Assembly: GCA_001661245.1 (NCBI GenBank)
Contig: KV454015.1
Span: 918,924 to 982,923, forward strand
DNA length: 64,000 nucleotides
Source of the DNA: Pachysolen tannophilus NRRL Y-2460
Lineage: Eukaryota
Reading direction: 5' to 3'
Part shown: positions 1-64,000 of the stretch, piece by piece
How the letters are laid out: each line of letters starts with the position of its first letter
Numbering within the stretch: position 1 is the first letter of the stretch
Program-made: the position numbers and the translations under genes
Notes under the pieces: model-generated
What the model was told of the DNA's origin: nothing
What the model saw: only the letters and a program-made list of their open reading frames with translations
Database searches by the model: none

Positions 1-35
1 CAGTAATTAACTTATCTTTATTTCTTTGGTGAGAA

Positions 36-577
36 ATGAAGACAATCAAGGAAGAGAGTTGTTTGAATGACGGGGCCAGGGATGGCGAGGCCATTGATTC
101 AATGACTGCGGTGGAATATCTTGAAAAACAGCTAGAATTGTACGTTTATTAATTATACTTTAATGATTTATTTTTTATTTATTTAGTTTTTGAGTAATTT
201 TGGTGTAACTAACAATTTTTTTTTTTTTTTCTTTTTTTTTTTCATGTAGAGAGAAAGAAGCTAGGGAACTTATGCCTTATGATCCCAATATTTGTACCTA
301 TACAATTGGTGCTTTACACCAGCAAGTTTATGCTTGTTTGACTTGCCGAGAAAATGATACAAAGAAACCTTATCAGGTATATGTTATTCTTGTTCAATTC
401 AATGTCATTCTTCTCATGAATTAGTGGAATTATTTTCAAAAAGAGATTTTACTTGCGATTGTGGAACCACTAGAATGAAGTATAATGGGGGTTGTCGGTT
501 GAGAAATAGGCCAAGTACGAGGAGATCTTCGTTTGCTTCACAATCGTTGTTGGATCTCAATGGCAACGGGAACAACA
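36..577 (+). CDS. UBR7: UBR-box zinc-finger protein (UBR7/Mlo2 family), 5' part only; intron 140-249; apparent 1-nt frameshift near 362-375; runs into N gap
   Basis: ATG at 36; exon 1 ends SMTAVEYLEKQLE-TT|GTACGT; branch-like AACTAAC 207-213; TAG 247-249. Exon 2 reads EKEARELMPYDPNICTYTIGALHQQVYACLTC, then in a shifted frame GICYSCSIQCHSSHELVELFSKRDFTCDCG, the UBR-box pattern. Confidence 0.85.
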
Positions 578-1352
578 NNNNNNNNNNNNNNNNNNNNNNN
601 NNNNNNNNNNNNNNNNNNNNNNNNNNNNNNNNNNNNNNNNNNNNNNNNNNNNNNNNNNNNNNNNNNNNNNNNNNNNNNNNNNNNNNNNNNNNNNNNNNNN
701 NNNNNNNNNNNNNNNNNNNNNNNNNNNNNNNNNNNNNNNNNNNNNNNNNNNNNNNNNNNNNNNNNNNNNNNNNNNNNNNNNNNNNNNNNNNNNNNNNNNN
801 NNNNNNNNNNNNNNNNNNNNNNNNNNNNNNNNNNNNNNNNNNNNNNNNNNNNNNNNNNNNNNNNNNNNNNNNNNNNNNNNNNNNNNNNNNNNNNNNNNNN
901 NNNNNNNNNNNNNNNNNNNNNNNNNNNNNNNNNNNNNNNNNNNNNNNNNNNNNNNNNNNNNNNNNNNNNNNNNNNNNNNNNNNNNNNNNNNNNNNNNNNN
1001 NNNNNNNNNNNNNNNNNNNNNNNNNNNNNNNNNNNNNNNNNNNNNNNNNNNNNNNNNNNNNNNNNNNNNNNNNNNNNNNNNNNNNNNNNNNNNNNNNNNN
1101 NNNNNNNNNNNNNNNNNNNNNNNNNNNNNNNNNNNNNNNNNNNNNNNNNNNNNNNNNNNNNNNNNNNNNNNNNNNNNNNNNNNNNNNNNNNNNNNNNNNN
1201 NNNNNNNNNNNNNNNNNNNNNNNNNNNNNNNNNNNNNNNNNNNNNNNNNNNNNNNNNNNNNNNNNNNNNNNNNNNNNNNNNNNNNNNNNNNNNNNNNNNN
1301 NNNNNNNNNNNNNNNNNNNNNNNNNNNNNNNNNNNNNNNNNNNNNNNNNNNN
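578..1352. other. Assembly gap (N run)
   Basis: Run of N; ORF-track ORFs spanning it are artefacts. Confidence 1.
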
Positions 1353-1426
1353 AAAAAAAAAAAAACAAATTCTTCATAAATATATACTTATATAATTTGC
1401 ATTTAATCGAAATAGATGGATTTAAT

Positions 1427-2968
1427 TTAGTGACTAACCACAACCGTCTTAATATTTAAATATTCATTAACACCATATTTAGAACCTTCTCTACCAAAAC
1501 CTGAATATCCAACACCACCAAATGGCATAGCTGCTTCAGAAATAACACCCGTATTGGCTCCAATCATACCAACATTAAGTGCTTCTGCAACCCTCAAAAT
1601 CCTACTATAGTCTTTCGAAAAGAAATAGCCAGCAAGTCCTAAATCTGTATCATTTGCGTATGACAAAACTTCTTGTTCTGTCTTGAACTTGATCAAAGGA
1701 GCAATTGGACCAAATGTCTCCTCTTTAGCAATTAACATATCTTGAGTGACATCACCTAAAACGGTTAAACTATGAAAAAATGGACCCAATTCAGGAACTG
1801 ATACACCGCCAGCTAAAACTTTTGCATTTTTGCTCTTTGCATCTTGAATTTGATTTTTAACTTTTTTCAAAGCATTGGCATGGATCAATGGTCCATGAGT
1901 AATACCTTCTTCAAAACCATCCCCTAGTTTTAAACTTTTAACTTTCGAAACCAATTTCTGAGTGTATTCATCATAAACATCTTCGTGAACATAAATCCTA
2001 TTAGCACATACACAAGTTTGACCAGACTGTCTAAATTTACAGCTAATAGTTTCTTGTACTGCCTTATCAATATCAGCATCGTTAAAAACTATAAAAGGTG
2101 CATTCCCACCTAATTCAAATGATAATCTTTTCAAACTTGAAGAAGATTGTGACATCAATATCTTCCCAACATTAGTTGAACCAGTGAATGAAACTTTCCT
2201 GATACTTGGATGTTCACAAAATAATTTACCAATTATCTTGGTTTTTTCAGATGACACTGGTGTCAAATTAAATACGCCTTTTGGTAATCCGGCTTCTTGT
2301 GCAATGTATCCTAAAGCCAAAGCTGAAAGTGGTGTATCAGATGCAGGTTTAACAATCGAAGTACAACCAGCAGCAATTGCAGCACCTAGTTTTCTTGTAA
2401 TCATCGAAGAAGGGAAATTCCAAGGAGTTAATATACCTACAACTCCAACAGGTTGTTTCAAAGTAAATATTTTCTTATTTGGTTGAGCTGACAGTATAAT
2501 GTCTGAATAAATACGAGGTGCTTCTTCAGCAAACCATTGAAAGAAACTAGCAGCGTATTTAACTTCACCTAAGGAATCTGCTAAGGGCTTCCCATTTTCA
2601 ATTGTTATTATCTTAGCTAAATCATTTGCATTATCACTCATTAACTGATACATCTTATATAAGATGTTAGACCTTTCTCTCGGCGTTGTTGTCTTAAAAG
2701 TATTGAAAGCAGAAGAAGCCTTTTGTATTGCTAGTTCCACTTCGGACACGCCTAAATCAGCAACTTGGATAAATGGCTTCCCCGTTGAGGGATTAATGAC
2801 TTCAAAAGTCTTATCATTTGAAACCCATTCACCATTAATATAGCCTTGGTTTCTAAGTAAACCAGGATTGGATAATTTAAGCTTTGAAGACAATTCTTCA
2901 GCAATTGAGGAATAAAATCTACTCAGCTTGATTGAAAACCTGAATTCTCTCTTGGTAACAGAAAACAT
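1427..2968 (-). CDS. UGA2: NAD(P)-dependent succinate-semialdehyde dehydrogenase
   Basis: ALDH motifs TPWNFP, FTGSTNVG, FELGGNAP, GQTCVCANR (catalytic Cys), EETFGP, PFGG; SSADH-type MITRK. Confidence 0.92.
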   Translation of the reverse strand: MFSVTKREFRFSIKLSRFYSSIAEELSSKLKLSNPGLLRNQGYINGEWVSNDKTFEVINPSTGKPFIQVADLGVSEVELAIQKASSAFNTFKTTTPRERSNILYKMYQLMSDNANDLAKIITIENGKPLADSLGEVKYAASFFQWFAEEAPRIYSDIILSAQPNKKIFTLKQPVGVVGILTPWNFPSSMITRKLGAAIAAGCTSIVKPASDTPLSALALGYIAQEAGLPKGVFNLTPVSSEKTKIIGKLFCEHPSIRKVSFTGSTNVGKILMSQSSSSLKRLSFELGGNAPFIVFNDADIDKAVQETISCKFRQSGQTCVCANRIYVHEDVYDEYTQKLVSKVKSLKLGDGFEEGITHGPLIHANALKKVKNQIQDAKSKNAKVLAGGVSVPELGPFFHSLTVLGDVTQDMLIAKEETFGPIAPLIKFKTEQEVLSYANDTDLGLAGYFFSKDYSRILRVAEALNVGMIGANTGVISEAAMPFGGVGYSGFGREGSKYGVNEYLNIKTVVVSH

Positions 2969-3418
2969 TCTTAGTTTATTTTCTATGAAAAATTGACAGC
3001 AACCAATAGTTTTGAAGCATGTCTAATTGAATTGAAAGTTATCCTATATTATTTATATTTATATCTTTTAAATTGCTTCTAACAAAGTCTCTCGGAGTTC
3101 ATGCATTTTTGCGCATAATAACGGTTAATCTGACCACTAATGATGAATTTACAATATCAAAGATTCATTTAATATTATATATACACGAAACGGAAAAGAT
3201 ATAAAAGCAAATTTAATACAAAGTAAAAACAAGGTAGTCTTTTATATTAAAGTTTCATTATCCTTTCCAAAAGAACGTAAGAAATGTAACTTTTTATGGT
3301 AAACCTTTTGAAAAAAGATAAATATGCTCCAAGAAACAAAAAAAAAAAAAAAATACAATATAAAGATTGCAAACTATGTTCATTTATAATAATATTATAA
3401 TAAATAACTTGAGTGATA

Positions 3419-6400
3419 TTATTTATTGTCGTTTTTCTTATTCTTTTCCTCTTCAATTTTATCAAATTCTGCTTTCCAAACGTTGTTGGCATCTTCTTTT
3501 GAAAGATCAGGGAATAAAACATTGAAAACATCACTATACCAATCAGCTGCAACAGGAGTCAATCCTTCCTTAACGTTATCCGGTAATTCTTTCCAATCTG
3601 CCAAATTGTCCTTAGGGAATATGATAGTTTTAACACCAGATCTCTTTGCTGCAATAGTCTTCTCCTTTAATCCTCCAATTCTTAAAACTTTTCCTGTCAA
3701 AGTTAATTCACCAGTCATGGCAACGGTTGGATCTAAAGACTTGTTCAAAGCCAATGATAAGAATGAAGATGTCATTGTAACACCAGCAGATGGACCATCT
3801 TTTGGAGTAGCACCTTCTGGACAATGTAAATGAATCTTAGCTTTTTCAAAGAATCTGTTTCCCGGGTAGTTCTTAGCTAAAAACATTTCAGCAAATGAAT
3901 AAGCAATTCTTGAAGATTCCTTCATAACATCACCCAACTGACCTGTAATTTCAACTCTTGGGACAGAATCAATAGTGATAGCCTGTTCCAAAACTGATTC
4001 TATATACAATGCAGAACCACCCATTGAAGTCCAAGCAAGACCCATAACGACACCAGGAGGTGTGGTTTCATAAAGACGATCAGCAGTGTATATTTGTGGA
4101 CCCACGTAATCTTTCAAGTTTTTTTCATCAACTTCGACTTTATAGGATTCTGGAACATTTATTTGTGGGATTTCTGCCTCAACTTCATCTTCAGGTTTTG
4201 GAGTTGTATCTAAATTTCTCAGTTGCTTCTCATCATGAGTCTCCTCAGAATTTTTCGAAGCGGTTTTAGTTTTGGTGGTGTCCTTAGGTTCTGTTTCTGA
4301 AGTAGAGATTTCATTATTGTCTTTTTTATGCTCCTCATCAGATTTTTCTAATAATTCTTCATCTTTAACGACATCTACTTCTTCATCACCTAACTCTTTA
4401 ACAACATTTAATGCGGCTTTTCTATAAATTTTCTCGATTTGTTTTTTCAAATTTCTTACACCACTTTCTCTGCAGTAATTCTTAATTAATGCCTTAATGG
4501 CCTCTTCAGTTAAATTAACATTAACCTTGTCCAATCCTGATGATTTTTTAGCATCTGGTGCCAAATATTTCTCAGCAATCTTAATTTTTTCTTCGGCAAT
4601 GTAACCAGAAATCTCAATGACTTCCATTCTATCTAATAAAGGACCAGGAATTGTACTCAAAGTATTTGCAGTGCAAACAAATAATACTTTAGATAAATCA
4701 ATTGGAACATCCATATAATTATCCAAAAAGGAATTATTTTGTTCTGGATCCAATAATTCTAACAAAGCTGCTGCAGGATCACCACCGTTAACACTATGGG
4801 TATGAGAAACCTTATCAATTTCATCTATTAAAATCAACGGATTCTCAGTTTGCGTCTTCTTCAAAGCTTGAACAACTCTACCAGGGATGGCACCAACATA
4901 CGTTCTTCTATGACCCTTGATTTCAGAAACATCGCTTAAACCACCAACAGAAAATCTATAAAACTTTCTATTCAAAGCTTCGGCAATAGACTTACCAATA
5001 GATGTTTTACCAACACCTGGAGGACCAACAAAACAGATGATCTTACCATTAATTTTATTTAATAATTTACCAACCGCAATGAATTCTAAGATACGCTCTT
5101 TTACATCTTTCAAACCGTAATGGTCCTCATTCAAAATACGAACGGCTCTTCTAATGCTGTATTCATCTTTTGAAGCTTTACCCCACGGTATTTGGGTTAA
5201 CCAATCAAGATAGTTTCTTGTAACTGTGAATTCTGACATTAATGGTTCCAAGGAACTTAACTTATTAATTTCGTCATCATAAACTTTTTTCACATCTTCA
5301 GGCATCTTGAGATCCTTTACCCTTTCGTTATATTTCGCAATCAATTTATCTCTACCATCATCAATACCTAATTCCTTCTTGATAGATTTCAACTGTTCAT
5401 TCAAATGATATTCTCTATGTCTCTTGGTCATTCTTTCTTCCAAATCTTTTTCGATGTCTTTCTGTAATTTCTTGTTCATTAACTCTTTATTTAAGACAAC
5501 TAAAGCCAATTCCAATCTTTTCTCGACATCCACACATTCCAAAATTTCTTGTAAATCTTTTTCTTCTGCAGCTGATAATGAAGCAGCGAAATCAGCTAAT
5601 TTTTCTGGAGATTGGAAAACATCTTTTTGCAAGGAAGAACTGAATGTTGCCATTTGATCGCTAAATACTTTATTCATAGATGAAATATCTTTAAAAACTT
5701 GTAAAATTTCAGCTGTTAAAGCATTGATCATTGGTGATTTTTTATCGTAAGGTAAATCTTCAACGTTAGATACATTAACTAAAGTGATCGGATATTTTTT
5801 CAAATATGCTGTCGGATTTTCTTGTTCGTCTTCAATTGCAGCATCCACATCTTGTTTAGTGATCATTGGTTTAGTCTGAGGCGAGATTTGTTTTTCCTCA
5901 TCCAGATCAACTATTCTATTTCTCTCGGTAGAAGAAGGAGTATCTCCTTCTTTTTCACCTGTGATACCATCAATGATTTCTTTCTTTTCCTTTTGAGAGC
6001 GAACTACAATCTCCTCTGGTTGATCATGCAGCAGTGAAGTATCTTGTTCATAATCTTTTACTTCCTTTGGCGCAAAAAGTTCATCTATCTTGATCCTTTT
6101 ATGAACATAAAATACAGTCGTTAAAATTTCATTACCCGTTTCGACATCTCTGGAAAAAACTGTGGAAGTAACTTGAGCCAACACACCAGTTTCATAAACC
6201 TCATCTTTAGATTTAATTGTATCACCTTCTGCATTTTCATTCTTAAATAAGAAACAACCAATGTATGGTTGATTTTTATTCATCATTTCTTTAATTGCTT
6301 TCATAACATTGACATCAGTTATAACAACACATTTGTAAAAACCAGGAAATAAAGGTCTCCCAGAAATTGGCAATGCTAAAATCTGCGGATATACTTCTGG

Positions 6401-7045
6401 CAAATCTGTTGAGATATCTTGTTTAGCTGACTTGGAAGATGATTTCAGAGAAAATGATGGTGCAGATGAGTTTCCATCCCCACCATCGTTATTACCTGGA
6501 GGAGCAGCTCCACCTGCTGCAGCTGCAGCTGCCCCTGAACCTGGTGGTTTAGAAGATTTAAAAGAACCCCTTACAGATGATTTTGGAGTATCTTTACTTG
6601 GTGCTGGCGGTTGCTTATCTGTTTCATCTTCTTTGTCGTTATTTCGCTGATCATCATCATTTGTCTTTTCATCTTTACCATTATTATCATTTTTATTATT
6701 CTCCTTGTCTGAAGAATCAATCTTAACTTCGTTATTGCCATTGTTATTCTTTGATTTCAACTTCAAAGCTTTCATTAAAGAATTTTGTTGAGAAAAAGAT
6801 GGATTGAAAAAATCAGTTGTCAGTTGCGGATGCTGAATCTGTCCTGGATTCCTTAAACTAACATATTCAAAAGATTTACCGCCGTTTAATTGATTCAACA
6901 ATTTTGTAGTATCATCATATACCGTCTTCCTCAATATCGCCTCTGTCTGAAAATTAGATAATGATGATGCAAACTTTTTCTTATTTATATTAAATGATCT
7001 GATTATTAAACTTGAGGTGCTCACTGAACCTCTTTTGGAAAGCAT
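3419..7045 (-). CDS. PIM1: Mitochondrial Lon protease
   Basis: Walker A GPPGVGKTS, IKGHRRTYVGA, LIDEIDK, catalytic PKDGPSAG and GGLKEK; basic N-terminal presequence. Confidence 0.97.
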   Translation of the reverse strand: MLSKRGSVSTSSLIIRSFNINKKKFASSLSNFQTEAILRKTVYDDTTKLLNQLNGGKSFEYVSLRNPGQIQHPQLTTDFFNPSFSQQNSLMKALKLKSKNNNGNNEVKIDSSDKENNKNDNNGKDEKTNDDDQRNNDKEDETDKQPPAPSKDTPKSSVRGSFKSSKPPGSGAAAAAAGGAAPPGNNDGGDGNSSAPSFSLKSSSKSAKQDISTDLPEVYPQILALPISGRPLFPGFYKCVVITDVNVMKAIKEMMNKNQPYIGCFLFKNENAEGDTIKSKDEVYETGVLAQVTSTVFSRDVETGNEILTTVFYVHKRIKIDELFAPKEVKDYEQDTSLLHDQPEEIVVRSQKEKKEIIDGITGEKEGDTPSSTERNRIVDLDEEKQISPQTKPMITKQDVDAAIEDEQENPTAYLKKYPITLVNVSNVEDLPYDKKSPMINALTAEILQVFKDISSMNKVFSDQMATFSSSLQKDVFQSPEKLADFAASLSAAEEKDLQEILECVDVEKRLELALVVLNKELMNKKLQKDIEKDLEERMTKRHREYHLNEQLKSIKKELGIDDGRDKLIAKYNERVKDLKMPEDVKKVYDDEINKLSSLEPLMSEFTVTRNYLDWLTQIPWGKASKDEYSIRRAVRILNEDHYGLKDVKERILEFIAVGKLLNKINGKIICFVGPPGVGKTSIGKSIAEALNRKFYRFSVGGLSDVSEIKGHRRTYVGAIPGRVVQALKKTQTENPLILIDEIDKVSHTHSVNGGDPAAALLELLDPEQNNSFLDNYMDVPIDLSKVLFVCTANTLSTIPGPLLDRMEVIEISGYIAEEKIKIAEKYLAPDAKKSSGLDKVNVNLTEEAIKALIKNYCRESGVRNLKKQIEKIYRKAALNVVKELGDEEVDVVKDEELLEKSDEEHKKDNNEISTSETEPKDTTKTKTASKNSEETHDEKQLRNLDTTPKPEDEVEAEIPQINVPESYKVEVDEKNLKDYVGPQIYTADRLYETTPPGVVMGLAWTSMGGSALYIESVLEQAITIDSVPRVEITGQLGDVMKESSRIAYSFAEMFLAKNYPGNRFFEKAKIHLHCPEGATPKDGPSAGVTMTSSFLSLALNKSLDPTVAMTGELTLTGKVLRIGGLKEKTIAAKRSGVKTIIFPKDNLADWKELPDNVKEGLTPVAADWYSDVFNVLFPDLSKEDANNVWKAEFDKIEEEKNKKNDNK

Positions 7046-7221
7046 TATTAATGATTTGTTACAACTAACCTTTTTTTTATATATAAAAAAATAACTTTCC
7101 TTACTCTTCTCTTTTTCTATTTCTTATTTTTTTTTTTTTTTTNNNNNNNNNNNNNNNNNNNNNNNNNNNNNNNNNNNNNNNNNNNNNNNNNNNNNNNNNN
7201 NNNNNNNNNNNNNNNNNNNNN

Positions 7222-7950
7222 GTTTAGCTGACTTGAAAGAATGATTTCAGAGAAAAATGATGGTGCAGATGAGTTTCCATCCCCACCATCGTTATTACCT
7301 GGAGGAGCAGCTCCACCTGCTGCAGCTGCAGCTGCCCCTGAACCTGGTGGTTTAGAAGATTTAAAAGAACCCCTTACAGATGATTTTGGAGTATCTTTAC
7401 TTGGTGCTGGCGGTTGCTTATCTGTTTCATCTTCTTTGTCGTTATTTCGCTGATCATCATCATTTGTCTTTTCATCTTTACCATTATTATCATTTTTATT
7501 ATTCTCCTTGTCTGAAGAATCAATCTTAACTTCGTTATTGCCATTGTTATTCTTTGATTTCAACTTCAAAGCTTTCATTAAAGAATTTTGTTGAGAAAAA
7601 GATGGATTGAAAAAATCAGTTGTCAGTTGCGGATGCTGAATCTGTCCTGGATTCCTTAAACTAACATATTCAAAAGATTTACCGCCGTTTAATTGATTCA
7701 ACAATTTTGTAGTATCATCATATACCGTCTTCCTCAATATCGCCTCTGTCTGAAAATTAGATAATGATGATGCAAACTTTTTCTTATTTATATTAAATGA
7801 TCTGATTATTAAACTTGAGGTGCTCACTGAACCTCTTTTGGAAAGCATTATTAATGATTTGTTACAACTAACCTTTTTTTTTATATATAAAAAAAATAAC
7901 TTTCCTTACTCTTCTCTTTTTCTATTTCTTATTTTTTTTTTTTTTTTTTT
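7222..7950. repeat. Near-identical second copy of 6421-7142 (PIM1 5' end and leader) across an N gap; probable unmerged contig overlap
   Basis: Matches 6421-7142 except for homopolymer lengths near contig ends; the copies are separated by N 7143-7221. Confidence 0.9.
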
Positions 7951-8458
7951 TGCCTTTCTCTTTTCTCTTTTATAACTTCACTAAACTGAATACTAAAATT
8001 AACCTAGAATTATTTAAACAAAGTGCAATTAAAATATTATTAAGTTATTATTGAAATAAAGAGTAGTTGTGAACTTTTGAACTTTTGAGCAGTGGCAACT
8101 AAAAAAAAAAAAATGGTGATCCCGGAATTCGCTAACAAAAACAAGCCGGGTCGAGTATGGAAATAATAATTTCCGACCGGTGCCATTAACGAGGTGGCTA
8201 ATGCCCTCGGAACTTTTTTCAGTTTAATAACTTTATACACTACCTGATACTGAAGTATAGGAAAAGAAGGCCATATATATAAATATATATATGATTGTGA
8301 ATAATAAATACAGTGAATAAAAAATTATAGTAAACCACATTAGACAGCCATTGATGTAAATTCCAGAAAAAAAGTATATATAGAGTATAGAGTACAACCA
8401 GATAAAATAAATAAATAAAAAAAATAAAAAAAATAAAAATAAAAAATGCAACATTACG

Positions 8459-9451
8459 TTAAAATTCATTTTCGTACTGATACAAGAGATCTTGATCAGG
8501 CTCGTTACCGTTATTTGCAGGATCGTGAGTATAATCAAGAGCGTTGAATCCATCTTCTTGTTTTATACTTAGTTCTTGTTCGAGGTCATGTTGCATTTCG
8601 AGGCCATTTGTAGCATCAGAGACAACATTGGTGGTAGGTTCTTCTTCATCAGGTTGTTGTAGAAATTGATCTTCAACTGCTACTTCGGACAAATTATTAC
8701 TTGTAGATGTATTGGAGTTATCTCTATTTTGTCCTTGGTCTTCATCATCCTCATCATCTTCGTCTTCCAGTTGTATAAATTCATCAGCATTAGTTGTATG
8801 ATTATTTATGAATTGATCTTGTGATCCATTTATTTCTTTTCCTTCTTCAACTTCTTCAACCGATTCTCTTCGAGCTTCTTCTGCCAATTTCAGTTGTCTC
8901 TTTAATTGAGCAGCAGTCGGACTTTTCCTTGTACTTGTTGTTTCTCCTCGTTCCTGTTTTAAAGCCTGTTGTTCTCTATATTTAGCAAGATAAATTTTTA
9001 AAACTTCAGCATAATTTTCAAATCCTAAAGAGTGCATTGAATATAGTACATCTTCACCATTAATAGTTTTCCTTTTTTCATTAACACATTTATCCGATGC
9101 TTCTGACGTAATAAAAGATATAAATTCACTCACACATTCTTGCATACATTCTTTAGCATCTTTTGAAACTTTTGCAGTTCCTGGTAAAGTATTTTTCATC
9201 AATCTTGCAACATTTGCTATTGGAAGCCAACGTTCTTGTTCTCTTAACTCAGTTTCATGATAACTTAGTGATGGTATACTTGAATTATCTGACATATCCA
9301 AGAAGAAACGCTGTACTATATAAATAAGTAAATAAATAAAACAATTTTTGTTAACATAAATAAAATATTAGATCACAAAAGTATTATATTATTATACAAA
9401 GTATTTTTTTTTTAATTCACTCATTCAATTCAATAACTACTTACCGTTCAT
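8459..9451 (-). CDS. HAP3: CCAAT-binding factor subunit Hap3 (NF-YB); probable 7-nt first coding exon (9451-9445) and intron 9444-9316
   Basis: Histone-fold core [18 protein letters not shown]...[28 protein letters not shown]. Upstream ATGAACG|GTAAGT, TGTTAAC, and TAG join in frame ([12 protein letters not shown]). Alternative start is the ATG at 9295. Confidence 0.9.
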
Positions 9452-9603
9452 CGTGCTTGTTCTCCTAACTTAATTTTTTTTTTCTCTCTTTTCATCCATT
9501 TTTTTTTTTCAAAATGTCAGCAAAAAACCGGGAAAATTTCCTAAAGAAGAAAAAAATTTGGAGAAAAAAAAAAATTTTTGGAGAAAAAAAAGATATAAAA
9601 TAA

Positions 9604-9687
9604 TGAAGGATGCGAGGTTCGAACTCGCGCGGACGTCTGTCCAGTAGATCTTAAGTCTACCGCCTTAGACCACTCGGCCAACCCTCC
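9604..9687 (-). tRNA. tRNA-Leu(UAA), intronless, long variable arm
   Basis: Minus strand reads GGAGGGTTGGCCGAGTGGTCTAAGGCGGTAGACTTAAGATCTACTGGACAGACGTCCGCGCGAGTTCGAACCTCGCATCCTTCA: anticodon stem GTAGA/TCTAC, loop CTTAAGA, GTTCGAA T-loop, followed by a T-rich terminator. Confidence 0.97.
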
Positions 9688-10505
9688 AAATATTTAAAAT
9701 TAGTAAATCTTATGTTCCATCTTCACGGAAGAAAACTATAATTAAAGTTTAATAAACATTTTACAATTTTACTCACTTGCATCTCAAGACCTAAATCGGC
9801 TATTGTTCGAGATGTTTCATTAAAGAAAAAAAAAAAAAAAAAAAAGGTTACGTAACTTTATAAAAAGAAAAAGCTCTGTTTTAACGGAAAAAATTTCATT
9901 TTTTTTTTGAAAAAAAAAAAAAATGAAACGTCATACGTAAGAAGACGTAATCATTGTAACGAATTCTATTTGTGGTTGGTGTCGTATTCCCGATACAACA
10001 GTCATTTAACAATAGAACCCTAAACATATTTTGATTTGATCTTTAGTGGAGTCTTTAATTGATGTATTTCTGTATAGTATATGTATGAGTATAAAATAAG
10101 TATACGTAGTATAAATATGCGTAACGGATAAATTACGCCCCAGCCTCTGTTTTGTACTAGGAAATTGAGGGTGCTCGGACACCTCTTTAACTTGAAAGGA
10201 TGATCGAAATGGACGGAAACCTTTATTACATGGACGCAGGTTAGCGGAAGAGTCTGTTTTAACAGGATTAGTACTATTGGAATTTTTCAAACAACTCTCG
10301 TTGAGCAATAAAATTGTAAAATGAAAAGGTGCTATAAATTCTTTAAGTTGTCCCAATTTTTCTTATATTTTGAAATTATATATTAATATTATACAAGTCT
10401 CTATTTTTTTCTTTTTTTTTTTCTTTTTTATTGTTCTTGGGAAAAAAAAAATATAATTTTATTGTATTTGTTTTAATTAATTCATTTGAAATAAATTAGA
10501 GAAAG

Positions 10506-12554
10506 ATGTCAGATTTAGATCAATTGGCCATTAATACTATTAGACTTTTAGCTGTTGATGCAGTTGCAAAGGCAAATTCTGGTCACCCAGGTGCACCAAT
10601 GGGTTTAGCACCAGCTGCTCATGTTTTGTTTCAACAAATGAGATTCAATCCAAAAGATCCAGCTTGGTTGAATCGTGATAGATTTGTCTTGTCCAATGGA
10701 CATGCATGTGCTTTGTTGTATTCGTTATTACACCTTTTCGGTTATGATTTGGGAATTGAGGATTTAAAACAATTTAGACAATTACATTCCAAGACCCCTG
10801 GTCATCCAGAACGTGGAATTCCAGGTGTTGAGGTTACTACTGGTCCTTTGGGTCAAGGTGTTGGTAATGCGGTTGGTATTGCCATTGCTCAAAAACATGT
10901 TGCTGCCAAATTCAACAAACCACAATTCTCATTGATTGATGGTTATACATATTGTTTTTTCGGTGATGGTTGTATGATGGAAGGTGTTGCCTCTGAAGCT
11001 GCATCCTTAGCAGGCCATTTACAATTGGGTAATTTGATTTGTTTTTACGATGATAACCACATTTCTATTGATGGTGATACCAAATTTGCTTTTACTGAAG
11101 ATGTCGGTAAAAGATTGGAAGCTTATGGCTGGCACGTAATCACAGTTAAAGATGCTAACACTGATTTAGCTGGTATTGCTGCTGCTATTGAAGAGGCCAA
11201 GAAGGTTACTGATAAACCTTCATGTATTAGATTGGTTACTACTATTGGTTTTGGTTCTTTACAAGCTGGTACCGGTAGTGTCCATGGTTCTCCATTAAAA
11301 CCAGATGATATTATTCAAGTAAAGAAGAAGTTTGGTTTTGATCCAGAAAAGACTTTTTACGTTCCAAAAGAAGTTTATGAATTATATGCAAAGACTTCTA
11401 AAGCCGGTGCTGCTGCAGAACAAGAATGGCAACAACTTTTTGCTAAATATCAACAACAATATCCAGAATTAGGTGAAGAATTAGCAAGAAGATTAACTGA
11501 TAAATTACCACAAGGTTGGGAAAAAGCATTACCAAGATATACTCCACAGGACAAGGCTCTCGCCACAAGAAAATTATCAGAAATGGTTTTGACAAGTATC
11601 AGCGATATCGTTCCAGAACTTATAGGTGGTTCTGCAGATTTAACTCCTTCAAACTTGACAAGAGTTTCTAATGCTGTTGATTTCCAACCACCATCTTTGA
11701 AGATTGGTGATTATAGCGGACGTTATATTCGTTTTGGTGTCAGAGAACATGGTATGGGTGCTATCATGAATGGTATTGCTGCCTTTGGTTCAAACTTGAG
11801 ACCATTTGGTGGAACTTTCTTAAACTTTGTCTCATATGCTGCTGGTGCATTGAGATTAGCTGCACTTTCTCACCACCCAGTCATATGGGTTGCAACACAC
11901 GACTCTATTGGTTTGGGTGAAGATGGTCCAACCCATCAACCTATTGAAACTTTAGCCCATTTTAGAGCTATTCCAAACTTGATGGTTTGGAGACCAGCTG
12001 ATGGTAATGAAGTCTCTGCTGCTTACTACAAATCATTATCATCTGAAAAGACTCCATCCGTTATTGCCTTGAGTAGACAAAACTTGCCACAATTGGAAGG
12101 TTCTTCTATTGAAAAAGCTGCTAAAGGTGGTTACACCTTAGTATCAACCGATAAGCCAGATGTTATCTTGGTTGCATCTGGTTCTGAAGTTTCAATTTCA
12201 GTTGAAGCTGCTAAAGTCTTGGCTAATAAGGGAATTAAGGCCAATGTTGTCTCTATTCCTGACTTTTTCACCTTTGACAGACAACCAAGAGACTATCAAT
12301 TGTCTGTATTACCAAATGGTGTTCCAAGTTTGTCTGTTGAAGTCATGTCTACTCTGGGTTGGTCCAAATATTCTCATGAACAATTTGGTATCAATACTTT
12401 TGGTGCTTCTGGTAAGGCTGCTGATATTTACAAAAGTTTTGAATTCACTCCAGAAGGTATTGCTGATAGAGCTGAGAAGACTTACAACTTCTACAAAGGT
12501 CATGAATTATTGTCACCTTTGAATAAGGCTTTTGAATCAATTCACTACTTCTAA
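10506..12554 (+). CDS. TKL1: Transketolase
   Basis: SGHPGAPMG, RDRFVLSNGH, TPP-binding GDGCMMEG, THDSIGLGEDGPTHQP. Confidence 0.98.
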   Translation: MSDLDQLAINTIRLLAVDAVAKANSGHPGAPMGLAPAAHVLFQQMRFNPKDPAWLNRDRFVLSNGHACALLYSLLHLFGYDLGIEDLKQFRQLHSKTPGHPERGIPGVEVTTGPLGQGVGNAVGIAIAQKHVAAKFNKPQFSLIDGYTYCFFGDGCMMEGVASEAASLAGHLQLGNLICFYDDNHISIDGDTKFAFTEDVGKRLEAYGWHVITVKDANTDLAGIAAAIEEAKKVTDKPSCIRLVTTIGFGSLQAGTGSVHGSPLKPDDIIQVKKKFGFDPEKTFYVPKEVYELYAKTSKAGAAAEQEWQQLFAKYQQQYPELGEELARRLTDKLPQGWEKALPRYTPQDKALATRKLSEMVLTSISDIVPELIGGSADLTPSNLTRVSNAVDFQPPSLKIGDYSGRYIRFGVREHGMGAIMNGIAAFGSNLRPFGGTFLNFVSYAAGALRLAALSHHPVIWVATHDSIGLGEDGPTHQPIETLAHFRAIPNLMVWRPADGNEVSAAYYKSLSSEKTPSVIALSRQNLPQLEGSSIEKAAKGGYTLVSTDKPDVILVASGSEVSISVEAAKVLANKGIKANVVSIPDFFTFDRQPRDYQLSVLPNGVPSLSVEVMSTLGWSKYSHEQFGINTFGASGKAADIYKSFEFTPEGIADRAEKTYNFYKGHELLSPLNKAFESIHYF

Positions 12555-12792
12555 TAAAAGAAAAGAGATTTTAAAAAATTGAATTTAAACAGTGCGTTAA
12601 GTTTTTAACGAATTATTATATATATATATATTTTTTTTCACCTTTTTGCCTTTTCTTTCTTTTCTTTTCTTTTCTTTTAATGATGATAGCAAATAAATTT
12701 TGTGTGCACAATAAAAAAAATATTTTATATGATCATTAAATTACCTAGATGATTATATATTTATGAAAGTATGGAATTTATCAAGTTTAGAA

Positions 12793-14211
12793 CTAGTAGT
12801 TGAATAAAAAGCAAATGGAATTAAATAAAATGCTTAATATTGTAGTAACTTTAGTAACCCACCAGACATGTTGAACAGTAAATGGACATAAAGTATAATG
12901 AAATTCCCAATCTTGCGCCTCTTTATTGAAATGAGCAGTCATTAACCCGCTATTTCCCCCAAATTCTCCCATCATTGAACGTACAACTATTTCCTTAACG
13001 TACTTATTCGATTCAATTTTTTTAGATGCAACCCATGTACCATTGTCTAACTTGTTATAAATGCTTTCGCAACCTTCATGATCATGTCCTGTTAGTATAA
13101 TACCAGATTTATCATTTTGGAAAATAGCATTCAATATATCTTGTGAAGATTGGTATTGCAAATGATTTTCTGATTTTATTTTACCAAACATATAATCTAT
13201 CTTTGAGTTTGATTCGTTAAAATATTCAACAAATGGAGCGTCAGCGCATATACCTTCTTCCTTATAAAAAGGTACATGAGTTAATAGTATAGTCGATCCA
13301 TTAAAAGGTCTTTCCTTCAACTTATTGACAAAGGACCAAGTATAATCAATAAACTTTTGTTCAATAAAAGGTCCATCAACTGCTAATGAATTTAAAACAA
13401 CAATTCTCCATGGGTGATCTGTACGTAAAGCATATTCTATAAAGAAATTATCTTTACCCATAATTTTGATAAACCTAGCCATGTGCTGATATGTAGCATC
13501 TCCATTCCCAATATCGTGATTTCCTGAGATATTAATGAACAACGGCTCATCGATTAAATTTGCACTAGTCCAATCATTTACATCTTCGTATCCAAACTGA
13601 AAAGAATCTGAATCCAAAGTAGCTTGAAACCAATTCATGAATTCACTCCAATTACAACCATCGTTTTCAGTTATGAACTCAAGAAGATCACCAGTATGCT
13701 CCTTAGGTCTTGGGAAAAGTCTAGTCATATATCTTTTAGAACGATTGAAAAATTCTCTATCCAAGATCCATTGAGATGAGAATAAATCACCCATTACACT
13801 TATATGGGTTGGCTTCAATCTTCTCTTCATAGTATTATAAATATGGCCTAAATAGTAATCATTTCCAAAAGTATCTAACCTGGTAATATAAGGAGTAGAG
13901 GGCCAGTTACCTTTAATTTGTGGATCTCCAAATAGCAACATTCTAATATCTTGAGGTGATTTACCATTTTTTAAGGTTAATTCTTTATCTATCCCGCTAG
14001 TCCCAACAAAATATTGATCAAACAAGTCACCTATATAAGGTACTGCTATCAATTTCTTCTGAAATGGACTCAATGTAGCTTCTGCTTCCTCTTTGTTAGG
14101 TAAATACCATGAACATTTATCTGAATTGAAACTTGGATACGTGTATATATAAAAGTTCAAAATTATTGCTACCGCGGTTAAAAAACTAGTCAATTTTCTA
14201 AATCCCGACAT
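12793..14211 (-). CDS. TED1: Metallophosphoesterase for GPI-glycan remodelling
   Basis: FGDPQI, GDLFSSQWI, GNHDIG, LLTHVPFYK, TGHDHEG; N- and C-terminal TM segments; first ATG at 14211. Confidence 0.9.
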   Translation of the reverse strand: MSGFRKLTSFLTAVAIILNFYIYTYPSFNSDKCSWYLPNKEEAEATLSPFQKKLIAVPYIGDLFDQYFVGTSGIDKELTLKNGKSPQDIRMLLFGDPQIKGNWPSTPYITRLDTFGNDYYLGHIYNTMKRRLKPTHISVMGDLFSSQWILDREFFNRSKRYMTRLFPRPKEHTGDLLEFITENDGCNWSEFMNWFQATLDSDSFQFGYEDVNDWTSANLIDEPLFINISGNHDIGNGDATYQHMARFIKIMGKDNFFIEYALRTDHPWRIVVLNSLAVDGPFIEQKFIDYTWSFVNKLKERPFNGSTILLTHVPFYKEEGICADAPFVEYFNESNSKIDYMFGKIKSENHLQYQSSQDILNAIFQNDKSGIILTGHDHEGCESIYNKLDNGTWVASKKIESNKYVKEIVVRSMMGEFGGNSGLMTAHFNKEAQDWEFHYTLCPFTVQHVWWVTKVTTILSILFNSICFLFNY

Positions 14212-14581
14212 TACCAAGTATCCCTTTAACACTTAATTGATATCAAAATCAAAGAATGAATAATACCACAGAAAAAGAAAAGTATTTTAGTTATTTATGT
14301 CTGGTATGAATGTATTTCCGGTATTTAAGATGAGATGTAGGCGCTGGTATAAATTTAGTGTTTACTTTTTCCAAGCTTTATCAAAATCGATGCACTTTAA
14401 AAAAACGATGCACTTGAAATTAAAAAAAGGCTTTAAATGAAATATTCATTTTATTTAAATTGTTGAGCTTTCTTTTCTTAATTGAAAGCTAAACTATTTG
14501 AAAAGTACAGACTAATGTAAAAATAATAATGACAAAAATAAAAACAGAAAAAACTAAAATTGCAGAAAGAAACAATTGAAC

Positions 14582-17500
14582 TCAATATCCTCCATAATTA
14601 GTATAACCAGCACTGCCAGCATACCCACCATAGTTTGAAGTATAACCTCCACGAGGAACTGCTACTGGAACTCTTCCCTGTTGTCTCATCATCTTCTTTT
14701 CATTGACCTTATTAATCATAATTTGCTTGAAACCGTTACACAAACTGGTCATATCAGGATAAACATTTCCTGATAATAAGTATCCGTTTGGTAATGCCTT
14801 AACGTTCCAAGTAGTTATTGGTGAGTTAACACTTGTTTTAAATAACAAATAGAACCATCCAGGAGCTTTTCTATTATAACAGAAAGTGTAACAACTTCTA
14901 TTTTGATTGGCTTCAGAATACTTATTTAACCAATCTTTAACTTCTTCCAATGGGTTTTTCCTGAACTTCTCATGAGAAACCATCAGATCGATAGATGCTG
15001 TAAGTTCCTCAACATATTTAGCAACAACTTCATCCATATCTTCAAATGTCTCCTTATCTATTCTGTAAGATGTAGTATTGTTTAATTGGTTTCTTACTTG
15101 AACAACAACAATATGTTGAAATAATTGATTTGCAATCTTGAGTGTAATGGTGAAATGATTTTCACCCAAAGAAGACGGTCTTATTACACATTCTCCAATC
15201 ATTCTTGGAGCTAAATATTCTTCAGCTTGGCGTGAATTGAAATTGTGGAAAAGTGGATGTTGCAATATTTGTGTAGACCTTCTTTCTGAATTCTCTCTCT
15301 CCTTTTCTAACTGAATATCTTCGTACTCTGCTTTGAAATCCCATAAATCGTCTATCTTATATGGTTTAGGTTGTTCAGAATAAAGCTGAATATCCTGCTT
15401 TAACAAGGACACCTCACATTTAAATTGATAGTAATCACATCTTGTAACAACACCTTGAACAGTTTGACCAATATTATATTCTCTGCCGTTCGAGTAATCA
15501 ATCTTATCACCATTTATTTTACAATCGACCTCAAATTGTGTTAATCCAATCATAAACCTGTTATCAACTCTCCTTAAGTTAATTGGTAATATAGTTCCAA
15601 CATTAAAAGTTTCCTTGGTCTCGCCAGTTAACATATGGAAAATTTCCGCCTCAGTCAACTTGTGGAAAGATCTTCTCAATTCTTCGTAGTGATGTTGTAA
15701 TTCTTCTTTGATCATCTGTAATGTGGCACGCTTTTTCAAATGAAATTTTGCCTCCAATTCATTACCATAATCTTCTAAAACTAATTCATTCAATTTATCA
15801 ACACCATCGCTTAGTAACTGGTTAATAATACTACCTCCGTTTTCATTGATATCAGCAATATCTTCTTCGTCCAATTCCAATGCATCGGACGCCATTTTAA
15901 TAGCCAATTCATAATCCTGCGGATGAATTCTCGTAGCATCTAACGGATCAGTGTCTGAGCTTGTTATAGTTCTATTGTTATATGGGATTTTTAAGAACGA
16001 AGCGCAATTCAAAAAGACATATTTCGAAGTTATCTGTTGAGTGATTAAATCAGATCTGTTATTCAAAGTGGATCCTTTATTTTGAATGCTTTGTATTATA
16101 CCGCTTGCCTTACGTGGACCTAACCCGGAAATATAAGGTAATTCTAAGGCCAAATATTCATCTCTAACAGCCTCGTTGATATCGACACCAACCATATTTA
16201 CAATGTCAACAAGTGATGTCGTAACAGCGTCTTTTAATTTTTCTGGAGAAATGAGTGATTGGAACTTATGTATGGATAAAGAAGGAAGATTTTCTCCCAA
16301 AGCAATATATTCTAATAATGGTTGTTGAACATATTTAGCAATGCCAATAACAAACTTTGCTAAACTTGATTTACCAGGATAATCATTCAGCCCTCTTTTA
16401 GAATTTTCATATAATCTTGCTGTTTCATTATTGACCCATAGTAATTCTAATAATGGCGGTTGACCAGTTTCAAATTCTAAATCATCATCATCATTGACAG
16501 TAAGCTTTGTGTTTTCAACAATCTTGGATAACTTAGAATACAATATTGTGGCAGTACTAACATTACAACCGGAAACAGCAATAACATCTGGTTTATTTTT
16601 TTGAACTAGCTTTATGAATGTAGCGTCAAATTCGTCATCTTTGACATATTCTTCAAACTTTACGAGATCGATTAATTTCCCTTCATCGTCCAACATTGCA
16701 GAAATAACAGCATCGGATCTTGTACCGTTTCGGAAACTTACTGATAACACTCTAGGGATAGTTCCTTTTTCAAAACCTTTTGGTTGATAAGGAGCCTGGT
16801 CAATTTTTTTGGCAAAATTCTTTCTGATTTCAAAATAAATTTTAGTTTCACAATCCCTTCTAATATTTTCCTTTATATTCAAAGATACTAATGGAACAAG
16901 TTTTTTTATAGCAATATTAAGAGCATCATATCTAAGTTTATTCCAAGAAGAAGCAATATCTGAAGAATAATCTGATTTTAAGTAAGTGTTGAAAGCATGG
17001 TTTGTATAACTTTGCAAGTCAAAGTTAATCTTGATAACAACATATCCCATGCTTTCAGCTTCAAGCATCCTTAAAAACAAGTCTGGTTTTGAGATGAAGG
17101 AAGTTATCGGGTAATTTATGAGATACTTGAAATCTGCATAAGGACCACTAGAATCAATCTTAAGTCTACCCTTTTCGGTCAATACTATATCAACTTTAGC
17201 ATATTTTTCATAATTGGATCTAACTTCTGATCTGAATTTTGGATTTGTGAATAATTGTTCAGCAAAATAATTTTTAACACCTTCAACAGCTTGATCTACG
17301 GTACCAAATAAAGAATCTGCTTTCTCTATTACTTCTTTGGCCATATCTTCGGGGCTTAAATCAGCATCTTCCGTAGTATAGAATTTAGATTGAGTAACTA
17401 AGTTTTCAACAAATTCAGAAGCTTTAATACCGATTGATCTGATAACATGAAAAATTCCATCCAGTCTGATTTTTTCATAGATTGCATATCTCGAATGTTT

Positions 17501-19006
17501 CTTTTTCTTTCCCTTTGAAGTTGTTGTTAATTCTGAGTCATCATCTTCAGGAGCTGTTATAGTTAATGATTTATCTTTCAACTCAGTAGAATAAACAAAA
17601 TTTATATATTCATTTAAATCTTGTAATTCTATCATTGATTTAGCATTTGCAATTTGATCTTGATAGGTACCATCATAAACGTTTAATGGTTCAAATGTTT
17701 TTGCTATTGAAATTTTTGTATCGTTAAAGTTATGGAAATCGATATCTAATTGTACAATTCTCCATAATTCATCTTCTTGTAATAATTTTTGAACACTTAA
17801 AGTACCATCAGGTCTCCTTAAAGTGTGTAACAAATAATCACGACGATGATTCCAAATAAATGGTACTTCACAATTTTCTTTAACAATTAAACCTAATACG
17901 TATCCCACGGAATTTTTAAAAGGTTCTAGTATTGCAGGGTTAGAATTAATTAAATCCGATTTAAATTTGATCATTTCTTCTGCAACCCATTCTTTTTCTT
18001 GATTAAACTCTTCATCATCCAACTGATATTTTTTAATATTTTTACGAAGTTCTTGATAACGTTCAGGAACATCAGTAACACGGACAATGTTATCTTCCGC
18101 AGTTAACATTCTTTCCTTTAACTCTGAAGGTTCAAAGACATCTGCCAATTCTGTTGGTTGTTGTTCATTATCTTCATTGAAATCCCCAGTTTCTTCTTCA
18201 CCTTCTAAAGCCCATTCATAATCTTCACCATCACCCAAGATTTCATACAACTCATCTAATTTTTCTTTATCAATCAGAGAAACGTGCTGACTAATCATTT
18301 GGTTATTAATTTGAGGGACCCTATTAGTGGTTCTTCTTTCAGTTTGACCTTCTTCATCTGAAAATTCATCTTCTTCAATAAAATCATCAAATTCATCATT
18401 GAAAGCAGTCCTTGGTGCAAATCCAACCTCATCACCTTCAGCAACATCTTCTTCAACATCAGAAAACATGTCAGTTAAACCTCTACGATGAGCTTCTTCT
18501 GCAGCTTCTCTGTCCAGATCAGATCCATCATGAAGATTAGCAAGTTCATTTTCACCTTCCTGATCATTACCTTCAAGACCAGCCTTCACAAGACGTCTTA
18601 TCTTTGGCTTGGATTTTGCACCCACTGGTTTGGCACCAGAGTTCTCCAATAATAATTCCAAATCATCTTCATCTAATTTATCTATATCTTCCAACTCTTT
18701 TCTTCTTCTAGCCTCCAGTTCTTTTCTCTTCTTTCTACGATGTTTTTTTCTCTTACGATTTATTTCTTCCTCATCATCATCATCATCCACAATAAATCCC
18801 TCAGAAACTTTTTTAATTTCATCCTCATCCTCATCTTCATCATCATCCTCTTCAGAAGAATCGGTTAACCCATCATCATCATCTTCATCAAGAGCTTCAT
18901 CATCTAAATGTTTATTATCATTTCGCTTATCTTTATATCCTTCATCTTCAACATCAGAAAAATCATCCTTGATCTCTCTCTCATCACCACTTATTTCATT
19001 AGACAT
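14582..19006 (-). CDS. SPT6: Transcription elongation factor / histone chaperone Spt6
   Basis: Acidic N-terminus with GFIVDD, DVPER, GLGPRKA (HhH), LDATRIHP, tandem SH2 (HPLFHNFN...IRPSS); first ATG at 19006. Confidence 0.96.
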   Translation of the reverse strand: MSNEISGDEREIKDDFSDVEDEGYKDKRNDNKHLDDEALDEDDDDGLTDSSEEDDDEDEDEDEIKKVSEGFIVDDDDDEEEINRKRKKHRRKKRKELEARRRKELEDIDKLDEDDLELLLENSGAKPVGAKSKPKIRRLVKAGLEGNDQEGENELANLHDGSDLDREAAEEAHRRGLTDMFSDVEEDVAEGDEVGFAPRTAFNDEFDDFIEEDEFSDEEGQTERRTTNRVPQINNQMISQHVSLIDKEKLDELYEILGDGEDYEWALEGEEETGDFNEDNEQQPTELADVFEPSELKERMLTAEDNIVRVTDVPERYQELRKNIKKYQLDDEEFNQEKEWVAEEMIKFKSDLINSNPAILEPFKNSVGYVLGLIVKENCEVPFIWNHRRDYLLHTLRRPDGTLSVQKLLQEDELWRIVQLDIDFHNFNDTKISIAKTFEPLNVYDGTYQDQIANAKSMIELQDLNEYINFVYSTELKDKSLTITAPEDDDSELTTTSKGKKKKHSRYAIYEKIRLDGIFHVIRSIGIKASEFVENLVTQSKFYTTEDADLSPEDMAKEVIEKADSLFGTVDQAVEGVKNYFAEQLFTNPKFRSEVRSNYEKYAKVDIVLTEKGRLKIDSSGPYADFKYLINYPITSFISKPDLFLRMLEAESMGYVVIKINFDLQSYTNHAFNTYLKSDYSSDIASSWNKLRYDALNIAIKKLVPLVSLNIKENIRRDCETKIYFEIRKNFAKKIDQAPYQPKGFEKGTIPRVLSVSFRNGTRSDAVISAMLDDEGKLIDLVKFEEYVKDDEFDATFIKLVQKNKPDVIAVSGCNVSTATILYSKLSKIVENTKLTVNDDDDLEFETGQPPLLELLWVNNETARLYENSKRGLNDYPGKSSLAKFVIGIAKYVQQPLLEYIALGENLPSLSIHKFQSLISPEKLKDAVTTSLVDIVNMVGVDINEAVRDEYLALELPYISGLGPRKASGIIQSIQNKGSTLNNRSDLITQQITSKYVFLNCASFLKIPYNNRTITSSDTDPLDATRIHPQDYELAIKMASDALELDEEDIADINENGGSIINQLLSDGVDKLNELVLEDYGNELEAKFHLKKRATLQMIKEELQHHYEELRRSFHKLTEAEIFHMLTGETKETFNVGTILPINLRRVDNRFMIGLTQFEVDCKINGDKIDYSNGREYNIGQTVQGVVTRCDYYQFKCEVSLLKQDIQLYSEQPKPYKIDDLWDFKAEYEDIQLEKERENSERRSTQILQHPLFHNFNSRQAEEYLAPRMIGECVIRPSSLGENHFTITLKIANQLFQHIVVVQVRNQLNNTTSYRIDKETFEDMDEVVAKYVEELTASIDLMVSHEKFRKNPLEEVKDWLNKYSEANQNRSCYTFCYNRKAPGWFYLLFKTSVNSPITTWNVKALPNGYLLSGNVYPDMTSLCNGFKQIMINKVNEKKMMRQQGRVPVAVPRGGYTSNYGGYAGSAGYTNYGGY

Positions 19007-19384
19007 CTTATCTTCTGTTAACAGAAAACGATGAAAACTCAATAGATTAATTAGAAAATAAATACATTAAACTTTATATATATATATATATATATTTATA
19101 TGTTGACCATCTTTCTTTCAATTTTTTGGTTAAAAAAAGTTGTTGAAAACTTTTTGACTTTTTTTTCGAAATACAAAACTGGGGCGCTCTACAAAGGCTT
19201 CAATTTACAACCGACGACGACGACAACGACAAGATGAATAATTATTATAAATAAATATTATTTCTATACACTTTAAGAATACTCCATATTCTATTATTAT
19301 TTCCCGAGACTATGACCAGCTCATTGAATGAATAACCTAACCCGTTTTTTTTTAAAAAATTTTTTTTTAACCTTTTCTTGAAAT

Positions 19385-19996
19385 TTATAGAGCTGAACCT
19401 CTTTCAAAAGATTCTTTGATTTCCTTGGTAAACTCTCCATAATGGCGGTTCAACTTTTCATTAAACTGTCTGTTCTTGTCGTTGATGAACGAAGTTGAAT
19501 CTCTATCTTTAGATTTATTCATCTTACTCAATTTTCTAGCATTCTTGTGTTTGAAATCACTCAAGAGGATATTTATTTTTTCCTTTGAAGGTTTATGATT
19601 GAAATCCATACCATTATTGGCATCGTTGTGTTTTTTCTCTTTTTCATAGAGTTCTAAATCGATTTTCACTTTTTTATTCTCTTTCAAATATGTATTTTCA
19701 GCTAATTCGTTAAAACCTTGATATTCAGACCCAAGTTTCTTGTGCTTTATAACATCACGTTCAGCATCTTGTTCTAATTCCTGAATTGTCTTTGCCCATA
19801 TTTTATCATCTTTTTGTTTTTTGGAATCTAATGAATTGGAATCCGAATTTTCTTCATCTATATTTAAACTATCATTTTTATGTGTCGTTGCTTTACTCCT
19901 CTGTTGCTCTTTCATTAATTCTTTTCGATTAAGCAAAGTCAACTGCAGTTTTTTCTGCTTCAACTCCTTGAGCTTGGATATCCTATTCACCGGCAT
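19385..19996 (-). CDS. SYF2: Pre-mRNA splicing factor Syf2 (NTC)
   Basis: C-terminal SFINDKNRQFNEKLNRHY...IKESFERGSAL signature. Confidence 0.9.
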   Translation of the reverse strand: MPVNRISKLKELKQKKLQLTLLNRKELMKEQQRSKATTHKNDSLNIDEENSDSNSLDSKKQKDDKIWAKTIQELEQDAERDVIKHKKLGSEYQGFNELAENTYLKENKKVKIDLELYEKEKKHNDANNGMDFNHKPSKEKINILLSDFKHKNARKLSKMNKSKDRDSTSFINDKNRQFNEKLNRHYGEFTKEIKESFERGSAL

Positions 19997-20205
19997 TCCG
20001 ATCCACTTGCTATCGCTATACCTATTAAATTTTTTGTTGTATTATCTTTTATTTAAATGATAATTTAATTAAAAAGTTGAAAAAAAAAAAATTTAAAAAA
20101 AAAGAAGAAAAATTTATTATGTACAAAGATATATATATTGTAGTTAGGTATTAAATATATCTTTTTGTCTTTTATATATTGATTTTATAAAATTGAATCT
20201 CAAGA

Positions 20206-21948
20206 ATGAACACAGATAGCTTATTCAATTCTAAGAAACATAAGATAAAAGATGTGGATGATAGTGATAATGATGCTGAAGATGTACAGAGAAAGTTTGT
20301 CAGGATGCAAGGTGAACCAGTTGGTGAAGTACGAATTTTGAAATATATTGAAGATTTAGGTCCTGAACAAAAAGATGAGGTTTACGATTCTAGTTGGTTA
20401 AATAAAACTTTAAACAGGTTGAATAAGGCTATTGTTAAGAATTCAGAATTGAGATCAAAACATGGTTCTAACCCTTCTAATTTTGTTGAATCTGAATTCG
20501 AATTGAATCAATCAATTAAAAATCTTTCTGGTTTAAGTTTAATTGATGATTTAGCAAAGAAACAAGAGCTTTTAAATTTTTTTTACCAAAATATGGTTAC
20601 TTTGGATTTGATTTCATTGATTGACAATCACCCGAATCTTGATATTTCAAGTCAAGTTGTTAGAATTTTTAACGATATTATTGATGAAGAAGATGATGAA
20701 GATGATAAAGAATTTGAAGATCAAAATGAAGAAATTAGATTGGGACTAGCAAATTTCTTGTCTAATTCAAGATTTGTAGAATCATTGACAAAATATTTTT
20801 TCAACTTACAGAAAACAATTTCAGATCCAACAATTTTGCAAAGTTATAAACTGGAATTGTTAGAATGTTTATCAATTTGTTTGAATATTTTCATAAATTT
20901 AGTAAACTTGGGAAACTTAAAACTTAATGAAATTTTAATTAAAAATGGAAAATTGATGGAATTTTTAATTTCTCAAATTAAAGTTGAAATAAATTCAATT
21001 GATGTTAATTCACAATATATTGCAGAATTTTTATCAAATCTCTTGATTAAAATTAGTGAAGTTTCTTTTAAAATAATAGAAACTGAAATATTGTTTAAAT
21101 ATAACATCGTTGAAAATTTACTTATTATGGTTTCTAAATTACTTAAATTTGATACCGAAATTGATAATTTCAAAGATGAACAAAAAGAATTTTTAGAAAA
21201 TAATATTGATTCATTATGTTTATTATTAAATATTTCTAATGTTTCTAAGAAACATTTTCAAGTAAATGAAGGATTAGAATTAATATTTTTAATATTAAAC
21301 AAGACAAATAACAAATACTTTATTGGAATTTGTGTAAAAATTTTATCAAATTTAATCAAATTTACCTTAACCGATGAACCCGATGATATTGTTTATGCAA
21401 TCATACTACAGATGATTAATGGAAACGGTTGCTTAAAACCATTATTCAAATTATACAAATCATACAATGACGATGAAGAAATTTTGAAAAACCTAAACAA
21501 TATCATACTATCTTTTTCTAAAAATCTATCCATGGATTCTAATGAAAGAATCAGATTAGTAAATAAATTTGTTGATAAAAATTTTTATTACCTGAAAAAA
21601 ATTCTCAGCTTAAGATCAAGTTTAAAAAATAAATCCAAGATAAGAGAATCACAAATTTACATAATAAATCAAATCACACTAATTTTACTGTGGTTATGTG
21701 CCATATTAGTCGATTATGATTATGAGTTATTCAAACAATTGAAGAATCGATTAAATCTAAAAGAAGATTTAAAATTGGATGATTACAGGCTCAAAATCGA
21801 ACAATTTATCGAGTTTTCGGATAGTGGTACCATTGCTCAACATCCGAAACCACCAAGTACCATAGATGAGTTGTTTTTCAAGGATTACATAGAAACGCTT
21901 AAAATCCTTCAGGAACTATCTCGCACTAATTATCAAGAAATTGCATGA
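20206..21948 (+). CDS. CTNNBL1: Beta-catenin-like protein 1 (Prp19/CDC5L complex)
   Basis: KAIVKNSELRSKH..NPSNFVESEFEL, HPNLDIS, EQKEFLEN, EGLELI, RIRLVNKFVDK; helical ARM-like composition. Confidence 0.82.
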   Translation: MNTDSLFNSKKHKIKDVDDSDNDAEDVQRKFVRMQGEPVGEVRILKYIEDLGPEQKDEVYDSSWLNKTLNRLNKAIVKNSELRSKHGSNPSNFVESEFELNQSIKNLSGLSLIDDLAKKQELLNFFYQNMVTLDLISLIDNHPNLDISSQVVRIFNDIIDEEDDEDDKEFEDQNEEIRLGLANFLSNSRFVESLTKYFFNLQKTISDPTILQSYKLELLECLSICLNIFINLVNLGNLKLNEILIKNGKLMEFLISQIKVEINSIDVNSQYIAEFLSNLLIKISEVSFKIIETEILFKYNIVENLLIMVSKLLKFDTEIDNFKDEQKEFLENNIDSLCLLLNISNVSKKHFQVNEGLELIFLILNKTNNKYFIGICVKILSNLIKFTLTDEPDDIVYAIILQMINGNGCLKPLFKLYKSYNDDEEILKNLNNIILSFSKNLSMDSNERIRLVNKFVDKNFYYLKKILSLRSSLKNKSKIRESQIYIINQITLILLWLCAILVDYDYELFKQLKNRLNLKEDLKLDDYRLKIEQFIEFSDSGTIAQHPKPPSTIDELFFKDYIETLKILQELSRTNYQEIA

Positions 21949-22200
21949 ACTTATTTTTTAAATCTTTTCTCTTTTTCTTTTTCTTTTTTTTCTTTTTCGG
22001 AGGTTATCTTTCCCCGTCATTGAATAATAACGTACAATGTATTTAATACTAATAACCCTAAAAAAAAGAAGGTGATTATTTTTTTATTTCTTTTAGCATT
22101 TTTATGCATGCTGCATATAAAAGCCGATGAGATGCCCACTTACTTTGTATCAATAAAGAGGTCCAGTTCATCTTTATATTTATTTATTGCTGGCAATAAT

Positions 22201-23025
22201 ATGTTTTCATCGAGGAATATGGTTAAAGGAGATAAGTTGGTTGGGATCTTGCAGAGGTTGGTAGATGAAGTGCAAGATAAGCATTATGATTCAACAACTG
22301 ATTTTATCAATCAGATTAATAGATCTTATTATAACAGTTTATTGAAAAATTTTTCTAAAAATTATGAATTGAATTTATTGGATATTTTAAATAATAACAT
22401 TCTAGCTTCTGAAAAAAGACAAAATCGTAAATTGGCAACTGTGGTTCAATTTATTGATAGTGAAGATTTAATTTTCCAATTTTACTTGAGTTTGTTGTTG
22501 ATAAATGAAATCTTGACCAAGATTGATTCTAATAAGGATTTATACTGGTTAAATGATTTTAAATATTATATATTATTGGATAAAGAACACGATCCGAGAA
22601 TAGTGTCTTTGTTGAAAAAGCTAATTGATCTGTCCATGCTTTCTTATAATTTGGAAATACGTCTTTCACCAAAAGATTTAAATTATTTTGTTGAAGATGG
22701 TGAAGATAGCATTGATCTTCTTCTTTTATTGCACAAAGATCAATTTAAGAACTTGAGCGTTTTACAAGAAGTAGAATCATTATGTTTAATACATCTGAAT
22801 GGCAGTTTTATTATTTCAAATATTTTCGAGTATAAGAATGGTTTGGAAGAATATGTTGACGCGGCTCCTTTTGAAAAAAACTACTACTATAACGTTGGTA
22901 GGTGGAATTTTATATATGAGAATAAGCTTATTAAAGTTGATAAAAAAGATTTGAAAATTGAAAAATTGAAATATTTCATACCCGACTATATTGAATTTAC
23001 AAGATGTGTTGAATATCTTAGTTAG
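22201..23025 (+). CDS. Divergent catechol O-methyltransferase-like protein, SAM motif degenerate
   Basis: C-terminal half (SIDLLLLLH...ESLCLI...GRWNFIYENK...PDYIEFTRCV) resembles fungal COMT C-termini; no ELG-x-x-G motif I; start uncertain. Confidence 0.55.
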   Translation: MFSSRNMVKGDKLVGILQRLVDEVQDKHYDSTTDFINQINRSYYNSLLKNFSKNYELNLLDILNNNILASEKRQNRKLATVVQFIDSEDLIFQFYLSLLLINEILTKIDSNKDLYWLNDFKYYILLDKEHDPRIVSLLKKLIDLSMLSYNLEIRLSPKDLNYFVEDGEDSIDLLLLLHKDQFKNLSVLQEVESLCLIHLNGSFIISNIFEYKNGLEEYVDAAPFEKNYYYNVGRWNFIYENKLIKVDKKDLKIEKLKYFIPDYIEFTRCVEYLS

Positions 23026-23342
23026 AGTTATTCTAATTAACTATTTATCATGGTGTGCATATATACTTTCTGAAGTTGTTAAGAATTTATTCTCTGGTCT
23101 CATTCATTAGTTTTACCTCTTCTATTATAGTATATTTTTAATGAAAAAATATTCTTGTTCCTGGATGCTCTTCTCATAAACTTACCTGTAATTTTTGCTC
23201 TAGAAATCTAGTAGATCCCTTTCATGCAAAGGAAACAAATTTTGGTATTCAATACAAAATTTCAGTTCTCATATGAGGTTACTAGAAATACATGAACATA
23301 CAATCAAAGAAATCTTTTTTTTATTGTTTTGTCTGCCCTATC

Positions 23343-23562
23343 CCTGGGTGACTCCCAGGTGTTTTGGGCTCATTGACTCATTGGCTCAGATATATGGCAC
23401 CCCACAGTTTTCAAAGATGCGCGAACACGAAAACACGAGCAAAAACATCTGCATAAACATGCGTCAACAAGTACAACTTTATAAAAAGAATGGAGCATCA
23501 CATTTACACTACACCATTTGGCGACAACGGCAAAATTTTCGCCAATCTTCTGCCTAATTTGG
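23343..23562. promoter_or_regulatory. Motif-rich promoter of the aspartyl protease
   Basis: Inverted repeat CCTGGG-TGACT-CCCAGG 23343-23359; TGACTCA 23374-23380; SCB CACGAAA 23426-23432; CArG/Mcm1 box CCTAATTTGG 23553-23562. Confidence 0.5.
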
Positions 23563-23843
23563 TGATAAGTAAAAAAGTATGGAAAAATCACAATGGAATA
23601 CACTTTGCAAGTATCTACGATTTCTGATTACAATAGAAGATCTCAAAGCAAAGATTGACATGGCACCAATGAACCCTTTTGTTCTTAATGTTTTTCTTTT
23701 CAATTTTTGAAGATTATTCAATTCTTGAAGAAGAGCTATAAAATATATAAATGGATCTAAGAATAACCGCAAAAATGACTTGTTGTAGGAACACTTTAAT
23801 CGTTTTGATCAAGAGAAGAGAAAATAATTGAAATTATCGTCAA

Positions 23844-25193
23844 ATGAAGCTGTCTTTTTGGATTCTTTCCTTACTAATATGTTTAAGTTTTGCTTTTTCA
23901 CTGTCTTTAAATAAATTGGACACTGAGGATGGAGTCGTTGCTTTCAGTTTCCATGTCCATAGAGGAAACACTCTTGAAGATGCTACCAGGTATAACCGGC
24001 CTTATTTGTCAAAGAGGTCGAATGAAGATGGAACCTTATCCTCAACTATTTTAAACGAACAAAGTTTTTATTTGGCAAATATTTCAGTTGGATCATCACA
24101 ACAACAAATCGGTGTACTTCTTGACACTGGTTCTGCTGACATGTGGCTCATGAGTCAAAGTAATCCATATTGTGATTCAACTGTTGACTGCAACAAATAT
24201 GGAACTTTCAACGAGAGCAATTCTACTACTTTTGAATCAAATAATACAGACTTCTCCATCGGTTATGTTGATCACAGATTTGCTACTGGGGAATGGGGCC
24301 ATGATGATATAACCATTAATGGGGTCACGGTTAATCAACAGTCGTTTGCTGTTGCCAATAAATCAAATTCCTCGATTAGTGTTTTGGGTATCGGATTTGC
24401 TGGCCTAGAAAGTACCAATGATCCAACTAATGGATATACATACGCAAATTTACCAATTAAAATGGTTGAACAAGGAATTATAAAAAAAAGCGTATATTCC
24501 TTGTACTTGAACAGCTCACAAGTGAGTACTGGGAATATTTTGTTTGGTGGTGTGGATCACGAAAAGTACACTGGTTCTTTACAAACAGTTGAAATTGTTA
24601 ACACTGATTCGGATTCTAGTAAACCTATTACAGTCGCTGTAACGTTATCGTCCATTTCTGTAGGCTCAAATGTCGTCACTTCACAGACCTCAGCTGCATT
24701 ATTAGATTCTGGTACAACTGCAATTTATGCTCCCTCTCTGGTATTTACTGCTTTAGGTGAACTGTTGGGTGCTTCTTATTCTTCCCTGCTCGGTGCTTAT
24801 ACATTCAACTGCATCGATGAAAGTAACGATACTCTGGTCACTTTTGATTTTACTGGAGCACAAATTAATGTAACTCTATATGAATTGCAAATAGATGTAT
24901 CGGAACTTTCCTCTTCTGTTTCTGATGCAAATGGTAGCTGTGCAATCTCGATATTCAAATCAAGTGATTCGAGTTATATTTTAGGAGATGTATTTTTAAC
25001 TTCTGCCTATGTTGTGTATGATTTAGAGAATTATCAAGTTTCACTTGCGCAATCAAATCAGAATTCTACAGAAACAAATATTGAAGTTATTCAATCCACT
25101 GTCCCCTCTGCTTCAACAGCTAAATACTATAGTAGTACTTGGTCAGGCTCTTCATCTTCTTCATCTTCTTCATCTTCAGCATCCACCTCTTAA
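23844..25193 (+). CDS. Secreted aspartyl protease (yapsin/Bar1 family) with Ser-rich tail and no GPI signal before the stop
   Basis: Signal peptide, propeptide ending YLSKR (Kex2 site), catalytic LLDTGS and LLDSGTT, ILGDVFL, YVVYDL. Confidence 0.92.
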   Translation: MKLSFWILSLLICLSFAFSLSLNKLDTEDGVVAFSFHVHRGNTLEDATRYNRPYLSKRSNEDGTLSSTILNEQSFYLANISVGSSQQQIGVLLDTGSADMWLMSQSNPYCDSTVDCNKYGTFNESNSTTFESNNTDFSIGYVDHRFATGEWGHDDITINGVTVNQQSFAVANKSNSSISVLGIGFAGLESTNDPTNGYTYANLPIKMVEQGIIKKSVYSLYLNSSQVSTGNILFGGVDHEKYTGSLQTVEIVNTDSDSSKPITVAVTLSSISVGSNVVTSQTSAALLDSGTTAIYAPSLVFTALGELLGASYSSLLGAYTFNCIDESNDTLVTFDFTGAQINVTLYELQIDVSELSSSVSDANGSCAISIFKSSDSSYILGDVFLTSAYVVYDLENYQVSLAQSNQNSTETNIEVIQSTVPSASTAKYYSSTWSGSSSSSSSSSSASTS

Positions 25194-25645
25194 AAGCTAT
25201 TAGTTCAAGTCATAATAGTAATTATTTTAACTATATAAAAGTATTTAGAAAAAATATAAAAAGAATTTTCAAAATTGGATTAACAAATTATAGGAACAAA
25301 CTCTAGATAATTGAGTTTGGACTAAAAATTAAAAAAGTTGCAGTGAAAACAGCATGCATTTGAAAACCTCTCACTCTGCGGCTCATTTTTTTCAACAGGT
25401 TTAAAAACTTTCACTTGTAAATATAAACTTAAACATGTACATCTTGTGGATCATCTTTATGTCGGCAGCAGCAACATTTGAAAGCGTTCTTTGTATTAGC
25501 TGATCAAACTACAACTTATCGAAGAATTCTAAAAATGGATTTATTATAAAGAAATAAAAAATGATTCTAATTAGAAAGAGATGAAAGAAAGAAATCATGA
25601 AAAAAAATATGGATAGTTTTCTTGATAAGGAATTTGATTCAGAAA

Positions 25646-26812
25646 TTAAAGCAGATTAAGCAATATAGGAAACAACCATAAGAACATTGAAATTTTAATC
25701 TTTTGATTTCCGACTCCTTGCGAAATTACGGAAAAGGGTGACGTGGAAGTCGTATTAATGAACATGCTGCTTACTTGGACCAGTGTACTCGAAGCAGCTG
25801 CGCTTGGCGAAGTGACCTGATTAGACTCTCCAGAAGTAGCTAAAAAGATTGCTTTCGAGCTTACTGATGAAGCTGTTAAAGGACAGAAAGTAGTATAAGA
25901 AGTTGAATATCCACTTATGGTAGTATAAACTATGATGGTTGTCCAGCTAGTTTGTTCTGAGCTTGAACTATTTTCTGAAGAAGGAGTCACAACAGAAATT
26001 GAATTGGTCGAAGAAGTTGATGAAATAGAACCACCCCAAATACTGAGAGTAGAGCATCCTGTGTACAAAGAGGACGTAGTTTTTGAGAAACTACTTAGTG
26101 CACTCGTGATGCTCAAAGATGATGTTAATGAAGGAACGACGGAAGTTGAGTAAACAGTTAGCGACTGAGTTGCGGAAGACATAGTAGGATAGTAGCTTGA
26201 ACTGATTGAACTTGAAGATGAAGATGATGGAGTTTGACTATTGATAGTGACTGTGGAGCTAGCTAAAGATGATAATGAGGGAGTGAAAGCTATAGAAGAA
26301 CTTGCGGCTAAAAGCGTAGAAGAAAGAGTAGAAGTAAAACCTAATGTACTTGAACTGCTCATTTCTTCTATCGATGATGATTCCAGATTTGTTGAACTGA
26401 GAACTGTACTTGAGCAAGGTGTGGTTGAAGTTGTAGATGTGAATGCAGAGCTAACGGAACTAGGAGACACTGTAGAAGAAGAAGGTGTTTGAATAATGGA
26501 AACAACATAAGTGCTGACACTTGTAGCAGTAGAAATAATACTTGAAATGGTAGACGAGCAACTACTGAAAGTTGAGCATTGAATACAAGTTGTTTCGGTT
26601 GTTACCAAATTTTCTGAAACAATGGTACTGACACTTGTAACTGTTGATGTTCCTGTTGAAATGAATGAAGAAACACTTGAAGCCGTCACGCATTCTTGAC
26701 AAGTTGTAATCTCATTTGACCTTTTGAGTAAAGCTGGAATCACAAAACCATTGACTGTGTATAGTAAAATTGGAATAATTAGCGAAAGATTGAATACTGT
26801 CAATGGCAACAT
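25646..26812 (-). CDS. Ser/Thr-rich GPI-anchored cell-wall adhesin (Aga1/Fig2-like)
   Basis: ATG 26812 (MLPLTVFNL signal peptide), LLKR site, two CxxC motifs, long Ser/Thr stalk, YTTFCPL motif, GPI-type C-terminus SQGVGNQKIKISMFLWLFPILL. Confidence 0.8.
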   Translation of the reverse strand: MLPLTVFNLSLIIPILLYTVNGFVIPALLKRSNEITTCQECVTASSVSSFISTGTSTVTSVSTIVSENLVTTETTCIQCSTFSSCSSTISSIISTATSVSTYVVSIIQTPSSSTVSPSSVSSAFTSTTSTTPCSSTVLSSTNLESSSIEEMSSSSTLGFTSTLSSTLLAASSSIAFTPSLSSLASSTVTINSQTPSSSSSSSISSSYYPTMSSATQSLTVYSTSVVPSLTSSLSITSALSSFSKTTSSLYTGCSTLSIWGGSISSTSSTNSISVVTPSSENSSSSEQTSWTTIIVYTTISGYSTSYTTFCPLTASSVSSKAIFLATSGESNQVTSPSAAASSTLVQVSSMFINTTSTSPFSVISQGVGNQKIKISMFLWLFPILLNLL

Positions 26813-27244
26813 TGTTGAAAAAAATGTACTTAGTTGGCCTGAGAAAACATAGAGAAAACCATTTTGAATTCGAAGTCTTATATCTATATATATATATATA
26901 GATATATTCAAACTTATTGTTTTAAGCTAATGCTTCCCCTTCAACAATAAACTAAACTCAGAATTTTTTGTTTTTCGTTTTTTTTTTTTAATCATCATTT
27001 GTTTATTCAATTTCTTTAAGTAAGAACAGATCTAGAGGGTTTAAAACACTAAACCTATATTTGTTCTTCTATTTGTTTGAAATCAATATATTATAACTGA
27101 ACAGGTGAAAACAATTTCCTTTTTAGTCCAAGACAATAAGCGAAAAGAGAAAACCTCTCGAAATGCGGCTTACACACTTGATTTATCACATTTTTAAAAT
27201 ACTTCAAATATAAGAACATTCAAAATCCATTAAAAGGCTAGTTA

Positions 27245-27251
27245 TGTTTCA
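27245..27251 (-). promoter_or_regulatory. Pheromone response element (Ste12 consensus TGAAACA) in the divergent adhesin promoter
   Basis: TGTTTCA on + strand; CArG-like one-mismatch sites nearby at about 27291-27305, 27310-27322 and 27371-27387. Confidence 0.4.
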
Positions 27252-27530
27252 GAACCTAATTGTCAAGACCGTATTCAAATTTTGAAAGGACTCAATTTGG
27301 GAAAATATAGCAATTTTGGAAACAAATTAGTTGATAAGTAAAAATAAGTTAGCTCAAATTAATTAAAAAATACCCATTTTGAGAAAATTTTCATGGAAAA
27401 TCAACTTGATTTGTTTAAAGATGAATTTAATACTTTTCATAAACTATAAATAAGAATTGTATGCCATATCATTTCAAAAAAAAAAAAAAAAAGGCCTGCC
27501 TATAGAAATCTCATCAAAATTCGTTTACCG

Positions 27531-28004
27531 ATGACAGTGAACTTTTCACTATTTTTAACAGCTTTCATGGCTTTCGCTTCAATTGGTAAGTTTTAAAATT
27601 TATACTTCAATAGAAAACAACGATATTAATAAAGCCACCTTTTTTGTCATCTTAAAGTTAATTGTGATGCCAGCACTCAATATATAACTTATACTACGTT
27701 AGAGACATATGAGACAACGTTATTTTCAACTTTTACTACTGTCAGCTGTCCTCCTATAACGTCCACTTCAACTTCAGGAGAAACAGAAGTCATTATTATC
27801 AACACTTGCGCCCCTGACTATACTTCAACCTCAAGTAGCTCAACCCCAACTACGACAACTTCTTCTCCTTCTTCGTCTTCGTCGTCGTCGTCATCATCAT
27901 CATCATCATCATCGTCTTGCTTCACCGTTACTACAACAACCATTCCAACTACAGATGTTTCAACAGATATTGAACAATTAACAATTACTAGCTACGCAGA
28001 TTGA
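27531..28004 (+). CDS. Small secreted Ser/Thr/Cys-rich protein (133 aa), two exons 27531-27585 and 27658-28004; absent from ORF track
   Basis: ATG...ASI-G|GTAAGT, 72-nt intron ending TAAAG. Spliced product is MTVNFSLFLTAFMAFASIVNCDASTQYITYTTLET...VSCPP...NTCAP...poly-Ser-CFT...SYAD*. Exon 2 is a stop-free 115-codon frame with no ATG. Confidence 0.8.
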
Positions 28005-28459
28005 TTAATAGCTTCTTAATTTTGCTTTTAGAATATAGTTCCTGATTAGAGAAGCAATCACATCAATGAAGTAATTGAATCCCAATGAGAATATAATGCA
28101 AGTTTATCGACAAAACCCTAATCTTTTCTCTTTTATTTTTATCTTTATTTTTTTTTTTTCAACTTTTTTGCATTTAATATATACTAATACAATTATAACT
28201 TAAAGCTTAACCAGTAATAGGTACTCTTAGACCCAAACATTAGCTCCCTTTCACATTTCACTTTCATTTCAAACCAAACCAAACAGTTTTAATTGGTATT
28301 AAACATCATGTCAAATTGGTAGTGCGCATTTCTACAAATAAAATAAGAACTTAAAAGAAGTATTTGATTCATCGATTCTAACAATTTAAATATTATTATT
28401 AATTATTCAAAAATTATTTAGAGGCAAATTGATAATTCATTCGAAGCAGCAACAAGAAT

Positions 28460-29236
28460 ATGCTACCAAGACCTCCAATTTTCCATAATCAGCTACAGCT
28501 GTTACCACCATTTCCTTTACCACCCTTTAATAATGACCAGCAGCAGCAGCAACAACAACAACAACAACAACAACTTCAAGAGCAGCGAAGAGAACCAAGT
28601 TTTCAATTTGAGAAATTTTTAGAGAAGGAATATCTGTTTGGGTTAAATCCAGATCGTCCGAAACAGAATGTGCATCCAAATTTTTCGAATAAAATAGTTT
28701 GTAAGCATTGGTTAAGAGGGTTGTGTAAGAAGAATTTAAATTGTGAATTTTTACATGAATTTAATCTTCGTAAAATGCCAGAATGTTTATTTTTTACGAA
28801 AAATGGGTTTTGTACTCAAGCTTCTGAATGTTTATATTTGCATATTGATCCAAAAACTAAAATTCCAGAGTGTGATAATTATAATAGGGGGTTCTGTCCT
28901 GAAGGACCGAATTGTCCTAAGAGGCATGTAAGAAAAGTGATATGTCCTAATTATTTATGTGGATTTTGTCCTGAAGGTCCGAATTGTTCTTTCAGTCATC
29001 CTAAATTTGATGGAATTTCGGAAAAATTGAGGATTAAACCGGATGAGGAGGAGATAGAAGGTTTGAATGATGAAGAAACTCAAAAAAGTGGACAGAAAGA
29101 ACTAGAAGAAAATGAAGAAAATGAATCAAAAGAAGAAAAAGAAGACGGGGAAGTGAAAGATGATACAAAAGTAGGTGTTAACGCAGAGAGTAAGGTTAAA
29201 GAAATTACAAATGACACTAAAAAGAATGAGCTTTGA
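28460..29236 (+). CDS. YTH1: mRNA 3'-end processing factor Yth1 (CPSF30) with four CCCH fingers
   Basis: [36 protein letters not shown], three further CCCH fingers; polyQ N-terminus and acidic tail. Confidence 0.93.
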
Positions 29237-29457
29237 GATTTTTCTATTATTGTCAGATTTTAGATAGGAGTTTATAATTTTTGAGTTTTTGGGAGAATTA
29301 CATAGATCTTAGAACTTTCAAAATACATTTTTGTAAAATAGAAGCATTTCATCAAATATTATATCGTTTAAAGTAGTTAACTTTTGAATACTTTTCAACT
29401 AGTAAGGGCTACATTCAGTTTTATTTTTCACAATATATATAAATATATATATATATA

Positions 29458-32139
29458 TTATTTTCTATCAATTCGTAAAGATCTAACTTTTCTTCTTTCC
29501 GCCGGGGTCAAAACCCATTTGATTTCTAGACTATCATCATCGTCCTCTTCATCACTTTCATTTCCATTGTTGCCACCAGTATTGCTACCATTTGGAATAC
29601 CAACTTTGTTACGTCCAGCTGTACCAACAACTTTGTTATTGCTACCATCATTAACTTCCTCGTCGTTCAAAAATAACTCACTCTCTTCATCATCGTCCAA
29701 ACTTAAAACCATTATTATTTGAGTTAGTTTAATGAAGTTATTCCTCAACTTATAGTTAATCTTACTGATATCGTTTATGATAACACTAAAATTTTTCTCC
29801 AAATTCAAAATATTTAAGTAAGTTAAATTTTTGTTGTTATTAATAGGATAAGTTGGATTCAAAAACTTTTTCTCAAAAAGCTTAGAAAGATTGATAGTTA
29901 GTAGGTTCATCAAGTTCATGAAAATCGAATTTGATAACACTTTCCAATATGGCAAAATTAATGACCTGAAGTTTTTAAGGAATCTTATCAAGACCTCATT
30001 ATTGTTGTCATTTTCAATTTCCAAAATTTTGAAGAAATCATTGGTCAACTTGATTAATTTAGTATTGAAAACTTGATTATATAAGACTTTGATATTTTCA
30101 TTTAAAATATTTTCTATTTTCAGATCTATGATATTGTTAAAATTTTCAATGATATTGCTTAATTTTTTTGTGAGTGAATTTTCGTAAATATCTTTTACAG
30201 TATTATTGTCGTCATAATAAAGAAACAACTTATCATTTTTCAACTTTAATTTCAAGTTTTCAATGATTCTATCCAAATAAGTTTTTAAAGAATCAACAGA
30301 ATTTAAGAAAATCAAGAAATGCTCCAAATTTTTCAAATCTTCATCTTTATTAAAATTTATGGCACTATTTAAGGCATTTGTTGCATTTCTCATAAAGAAA
30401 CTTCCATAATTACTTGGATTTGGAGTACCACTTCTTGGAGAAAGTGACTGTTCCCTATTAAATTCTCCTGAATTTCTCAGTGAAGAATTTATTGTTGATG
30501 GAATTGGCTTGATAACAGGAATTACTAGTTCAACATTTGTTCTTGGTTGAATAGTTCTCAACTTATTTGCAATAACGTTTAATAAATCATTTTCCAAAAT
30601 TCTTCTACTATTAGTAATCATATTTTTGATAATGGATTCATTACCAGTTTCTATTGTCTTTCCCAACATATTGTTTAAAACAATGATAATATCTTCAATC
30701 ACAGAGCTTATTGGTGGGGATTCTGGAGAATAACTGTCATCATTATCAGATTTAACAGTTAAATATGATGAAAGATCTGGGATAAGCTCTAGTTCACATG
30801 ATTTTTCTATTGATCTTCTTAAATAAAAAGTTGATAATTTATCATAAATTGGTTGAATTTTTGTGTTAATCTTAACTAAAAATGAAGATTCTTCCACTGG
30901 TTCTGGAATTATATTAGAGTTTTTTAAATTTTTATATTCGTTCCATTTAATTCTGAAAAAATTACAATACATTTTCCAATTTTTCAAAATGGAGCTTAAT
31001 TCTGAACATAACTCATTAACTTCAACTATTGATATCTTGCTATCAATATATATTGCCTTTGAGTTCCCATCATCATTATCCTCGTTACTATTATCCAAAT
31101 ATCCAGATGAATTTTGCAAAATGTAATTTATTAATATAGGGAAATCATAATTTTTGATATCGTTTAAAACGTTATTTATATTTTTCAAATCCCAAAAAGT
31201 ATCAAATATTAAACCACACTGTAAATCACATTCTTTTTGTATCTTTGTCATAATATCACACATGGAGTTTAATCCATAATACCTTATTATAATATTTGAA
31301 TGTTGATTTATAATTGATGAAATGATTTCAAAAATTTTTAACAAGGTCAAAGAATAAAAACCAGGTTTCAATTTTAACTCTTTGGAAAGATTCATTAACA
31401 AATTTTTAGATTGTTCATTAATCAATTTGCAAATAAATTTAGAGTAACAATTTAATCCAATATCATTTTGTAATAATAATGGGAATAATTGGAAATAATA
31501 AGTTAATTTAGAAACATCTTTTAAATCTGCCAGTTTCTCAAATTCTTCCTTAAAGAAAACCGTTAGCTCTTCAACCCATTTACTAACAGTTATCGAAGGC
31601 AATTCAGGAAGATCCTGAGTTGGTACTATGAATGAAACATATTTGTCATTCAATAAACTTTGAGGCAATGTAGTTAGTATATTATGAATTCTCGTCGAAG
31701 CTTCTAACCAATTTTTAGATTCAATAAAAGAATCAGCTTCCATTATTTGTTTCTTCAAGAAAATAACATTGGAAAGATAATTCAAAGTTCTGTTTACCTT
31801 CTCCTTTTCTTTATCCAATAATTTTACTTTCCTTGTAAGCTTATAACTCAAATCATTGGCATTATTAAACTTATCACTCAATTTGTTTGAGAAGCTCAAC
31901 GAGTTCAATGAAAGATTCACCCTATTCATTTCTAAACTATTAATTGATTTTTGAATCAATATCCGCTTATTCAATAAATATTTATCATTGATATAATTAT
32001 TCAAATCATCCAATTCTAAATCAATTTGATTAACTAACTTGTTCAATTTGCTAATGGAATTCGACCCATTTAATTGGGCATGATAATTTTTCAAATTGTC
32101 ATTCAACAACTGCTCACTAAAACCATCATCCATGGACAT
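29458..32139 (-). CDS. COG4: Conserved oligomeric Golgi complex subunit 4
   Basis: LTYYFQLFPL, IQKECDLQCGLIFDTF, PPISSVIED, C-terminal WVLTPAERRKVRSLRIDR. Confidence 0.88.
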   Translation of the reverse strand: MSMDDGFSEQLLNDNLKNYHAQLNGSNSISKLNKLVNQIDLELDDLNNYINDKYLLNKRILIQKSINSLEMNRVNLSLNSLSFSNKLSDKFNNANDLSYKLTRKVKLLDKEKEKVNRTLNYLSNVIFLKKQIMEADSFIESKNWLEASTRIHNILTTLPQSLLNDKYVSFIVPTQDLPELPSITVSKWVEELTVFFKEEFEKLADLKDVSKLTYYFQLFPLLLQNDIGLNCYSKFICKLINEQSKNLLMNLSKELKLKPGFYSLTLLKIFEIISSIINQHSNIIIRYYGLNSMCDIMTKIQKECDLQCGLIFDTFWDLKNINNVLNDIKNYDFPILINYILQNSSGYLDNSNEDNDDGNSKAIYIDSKISIVEVNELCSELSSILKNWKMYCNFFRIKWNEYKNLKNSNIIPEPVEESSFLVKINTKIQPIYDKLSTFYLRRSIEKSCELELIPDLSSYLTVKSDNDDSYSPESPPISSVIEDIIIVLNNMLGKTIETGNESIIKNMITNSRRILENDLLNVIANKLRTIQPRTNVELVIPVIKPIPSTINSSLRNSGEFNREQSLSPRSGTPNPSNYGSFFMRNATNALNSAINFNKDEDLKNLEHFLIFLNSVDSLKTYLDRIIENLKLKLKNDKLFLYYDDNNTVKDIYENSLTKKLSNIIENFNNIIDLKIENILNENIKVLYNQVFNTKLIKLTNDFFKILEIENDNNNEVLIRFLKNFRSLILPYWKVLSNSIFMNLMNLLTINLSKLFEKKFLNPTYPINNNKNLTYLNILNLEKNFSVIINDISKINYKLRNNFIKLTQIIMVLSLDDDEESELFLNDEEVNDGSNNKVVGTAGRNKVGIPNGSNTGGNNGNESDEEDDDDSLEIKWVLTPAERRKVRSLRIDRK

Positions 32140-32362
32140 ATCTATTGCTCTTTTATTGTTTTATAATTCCTTCGCAGTATCTAATCGTATAAAACAGTTG
32201 TTGATGTTTATTTGGCATAGAATTGTGTATTTCATATTGAACAATATGAAAAAAATAAAAAATCAAAAAAATCAAAAATTCACAAATTTTTCAAAAATTC
32301 TTTGTTACGAAATTGATATGAAAGATATCCATTTTTCTTTTTAGATTATAGTAGGGTTGTCG

Positions 32363-33481
32363 ATGGGTGTGAGGAAGCCTGCTATAGTGAATCAGATCAA
32401 TAAGAATATAGCGAGTATATTGACGAGTAGAAGTTTGAGGAATTATGATTATTTTGATTTGAGATTGGACTTGAATGTTTTATCTAGAACGGAATTGAAT
32501 TTTATTGGGAAGAAATCGTCAACTATTAATTTCCCAAAGTTGATTAAGAGATCTTTATTGAATTTGCCAGAGACTTTGAATGAAAAGGAGTATGAAAAAA
32601 ATATTGGATTTATAAATGATGTTAGAACTTTGTATTATAGTGGATTAGATAAGGATGTTTTCAAATATCTTATTGATGAAAATACCGAGGAAAATAGAGG
32701 TTTAATAATTGATAATGCTTATAACCTTTTTTATAGTGATATAGCACAATTGAAGAAATGCTATCAAGTGGCAATGATGAAAGTTCCTTACCCACAGGGA
32801 GAGATACGTAAGAAGAAAATTTTACAAAAAAATTTGAAATTACATGAGTTTAACGACAATAATTCATTGTTATTTGAATTGATTAAGAATTATGATAAGA
32901 ATAATTATACGTTGGATGTGTTGTTAAATAACAAAGGATTGAAAATAGATAAATTGCATTCTGGGTTACCTTATTTTAATCAGCTTTCGTCTCTTGAGAA
33001 ATCAAAGATTTTTGGATTTCCAAAGCAATTTCCTGCGAGAATAGATCCTAATTATAGTTATTATTTTCATAACTTATATACAATTATTAACGCTTCTCAA
33101 AGATATATCATGGATAAAAATGAATTGGGAGAAGATATACAGAAAGCTGTAAAACCAGAGTATGATCATCTTATTCTTAGAGGTTACTTGATTTATTCTG
33201 AAGTAATAATTGACGATATGGTCATGGGTTGTGGTTTAGATTACAACCATCATTGGAGTTCTCAAAGAGCTGCAAGACAAGCATTAATTAACCCATTATT
33301 CAAAGAATGGTTGTTGAACTATGAATTAAAGGAAAGTTCTCGATATACTAATAAATTTTTAAAAGATCGTTACGAAAAAAAGGTAAAAGAATTGTTTTCT
33401 CCAATTTTACAAGAAATTCTGGATAAAGTTAAAAAGGAAGAAGAACAAGATTTTGAAGAAGAAGGTACTGTATTACCCTAA
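32363..33481 (+). CDS. Degenerate RNase III-like protein with C-terminal dsRNA-binding-like domain
   Basis: TELNFIGKK aligns to ERLEFLGDS; YNLFYSDIAQL aligns to ADIFEAYIGGL; C-terminal VMGCGLDYNHHWSSQRAARQAL resembles the dsRBD G-x-G...A..AA..AL motif. Confidence 0.5.
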   Translation: MGVRKPAIVNQINKNIASILTSRSLRNYDYFDLRLDLNVLSRTELNFIGKKSSTINFPKLIKRSLLNLPETLNEKEYEKNIGFINDVRTLYYSGLDKDVFKYLIDENTEENRGLIIDNAYNLFYSDIAQLKKCYQVAMMKVPYPQGEIRKKKILQKNLKLHEFNDNNSLLFELIKNYDKNNYTLDVLLNNKGLKIDKLHSGLPYFNQLSSLEKSKIFGFPKQFPARIDPNYSYYFHNLYTIINASQRYIMDKNELGEDIQKAVKPEYDHLILRGYLIYSEVIIDDMVMGCGLDYNHHWSSQRAARQALINPLFKEWLLNYELKESSRYTNKFLKDRYEKKVKELFSPILQEILDKVKKEEEQDFEEEGTVLP

Positions 33482-33543
33482 ATATATTGTATATAGGTTA
33501 TAGTAAAATGTATATAGTTAAAGTTACAGTTAATAGAAATTTT

Positions 33544-34464
33544 TCATTTTCTAGGAATTCTTCTAATCATTGTATAACAGCTTTTCCAAATAACGTTTAT
33601 CTTCTTATCTAAATTCCAACCAAATCTTGACTTGAACTCATCAGTAAACTTAACGACAATATCATCTTTACTACCTTTAAGAACATTGTTATGACTCTCG
33701 TGCCATTTATGGACAGAACTAAAAGTACTAAAATAGTTTATGAAATCTTGAAGTTTTAAATTCTTCTTCCAAATGTATAAATCATTAATTGGTGTTTTAT
33801 CTTCACCTATAGGATCATATCTTCCAGATTTAAAATCATAATATAAATCTTTAGGAATTTTAGCATCAATATCTTTATTCAAATTTCTAATAATTGATCT
33901 CCCTGGTTGTTCCCAATAATTCCCCAAATATTTTGAGTTGTAAAAATATGTCAATAAAAGTTCATTAGCCTTTGCAAAATCACCTTTAATGTCTGATGGA
34001 TCACCATCAACACTTTGTATAATAGGATCTGCATAACCAAAATAAATTAAAGAACCATTATCTTTTAAAATTCTTGCCATTTCTTTAAACCACACATCAT
34101 GGTCAAACCAATGAGCAGCCTGTGCACTTGTAATCAAATCTATTGAATTATTTGAAATAAAACTAATAGATTCGGCTCTAGATTGCTTAAAAATTATTTT
34201 ATCAGCATATTCAGTAGGAATTGACTTTTGTGCCAGTTCAACCATTCTTAAAGAAGGATCAATGCCAATGACTTTATCAAAATGGAGCAAACGAGCCAAT
34301 GGGAATGTTGCCTCTCCTGGCCCACATCCAATATCTAATGCAGTACGGAAATCATTCCCATTATGATAATTTTTTATCAAATTGTTGAAAAACGAAGGTG
34401 GATAATTAGGTCTATACAAACCATAGTTTTCCGATTTAAAAGATTGACTGGAGAATTGAGACAT
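33544..34464 (-). CDS. TMT1: SAM-dependent small-molecule methyltransferase (Tmt1/Crg1 family)
   Basis: YRPNYP, LDIGCGPG, GIDPS, SIDLITSAQAAHWFD, YWEQPGR. Confidence 0.82.
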   Translation of the reverse strand: MSQFSSQSFKSENYGLYRPNYPPSFFNNLIKNYHNGNDFRTALDIGCGPGEATFPLARLLHFDKVIGIDPSLRMVELAQKSIPTEYADKIIFKQSRAESISFISNNSIDLITSAQAAHWFDHDVWFKEMARILKDNGSLIYFGYADPIIQSVDGDPSDIKGDFAKANELLLTYFYNSKYLGNYWEQPGRSIIRNLNKDIDAKIPKDLYYDFKSGRYDPIGEDKTPINDLYIWKKNLKLQDFINYFSTFSSVHKWHESHNNVLKGSKDDIVVKFTDEFKSRFGWNLDKKINVIWKSCYTMIRRIPRK

Positions 34465-34907
34465 TATCAGATTTTAAACATAATGATATTTCTAGATATT
34501 TAGCTTATCTTAGTTCAAAGTCTTTAAAAGTAAACTCCGATATGTACTTACTTCTTTTTCTTATTCTTTTTTTGGGTTCAAAAAGAAAATCTCATAATCA
34601 TATACATAGATTAAGGAAAACAGTCTACAAATGCCAAAAAGACACCCATTATTATAACACCTTGAGAGCAAAATTTTTTTTTAGAATGCTTTTAGAACCG
34701 AACTATAATAAAGAAGGTAAAGAACCAACTAAATCAACAAAAAAAATAGCCAAAAAATAAAAAAGAATTAATAAAAAAACTTAGCAAAATAGAAATAAAA
34801 AACAAACAAATTTAAAACAAAATCAAATTCTTAAACTTTGAAAAAAAAAATAAAAAATAACCAACTTATCCCAACCAAAAAGCCATTATGTTCCTGGAAC
34901 TTATAAT

Positions 34908-35774
34908 TTATAATTTTTTCCTTTTTAAACCAGAATCAGCGGTAGTAGTATTAATATTTTCAAAATACTGCTCTTCTGGCATGTCATTATCATTCTCCTC
35001 TTCGTTTGATAAATCATCCTCATCCTCGCACTCACTCATACTTAAACTTCTTTTATTTTGAAGATGAGAAGTATGTTCTATATTTTGAAGATAATTTGCT
35101 TCCCAAAATTTTTTCAAAATTACATCGTACAGCGGATTCTCTTGTAATAAGTTGATATTTACATTATTTTTTATTTGTTTCAACATCACCAACCCGTGGT
35201 GACTATTCAACCGCCTATTGTTATATAATAAATAAGATGTGGATAATAAAGTTGATAACTGATTATCTTTGGAATCTTCTAGGATCAATACACCATATTC
35301 CGGATAATATTTTTTAAAATACCTAATAAAATGATTTATGGAACTTAACGCATCTGTTAAAGGAGAAGTAATCACAGAATTTGCCAAGTTATTCAAACTA
35401 GGATAATCTGATTTGAGAATCATTTTATTCAATAATCGATTTGCAAATATCTGATGTTTATTAAAAATTTCTAGCTCATCGGTACTAAAATTTTCCAACT
35501 TCAAATTTGGATCAACAATTAAAAATAAAATATTCTCATCCTCATCATAACTTTTGAACTTATTCAAAGATTCCAACGTTGAAAGACAACTTATAACCAC
35601 TTTAATATTTTGTTGCTTAATAAATACCTTGTTCAAAGTTCCAAACCAAATTGAATTTGGCGAAAGTTGTCTTGGAATATCATAACTTTCATCACTGTGG
35701 TTTATTACATTAGAAGTATTACCAGCAACATTTATCGACAAAAATGAACTATTAAAGTCAGATAATATGAGCAT
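34908..35774 (-). CDS. Uncharacterised protein, possible dual-specificity-phosphatase fold without CX5R
   Basis: PRQLSPNSIWFG..NIKVVISC and GVLILEDSKDNQLSTLLSTSYLL mirror the DSP layout; C-terminal NLS LKRKKL. Confidence 0.55.
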   Translation of the reverse strand: MLILSDFNSSFLSINVAGNTSNVINHSDESYDIPRQLSPNSIWFGTLNKVFIKQQNIKVVISCLSTLESLNKFKSYDEDENILFLIVDPNLKLENFSTDELEIFNKHQIFANRLLNKMILKSDYPSLNNLANSVITSPLTDALSSINHFIRYFKKYYPEYGVLILEDSKDNQLSTLLSTSYLLYNNRRLNSHHGLVMLKQIKNNVNINLLQENPLYDVILKKFWEANYLQNIEHTSHLQNKRSLSMSECEDEDDLSNEEENDNDMPEEQYFENINTTTADSGLKRKKL

Positions 35775-36117
35775 CCTAACTAACTTACCACCCTATCTGA
35801 TCGATTATACTCCTATTATACTCCCCCTACTATTCATCTAAAAGAAGATTCCGTCGGTTAATATTTATTACTCATTTCTTAACATTGATGTTTCCCATTT
35901 GCTCTTCTATTTTTGGTATTTTTGACACTACCAAAATTTGATTTTTTTTTTTGTTTCTTTTTAACGCGAAGAGGTATTAAAGGTTTATGGGAAGAGATGG
36001 AGCAATGTGAAATAATAGTATAGTTAGTTGATTGCTTTTTAATAATTATATTATATAAATAAATTGGGGAAATAAAAAAAAAAAAATAAAAAAAGAAATT
36101 GGATATATGGAATCAAG

Positions 36118-36708
36118 ATGTTTCGTTTAGGTTCAGCAAGACCTTTATCTAAGTTGTGTAATAATTTAAATGTTTTACCGTTAAGAAGATTTGTCTCTAG
36201 TGGAAGCGGTAAATTTAATAATTTTCAAATTGGATCATCGTTGCTTGGTCGTGGTGGGAATAAGAGTTTATTATTAGGTGTTTCATCTTCTATATTATTA
36301 TCCAATTTTTTATCTCATTCATTATTAATTAAGAATGATTCTGGGGTTTTAACAAATACTAGGAATCATTTTGAAGCAGAGACTTCTAGGTTAGTTAATG
36401 AAAATAAGCCCAAGTATAATGGTGCATTTGGTGGTAAGTTGAATTATTCTGAATTATCGATTGGTTCTATTACTGGGTTACTGTTGGGTGTATTAGCCAA
36501 ACTTATATCACCATTGTTGTGGTACTTGACCTTGTCAGGTTACTTATTGATCCGCTTCTTGAATAATAGAGGTATCATTACTCTTAACTTCAACCAGTTT
36601 ATCACTTTTGGTTCTAGCAGAATCAATGTACGTAAGATGGTTTTTGAAAGACCAAGTTTTAATATTACATTTATTTTAACTTTTATTATTGCTGCTTATA
36701 ATTTTTAA
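36118..36708 (+). CDS. FUN14: FUN14-family mitochondrial outer membrane protein
   Basis: Basic N-terminus, LNYSELSIGSITG..LG, FLNNRGII, F.LTFIIAAYN. Confidence 0.82.
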   Translation: MFRLGSARPLSKLCNNLNVLPLRRFVSSGSGKFNNFQIGSSLLGRGGNKSLLLGVSSSILLSNFLSHSLLIKNDSGVLTNTRNHFEAETSRLVNENKPKYNGAFGGKLNYSELSIGSITGLLLGVLAKLISPLLWYLTLSGYLLIRFLNNRGIITLNFNQFITFGSSRINVRKMVFERPSFNITFILTFIIAAYNF

Positions 36709-36758
36709 ACGAAAAAAAAAAAAAGTATACATACCTATTATTTTATGAATAAATTTTT

Positions 36759-37865
36759 TTATTTTTTCAAAATTGTAACAACATCTTCATCTTGTAAGAC
36801 ATGAGATAAACCAACATATTGTGGTTGATGTTTAACACTACTTCCATAAACAATTGCATTTTTAAAATCTTCAACTAAAGATTTATGTATTTGATTACAA
36901 AAATCTTCCACTGTACAATTTGATGATCTTAACACAATAGGATCTGTAAAATCTGGTAATTGACCCTTTGGTTTTGTATAAACTCTAACTAAGTTCAATT
37001 TTTCCCACATCATTTCTAATAATTCATCTAAATTCCATTCATGTCCTGAAGAAATAGGAATTGCATTTGGTATTCTGTATAATAAATCTAATTCTTCAAT
37101 AGAAAAACTATCAATTTTATTCAATACATATACTGCAGGAACATATTTTCTATTTTGATGTTCTAAAGTATCAATCAAATCTTCTACAGTAGCATCACAT
37201 CTAAAAGATATATCTGCTGAATTCATTCTATATTCAGACATTACTGCTCTAATTTCATCATTTGTTAAATGAGTTAATGGTACTGTATTTGTAATATTAA
37301 TACCACCTCTTTCCTTTTTCTTGACTATTATATTTGGTGGTTCTTTATTGATTCTTATTCCAAAACCTTCCAATTCATGTTCTATTATTCTTTTGTGTTG
37401 TAATGGTTTATTAACATCTAATACAATGAAAATCAAATTACAAGTTCTAGCAACTGCAATAACTTGCTTACCTCTACCTCTACCATCTTTAGCACCTTCA
37501 ATAATACCGGGCAAATCCAACATTTGAATTCTCGCTCCTTTATAACGAATAACACCAGGAACAGTTGTTAATGTAGTAAATTCATATGCCGCCACTTCAG
37601 AATGAGTACCTGTTAATTTTGATAATAAAGTTGATTTACCAACCGATGGAAACCCAACAAACCCAACTGTGGCAACCCCAGTTCTTGCCACATCAAATCC
37701 AATCCCAGGACCTCCACCTCCACCAGGAGCAGGCAGTAATAACTCTCTTCTTAATTTGGCTAATTTAGCTTTTAATTGACCCAAATGATATTCTGTATTT
37801 TTATTCTTTTGGGTCTTGGCCATTTCATCTTCAATCAGCTTGATTTTCTCTACCGTCGTCGACAT
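36759..37865 (-). CDS. RBG1: DRG-family ribosome-associated GTPase
   Basis: [24 protein letters not shown] domain; [10 protein letters not shown]-terminus of DRG1 type. Confidence 0.96.
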
Positions 37866-40255
37866 CTTGAATTAACTCAGTACTCTATACTAGCTATTAT
37901 GTTTAGACTCCAATAAACTTTTAAACTTTTTAAACTTGACAACTCTGTGTGCCCTTACTAAACAATTCAACAACTTGGCTTTATGGTGATGGAAATCTCC
38001 TTACAAAAAAAAAAAAAAATTTTTTTTTTTTTTTTTTTTTCAAGAAACCATGTCGTGTAGTATAGAACAAATACCCTGAAATGGAAATTATCAAACCAAC
38101 TTAGTTAACGAGAACCTAGATTACCTACCACGGTAATTTTGTGTTTTTTTTTCTTTCTTTCTCAATTTGCAATTTGGATTTAAAAAGCAATCACCGGAAA
38201 CTGTTCTTTTTTTGTTTTATTTCTACACTTCTTTTCTCCGCTGTCTCCTGCCTTCCTTCTAGAAACAATTATCATTTACTGTTCAGAATGAAAAAGTTCG
38301 CTAAAGCTTAACCTATTCTGAAAAAACCCAAAATTAAGATCAAATTAACCCTAATACATGAGTAAACAATTACAACCGCCATAACAATTTAACAATTGAT
38401 GAAAGACAGTAAGATATATAGTTAAATCAAATGAATAAAGTTTTGTTTTTTTTTTTTATTATTTTTTTAATCCATAGTACCTAGACTAACAATCCAATAA
38501 TAATTTGAACAAAGCAAGTACAATTGTAATTATAGTCATTCTTGCTATTGACAACAATTTCAATTTTATTTTTTCTTAATTATTTTTAAAAGGATTATAA
38601 TATAATTAAAAATAAAACAAATCCTATTGACTGTTTCTTTAGTTGTTTTAGTGACAATAGTAATTAACTTATTATCGACCAATTTCAAAACTTTAAATTT
38701 TTTTTTGTTTTTTGTTTTTTGTTTTTTGTTTAGGAGAATACATCTATCTATTCTTTATCGTATTTTTTCAATGATGCATTCGGTTCACTGGAAACTACAA
38801 CAATTGTAATTTATTTTCAACCTTCCTTTTTTTTTGCCTTTTGTAATTCTCCAATTCTCCAATTCAATATACATTTAATCATCCCTCTTATCATATTTAG
38901 CTTTTTCAGTTAGTGCTAATTGTCAAGAAGTACACATTAAAAATAATAATAGTACAGCCGCCAAAAATAGACTGTCAATTTACATGCATTCAAACAAAGA
39001 GCAAAGATTAAAGAAGTAACAACTTTGTAAGTAAAAGTTGAGTTTTAAATTTTTAGTAATTTTTATTTTTTTTATTTTGCTTTTTTTGATGATAATAATA
39101 CATTTAGATCATTCATCAAGTTTCAATTATTACAGGCTATTAAATGATTGGTTTGCTTGTTCAATTATGTTTTTTTTTTCTTCTCATTTATGAATTTTTT
39201 GATGTTTTGTTCTGACGTTGGATGTTTACGGAATTCCAATTTCATATGTGATGTGCAGGGGCACAGACAGGTTTTTTTAAAAAAAATTTCTTTATATACA
39301 ATTGTACCTTGCAGCGACTTTATACACTTGAAAAAAATAAATGTTTGTAATTTTTTAAGAATGAGCGAGCAATCACAGGGAATAAAATCTGCATTGATGT
39401 TATCATTAGCAATGTTCTAAAATATTACATTGAATTGAGCTATGCAAAAAAAACTAATAAATCAAAGAAATCAAAAAAAAAAAAAAAAAACTAGTATTTG
39501 TACTTGTACTTCTTTCAGTGTTCTGGAACTATTATTTAAAAATATACTATAACAAAATATTTTTTTTGTAGTCATTTCTTCTCGACTAGACTTATTCTGG
39601 AATATAGACCAACTCAAATAATAAATAGAAGGTTTATCACAAATCTCATGAAAACCTAAGATTAGATTTATTCAAAAAAGCAATTATGAAAATTACAGTG
39701 TTTACTAAAGTAGAAAAATACGCAAAAAGAGGATGTTTGTTGAATAACAATTTGAATTTGAATCTAATAGTCAATAATACATTTATATTTGATAAATTTA
39801 TTCTATAATACAAACAATTTAGAAAAGAGAGAATATACATATATATATATGTAAATATATATATATACATACGTATATATAAAAGAAAGAAAAAAAAAAA
39901 AAAAGCAGTCATGACGATATGATTAAAACCTAGATTCATATCGTCTCATTTTTTCCCCCTCTTTATTTAGTAATGATACAATCATGTAGCATGCAATAGA
40001 TACCAGAATGAATAAAAATAAAATAAAGCAAAATTGAAAAAGCCAATGACAGTAATAAGAAATATAACAAGCTAACCACAACTTTGTAAAATTCTAATTG
40101 AAACAAAAGAAAAAAAAAAAAAAAAAACCAAAACAAACAAACAAACAAAAAAACAGTATTTTCGTAACATGATTTTTCTAAAATAAAAACTACTGGAAAA
40201 ATACGAATGATAGTGATGATGATGACAAGGAAGCAAAACTTCATCTGACATATAG

Positions 40256-42043
40256 TTAGTAATTTTTCAGATCGTCTCCATTACCTCCACCACCTTCAAC
40301 ATTATTTCCAGGGTCAGCTCCGGTACCCATTCCACTTTGGGTGTACTGATTACTATTACCATTGCTGTTTGACAGTAATTGCGGTAAACTCAAACTATCG
40401 ATTGAGGGCAATTGTCTTTGTTTTGAATAATCCTGAGATTGTTTTATGAAATTTTCATTTGAAACGTTACCCGAAGTGCTATGATTGTAGTAATTTGCTT
40501 GTGCTTCAGGAGAACGACCTCTGAAATCATAGCCCATCATATTGGTTGTGATAGATGATGGTAAAGTAGAACTTGTCATTGGAATTTGACCTGTATTATA
40601 ACCAACTTCATCTTCCTTCTTTGCTACTCTATTAGTATTTGGTCCTGTAGTCGTAGTAGCAGTAGTACCACTACTGTTAGCAATTGAGTCTGTGGAAAAA
40701 GCTCTATTATTGTTATTGTTAGAGTATTGTAAATATCCTCCTCCAGTTTGTTGTTGATGTTGATGTTGTTGCTGATGCTGATGGATATCCTGGGCTTTTG
40801 GAAGCGGAACAAACTGTTGAAATTGTTGTTGATGATGGGTAACTTCCGGAGTATAAAATTGTTGATGTTGTTGTTGCAGCTGCTGCAGCTGCAGAATTGG
40901 CTGGTAATACCTAGAAGTTTGTCCCCCAGCAAACAGCGGTTGCAGTTGCAGTGCATTAGTCGGAAGAAGATTATTTTGTTGATGTGGTGGTGTGGCAGCA
41001 ACTGTTGCTGTTGCTGCTAAAAAATTACCACCCCCAGTAATATATGGGCTTGAATTTGGATATTGAGCCAAGCATGATTGAATACTCAAATTATGATTCA
41101 GTAAAACTGCTTTAGCTTTACATGAGGGACAATTTTTTTTCGAATTTCTTCTAGGTGTATACTTATAACCTGGATATTTTTCTGCGTGTTTCTGTTTTTC
41201 TTCATCAGCACATCTATTCCAGTACAGTTTTTCTTCAGCCAGTAAATTTCTCCAACGTTTACCCAATTCTCTAGAAACATCTGGATTCGTTCTAATAACA
41301 TTTCCTTCTTCTAACAATGCTTGATGATGTCTTTGACGAAACAATATAAAAGCATTTCTGGGTCTTGGAATATGATTTGTGTCAGCTTTACAAGTACATT
41401 TTTCAAACAAATGCAGGGCATCCAATTGTGGTGGAAGAACGGGCAGAACCGTAGCTAACTGTTGTGGTTGTGGCAGTTGCTGTTGTGTTGGAATCTGAAA
41501 ACCGGGAGGCACCTGAGAATACTGAACCAGCAGTTGCTGTTGCGGTTGCTGCTGCAGTATTGGTGGTTGTACTGGTGGTGGCAGAGGTTGTTGCTGTTGA
41601 GCATAAGTGACTTGTGGAATATGTTGCAGGTATCCAACCGACTGCACTTGATGAGGTGTGGAGGTCTCTTGGATCAAACCCGAGCCCGAACCTGAAAGAC
41701 TATTACGATTGCCATTTCCATTTCCATTTCCATTGATATTGCTATTACTATTGCTATTGCTATTATAACCATTAAATTGTTGTGGATTGATAACTTGTTG
41801 TGCGCTGTTTTGTAATTGTGATTGTTGTTGAAATGGGGTGCTACCTGGGCCTGAATTCATAGATATCACTTGTGACAACGGCGGTAACGTATTCAGCGCG
41901 AACCCTATATTGCTCGGGGGAAACTGTCTTGCAAACGTCGACATATTATTACTTTGTTGCTGTTGATCTTCAAAATGGTTATTTCTGTTGTTATTGATGT
42001 TATTGTTGTTGTTATGATTATTATAGTTACTATTATAGCTCAT
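40256..42043 (-). CDS. ROX1: HMG-box transcriptional repressor (Rox1/Rfg1-like), N/Q-rich
   Basis: HIPRPRNAFILFRQ...SRELGKRWR...EEKQKHAEKYPGYKYTPRR flanked by C-x-C and CxxC. Confidence 0.8.
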   Translation of the reverse strand: MSYNSNYNNHNNNNNINNNRNNHFEDQQQQSNNMSTFARQFPPSNIGFALNTLPPLSQVISMNSGPGSTPFQQQSQLQNSAQQVINPQQFNGYNSNSNSNSNINGNGNGNGNRNSLSGSGSGLIQETSTPHQVQSVGYLQHIPQVTYAQQQQPLPPPVQPPILQQQPQQQLLVQYSQVPPGFQIPTQQQLPQPQQLATVLPVLPPQLDALHLFEKCTCKADTNHIPRPRNAFILFRQRHHQALLEEGNVIRTNPDVSRELGKRWRNLLAEEKLYWNRCADEEKQKHAEKYPGYKYTPRRNSKKNCPSCKAKAVLLNHNLSIQSCLAQYPNSSPYITGGGNFLAATATVAATPPHQQNNLLPTNALQLQPLFAGGQTSRYYQPILQLQQLQQQHQQFYTPEVTHHQQQFQQFVPLPKAQDIHQHQQQHQHQQQTGGGYLQYSNNNNNRAFSTDSIANSSGTTATTTTGPNTNRVAKKEDEVGYNTGQIPMTSSTLPSSITTNMMGYDFRGRSPEAQANYYNHSTSGNVSNENFIKQSQDYSKQRQLPSIDSLSLPQLLSNSNGNSNQYTQSGMGTGADPGNNVEGGGGNGDDLKNY

Positions 42044-42519
42044 AATATAGGTGGTTATATATCCAAGGTAAAATAAAAAAATAAAAGAAGAAAAAATAAA
42101 AAAAAAAAAAGTTTCTTTCCCTCTTTATTTTCCTCTTTTCCCTTTAATGAATATATAAATACTATTAGTTTTGTTTATGATGGAGTTTTCAATTAATAAC
42201 AAAAATAACAAAAATTGGAAAATTATTCTTAATTCGAAAGTTTTGCGTTATTAATGATAATATTGTAATTGTAATTGTGATTGTGATTGTAAATTAATAA
42301 TAACGGATAATTGATAAAATAAAAAAGAGAAATCTAGATGTTTATACCAAGGAATAATAATTTTTAAAATAAAAGAAACATGAACACAAACATGTTCTAA
42401 CTTAATAATGTATGTGCAGTTAAAAATTAAATCCAGTAATATAAAAGACCAAAAGAAAAGGAAAGAAAGAAATAAAATATATAAAAAAAAAAGAGAAAAA
42501 AAAAAAAAAAAAAAAAAAA

Positions 42520-42975
42520 NNNNNNNNNNNNNNNNNNNNNNNNNNNNNNNNNNNNNNNNNNNNNNNNNNNNNNNNNNNNNNNNNNNNNNNNNNNNNNNNN
42601 NNNNNNNNNNNNNNNNNNNNNNNNNNNNNNNNNNNNNNNNNNNNNNNNNNNNNNNNNNNNNNNNNNNNNNNNNNNNNNNNNNNNNNNNNNNNNNNNNNNN
42701 NNNNNNNNNNNNNNNNNNNNNNNNNNNNNNNNNNNNNNNNNNNNNNNNNNNNNNNNNNNNNNNNNNNNNNNNNNNNNNNNNNNNNNNNNNNNNNNNNNNN
42801 NNNNNNNNNNNNNNNNNNNNNNNNNNNNNNNNNNNNNNNNNNNNNNNNNNNNNNNNNNNNNNNNNNNNNNNNNNNNNNNNNNNNNNNNNNNNNNNNNNNN
42901 NNNNNNNNNNNNNNNNNNNNNNNNNNNNNNNNNNNNNNNNNNNNNNNNNNNNNNNNNNNNNNNNNNNNNNNNNNN
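42520..42975. other. Assembly gap flanked by poly(A)
   Basis: Run of N. Confidence 1.
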
Positions 42976-43014
<39 letters not shown>

Positions 43015-43029
43015 AAATAAATAAGAGGA

Positions 43030-43145
43030 ATATAAATATATATATATATATAGATATGTATATATGTATATATGTATTGAATAGAATATAATATAATGTA
43101 TATATATATATATATGTATATATGTATATGTATATGTATATATAA
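43030..43145. repeat. (TA)n/(TATG)-type microsatellite
   Basis: Direct inspection. Confidence 0.85.
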
Positions 43146-45315
43146 TACAGGTGTATGATTATGTGTATGATTTCATAAAATTTCTTAACTGAAAAGGCTA
43201 AATGTGTATCATTAAAAGAGCAACGAAGCAAGGTTTGAATTGTATGGATGATTAACAAGTTTAAAAAAAAGGGAACAAAACGTCAAATTATTAAAGTGAA
43301 AGAAGCATAAAGAATACCAAAATAAAAACCGTTTAAGAATTTAATACGTAATTCTAATAGAATTAAATCTCTCTTTTCTGTCTCCTATTAGTGTTGAACT
43401 ATACATGAACTACGTAATAATTGCTCTAGTCAGTTCTGAAACAGCGGCTCACGCATTTAAAAAATTATTACGTCGAAAAAGTATAAAAATAAACTTTTAA
43501 GCTTTTAAATTTTAATTTTCTGGTTTTACTCACCGCCCGGCGCAAGAAAAAAAAAAAAATTAAAAAAAAAAAAAGAAAAAGAAAGAAAAAAAAGAAAAAA
43601 GAAAAAAAAAGTCTTTATTCAATACAATTCCAGATCATCAAGAGTTTGGTCTGCATACGCAAACTTTAGACCTTACTTATTGTACATATAGAGATATATT
43701 TACGTCTTGTTAATAGCATGAATTACTATAGAATTTAAGGGTGGGACTATTCAAACATTGCTTCTTGTTAAATAGAGTTAAAAGAGGGATCGTAGGTTTA
43801 GCCGACTACCGAATCTTTTTGAGATGAGGAGGGGAGTAACTACCTTTTTCAGTTTTTTTTTTTTTTTTGTTCTTCTTTTACCTATTAAACTGGAAATCTA
43901 TAACACGACGTATATCTTACATATTTTTATTTTTAGAGCAAAGAGGATAGTTGAACGTAAGAACACCCTGGCGAACAAAAAATGAAAACAAATTTTCAGA
44001 ATATCCACCAGTTAGCGTGAATGCTACGTTCTTATTATTATTATTATTATTATTATCATAATAAAAATAATAATAATAATAATTACAATAAGATTGTTTT
44101 GCCTATTATGCTTTGAAACTTCTATGTATGCCTAATTTATCTTTCATACATTTTTAAGCTTTGCTTTGTTCTTGCGTCACGGTTAAAAATGCTGTTATAC
44201 AATTGAAATTTTTAACCTCAAAAGTCTAAAGAGACATTTGCTACGTGTTATCCTTGATTGCTGGATTTGATAAAATTAAGGTTAAAATCTTAGAATATAC
44301 CCAACTAATTTTTTTTTTTTCGGAAAATCTCTATTTTTACTGGAAAACCAAAAAATAATAGTCTTTTTTTTTGTTTTTTTTTTTTTGCTCAAGGAAAAGT
44401 CCTCCGATTTTTTTAGCTCACTCCGTAGTATAGTTAGTTTTCAGTCACACTTGTCAAAAAAAAAAAAAAAACAAAAAAAGTAAAAAACCAAGAAAAAAAT
44501 TGACTAAAATAAAAGTTGCTGTTTTCTTTAAACTCGTTCATGCTTTTCATGAATAGTGATGGGTTCAGGGGTAATCGTTTATACAGATAAAAAAAAGCTA
44601 TTTTGAGACAATTCGGTGTGTAATTACGTATTATGTACATCAAGCGAATCACTTTTCCAAAAAGAAACATAATGCAAGAACATCAGCCTAATTAGGATCT
44701 GTCTTGTTCAAAAATATAGTCAGGTATTCAAATAGTAAAAGTAATTAATATGTTGTTACGAGATGTTTCACTTTGTTATATGTTGTTTAAATGCAAAGGA
44801 TAAAAAATTTCATGTAAAGTTCTATTCATTAATGTTTAAATTTTGCAGATTTTTTTACTAAATACAATAAAAGATACAAAGCTTATTATCGTAGTGAGAT
44901 TGTTCTGAAAAAGTGAAATGATTTGATGAATACAGTAAAAAAAAAATAAAAATTTATTTTCTTTTTTAATAATCAATGTCAATGTTCCTTGTAGTCGAAG
45001 ATGAAAGAATAAGAATAATAAGAAGAAAAAGAAAACCTTTGCCTTTAACTGTCTTTAGTGAATTGAATTTTTGTTATTTTTTATTGTTTTTAATTTCAAA
45101 CTTCTTAATAGTAGTGTAGTTGTAACGATGTTGTCAATTTTAAGCTCTAAATAAAGTAAAAAGAAAGAAAAAAAAAACAAAAAAAAAACAAAAAAAAAAC
45201 AAAAAAAAGAAAATTTAAATTTATTATGTTAACTAAATTAATAAAAATTTATTAGTTAACTAACTAATTGATTGATTGCCTTTTTTTGTATTTTTTTTTT
45301 TTACTCTTTTCCAAA

Positions 45316-45966
45316 ATGGCCAAGGAAATTCAATCAAAGAGTCCTTCATGGATTTCATATTATAATTATGGCTGTGCAGCTTTGTGGTCATATATTTTAA
45401 TTGCAACAATTTATTATCCATTTATTAAAGGTTATGATCAATTTAGTTTTTATGAAAAAACAAATTTTACTCTTACAATAATCCAATCATTAGCAATAGT
45501 GGAAATATACAATTCAGCAGTTGGTAATGTTAGATCACCAGTTTTCACAACAGTAGTTCAAGTTTCTTCAAGGTTATTAGTTGTTTGGGGTATTTTCCAA
45601 ATTTTACCAAATTCTCCAGCGAATCAACACTACTTATATACAAGTTTACTCTTGTCTTGGTCAATTACTGAAATTATTAGATATACTTATTATGCACAGA
45701 ATATTGTAACTTTAGGTAATCCAGGCCAACTTTTAATTTTTTTACGTTATAATACTTTCTTGGTATTATACCCAACAGGTGTTGCTAGTGAAACCGGATT
45801 AATTTATATCTCATTGAAAGAAGCATCAAAACTGGTAGGTAACTGGTATGCAATTTTCTTACAAGCAGTATTATTAATTTACATTCCTGGTTTTTATATA
45901 ATGTTTACCCATATGATGGCACAAAGAAGAAAAATTACTAAAAGACAGAAACAAAAGCAAACTTGA
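45316..45966 (+). CDS. PHS1: Very-long-chain 3-hydroxyacyl-CoA dehydratase
   Basis: VRSPVFTT..QVSSR, WSITEIIRY, LRYNTF.VLYPTGVASE, HM..QRRK; KxKxx C-terminus. Confidence 0.93.
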   Translation: MAKEIQSKSPSWISYYNYGCAALWSYILIATIYYPFIKGYDQFSFYEKTNFTLTIIQSLAIVEIYNSAVGNVRSPVFTTVVQVSSRLLVVWGIFQILPNSPANQHYLYTSLLLSWSITEIIRYTYYAQNIVTLGNPGQLLIFLRYNTFLVLYPTGVASETGLIYISLKEASKLVGNWYAIFLQAVLLIYIPGFYIMFTHMMAQRRKITKRQKQKQT

Positions 45967-46208
45967 ATAAACATTGTAATAATCATAGTAATAAACATAG
46001 TCGTGTATATAAAATACAAAGAAACCCAATTTTTCATGGACAAAAATTTTTTTTTTTTTTTTTTTTTGCTTCTTTTTATTACCAATTTATTTGTTCAACA
46101 AAAATTTAATATAAATTTCTAACCTTTTTTTATTTCTAAAACCAATAATTATAATAATAATAAAACAATAGTGTTTATTTTTTTTTGAGGTTGTGAAAAG
46201 TTTGAAAT

Positions 46209-46760
46209 ATGAATAGATTAATAGGATTTCGTCCTTCTTGTGTAAGCTTGCTGCTTAGGTCGTGTGGGTCACCTGCGAAGAAGACTTTTTGTACTCCAAT
46301 ATTGCATCCATCATTTTCACGTTCATTTATACCTTCATTGACCAAATACCAAGAACAACAATTACAACAACTGCAGAAAGAATCGTGTAGTGAAATACTA
46401 CCGAAATTTGATTTATCTCCTTTAAAATTTGAACAGGACTTGTACGTTACACTCAGAATCCATAATCGTCCATATTTGGTAACATTAGGTGATAAAGTTG
46501 TGCTTCCTTTTAAATTAAAACACGCAGAAATTGGAGATGTTTTAAAATTTAATGATGTAACATCTATTGGTTCAAGAAATTATACAGTCACTGGAGATCC
46601 AATAGATCCATCTTTATTCTCAATAAAAGCAGTTGTTATTGAAAAGACAAAAAATCCAATGTATACTAAGGAAATTACAAAAAGAAGACAACGTCATGTT
46701 CGTCATGTTAATGTCAAACATGATATCACAATATTAAGGATCTCAGAATTGAGCATCTAA
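46209..46760 (+). CDS. MRPL49: Mitochondrial ribosomal protein bL21m
   Basis: [34 protein letters not shown]; presequence. Confidence 0.92.
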
Positions 46761-47044
46761 ATATCAAAAATTAAGAAAAAACTATATAGCTAAATTTACT
46801 TGTAAATATATTGTATTTGGTAATTGATTCTAAGTAGTGTAAGAAGTTTAAAAAGTTTCTTGTTAATAATATATTTATTTATATATACATATTTATATAT
46901 ATATGAAGATTGATTACAAGGAAATACACACCTATTAAGAGAAGAGTTATTTATAAAGGTGTGTTGACTCTTTGTGAAGTACTTTTTGAGGGCACTTTGT
47001 AAGGGCGCTTTGTGACTTATATCATAATATACCAGTTTGACTGA

Positions 47045-50000
47045 ATGGTTTCGCAGCAGACTTCCAATTCAGGCAGCGCTTTTAATTCTCAAAAGTCTAA
47101 AAACAAAAGACAACAAGAGGATGAAGAGTATGCAAAGAAAAGTGATATACCCAAATTTTTATACGATGAAATACCCATTAACTTGAACTCTACAGCGTTG
47201 AATTCGCAAATCCACAATACTGCTACACATGATACTCTTTCTTCACCTTATCCATCGATGGAAAGGAGAAGAAAACTTTCTTCAGCTTCATCTCATAAGG
47301 GCGGGAACGCAGATGATTCTAAATTTACAACTACGACTTCACCTACTAAAAAATTTAACTTAACTGTTAATACAAATTTAGATGGGAATGGTAATGGCGG
47401 TTCAAGATCTTCTCCAAATTTCACAAATAATGGTAATAGTCAGAAAAGTTCACCTATCAATCGTTTAATAAATAGTAAGAAAAGTATAGAGAAATTCGAT
47501 ACACTGAATCTTAGCCCTATAAATGGTGGTAGTTCAAATGGAGGTACCCCAAAATATCCAAAATCTTCACCGATAACTCAAGATCATCAAAGAAACCAAC
47601 ATAGGCATCTTCATGTTCTGTCATCACAGGATCAGAATCATTATTTAACTCCATTGAAATCGAGCAATAACAACGATTCACAGAAATCTAGTCAATCAAG
47701 TCCAAGCTTCCATACTATTCCTTCAGATATAAGTGCACGCTCTTACCATATTTTAGATCCAAAATCATTTACACACTATACCAGTGATAATAGCGATATG
47801 ACTCCCTCTCAGGTACCACTTCCAGAAGTTAGCGATGTATCCATTGTTACAGCTATTAATAGTAGTGCTGAAAATGATTTTTCTTATGAAAAGACAAATA
47901 ATCTTTCGGGATTGATTGAAACATCAACTCCATCATTCGATAATAAACTGAAAACTCAAGAAATAACATACGATGATGATAATGGCGATAATAATAAGTT
48001 TTTAGATGTTTTCAATAATCATCATAACGCTAACAAGGGATCACTTGGACTTTTAGCATCTCCATTATCTAATATCCCTGTAAATATTCTGAAAAACAAA
48101 AATCAATCATCAATTGACCCCAATACTTCTGAATCACATTCCCCTTCTTTTATGGCACCACCAGTTTCTTCATCTCTCAATTTCACTCCAAGATATATCA
48201 GCCCCCAACAATCCCCACTTGATACCGCATCAATTCACTCTTCTAACTATATAAACTTTGATGCTAGTATTCCAAACGTACCTCATCATTCTCATAATGA
48301 TTCTATAACTTCGCAAACTTCCCTAAACTCAAGAAAGATTAGGATCGGTTCAAAACTGGTGAATTCACCACATTCTAAACAATCATCAATATCTTGGTCA
48401 GTTAATATACCAGAAGAATGGACATTAGAACGTGTTACTTATTGGTTGACTTTATACGAATTTAACGAAAGTTGGCTTGACGCTTTCAAAAAAAATAACA
48501 TTATAGGATCAAAGTTTTTAAATATGGCAAGTTATGAAAAATTGAGTCATTATTTTAGCCAATTAGACATAAGCGGTCAGTCAACTCCATCTAGATTTAT
48601 TCATTTACTAAGAAAAACTATTGACAGATCTAATTCCGAAGTGGTAATTAGAATGCCCTCACCAAATATAGAAGGTGCAGATGGTCAAATAAAAAATAAA
48701 ATTGTCAATTCTGATGGATCGAAAGGTGAAAAAGTTAATGGTTTATATTGGGACAATGGACGAGAAACTCAGTCTGTACACAACAGATCTATTTCTCATA
48801 AATCTTCTGATTCCTCCGTGCTTACTGGCTCTCAAGAGTTGGTTCCTATCACTTCTGCTCCAGTTTTAACATCGAATGATTATAAAAAACTGCCTACAGT
48901 TATTTCTGTGCCTATTTCTAATAAGTCTTCTTCAAGGGCTGGGAACAATGCTCAAAGGGGGAACTCTCAATCAAGGCCATTCTCAACTATTGAAGGCTCA
49001 AATAAGACAACATTCAGTCCTCCAACTTCTCCAGCTTCATTTTCTCATGGGTTTTTCAGAAAACACATGAAATCAAATTCGTCTGAATCGTCGATTTTAA
49101 CTTCAATATTTGCAAATAATTCATCTGCTCACAATTCCTTTAGGAATGGTTCAGATCATGATTTAAAGCTGTCATCACCAATATCGTCATTAAAAACGGA
49201 GGTATCTACTACCACCAACAACTCACCAGTTACCGAAAGTAATACGAAAAGAGGATTAATTCATAAATTGAGGAAAAAAGTTTCTGATATCACAAATGAA
49301 CCTTCAAGGAAGAGGTCTTTCAAACAAGGTACTAGCTCACCAATCAGCCCAGTTTCGACCACAGCAACTTTGTCAAATACTTTAATAGAACCAGCAGGGG
49401 CCAACAAAAAGTCACAAAAAAAGAAGTTAGAAAAAATTGTTACAGCGACTACAGAGGAGTATGCTCGAACAAAGAATAACGTGTTTGAAGAACATAAAAA
49501 ATCTACAAAGTCGGTTGAAACCACGAATAGTAAAGATGAAAACAAAACTTCTCCAATATTAAACAAAAATCCTAACTTTTCGTTGCCTTTGAAAAAGGCT
49601 ACAACATCAAACGGCGAATCTAACAAATTGGAAAATTTGAGCCCACTAAAGTTTGTCGTAGAGAGAAGATTTCAACCAAAATCTTTAAAGAGGAATTCGG
49701 ATTTATTTATCTTAATTACGAAGGATAATAAGACTTTTGTTCCATGCAATATTGGTTTAATAAATTCTTTATTTGAATTGAAAGCAGAGATCTCAAAAGA
49801 ATTAAATTTGTCTAACTTGGCTTCATTTTCAATGCATTTGACAGATTTTGGTTGCGAAGAAGGTGAGCCGTTGGATGATACCACTTTAGAAAAATTGATA
49901 GCTTGCTCCTTCTATGGAGGTTCTTCCAAATTACTAGTAAACTGTGGTTCAAATGTTGTGACAACTAATAACAGAAATAATGATTTATCGTTATCAGTCT

Positions 50001-52528
50001 CATCAACGAGGTCTTCTATAGCTCAATCATACGGTGAGGTATATGGCGACGAAGGAAACAGATATCCTGCTACTCCTCAGTATTTGTTGGATGCTTCCAG
50101 GATTAAAGAATCCACGGATTATTTAAACTTTAAGGAGATTTTGTCTGATAAGAAAGAAAACGTTCAGCTTAAGATGAAGGATGATCACGGTGAAAATGCC
50201 GAAAATGCTCTGGGAGCATCTATTTCTAATTCTTCAGTCGGGTCTGGTAGCACCAACTCACGCACCGCTTCGGTTTCTTCGTCTTCTAAGCTGCACATTG
50301 CCCCACTTATCACGAAGAACTCTTCCAATTTTAGAGTTATTCGTAAAGAAAGTGTCGGTGAAATTGATTTTGATAAAAAGCGAGAATCACCTTTTCAAAG
50401 AAAAACTAGCTTAATTGCCAAACGAAATGCTCCTCCTCCTCCACTCTCAGCTCAAAAATCAGATTCAGATATTGCTATTTCTGATTTAAAAGAAAGGCAA
50501 CTTTCTTCCAAAAGCTCAACATTATCAACAGAGAAAAATGATATTATTAACTCTGATCAATATAGATTATTCACTGGAAGTACGGCAACCTCAACTTTAG
50601 TTGCATCTCCTGTCACTGAAATTTCTGAAAGCTCTTATCTTTCTCCGTTTACTCCAGGCTCTTCGAATACTTTGATACCACAGCCTTATAGAGGTAATAT
50701 TTCCTCAGTTTCACGAAAACCTGTTGGAAGCGAAGAAGAAATGAATACCTTTGAAACCAAAAATTCCGCAAATCAGCTTTCTGCAGTCAACTCTTTATCT
50801 AATAAAAACAAAGGATCTAATGCGAAATTTTCTAGAAACTCGTATTCTTTGAGACGAAATCCATCAGTCAGATCCGTCACAACCGTTAAAGATAAGTTTA
50901 AAGAGAATACGATTTCATTTGAAGGTGCGCCAGCCTTATCTGATGAAAGTGACGACAGCGATTCCGACGACGGATTATGGGCGAAAGTTCCTTCGAAAGA
51001 AAAATCTTCAGAATCAATACATGTTGTTCGGCCGCTAGTCAGAGATGAACAGAAAAAATCTCCCAATACTGGTTTACAATTAGAAATTCCCAAATCACCT
51101 AATAAGCAAATGACAGTTAGGCCACCTGCTGAGGTTGTATATGATAATCTTGAACGTTTTTTCCCCAATACTGATCTTGACAAACCAATTCTAGATGTTA
51201 TGTCGTCACCTCCTGTTTCACCTGTTGCAGAGGCATCTCCTACTAATCCCAATCCACCACCGTCTTTATCGTCAAAGAAACAGCAACGTAGTACGGTTCG
51301 TCGTCCAGTTATATCAAGAAAGGTTTCAAGTGCTGATGATGAGTATTTGAAATTACCCGAAGACAATAGAGCTAATATTGGCCGTAATCATAGAATGAAA
51401 ACGATTCGTGTTGTTGCCCTGGAGGCTAACGAAGCACGCAAAAGGCTTTCGGAATCTGCAAATGCTAAAAATAAAGGTGGTTTATTAAGGAGAACTAGCA
51501 CAAAAATGTGGGGCCAAAAAGTTGTCGAAGTCACTCCGAATCAACTAAAGAGAGGTTACGTTAGTAAATTGAAAAATCACAATGGTGAGTATAAACAGTT
51601 TGCCTGGATCAAAGGTGAGTTAATTGGAAAAGGTACTTTTGGTAAGGTTTTTTTAGCTTTGAATGTCACTACTGGTGAAATGATGGCGGTCAAACAGGTT
51701 GAAGTTCCAAAGAATAGTATTGCTAGTGCTCAGATAACAGAAGTAATTGACGCTTTACATTCGGAGGTTGAAACTATGAAAGATTTAGATCATCTAAATA
51801 TAGTTCAGTACTTAGGATTTGAGAAGGTAGATAATATTTACAGTTTATTCCTCGAATACGTTGCTGGTGGTTCTGTTGGTTCATGCATTAGAATGTTCGG
51901 CAGATTTGAAGAAAGTCTCATTAGGTTTTTAACTGCTCAAGTATTACAAGGTTTGGCATATTTGCATAAACGTGGAATTTTGCATAGGGATTTAAAAGCG
52001 GACAATTTGTTATTGGAAATAGATGGTGTTTGTAAAATTTCCGATTTTGGTATATCTAAGAGAAGTCAAAATATATATGCCAATGACGCAGAGATGTCAA
52101 TGCAAGGTACCATATTTTGGATGGCTCCTGAAGTCATTGATAATGTTGTACATAACAAAAAACAAGGTTACAGTGCTAAAATTGATATTTGGTCATTGGG
52201 ATGTGTAGTCCTTGAGATGTTTGCTGGAAGAAGACCCTGGTCAAATGTAGAGGCCATTGGGGCCATATACAAATTGGGAAAAACAAAGTTAGCTCCTCCT
52301 ATTCCTGAAGATACACTTCCGTTTGTTTCCAAAGAAGGCAAAGATTTTATCAAGCAGTGTTTTCAGATAGATCCAGAAAAGAGACCAACGGCAAGCCAGT
52401 TATTGAAACATCCTTTTTGTGCTAAAAATCCCGATTTTAAATTTGATGACACTAAATTAGCTAAGAAAATTAAATTCAATGATAAACATAGAGAGCATGC
52501 ATTGAGACTAGAGGCCAAAAAGAAATAA
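47045..52528 (+). CDS. BCK1: Cell-wall-integrity MAPKKK
   Basis: C-terminal kinase WIKGELIGKGTFG, MMAVKQV, HRDLKADN, DFG, GTIFWMAPE; Bck1-type RPPAEVVYDNLERFFP and KMWGQKVVEV; SAM-like segment near 48410-48620. Confidence 0.95.
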   Translation: MVSQQTSNSGSAFNSQKSKNKRQQEDEEYAKKSDIPKFLYDEIPINLNSTALNSQIHNTATHDTLSSPYPSMERRRKLSSASSHKGGNADDSKFTTTTSPTKKFNLTVNTNLDGNGNGGSRSSPNFTNNGNSQKSSPINRLINSKKSIEKFDTLNLSPINGGSSNGGTPKYPKSSPITQDHQRNQHRHLHVLSSQDQNHYLTPLKSSNNNDSQKSSQSSPSFHTIPSDISARSYHILDPKSFTHYTSDNSDMTPSQVPLPEVSDVSIVTAINSSAENDFSYEKTNNLSGLIETSTPSFDNKLKTQEITYDDDNGDNNKFLDVFNNHHNANKGSLGLLASPLSNIPVNILKNKNQSSIDPNTSESHSPSFMAPPVSSSLNFTPRYISPQQSPLDTASIHSSNYINFDASIPNVPHHSHNDSITSQTSLNSRKIRIGSKLVNSPHSKQSSISWSVNIPEEWTLERVTYWLTLYEFNESWLDAFKKNNIIGSKFLNMASYEKLSHYFSQLDISGQSTPSRFIHLLRKTIDRSNSEVVIRMPSPNIEGADGQIKNKIVNSDGSKGEKVNGLYWDNGRETQSVHNRSISHKSSDSSVLTGSQELVPITSAPVLTSNDYKKLPTVISVPISNKSSSRAGNNAQRGNSQSRPFSTIEGSNKTTFSPPTSPASFSHGFFRKHMKSNSSESSILTSIFANNSSAHNSFRNGSDHDLKLSSPISSLKTEVSTTTNNSPVTESNTKRGLIHKLRKKVSDITNEPSRKRSFKQGTSSPISPVSTTATLSNTLIEPAGANKKSQKKKLEKIVTATTEEYARTKNNVFEEHKKSTKSVETTNSKDENKTSPILNKNPNFSLPLKKATTSNGESNKLENLSPLKFVVERRFQPKSLKRNSDLFILITKDNKTFVPCNIGLINSLFELKAEISKELNLSNLASFSMHLTDFGCEEGEPLDDTTLEKLIACSFYGGSSKLLVNCGSNVVTTNNRNNDLSLSVSSTRSSIAQSYGEVYGDEGNRYPATPQYLLDASRIKESTDYLNFKEILSDKKENVQLKMKDDHGENAENALGASISNSSVGSGSTNSRTASVSSSSKLHIAPLITKNSSNFRVIRKESVGEIDFDKKRESPFQRKTSLIAKRNAPPPPLSAQKSDSDIAISDLKERQLSSKSSTLSTEKNDIINSDQYRLFTGSTATSTLVASPVTEISESSYLSPFTPGSSNTLIPQPYRGNISSVSRKPVGSEEEMNTFETKNSANQLSAVNSLSNKNKGSNAKFSRNSYSLRRNPSVRSVTTVKDKFKENTISFEGAPALSDESDDSDSDDGLWAKVPSKEKSSESIHVVRPLVRDEQKKSPNTGLQLEIPKSPNKQMTVRPPAEVVYDNLERFFPNTDLDKPILDVMSSPPVSPVAEASPTNPNPPPSLSSKKQQRSTVRRPVISRKVSSADDEYLKLPEDNRANIGRNHRMKTIRVVALEANEARKRLSESANAKNKGGLLRRTSTKMWGQKVVEVTPNQLKRGYVSKLKNHNGEYKQFAWIKGELIGKGTFGKVFLALNVTTGEMMAVKQVEVPKNSIASAQITEVIDALHSEVETMKDLDHLNIVQYLGFEKVDNIYSLFLEYVAGGSVGSCIRMFGRFEESLIRFLTAQVLQGLAYLHKRGILHRDLKADNLLLEIDGVCKISDFGISKRSQNIYANDAEMSMQGTIFWMAPEVIDNVVHNKKQGYSAKIDIWSLGCVVLEMFAGRRPWSNVEAIGAIYKLGKTKLAPPIPEDTLPFVSKEGKDFIKQCFQIDPEKRPTASQLLKHPFCAKNPDFKFDDTKLAKKIKFNDKHREHALRLEAKKK

Positions 52529-52698
52529 ATGTTTGTGCAATTGACTTTTATATTTTGTTCTTTCTTTTAGATTTGAAAGTGATAAAGATAGCAATTGGTA
52601 ATCGTAAAATGGAATTATTGCGTTTTTCATATCTTAAATTGAGTTGATTTAAACTCATATGCAACTACATTAATTAACAAATTGTATATAAATAGTAT

Positions 52699-54570
52699 CT
52701 AGTACAAATTATTAGAATCTCTATAAGCAGTGACTAAGATATCTTGTTTTTGATTTGATAATGCAAAAGCCTGTCTGTACATATCTAACATTTCATGTAA
52801 GACTTGGTTTCTTGAACAAGACCCTTCCACAATACCTTTTAACTTCAATTCTAGATTTTTTCTTAAAAATGGTTTTGATAGTGAAATATTATCTAGTCCA
52901 ATTTGATTAAATCCATCAACCAATGCCATACCTAAAACAGTCGGTACAAAGTATTTTGTAGTTCCTCTACCAGGTGCTGTTTGTAAATTTACGTAGCTTC
53001 TAGCTACTATTTTTTCTATATGGTCTGCAATAGTAGCATCGGTACCAATACCATTTGCATCCATCAAGGCGATCAACTCAGCTTCAGTCATATGGGTTGG
53101 AGGTGAAGTTTCACCTGATGCCAATTCAACTTTCGTTATTTTTATTGGTTCATTTGGCTCAAATTTAGGTAACTGCTTTGAAGATTCCCATTTATAATAC
53201 GGATAGATATCAAGATAATTTTTTTCTAAAACAACCAAACCAGAAGCTTGAAATAGTTCTATCCCCCATTTGAGTGTTACTGTTGTACTGCTACCTTTTC
53301 CGTCATCTGAACAACAGGCTAGAAAATGACGCACAATATATTCATAAATCTTTTTTTCGTTAGCAGACAAATTTGATCCATCGGAATGCATAATTGGATG
53401 AATTGGAGGATGTGCTTTATCGTCATGATTCCCACTTCTGGGCTGTTTAAACTTATCATTATTTATCAAATCAGAAGCATATGTTCCCCATTGACTATTT
53501 TGAGTCTGCTTCGATATTAAATCTTTTAAATCCATGGCTTTAGGAAAAGAGTCAGTCTCAGTTCTAGGATAAGAAACATAACCTTGGTTATATAATTTTT
53601 CTGCACAATCCAAAACTTGTTTTGCGCTCATTCTCAAATATTTAGAACAATTTTTTTGTAATTCAACTGTTGTTAATGGTAATGGTCTCCAATTTTTAGT
53701 TGGTTTACTTTCTATTTTTGTAATTATTCCTCTATCATTAGCTTCTAAAAAACTTCTTTCATAAAATAAAACAGCTGTAAGTCTATCAAATATGTGAGGT
53801 CGCAACCAACGGAATGTTACTTTTTGTCCATCTTTCCGAAGATCAAGATCAATATACCAAAATGGTTCACTGATAAAATTTTTAACTCTTTTATATCTAT
53901 CAACAATAAAACCTAAGGTAGGGAATTGACAACCCCCATAACTAATTACACCAAAATCTTTATCACACTTGGACTGATACAAATTTGTTAGAAACCTGGT
54001 AAAGCTTGCCCCAGTTCTTAAATCAAGCTCCATTCTAGTAGCAACTGCAGCAATTGCATTCTGGTCCAATCTTATTGGATTTTTAGCTGCTCTTACAATA
54101 TGAGTTCTCTCTAAATGAGAAAATTGTGCTCTTAAAGTATTCTCAAGTGTGATATTACTATTTGAAGTTCTAGCAGCTTTCACAATTTCGTATCCAATAT
54201 ACTCTCCTTCTCTATCACAATCTGTCCATATCATCAAATAATTAGCATATCTCAGTTCTTTAGCAATATTATCAGCAATTTTTTTCTCATTATCATCAAT
54301 TTTTTCAATTGTTGGCGCGTCAAATAATCTACTAGGGGTACATTTTGCCCACGCATACTGTGCTGCAAAATCAGTCGATGAAAGATGTCCAGTAACACTT
54401 GTCATCGTTACCTCAGATAATCCTATATCATTACCAAAATTGAATTTGAAATCATAGTTTTTAATATATTTATTATTTGAATTTCGCACCTGTGTAACAT
54501 TTCCTCCACTTAACGTATGAGCTACTGATTTTGCAATTGAAGGTTTTTCAGCAACACACAAGACTCTCAT
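52699..54570 (-). CDS. TOP3: DNA topoisomerase III
   Basis: VLCVAEKPS, DCDREGE (TOPRIM), catalytic SYPRTET, AHPPIHP, GIGTDAT. Confidence 0.97.
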   Translation of the reverse strand: MRVLCVAEKPSIAKSVAHTLSGGNVTQVRNSNNKYIKNYDFKFNFGNDIGLSEVTMTSVTGHLSSTDFAAQYAWAKCTPSRLFDAPTIEKIDDNEKKIADNIAKELRYANYLMIWTDCDREGEYIGYEIVKAARTSNSNITLENTLRAQFSHLERTHIVRAAKNPIRLDQNAIAAVATRMELDLRTGASFTRFLTNLYQSKCDKDFGVISYGGCQFPTLGFIVDRYKRVKNFISEPFWYIDLDLRKDGQKVTFRWLRPHIFDRLTAVLFYERSFLEANDRGIITKIESKPTKNWRPLPLTTVELQKNCSKYLRMSAKQVLDCAEKLYNQGYVSYPRTETDSFPKAMDLKDLISKQTQNSQWGTYASDLINNDKFKQPRSGNHDDKAHPPIHPIMHSDGSNLSANEKKIYEYIVRHFLACCSDDGKGSSTTVTLKWGIELFQASGLVVLEKNYLDIYPYYKWESSKQLPKFEPNEPIKITKVELASGETSPPTHMTEAELIALMDANGIGTDATIADHIEKIVARSYVNLQTAPGRGTTKYFVPTVLGMALVDGFNQIGLDNISLSKPFLRKNLELKLKGIVEGSCSRNQVLHEMLDMYRQAFALSNQKQDILVTAYRDSNNLY

Positions 54571-54738
54571 CCTACTTTCACAGAGAAACTCATTCGTTAT
54601 TATAATAAATTATTCTATTAAACTATATCTACGGCTAATATTCGCATCTAAACATCAATCTCTCTATTACTTACTCTACCGCATCATCTCCTATAAAGAT
54701 AAACAAAACGAAAAGATGAAAAAATCAAAATTTGGTTG

Positions 54739-54744
54739 ACGCGT
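54739..54744. promoter_or_regulatory. MCB element ACGCGT upstream of TOP3
   Basis: Exact ACGCGT about 170 bp upstream of the TOP3 ATG in AT-rich DNA. Confidence 0.5.
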
Positions 54745-54794
54745 ACTACTTCATATTTTCCACCATTTGATCTATTTGAAGTTGAAAGATAAGA

Positions 54795-57635
54795 TTAATA
54801 TGGGGCATACCTTTTGGCAGAGCCGCGACTGCTGCTGCTGCTGTTTGTAGACCCAGATTCTTTGATTTTTTTGAAATCTCTTGAATAGTTATATACAGGT
54901 GCAAATTTCTTTTGCTGTATGGGATTTGTTTTTGTCAGAGCATTTTCCAATTTGACTTTATCTTTGTTTCCCTTTGTAGATGAAAAGAAATTCATTATGG
55001 GCTGTTCTTCTGATCTCGATTTTATCCTGGTCATTATCTTCTTTCTTTGGCTTTGTTGAGTTCTTTCACTTTGTTGAATAGGTTTCTTTTGCTCGTAAGA
55101 ATCATGTTGCAACATTTTTGATGCGCTCAAAATGACACCTTTTCCTTCTGGAACTGGTTGACTTTTAAAAAGTGGAATTTTTTTTAATCCAAATTTCTCA
55201 TTTTTCCCCCTTTCATGGCATAGTTTATATTCTTCAATTATACCACTCAACTCTTTAATATTACTTTTCGGAAAGTTCTTACTGTGTAGTTTGTATAAAG
55301 TTTCAACTGAAGAAATATCATTCAATGCTAATTGATTATTTGCAAAATTATGGGCTTTCAATAACTCTACTATAAATCTTGATTCATAGTATTCCTGATT
55401 ACCTGTAAATGAACTCGCATGACTTGTAAATGATGTCAAATACAACAAGGTCTTAGCTCTAGTAGTTGCAACATATAGGATACGACGTTCTTCTTCAAGT
55501 GCCTCCTGATTATTATCATTCTCTCGATTAGAATTATTTTGTGATTTTTCATTGAATGTTGTCATTGTTGCCCAGGAAGCAGGGAAAAAATTATCTGTTA
55601 GGCATGGAACGAAAACTACCGGCCATTCTAAACCTTTGGCACCATGAATTGTAGAAATTACAACTTTTGAGTTCTTTGAATTGGAGTTAACTTCATCTTT
55701 TTCAGTTTGCAGTTCATACAAACCAATACTCTCAAGAAATTGGGCTAAGCATACTTTTGAATTTTGTTTAATTGAATTTAAACTAGAATCCAAATCAATT
55801 TGCAAATTACCTGTTTCAATATCAGGTAAAGTTTGATCTACAAGTTCAAATTCTAGCATTTGCGATTTCAACTCTTCTAAGTTTAGTTCTGCAGAATATG
55901 AATCTTTCCCAGGAATTGGCTTGCTCAATTCAGCTAATCCTGCTTTGGCCACTATGAAATCAAACATACGCGTCAAGTTTGACTTCACAGAGCCTTCGCT
56001 ATTTGTTAAATACATCCTTGCCATCTTGATAAGATTGATATATTCTGTAATACCATCAATTGTTCGCTGACTAAAAATTTTTTTACCTTCACGATAATGA
56101 TTTTTCATAATTAAATCTTCCAAATTATTGAAAACTGTTCCAGATACAGAACTCAAATCTGATTGATGATCAAGAGCTTCTTCCAAAAGATCCAAGCTTT
56201 TAGCCCCTATTCCTCTTGCAGGTAAATTCACAGTTCTCATGATAGCTAATTTATCATTATCGGAAACAATAGCTCTTAAATAATTTATTATTGCATTAAT
56301 TTCCTTTTGATCCCAAAATGCTTTACCTTGTAAAACATTATAAGGTATATTTCTTTTACGCAAAGATTGTTCAATGGCACGAGAATGAAATCCAGATCGA
56401 AGTAATATGGCAAAATCTTTATAATCAAACAATTCAGGTAACAGTAATAAATGGGAGATTTCATTTGCTATGAAATCAGCCTCATCTAAATTCGTTGAAA
56501 GCTTCTTATAAACACCTTCAAAATTTTCTTTATGTTGTGATTTCAAATTTTTAGCTTCCCTTGATTGTTTTAAGTTTGCTTTAGTCATTAATTTCTCTGA
56601 TATATTTAAAATTGAAGATGTTGATCTATAATTTTGATTCAATTCAAAAATTGCAACTTCTGTATAACGGTAATGTACTTTCATATATTCAAAGTTTTGA
56701 GCAACCGCATTTCTAAATTTATAAATAGATTGATCTGGGTCACCAACAATGGAAACATTATCTTTATAATCATTAGTTGCCTGTCCACAAAACTGATACA
56801 TCAATTCTAGCTGTACCTTATTAGTATCTTGAAATTCATCAACAAAGACATGTTTAATATAAGTCAAACATTGCTTCGTTTGTAATAAGTTAAGACATTT
56901 CAATAAAAGGTCATCAAAATCCACTAAATGTAATTTTTGTAAAGAATCCTGATATAATTTGTAAATAATAAGCAATTCAAGTGATTTACAAGGATTTTTT
57001 TCATAATCTTGTGGGTATTGACCATTTGATTTTAAAGATGATATTTTTTTACGAATCTTTTTAGGATCGTAACCGTTATAGTTTTCAAAATCAGGTGTAT
57101 TCAGTTGCGAATGAATATCTATTTCAAAATCTCCTGCATCATTATTTTTCTTATATTCACACATTCTATCCCTAATATCTTTTAATTCCAGAGATGAATT
57201 TTTCAACACATTTCGAATAACATCATTCGAATCTCTTTCATCAGCAATTTTGAAACTTCCTTCATTCAAACCAATAAATTTCCCATATTGTCTTAAAATC
57301 CTAACACATACACTATGGAATGTACCAATAATTAATTTAGAAATATCAATATCAAGTTTACTTTCTGCAATTAAAATGTTTAACCTCTGAACCATTTCCT
57401 TTGCTGCTTTCTTCGTAAAAGTAGTCACAATTATCCTACATGGCTCAATATTATAATTTATCAATAGATAGGCAATTCGTGAAGTAAGAACACTAGTTTT
57501 ACCTGTACCTGGACCGGCAATGATTTGAGTAACTTTGTGAGGACTTGAAGTAACAGCCCGAAGTTGCAGATCATTAAGACCTTTCAATAATTTATCCAAG
57601 GCATACCGCTTTTTTCCATCAATCTGAAAATCCAT
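54795..57635 (-). CDS. SRS2: UvrD-family 3'-5' DNA helicase
   Basis: AGPGTGKT, TFTKKAA, GTFHS, VDEFQDT, VGDPDQSIY, NYRS, STIHGAKGLEWPVV, EERRILYVATTRA. Confidence 0.9.
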   Translation of the reverse strand: MDFQIDGKKRYALDKLLKGLNDLQLRAVTSSPHKVTQIIAGPGTGKTSVLTSRIAYLLINYNIEPCRIIVTTFTKKAAKEMVQRLNILIAESKLDIDISKLIIGTFHSVCVRILRQYGKFIGLNEGSFKIADERDSNDVIRNVLKNSSLELKDIRDRMCEYKKNNDAGDFEIDIHSQLNTPDFENYNGYDPKKIRKKISSLKSNGQYPQDYEKNPCKSLELLIIYKLYQDSLQKLHLVDFDDLLLKCLNLLQTKQCLTYIKHVFVDEFQDTNKVQLELMYQFCGQATNDYKDNVSIVGDPDQSIYKFRNAVAQNFEYMKVHYRYTEVAIFELNQNYRSTSSILNISEKLMTKANLKQSREAKNLKSQHKENFEGVYKKLSTNLDEADFIANEISHLLLLPELFDYKDFAILLRSGFHSRAIEQSLRKRNIPYNVLQGKAFWDQKEINAIINYLRAIVSDNDKLAIMRTVNLPARGIGAKSLDLLEEALDHQSDLSSVSGTVFNNLEDLIMKNHYREGKKIFSQRTIDGITEYINLIKMARMYLTNSEGSVKSNLTRMFDFIVAKAGLAELSKPIPGKDSYSAELNLEELKSQMLEFELVDQTLPDIETGNLQIDLDSSLNSIKQNSKVCLAQFLESIGLYELQTEKDEVNSNSKNSKVVISTIHGAKGLEWPVVFVPCLTDNFFPASWATMTTFNEKSQNNSNRENDNNQEALEEERRILYVATTRAKTLLYLTSFTSHASSFTGNQEYYESRFIVELLKAHNFANNQLALNDISSVETLYKLHSKNFPKSNIKELSGIIEEYKLCHERGKNEKFGLKKIPLFKSQPVPEGKGVILSASKMLQHDSYEQKKPIQQSERTQQSQRKKIMTRIKSRSEEQPIMNFFSSTKGNKDKVKLENALTKTNPIQQKKFAPVYNYSRDFKKIKESGSTNSSSSSRGSAKRYAPY

Positions 57636-57924
57636 GAGTTAGATCCACCTCTATAGATCAATCACGATAAACGAAAAAAATATCAATTTTAGACCGATCC
57701 AAACTAAACTATAAATTAAACGAAACTAACCCAAAAATAAAAGGTAAACAAAAGAGATGAGATATAAAACCGAAAAGAGACATCAGAATTTAATAGAATT
57801 TACACGACCACAGTTGAGAGCAAGTTTATTGTTCACCATAATCAATAGCATCAAGATAAGAAGAGATAAGATGGAATACAGTTACTGGACAACAATAATA
57901 ACAATATTTTAAAGTTTAAAAACA

Positions 57925-57931
<7 letters not shown>

Positions 57932-57963
<32 letters not shown>
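57932..57963. repeat. (TA)n microsatellite
   Basis: Direct inspection. Confidence 0.9.
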
Positions 57964-57966
<3 letters not shown>

Positions 57967-58005
57967 TAAGGAAATAAACAGCATGATAGAAGAAAACAGA
58001 TAAAA

Positions 58006-59451
58006 CTAACTTACTATCCTTAGTTCTCCGGCACCAAATCTCTCTCTATTTGCATCAAACAATCTTTTCAATTCATTCACATATAAGCCATGGTAATGGT
58101 TTATTTCATCTATAGTTGGGGAAGGCCTGAAAGGAACTTTTATTCCTCTTCCGAAAACTATATCTATGTTCTTCCTATAGGGTAACAATCCGAAATCGTA
58201 GTTAAATATACCTCTAGCATGGAAAAAGGGAACTGTGAAACCAGAATGTTTTTTCAACCATAATTGAAATTTGACTAATATTTGCAATTTTCCATCAGGT
58301 TCTGGTTGAAACACTTCATAAATATCTGTTTCTCCAAACCCATATATTGGTACAAGAACAACGTCACCTAATTCCAATGCAATTTTAATAAAACCTTTAC
58401 GCTTATTCAAAACGATATCATTTCTACCAGGAACAGAAAGTAATGATTCTGAAGCTCCACCAACCACTATACATACACTTGCATCATGATTTCTGATCAA
58501 TTCCATAACATTATGTTTTGAGACTGAGGATATTCCTAATGATAACAAATAATCTCTATGTATAGGAAGTTTAAATTGATTCAGTAATGTTAATAGGAAA
58601 ACTTTAATTCCTGGAAACATTTTTTCAAATCCAGCACCATTTGATGCCACTGCTCCAGTTATACCCAATGAAATGACCCCATGAGGATGATAACCAAAAA
58701 TATAACGAGGTCCAGTCTTGACATCTTTTTTAATAGTTTTAGTATGAACTTTAATAATTCTTAAATTGTTTAAAATATTTGTTATAAATTTTGGTAAATA
58801 ATTGAATGGAAATTTATAAAATAATACATCAACCTCTTGTTCTGTAAAAGTTGGTTCCAAATCACAAGTCTTGTGTATTTTAATGGGGAAATAATCAACA
58901 TAGTATTTCCATAATCTTAAATTTCTCATATAATCACTTCTTCTATAAAAAGCCTCACCATTTGACAGTGTTTCATCCCAAAAAAAATAAAAAAGTAGAT
59001 AAATAGTAATTAAGGGCCAAAATTGTGGAATTGCCAAGCTGAGGAAAAAAAATGATGTTAAAATTGGAATTGTACAAGTATGCCATACTAATGCTAAAGT
59101 TTGTAAACGACGTTCTAGAGGAATAAGTAACGGCGCAAATGTCTTATCATCATTTCCATACCCATGTGCTTGACTATATCCTTGTCCATTTTCTTGCTCA
59201 TGTCCATTACCTTGTCCATTTAGTTGTCCGTTTTCTTGCTCATGTCCTTGCGCATGCCCTTGCACATGTCCAGCGCTGCCACCATTTACCTTGATAGCAT
59301 TACCGTCTTTATCTCCATAACCATTACTGTGACCATTAACTAAAACATCTCCAATATCTTTCCCGGCCAGTTTCAATTCCGGAGAAGTTGTCATTGAAGA
59401 TAATGAAGAAGATCCTGATACTTCCTCTTTATCACTTGCTCCAGATGACAT
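58006..59451 (-). CDS. DGA1: Diacylglycerol O-acyltransferase (DGAT2)
   Basis: YFP motif, GYHPHG, VVGGASE, RKGFIK, GETD, FHARG. Confidence 0.95.
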   Translation of the reverse strand: MSSGASDKEEVSGSSSLSSMTTSPELKLAGKDIGDVLVNGHSNGYGDKDGNAIKVNGGSAGHVQGHAQGHEQENGQLNGQGNGHEQENGQGYSQAHGYGNDDKTFAPLLIPLERRLQTLALVWHTCTIPILTSFFFLSLAIPQFWPLITIYLLFYFFWDETLSNGEAFYRRSDYMRNLRLWKYYVDYFPIKIHKTCDLEPTFTEQEVDVLFYKFPFNYLPKFITNILNNLRIIKVHTKTIKKDVKTGPRYIFGYHPHGVISLGITGAVASNGAGFEKMFPGIKVFLLTLLNQFKLPIHRDYLLSLGISSVSKHNVMELIRNHDASVCIVVGGASESLLSVPGRNDIVLNKRKGFIKIALELGDVVLVPIYGFGETDIYEVFQPEPDGKLQILVKFQLWLKKHSGFTVPFFHARGIFNYDFGLLPYRKNIDIVFGRGIKVPFRPSPTIDEINHYHGLYVNELKRLFDANRERFGAGELRIVS

Positions 59452-60004
59452 CTTTAAATACTATAACCAAATTAAACCAAAAAACAAAACAAAACGAAAA
59501 AGAAAAAAAAAACAAAAAAAAAAAAAGGATCTCTCAAATGAAACAAAGCTAACAAAAAAAAAAAAAATTAAACAATTGTCAAATGAATAACAGCAAAATC
59601 TATTATATAATTTTACCAATCCTTGTTGCAGGTGAATATTAAGAAACACCTTATCTATATTTTGTTATATTGGCTTTCTTAAAAGAAATTCTAGGTTTCT
59701 AAAATTTTCTTTTTTTTTTTTTTTTTTCTTTATCTTTATCAACCAAGCTTGCTATGAGTACAACCGGTTTTTCAAACCTTTTTTAGAAAATCAAAGTGAA
59801 ATTAAATATCACCACACTCTCAGAACCTGCTGGATAGTGAATTTTCTTTGACTTCTTATAGCAACAGCTATTTAAATAAATAAATAAATAGAAATATATA
59901 TGATGTATCTATATATATTTAATACTTTTGTATTCAGCTTTATATTTTAGAGGTCCACATGGCCCATCATCTCTTTTGTGACCTTATTATATTATTATCT
60001 TTAC

Positions 60005-60150
60005 GCACACACCACCTGCACCACAAACACATCTTACACCACTCACACCATAAATACATCTTGCACCATATACACCACCCCTTACACCACATATTACACC
60101 ATTTGCATCACACCCTGCACTACCTGCACCATACACCTTACACCTCGCAC
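60005..60150 (+). repeat. Degenerate C/A-rich array of about a dozen YRCACCA-like units
   Basis: Repeated TGCACCA/TACACCA/CACACCA units in otherwise AT-rich intergenic DNA. Confidence 0.8.
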
Positions 60151-60361
60151 TTCCATTAAGAACTGCGGGTGAAATGCATATAAAAAAAAAGAACAAAAAA
60201 TTGGTCGTTCGACTCAAACCAAATCTCATTCGATCATTTTGTGAGAAAAAATTTGTCCGCCTAAAAAAAATCAAAAAAATTGGTTTAAATCCAGTAAAGG
60301 AATTAACACCTAGTTTTTAATTTAAAAATCAACTTAATTAATGATGATATAAATTCAAATG

Positions 60362-60396
<35 letters not shown>

Positions 60397-60784
60397 AAAA
60401 TTGTTCTTTATTCAATTAATATACAATTCATACTTTTATATATATATATATATATTTTTATTTTAATTAATTTTTTTTTTTTTTTTTTTATTTTATTTTA
60501 TTTTATTTTATTTTCTGTTTGATTTTTGCTTTGGGATTTTCCTTTCATTATTTTTAATAATATTTTTTTTTTTTTTTTCTTGATTTCGTTTTTGTTTCAC
60601 TTTTAACAGGGTTTCTACGCTTTACGGTGTTACGACTCATTTTTGGTTTTTTATTTTTTGTTGACTTTCTCCTTTAAGTGATAAGGAAATTATAATAGTA
60701 ATACGGTTGGAATCAAATTGATGAACGAAAAAAATTCGAGTTTGCATAAAGTTAAAAGATATATATAGAATAATTTAAGCAAGG

Positions 60785-61726
60785 ATGACAGAAAGAGGTC
60801 CTGATCAATGGTTTGAAGATATCAAACAATGTAAGGCGTTAAGTGAAAATGATATGAAACAATTATGTGAAATGATAAAAGAATTATTAATGGAAGAATC
60901 GAATATTCAACCTGTTCAAAGTCCGGTTGTAGTTTGTGGTGATATTCATGGACAATTTCATGATTTATTACAACTTTTTAAAGAAAGTGGTGGACTACCT
61001 TCTTCAAGTGGTATAAGTACAAATTATATTTTTTTAGGGGATTATGTTGATAGAGGATATTTTTCATTGGAAACTTTTACTTTATTAATGATTTTAAAAG
61101 TAAAATTCCCACAACATATAACTTTAGTTAGAGGTAATCATGAATCAAGGCAAATTACTCAAGTTTATGGCTTTTATGAGGAATGTTGTAACAAATACGG
61201 GTCGGCAACTGTTTGGAAATATTGTTGTCAAGTTTTTGACTTTTTAACTTTAAGTGCTATAATAGATGGTAAGATTCTTTGTATACATGGTGGATTATCA
61301 CCTGAAATTAGAATGTTGGATCAGATAAGAGTCTTGTCAAGGGCCCAGGAAGTTCCACATGAAGGTGGTTTCTGTGATTTGGTTTGGTCAGATCCTGATA
61401 ATGTAGAAACATGGGCGGTTTCTCCAAGAGGTGCTGGGTGGTTATTTGGATCAAGAGTGGCAAAAGAATTTAATCATATAAATAACTTGCAATTAATAGC
61501 TAGAGCTCATCAGTTGGTAATGGAAGGTTATAAATATCATTTCAAAGAAAAAAATGTCGTCACAGTGTGGTCCGCTCCAAATTATTGTTATAGGTGCGGG
61601 AATGCAGCTAGTGTCATGAAAGTTCTGGACGATTTAACTCGTGAGTTTAAGATTTTTTACTCTGTCAATGGAGATACCGAAAGAATGAATCCTACAAAGA
61701 ATTCTAAAACTGAATATTTCTTATAA
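60785..61726 (+). CDS. SIT4: PP6-type Ser/Thr phosphatase
   Basis: RGPDQW N-terminus, [32 protein letters not shown]-terminus. Confidence 0.95.
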
Positions 61727-62233
61727 TAAGAAAACCAAAGGATAAAGAAAAAAAAAAAATTCTTGAAAAACTATTGAAATTTAAAAAAAATAAAAGGTTG
61801 AAAATTAAAGATGAAATGAAATTATAATTAAGCACATCATAAAATTTGTTATTTATAGTGAGTGTCTTTTTATTTTCAAAGTAAAATAAAACTTGAAAGT
61901 TGAAGAACAGGCTGTTTAAATTTTTTTTTTTTTATTTTTTTTTTTTTTTTATATACATTTGACATGTTTATATTGTTGGAAATGAGTGTTATGAATCATA
62001 TATATTGTTATTTTAATCCACTATTTGAAAGAAAAGAAATAAGTTTCTTATTAAGTATTGATGATCTATTTTATTTGCAATTCTATATAGTTTTATTTTG
62101 TATTTTGTATTGTAAGATAGGCTTAGGCTTTTTTATATTGTCCAAATTGGTAAAAACCAAAAAAATAAAAAACAAAACGAAAAAGAAGGCAGAAATTTTA
62201 AAAAGCAATTTAATTAAAGCTATATAAATTCAC

Positions 62234-63481
62234 TTATAAGGTTAAAGGTTTATTCTTTTCTCTAGCACTTTCACCATATTTTTTAATTCTGATAGCTTGG
62301 ACACTAATAAATCCTGAAGCTTCTTGTGGTTGGAATCCAGTCAATTCATCCATTGAAGATTCTGTAGCATCGTATAATTTTTCTGTTGATGATGATCTAC
62401 CTAAGATTATTAAAGAACCTTTGTAAGCTCTGGCTCTAACAACACCATTGACAGTTTCTTGTGATGGTTGGATCATGCTTCTAACATATTCACATTCTGG
62501 TGTAAAATACATACCATTGTATAATAATTTCGAATATGTTGGTGTAACAAAAGTATCTCTAATAGATCTAACTTCACGGTCTAACGTTAAACCTTCAATA
62601 TCGATGTGGGTACCACGTAATAAAGTTAAACCAGGTGTTTCATAACAACCTCTAGACTTAATACCAATGAATCTATTTTCAACAATATCAATTCTACCAA
62701 CACCATTTCTTCTAGCAATTGCATTGGCAGTCAAGAAAATATCTACTGCATCTGTTACCTCTTTACCATCTTGTAAAACCAATTTAACAGGTTTACCCTT
62801 TGAAAAGACAACAGTAAAATCTTCTGGAGTATTTGGAGCATCTTGTGGATCAACTGTTAATTTCCACATATCTTTTGGAGGAGTAGTATCTGGGTCTTCC
62901 AAGATACCAGCTTCAAATGAGATATGAGCCAAGTTTTCATCTGTAGACCAAGGTTTTGCCTTTGTTTGAGCAACAGGAATATTTTTAGAAGCAGCATAAT
63001 CTAACAAATCTTTTCTTCCTGCAAATCTTTCAAAAAAAATTGGATCTCTCCATGGAGCAATAACAACAACATCCGGTTTCAAAGCATAAAAGGAAAGTTC
63101 AAATCTGACTTGATCATTACCCTTACCGGTACATCCATGAGAAACAGCAAAACAACCTTCATCTTCTGCAACTTTAATTTGAGCCTCTGCAATAACAGGT
63201 CTAGCTAAAGATGTACCTAATAAGTAAACATTTTCATAAATAGCATTTACTTGAATAGCTGGAAATAATACATCTTCAACAAATTGTTTTCTAACATCAA
63301 CAACAACAAATTTGGTAGCACCAATTTTCAAAGCTTTATCTCTTGCAGCATCAAAATCTTCTTCTTGACCAATGTTGGCCATGAAAGCAATGACTTCATA
63401 ACCTTGTTCTAATAACCAAGCCAAGATAACAGAGGTATCTAAACCACCGGAATATGCTAAACAAACTTTACCCTTCGACAT
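62234..63481 (-). CDS. ARG1: Argininosuccinate synthase
   Basis: LAYSGGLDTS, LLGTSLARP, HGCTGKGNDQVRFE, ENRFIGIKSRGCYETP. Confidence 0.98.
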   Translation of the reverse strand: MSKGKVCLAYSGGLDTSVILAWLLEQGYEVIAFMANIGQEEDFDAARDKALKIGATKFVVVDVRKQFVEDVLFPAIQVNAIYENVYLLGTSLARPVIAEAQIKVAEDEGCFAVSHGCTGKGNDQVRFELSFYALKPDVVVIAPWRDPIFFERFAGRKDLLDYAASKNIPVAQTKAKPWSTDENLAHISFEAGILEDPDTTPPKDMWKLTVDPQDAPNTPEDFTVVFSKGKPVKLVLQDGKEVTDAVDIFLTANAIARRNGVGRIDIVENRFIGIKSRGCYETPGLTLLRGTHIDIEGLTLDREVRSIRDTFVTPTYSKLLYNGMYFTPECEYVRSMIQPSQETVNGVVRARAYKGSLIILGRSSSTEKLYDATESSMDELTGFQPQEASGFISVQAIRIKKYGESAREKNKPLTL

Positions 63482-63882
63482 TATTCAATTGAATTGAAAT
63501 TTTTATTCTTTAAAACTGAATGAAATGATTGAGAAAAAAAAATTTTAAAAATTTAAAAATAAAAATAAAATTGTATTTTAACAAATATTACAGGAAACAA
63601 GTTGGTTTTATACAACACAGAAATTAAAAAATTTTTCACTTTTTTTTTTTCTTGGTTTTTTCAACGCATTTCTTATCGGAAAAACATCATACATTAATAG
63701 AATACACAGTTATACCAACATATTAATCACATAAAACGTCCACATTTTAAGCTAAAAAAAAAAATCTTTAGATCTAGTATATACACAGCTCCTTGATACA
63801 CTTCAAGCTCTTCTAATAACCTGATACCTTCTTCAACTCTATCTCTATCTAAATCACAAAGATTCATAGTTAACAAATATAG

Positions 63883-63889
63883 TGAGTCA
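63883..63889. promoter_or_regulatory. Gcn4 site upstream of ARG1
   Basis: Perfect TGAGTCA about 400 bp upstream of ARG1, a classical Gcn4 target. Confidence 0.65.
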
Positions 63890-64000
63890 AAAAAAAAAAC
63901 ACAATAGTCGTGTGGAATCCAAACGTCCCAAAGAGGTAATTTTTTTATTGTTGGAGCGCGATATAAAATCAGTCATAATTACATTACATTACGCATAATT

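What the first reader, a model, noticed from the sequence alone, without database searches (positions are those of the whole stretch)
23844..28004. Candidate clustered mating/adhesion module: Bar1-like protease, Aga1-like anchor and a hidden Aga2-like partner
Seen: three adjacent secretory-pathway genes among housekeeping genes. They are an unanchored aspartyl protease with a Ser tail, a GPI Ser/Thr protein with CxxC and YTTFCPL motifs, and a divergent small secreted Cys-containing protein with no anchor. The shared ~720-bp promoter has TGAAACA (27245-27251) and CArG-like sites, and the protease promoter has a perfect CArG box. Known: in S. cerevisiae, Aga1 (GPI, YTTWCPL motifs) holds the small secreted Aga2 by disulfides, Bar1 is an unanchored aspartyl protease, these genes are Ste12- and/or Mcm1-regulated, and they are unlinked. 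Inference: this may be a physically clustered pheromone-responsive agglutinin/barrier system.
Basis: partly seen in the sequence, partly recalled or inferred. Interest (0 to 1): 0.8.

Follow-up and report, generated by a model that had tools for sequence, protein, structure and literature searches.

The report
Mating-type-a yeast adhesin gene pair
Two head-to-head genes of a budding yeast, a cell-wall anchor and a small secreted protein, share the DNA switch that marks its mating-type-a genes and probably form its two-part sexual glue, while the protease next door looks like an unrelated bystander.

Summary
All three genes are real, but they probably do not form one three-part module. The host reads CUG as Ala. 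It matches a motif found de novo in the STE2, STE6-like, MFA and AXL1-like promoters, scores 20.5 bits, ranks 1 of 123 promoters and is the only site of 16 bits or more in 338.5 kb. This layout fits a Mata2-Mcm1 a-specific element, and one such site also sits in the head-to-head MFA promoter. The pair has a-agglutinin-like anatomy but no detectable homology to Aga1/Aga2 families or any other protein. The protease lacks the site (6.6 bits, median 7.7) and groups with GPI-tailed paralogues from this genome. Another protease, on C4, carries the site and is the better Bar1 candidate. There are no RNA data; expression, splicing and binding are inferred. My look-ups found no earlier scan note of this pair. 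Verdict: likely a-specific mating-adhesin pair; Bar1 cluster not supported.

The parts
23553..23562 (.). Perfect CArG box (possible Mcm1 site) in the protease promoter, without the a2-type half-site beside it
   Evidence: 10 of 123 background promoters have one
23844..25193 (+). Secreted yapsin-family aspartyl protease, 449 aa, with KR propeptide and no GPI tail; probably a bystander duplicate
25194..25238 (+). 14 hydrophobic codons in frame behind the protease stop; possible remnant of a GPI signal (unproven)
   Evidence: 5 of 149 genes reach this hydropathy, 2 of 149 with a 12-30 codon length; no DNA homology to paralogue tails seen
25646..26812 (-). GPI-type Ser/Thr cell-wall protein, 388 aa; Aga1-like anchor candidate
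   Evidence: Flocculin_t3 17.6 bits, under the cut-off of 21.9
25877..25897 (-). YTTFCPL (WCPL-type) motif, residues 306-312
26576..26701 (-). Two CX2C motifs (C38/C41, C76/C79) near the N-terminus; candidate disulfide docking sites
   Evidence: role inferred
27115..27139 (-). Composite Mata2-Mcm1-type (a-specific) site pointing at the GPI gene; 327 bp from its ATG, 392-416 bp from the small gene's ATG
27245..27251 (-). TGAAACA, Ste12 consensus; weak evidence alone
   Evidence: 35 of 123 background promoters
27445..27452 (+). TATAAATA, 86 bp upstream of the small gene's ATG
27531..27585 (+). Small gene exon 1 (signal peptide core)
27586..27657 (+). Inferred 72-nt intron (GTAAGT, TATTAAT, CTTAAAG)
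   Evidence: same atypical branch and acceptor as a 97-nt intron in the candidate MATa2 gene; no RNA
27658..28004 (+). Small gene exon 2: Ser/Thr-rich, Cys 21/49/69/106, free non-hydrophobic C-terminus; Aga2-like ligand candidate
   Evidence: 53 of 5000 composition-matched copies are stop-free; C at 59% of second codon positions

Best explanation
The GPI gene and the small gene form a head-to-head, mating-type-a-specific adhesin unit that works like a-agglutinin. In a cells Mata2 and Mcm1 bind the single site at 27115-27139 and switch on both genes, probably helped by Ste12 during mating (site shown; binding and expression inferred). The 388-aa protein is secreted, O-glycosylated and GPI-linked to the wall (anatomy shown; fate inferred). 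The 133-aa protein has a signal peptide and no anchor. It is held on the anchor's N-terminal CX2C cysteines by disulfides and presents its free C-terminus to a receptor on alpha cells (inferred by analogy). The protease is a yapsin duplicate specific to this lineage that lost its GPI tail and is not part of the unit. My odds step by step: GPI gene a-specific 0.8; small gene real and co-regulated 0.7; disulfide-linked to the anchor 0.5; protease a bystander 0.8.
For: De novo motif from 4 promoters, this locus left out: 20.5 bits, rank 1 of 123 promoters, the only site of 16 bits or more in 338,500 bases. With a first matrix, 0 of 300 shuffles reached the score. The MFA pair, found by a CAAX coding pattern alone, has one 26.2-bit site between its two genes; the other 19 of 21 CAAX hits scored 17.1 at most. 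The genes carrying the site (STE2, STE6-like, AXL1-like, ASG7-like, one protease) match the a-specific set reported for W. anomalus (10.1101/565234). 0 of 5 other flocculin-repeat genes examined exceed 12 bits. Exon 2 looks coding and contains no Met, so it needs the splice. S. cerevisiae Aga1 binds Aga2 through its N-terminal 149 residues (PMC6081942), and Aga2 binds Sag1 by its C-terminus (PMC10144551). Protease.
Against: No detectable homology: 0 of 100 candidates for exon 2, 0 hits for GPI residues 1-135 in 1.84 billion representatives, and no Pfam family for exon 2 at E up to 1 or for its first 57 residues at E up to 5. The GPI protein has no CX4C, and its single CPL motif is C-terminal, unlike the Aga1 repeats described in PMC6023273. 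The site points at the GPI gene and the small gene lies behind it; all 5 single-gene sites point toward their gene, so only the MFA pair supports two-way use. The loose patterns are barely enriched genome-wide (13 vs 12 control; 22 vs 14). 2 of the 4 non-training sites at 22.6 bits or more lie at genes with no mating role known to me (SOG2-like, HAP5-like). The STE6-like and AXL1-like promoters were first met through a pattern built partly on this locus. No Sag1/Als N-terminal domain was found in the genome (the tool warns this does not show absence). In O. polymorpha no gene other than the MAT genes is constitutively a-specific (PMC5720833), so cell-type specificity may appear only under mating conditions.
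Confidence: 0.5

Rival explanations
1. Only the GPI gene is the a-specific target, acting as a one-chain mating adhesin of the Fig2/Hwp1 type. The small protein is secreted independently, for example into the wall matrix, and is not linked to it.
For: The site points at the GPI gene at the usual distance (327 bp; others 186-487). WCPL-type motifs mediate Aga1-Fig2 and Fig2-Fig2 adhesion without Aga2 (PMC10144551). No Sag1-like receptor was found.
Against: An anchorless Cys-bearing Ser/Thr protein directly opposite an a-specific CX2C anchor is the a-agglutinin anatomy. The MFA pair has the same one-site, two-gene layout.
Confidence: 0.25
2. One reading: a three-gene mating cluster in which the unanchored protease is the Bar1-type barrier enzyme, possibly recruited recently from a yapsin by loss of its GPI tail.
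For: It is adjacent, secreted, catalytically intact and has a perfect CArG box. In K. phaffii a yapsin-named protease, Yps1-5, is a-type specific (PMC5993090), so yapsin ancestry alone does not exclude the role. None of the three genes lies upstream of YTH1 in 8 other yeast loci, so they may have arrived together.
Against: Best motif score 6.6, below the median of 7.7; 216 of 300 shuffles match its score. No TGAAAC in 818 bp. Tail-to-tail with the GPI gene, so no shared promoter. Sister to a GPI-tailed paralogue, on an ordinary branch length (0.45 vs 0.53). Another protease carries the site (18.2 bits) plus TGAAACA.
Confidence: 0.1
3. The site is a chance or non-mating Mcm1 element. The GPI protein is an ordinary vegetative wall protein, and the small frame is a minor secreted gene or a relic.
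For: Strong sites also occur at SOG2-like and HAP5-like genes. Flocculin-type repeats are common in this genome. The small gene has an atypical branch point.
Against: The site is the only one of 16 bits or more in 338.5 kb. Exon 2 has coding-type composition. The same atypical intron signals occur in the candidate MATa2 gene.
Confidence: 0.15

Closest known systems
S. cerevisiae a-agglutinin (Aga1 anchor + Aga2 ligand)
   Same: A GPI Ser/Thr anchor with N-terminal cysteines and a WCPL-type motif; a small secreted Cys-bearing partner with a free C-terminus; mating-type-a control of the unit (inferred here).
   Different: No detectable sequence homology. The anchor is 388 aa vs 725, with two CX2C, no CX4C and one C-terminal FCPL. 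The partner is 133 aa vs 87 and has an intron. The genes are head-to-head under one Mata2-Mcm1-type site, whereas AGA1 and AGA2 are unlinked (recalled) and Aga1 is expressed in both mating types (PMC10144551).
Ancestral Mata2-Mcm1 a-specific regulon (C. albicans, W. anomalus: STE2, STE6, AXL1, ASG7, BAR1)
   Same: A composite site with an ATTGT-type half-site five bases from an Mcm1 box, found here at STE2, STE6-like, MFA, AXL1-like, ASG7-like and one protease.
   Different: The passages I saw list no a-agglutinin among W. anomalus a-specific genes (AGA1, AGA2 and 'agglutinin': 0 occurrences in the main text). This locus would add one. Calling the half-site the Mata2 site rests on recall; I did not see the published logos.
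Yapsins (Yps1/Mkc7/Yps3; K. phaffii Yps1 family)
   Same: The window protease has the signal, KR-ended propeptide and pepsin domain; its best named hits are yapsins and its sisters carry GPI-type tails.
   Different: It ends in a short Ser run without a GPI signal, so it should be released into the medium.
Bar1 barrier proteases (S. cerevisiae, C. albicans)
   Same: A secreted aspartyl protease with two Asp-Thr/Ser-Gly motifs (PMC4669382).
   Different: No a-specific site; recent yapsin duplicate; pheromone cleavage untested. The C4:731346 protease fits the regulation better, but it has a GPI-type tail and a DCG second motif.

Membership tests
a-agglutinin anchor (Aga1) | Signal peptide, Ser/Thr-rich body, C-terminal GPI signal | tested here: met
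   46% Ser+Thr; 11-residue hydropathy maxima 2.36 (N) and 2.24 (C); no dedicated predictor was run
a-agglutinin anchor (Aga1) | WCPL-type motif | tested here: met
   One YTTFCPL; 21.3 bits with an HMM of this genome's repeats; not diagnostic
a-agglutinin anchor (Aga1) | CX4C motif paired with WCPL in the N-terminal repeat (PMC6023273) | tested here: not met
   No CX4C; two CX2C instead
a-agglutinin anchor (Aga1) | Sequence homology to Aga1 | tested here: inconclusive
   0 hits for residues 1-135; only 135 of 388 residues were searched, the sequence is low-complexity, and no Aga1 sequence was at hand
a-agglutinin ligand (Aga2) | Small secreted Cys-bearing protein without an anchor | tested here: met
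   depends on an inferred intron
a-agglutinin ligand (Aga2) | Sequence homology to Aga2 | tested here: not met
   No Pfam match, 0 of 100 candidates, no usable Atlas hit; exon 2 only
a-agglutinin ligand (Aga2) | Disulfide linkage to the anchor; binding to an alpha-cell receptor | not testable with these tools
   needs DTT-release and agglutination assays
Mata2-Mcm1 a-specific regulon | Composite site shared with STE2, STE6, MFA, AXL1 (GPI/small promoter) | tested here: met
Mata2-Mcm1 a-specific regulon | A MATa2 HMG gene in the genome | tested here: inconclusive
   A two-exon candidate lies between alpha2-like and a1 genes but did not score against an HMM of 5 of this genome's HMG boxes; PMC6692504 reports MATa and MATalpha genes in P. 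tannophilus
Mata2-Mcm1 a-specific regulon | a-specific, Mata2-dependent expression | not testable with these tools
   needs RNA from mating-type-locked cells
Bar1 | Secreted aspartyl protease with two catalytic motifs | tested here: met
Bar1 | a-specific regulatory site | tested here: not met
   6.6 bits vs background median 7.7
Bar1 | Orthology with named Bar1 proteins | tested here: inconclusive
   No Bar1-named sequence among 111 rows, 114 rows or 10 clusters looked up; the tree shows a duplication within this genome
Bar1 | Cleaves alpha-factor | not testable with these tools
   biochemical assay; the alpha-factor gene was not found
Yapsin (Yps1/Mkc7 type) | KR-ended propeptide and grouping with GPI-tailed yapsin-like paralogues | tested here: met
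Yapsin (Yps1/Mkc7 type) | GPI anchor signal | tested here: not met
   C-terminal hydropathy -0.6 vs 3.0-3.2 in three paralogues

The most novel reading that the evidence does not exclude
This is an independently built a-agglutinin. A non-homologous anchor and ligand are kept head-to-head under one Mata2-Mcm1 switch, and they bind an alpha-cell receptor that is not of the Sag1/Als family, since none was detected in the genome. Two-subunit, disulfide-linked sexual adhesion would then have arisen twice in budding yeasts or been rebuilt beyond recognition, and the pair would be a second Aga1/Aga2-type display scaffold unrelated to the first.
Probability: 0.25. Interest if true: 0.72.

Novelty: new variant of a known kind. 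Interest (0 to 1): 0.5.

Why it matters
Sexual adhesins evolve too fast to be found by homology, and my paper searches turned up no a-agglutinin genes named outside Saccharomyces-type yeasts. Here a regulatory site shared with the pheromone, receptor and transporter genes picks out a concrete candidate pair in a CUG-Ala yeast, with a direct test (DTT release, deletion, site mutation). If it holds, it shows whether the two-subunit design is ancient or convergent, adds an adhesin to the ancestral a-specific regulon, and gives a general way to find such orphans. It also points to a different gene as the likely barrier protease of this yeast.

Tried and rejected
No RNA holder was listed; the four runs laid behave as DNA and show no splice joint, which says nothing on expression. 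Complex prediction of GPI residues 30-120 with small-protein residues 20-78, both without alignments, gave no verdict (score 0.00). The ESM Atlas gave no usable hit for exon 2; the GPI protein was not searched there. The idea that the small protein holds a degenerate flocculin repeat was rejected: score -6.4, 376 of 500 shuffles as high (one search gave no HMM output). A small-vs-GPI BLASTP gave best E 11. A possible paralogue at C2:454k is an antisense low-complexity frame. The alpha-specific motif could not be defined: PF05436 found nothing, the KR-EA-xA pattern gave 1 hit, on the antisense strand of an unrelated gene, one STE3-based pattern was mis-built and the corrected one gave 26 hits with no alpha-factor gene among them. 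So alpha-specific control of the protease is untested. The unanchored C4:799k protease as Bar1 was set aside: no site (6.6 bits), and its first catalytic motif reads DIG. The search for a named Bar1 reference failed. The HMM test of the candidate MATa2 was not significant. The ASG7-like gene has no Pfam confirmation; the name rests on a recalled Cys cluster plus membrane segment. A remnant GPI tail behind the protease stop is suggestive only. Background DNA was 338.5 kb of 12.6 Mb.
Full report
Host and code. The window is G000:C5:918924-982923 of a 12.6-Mb, 197-contig genome; the window is 30% G+C. CTG codons align with Ala in S. cerevisiae homologues at Rbg1 position 10 and Spt6 positions 515 and 873; the K. 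phaffii-type Spt6 chain has Gln and Ser at the latter two, and Rbg1 position 44 aligns with Thr. I therefore read the genome with table 26. The nearest named homologues of the protease are labelled Pachysolen tannophilus. That species inverts an 8-kb MAT region carrying both MATa and MATalpha genes (PMC6692504, passages). C4:227-236 kb holds alpha1 (Pfam), an a1-type homeodomain, an alpha2-like frame and a two-exon a2 candidate. The a2 candidate did not pass my HMM test.

The small gene needs a 72-nt intron. Unspliced it stops after 21 codons and exon 2 has no Met; 2 of 7 acceptors give a long frame, of 133 or 118 aa. Exon 2 looks coding: 53 of 5000 composition-matched copies are stop-free, and second positions are 59% C. 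The intron's atypical branch and acceptor recur in the 97-nt intron of the a2 candidate. Contigs of 2 of 4 DNA runs from one sample span 23300-28122, with no substitutions in any of the 4. Flocculin_t3 repeats occur 22 times in the genome, 21 of them in six other genes.

The STE2 promoter has CATTGT, five bases, then an Mcm1-type box; the shared promoter has the same layout at 27115-27139 on the minus strand. A pattern built from these two found 13 sites against 12 for the control, so it is not enriched by itself. One of the 13 lies 290 bp upstream of a full-length ABCB transporter (STE6-like). A tighter pattern with one mismatch gave 22 sites against 14. Seven lie inside frames. Of the 15 intergenic ones, six precede STE2, the STE6-like gene, an AXL1-like insulinase, an ASG7-like spliced gene (name recalled, no Pfam support), an aspartyl protease at C4:731346, and this locus; nine lie at other genes or at none I could name. 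STE2, AXL1, ASG7, BAR1 and STE6 are the a-specific genes listed for W. anomalus, where Mata2 activates them (10.1101/565234, passages).

Independent checks. A note from this scan mentioned a head-to-head a-factor pair. I located it with a CAAX coding pattern alone (21 hits). Its shared promoter holds one 26.2-bit site; the other 19 hits reached 17.1 at most. I then searched the STE2, STE6-like, MFA and AXL1-like promoters de novo, leaving this locus out, and the same motif came first. It scores the shared promoter 20.5 bits, rank 1 of 123 promoters, the only site of 16 bits or more in 338,500 bases (the window plus 28 fetched stretches). The ASG7-like promoter scores 16.9, the C4 protease 18.2, STE3 14.5, and the window protease 6.6 (median 7.7). 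Five other flocculin-repeat genes score 5.0-12.0; the sixth was not examined. Limits: two training promoters were first met through a pattern built partly on this locus; two strong sites lie at SOG2-like and HAP5-like genes; and the site points at the GPI gene, with the small gene behind it, as for one of the two MFA copies. Calling the half-site the Mata2 site is recalled from work on C. albicans and K. lactis; I did not see the logos.

The pair. S. cerevisiae Aga1 anchors the 69-residue Aga2 by two disulfides that DTT breaks (PMC7782832, passages). Its N-terminal 149 residues suffice (PMC6081942, passages). WCPL and CX4C motifs are the described Cys elements, and Aga2 binds Sag1 by its C-terminus (PMC10144551 and PMC6023273, passages). 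The window's anchor has two N-terminal CX2C, one C-terminal FCPL and no CX4C. The small protein has Cys at 21, 49, 69 and 106, no Lys or Arg, and a free C-terminus. Neither has a detectable relative: 0 of 100 candidates for exon 2, 0 hits for anchor residues 1-135, no real paralogue in the genome. The pair therefore works like a-agglutinin by anatomy and regulation, but I do not file it in the Aga1 or Aga2 families. No Sag1/Als domain was found in the genome (not proof of absence).

The protease. It has close paralogues in the genome: 59%, 58% and 50% identical, all three with GPI-type tails. In a 93-row FastTree (selected from the hits) and a 27-row IQ-TREE, it falls in a fully supported clade with two of them; IQ-TREE makes it sister to the copy 41 kb upstream (97/94), on an ordinary branch. 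It keeps a KR propeptide. Its promoter has a CArG box but no half-site and no TGAAAC. Fourteen hydrophobic codons follow its stop in frame (2 of 149 genes show the like), but I saw no DNA homology to the paralogues' tails. The C4:731346 protease has the site, a TGAAACA, no KR before its first catalytic motif and a long branch (best hits from other species 31-35% identical), which fits Bar1 better. Against it are a GPI-type tail and a DCG second motif, whereas C. albicans Bar1 has two Asp-Thr/Ser-Gly motifs (PMC4669382, passages). No named Bar1 was available, so orthology is open. Yapsin ancestry does not by itself exclude a barrier role, as K. phaffii Yps1-5 is a-type specific (PMC5993090, passages).

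Synteny. Eight YTH1 loci from other yeasts were fetched. Three show a COG4-like gene downstream, as here (judged by eye). None shows a protease or Ser/Thr-rich frame of 110 aa or more upstream, with 10 kb of flank in four loci and 0.3-3.4 kb in four. Shorter and spliced genes were not examined, and no CUG-Ala relative was available.

Literature. Ten searches were run. None of the listings or passages I saw describes these genes, a head-to-head a-agglutinin pair, or a-agglutinin genes in this clade. Besides the papers cited above I saw passages of PMC5748462, PMC5720833, PMC2253631 and PMC11392346 (not relevant); other papers were seen as listings only. No supplements were read, and the closed supplements of 10.1101/565234 may list further cell-type-specific genes. 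Most subscription papers are not in the library.

Verdict. A probable a-specific, a-agglutinin-like head-to-head pair (confidence 0.5 for the full mechanism, 0.8 for a-specific control of the anchor), beside a yapsin duplicate that is probably not Bar1. New variant of a known kind; interest 0.5.

Noticed in passing
L013:79-1728 (-) = G000:C4:729697-731346: Aspartyl protease with the a-specific-type site 328 bp upstream plus TGAAACA, no KR before the first catalytic motif, DCG second motif and a GPI-type tail; best Bar1 candidate in this genome.
   Followed up: partly
L156/L157 = G000:C3:1401298-1402763: Head-to-head a-factor pair sharing one 26.2-bit Mata2-Mcm1-type site and two Ste12-type sites; a flocculin-repeat GPI gene lies about 3 kb further on without the site.
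   Followed up: yes
L106:3621-4220 (+) = G000:C2:1071620-1072219: Intron-containing gene behind an a-specific-type site, with a Cys cluster and membrane segments that recall ASG7; no Pfam confirmation.
   Followed up: partly
L091 (G000:C1:2416753) and L097 (G000:C5:239426): Strong a-specific-type sites between an ammonium-permease-like gene and a SOG2-like LRR gene, and between a SNX3-like and a HAP5-like gene; either extra regulon members or false positives.
   Followed up: no
L077/L078 = G000:C4:227694-238508: MAT region with alpha1, alpha2-like, a two-exon a2 candidate, a1 and SLA2-like frames, beside a 4.4-kb N gap; the a2 candidate's intron has the same atypical signals as the small gene's.
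   Followed up: partly
window 25194-25238 (+): Fourteen hydrophobic codons in frame behind the protease stop, a possible GPI-signal remnant.
   Followed up: partly
window 22108-23025 (+): 305-aa frame upstream of the protease with no significant Pfam match.
   Followed up: no
L005:1027-2607 (+) = G000:C4:798826-800406: Second unanchored yapsin-like protein, with a His/Pro-rich insert and altered catalytic motifs (DIG, DSS); possibly inactive.
   Followed up: no
window 3419-7848 (-): Two adjacent frames (1208 aa and 243 aa) begin with the same 90 residues, suggesting a local duplication or an assembly repeat.
   Followed up: no
L027 = G000:C3:1663142-1666231 (-): Flocculin repeats at the end of a 6517-codon open frame: a very large adhesin-like gene.
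   Followed up: no
window 24012-24026 (+) and 26711-26725 (-): The protease and the GPI protein both have KRSNE at their putative Kex2 sites; probably chance.
   Followed up: no
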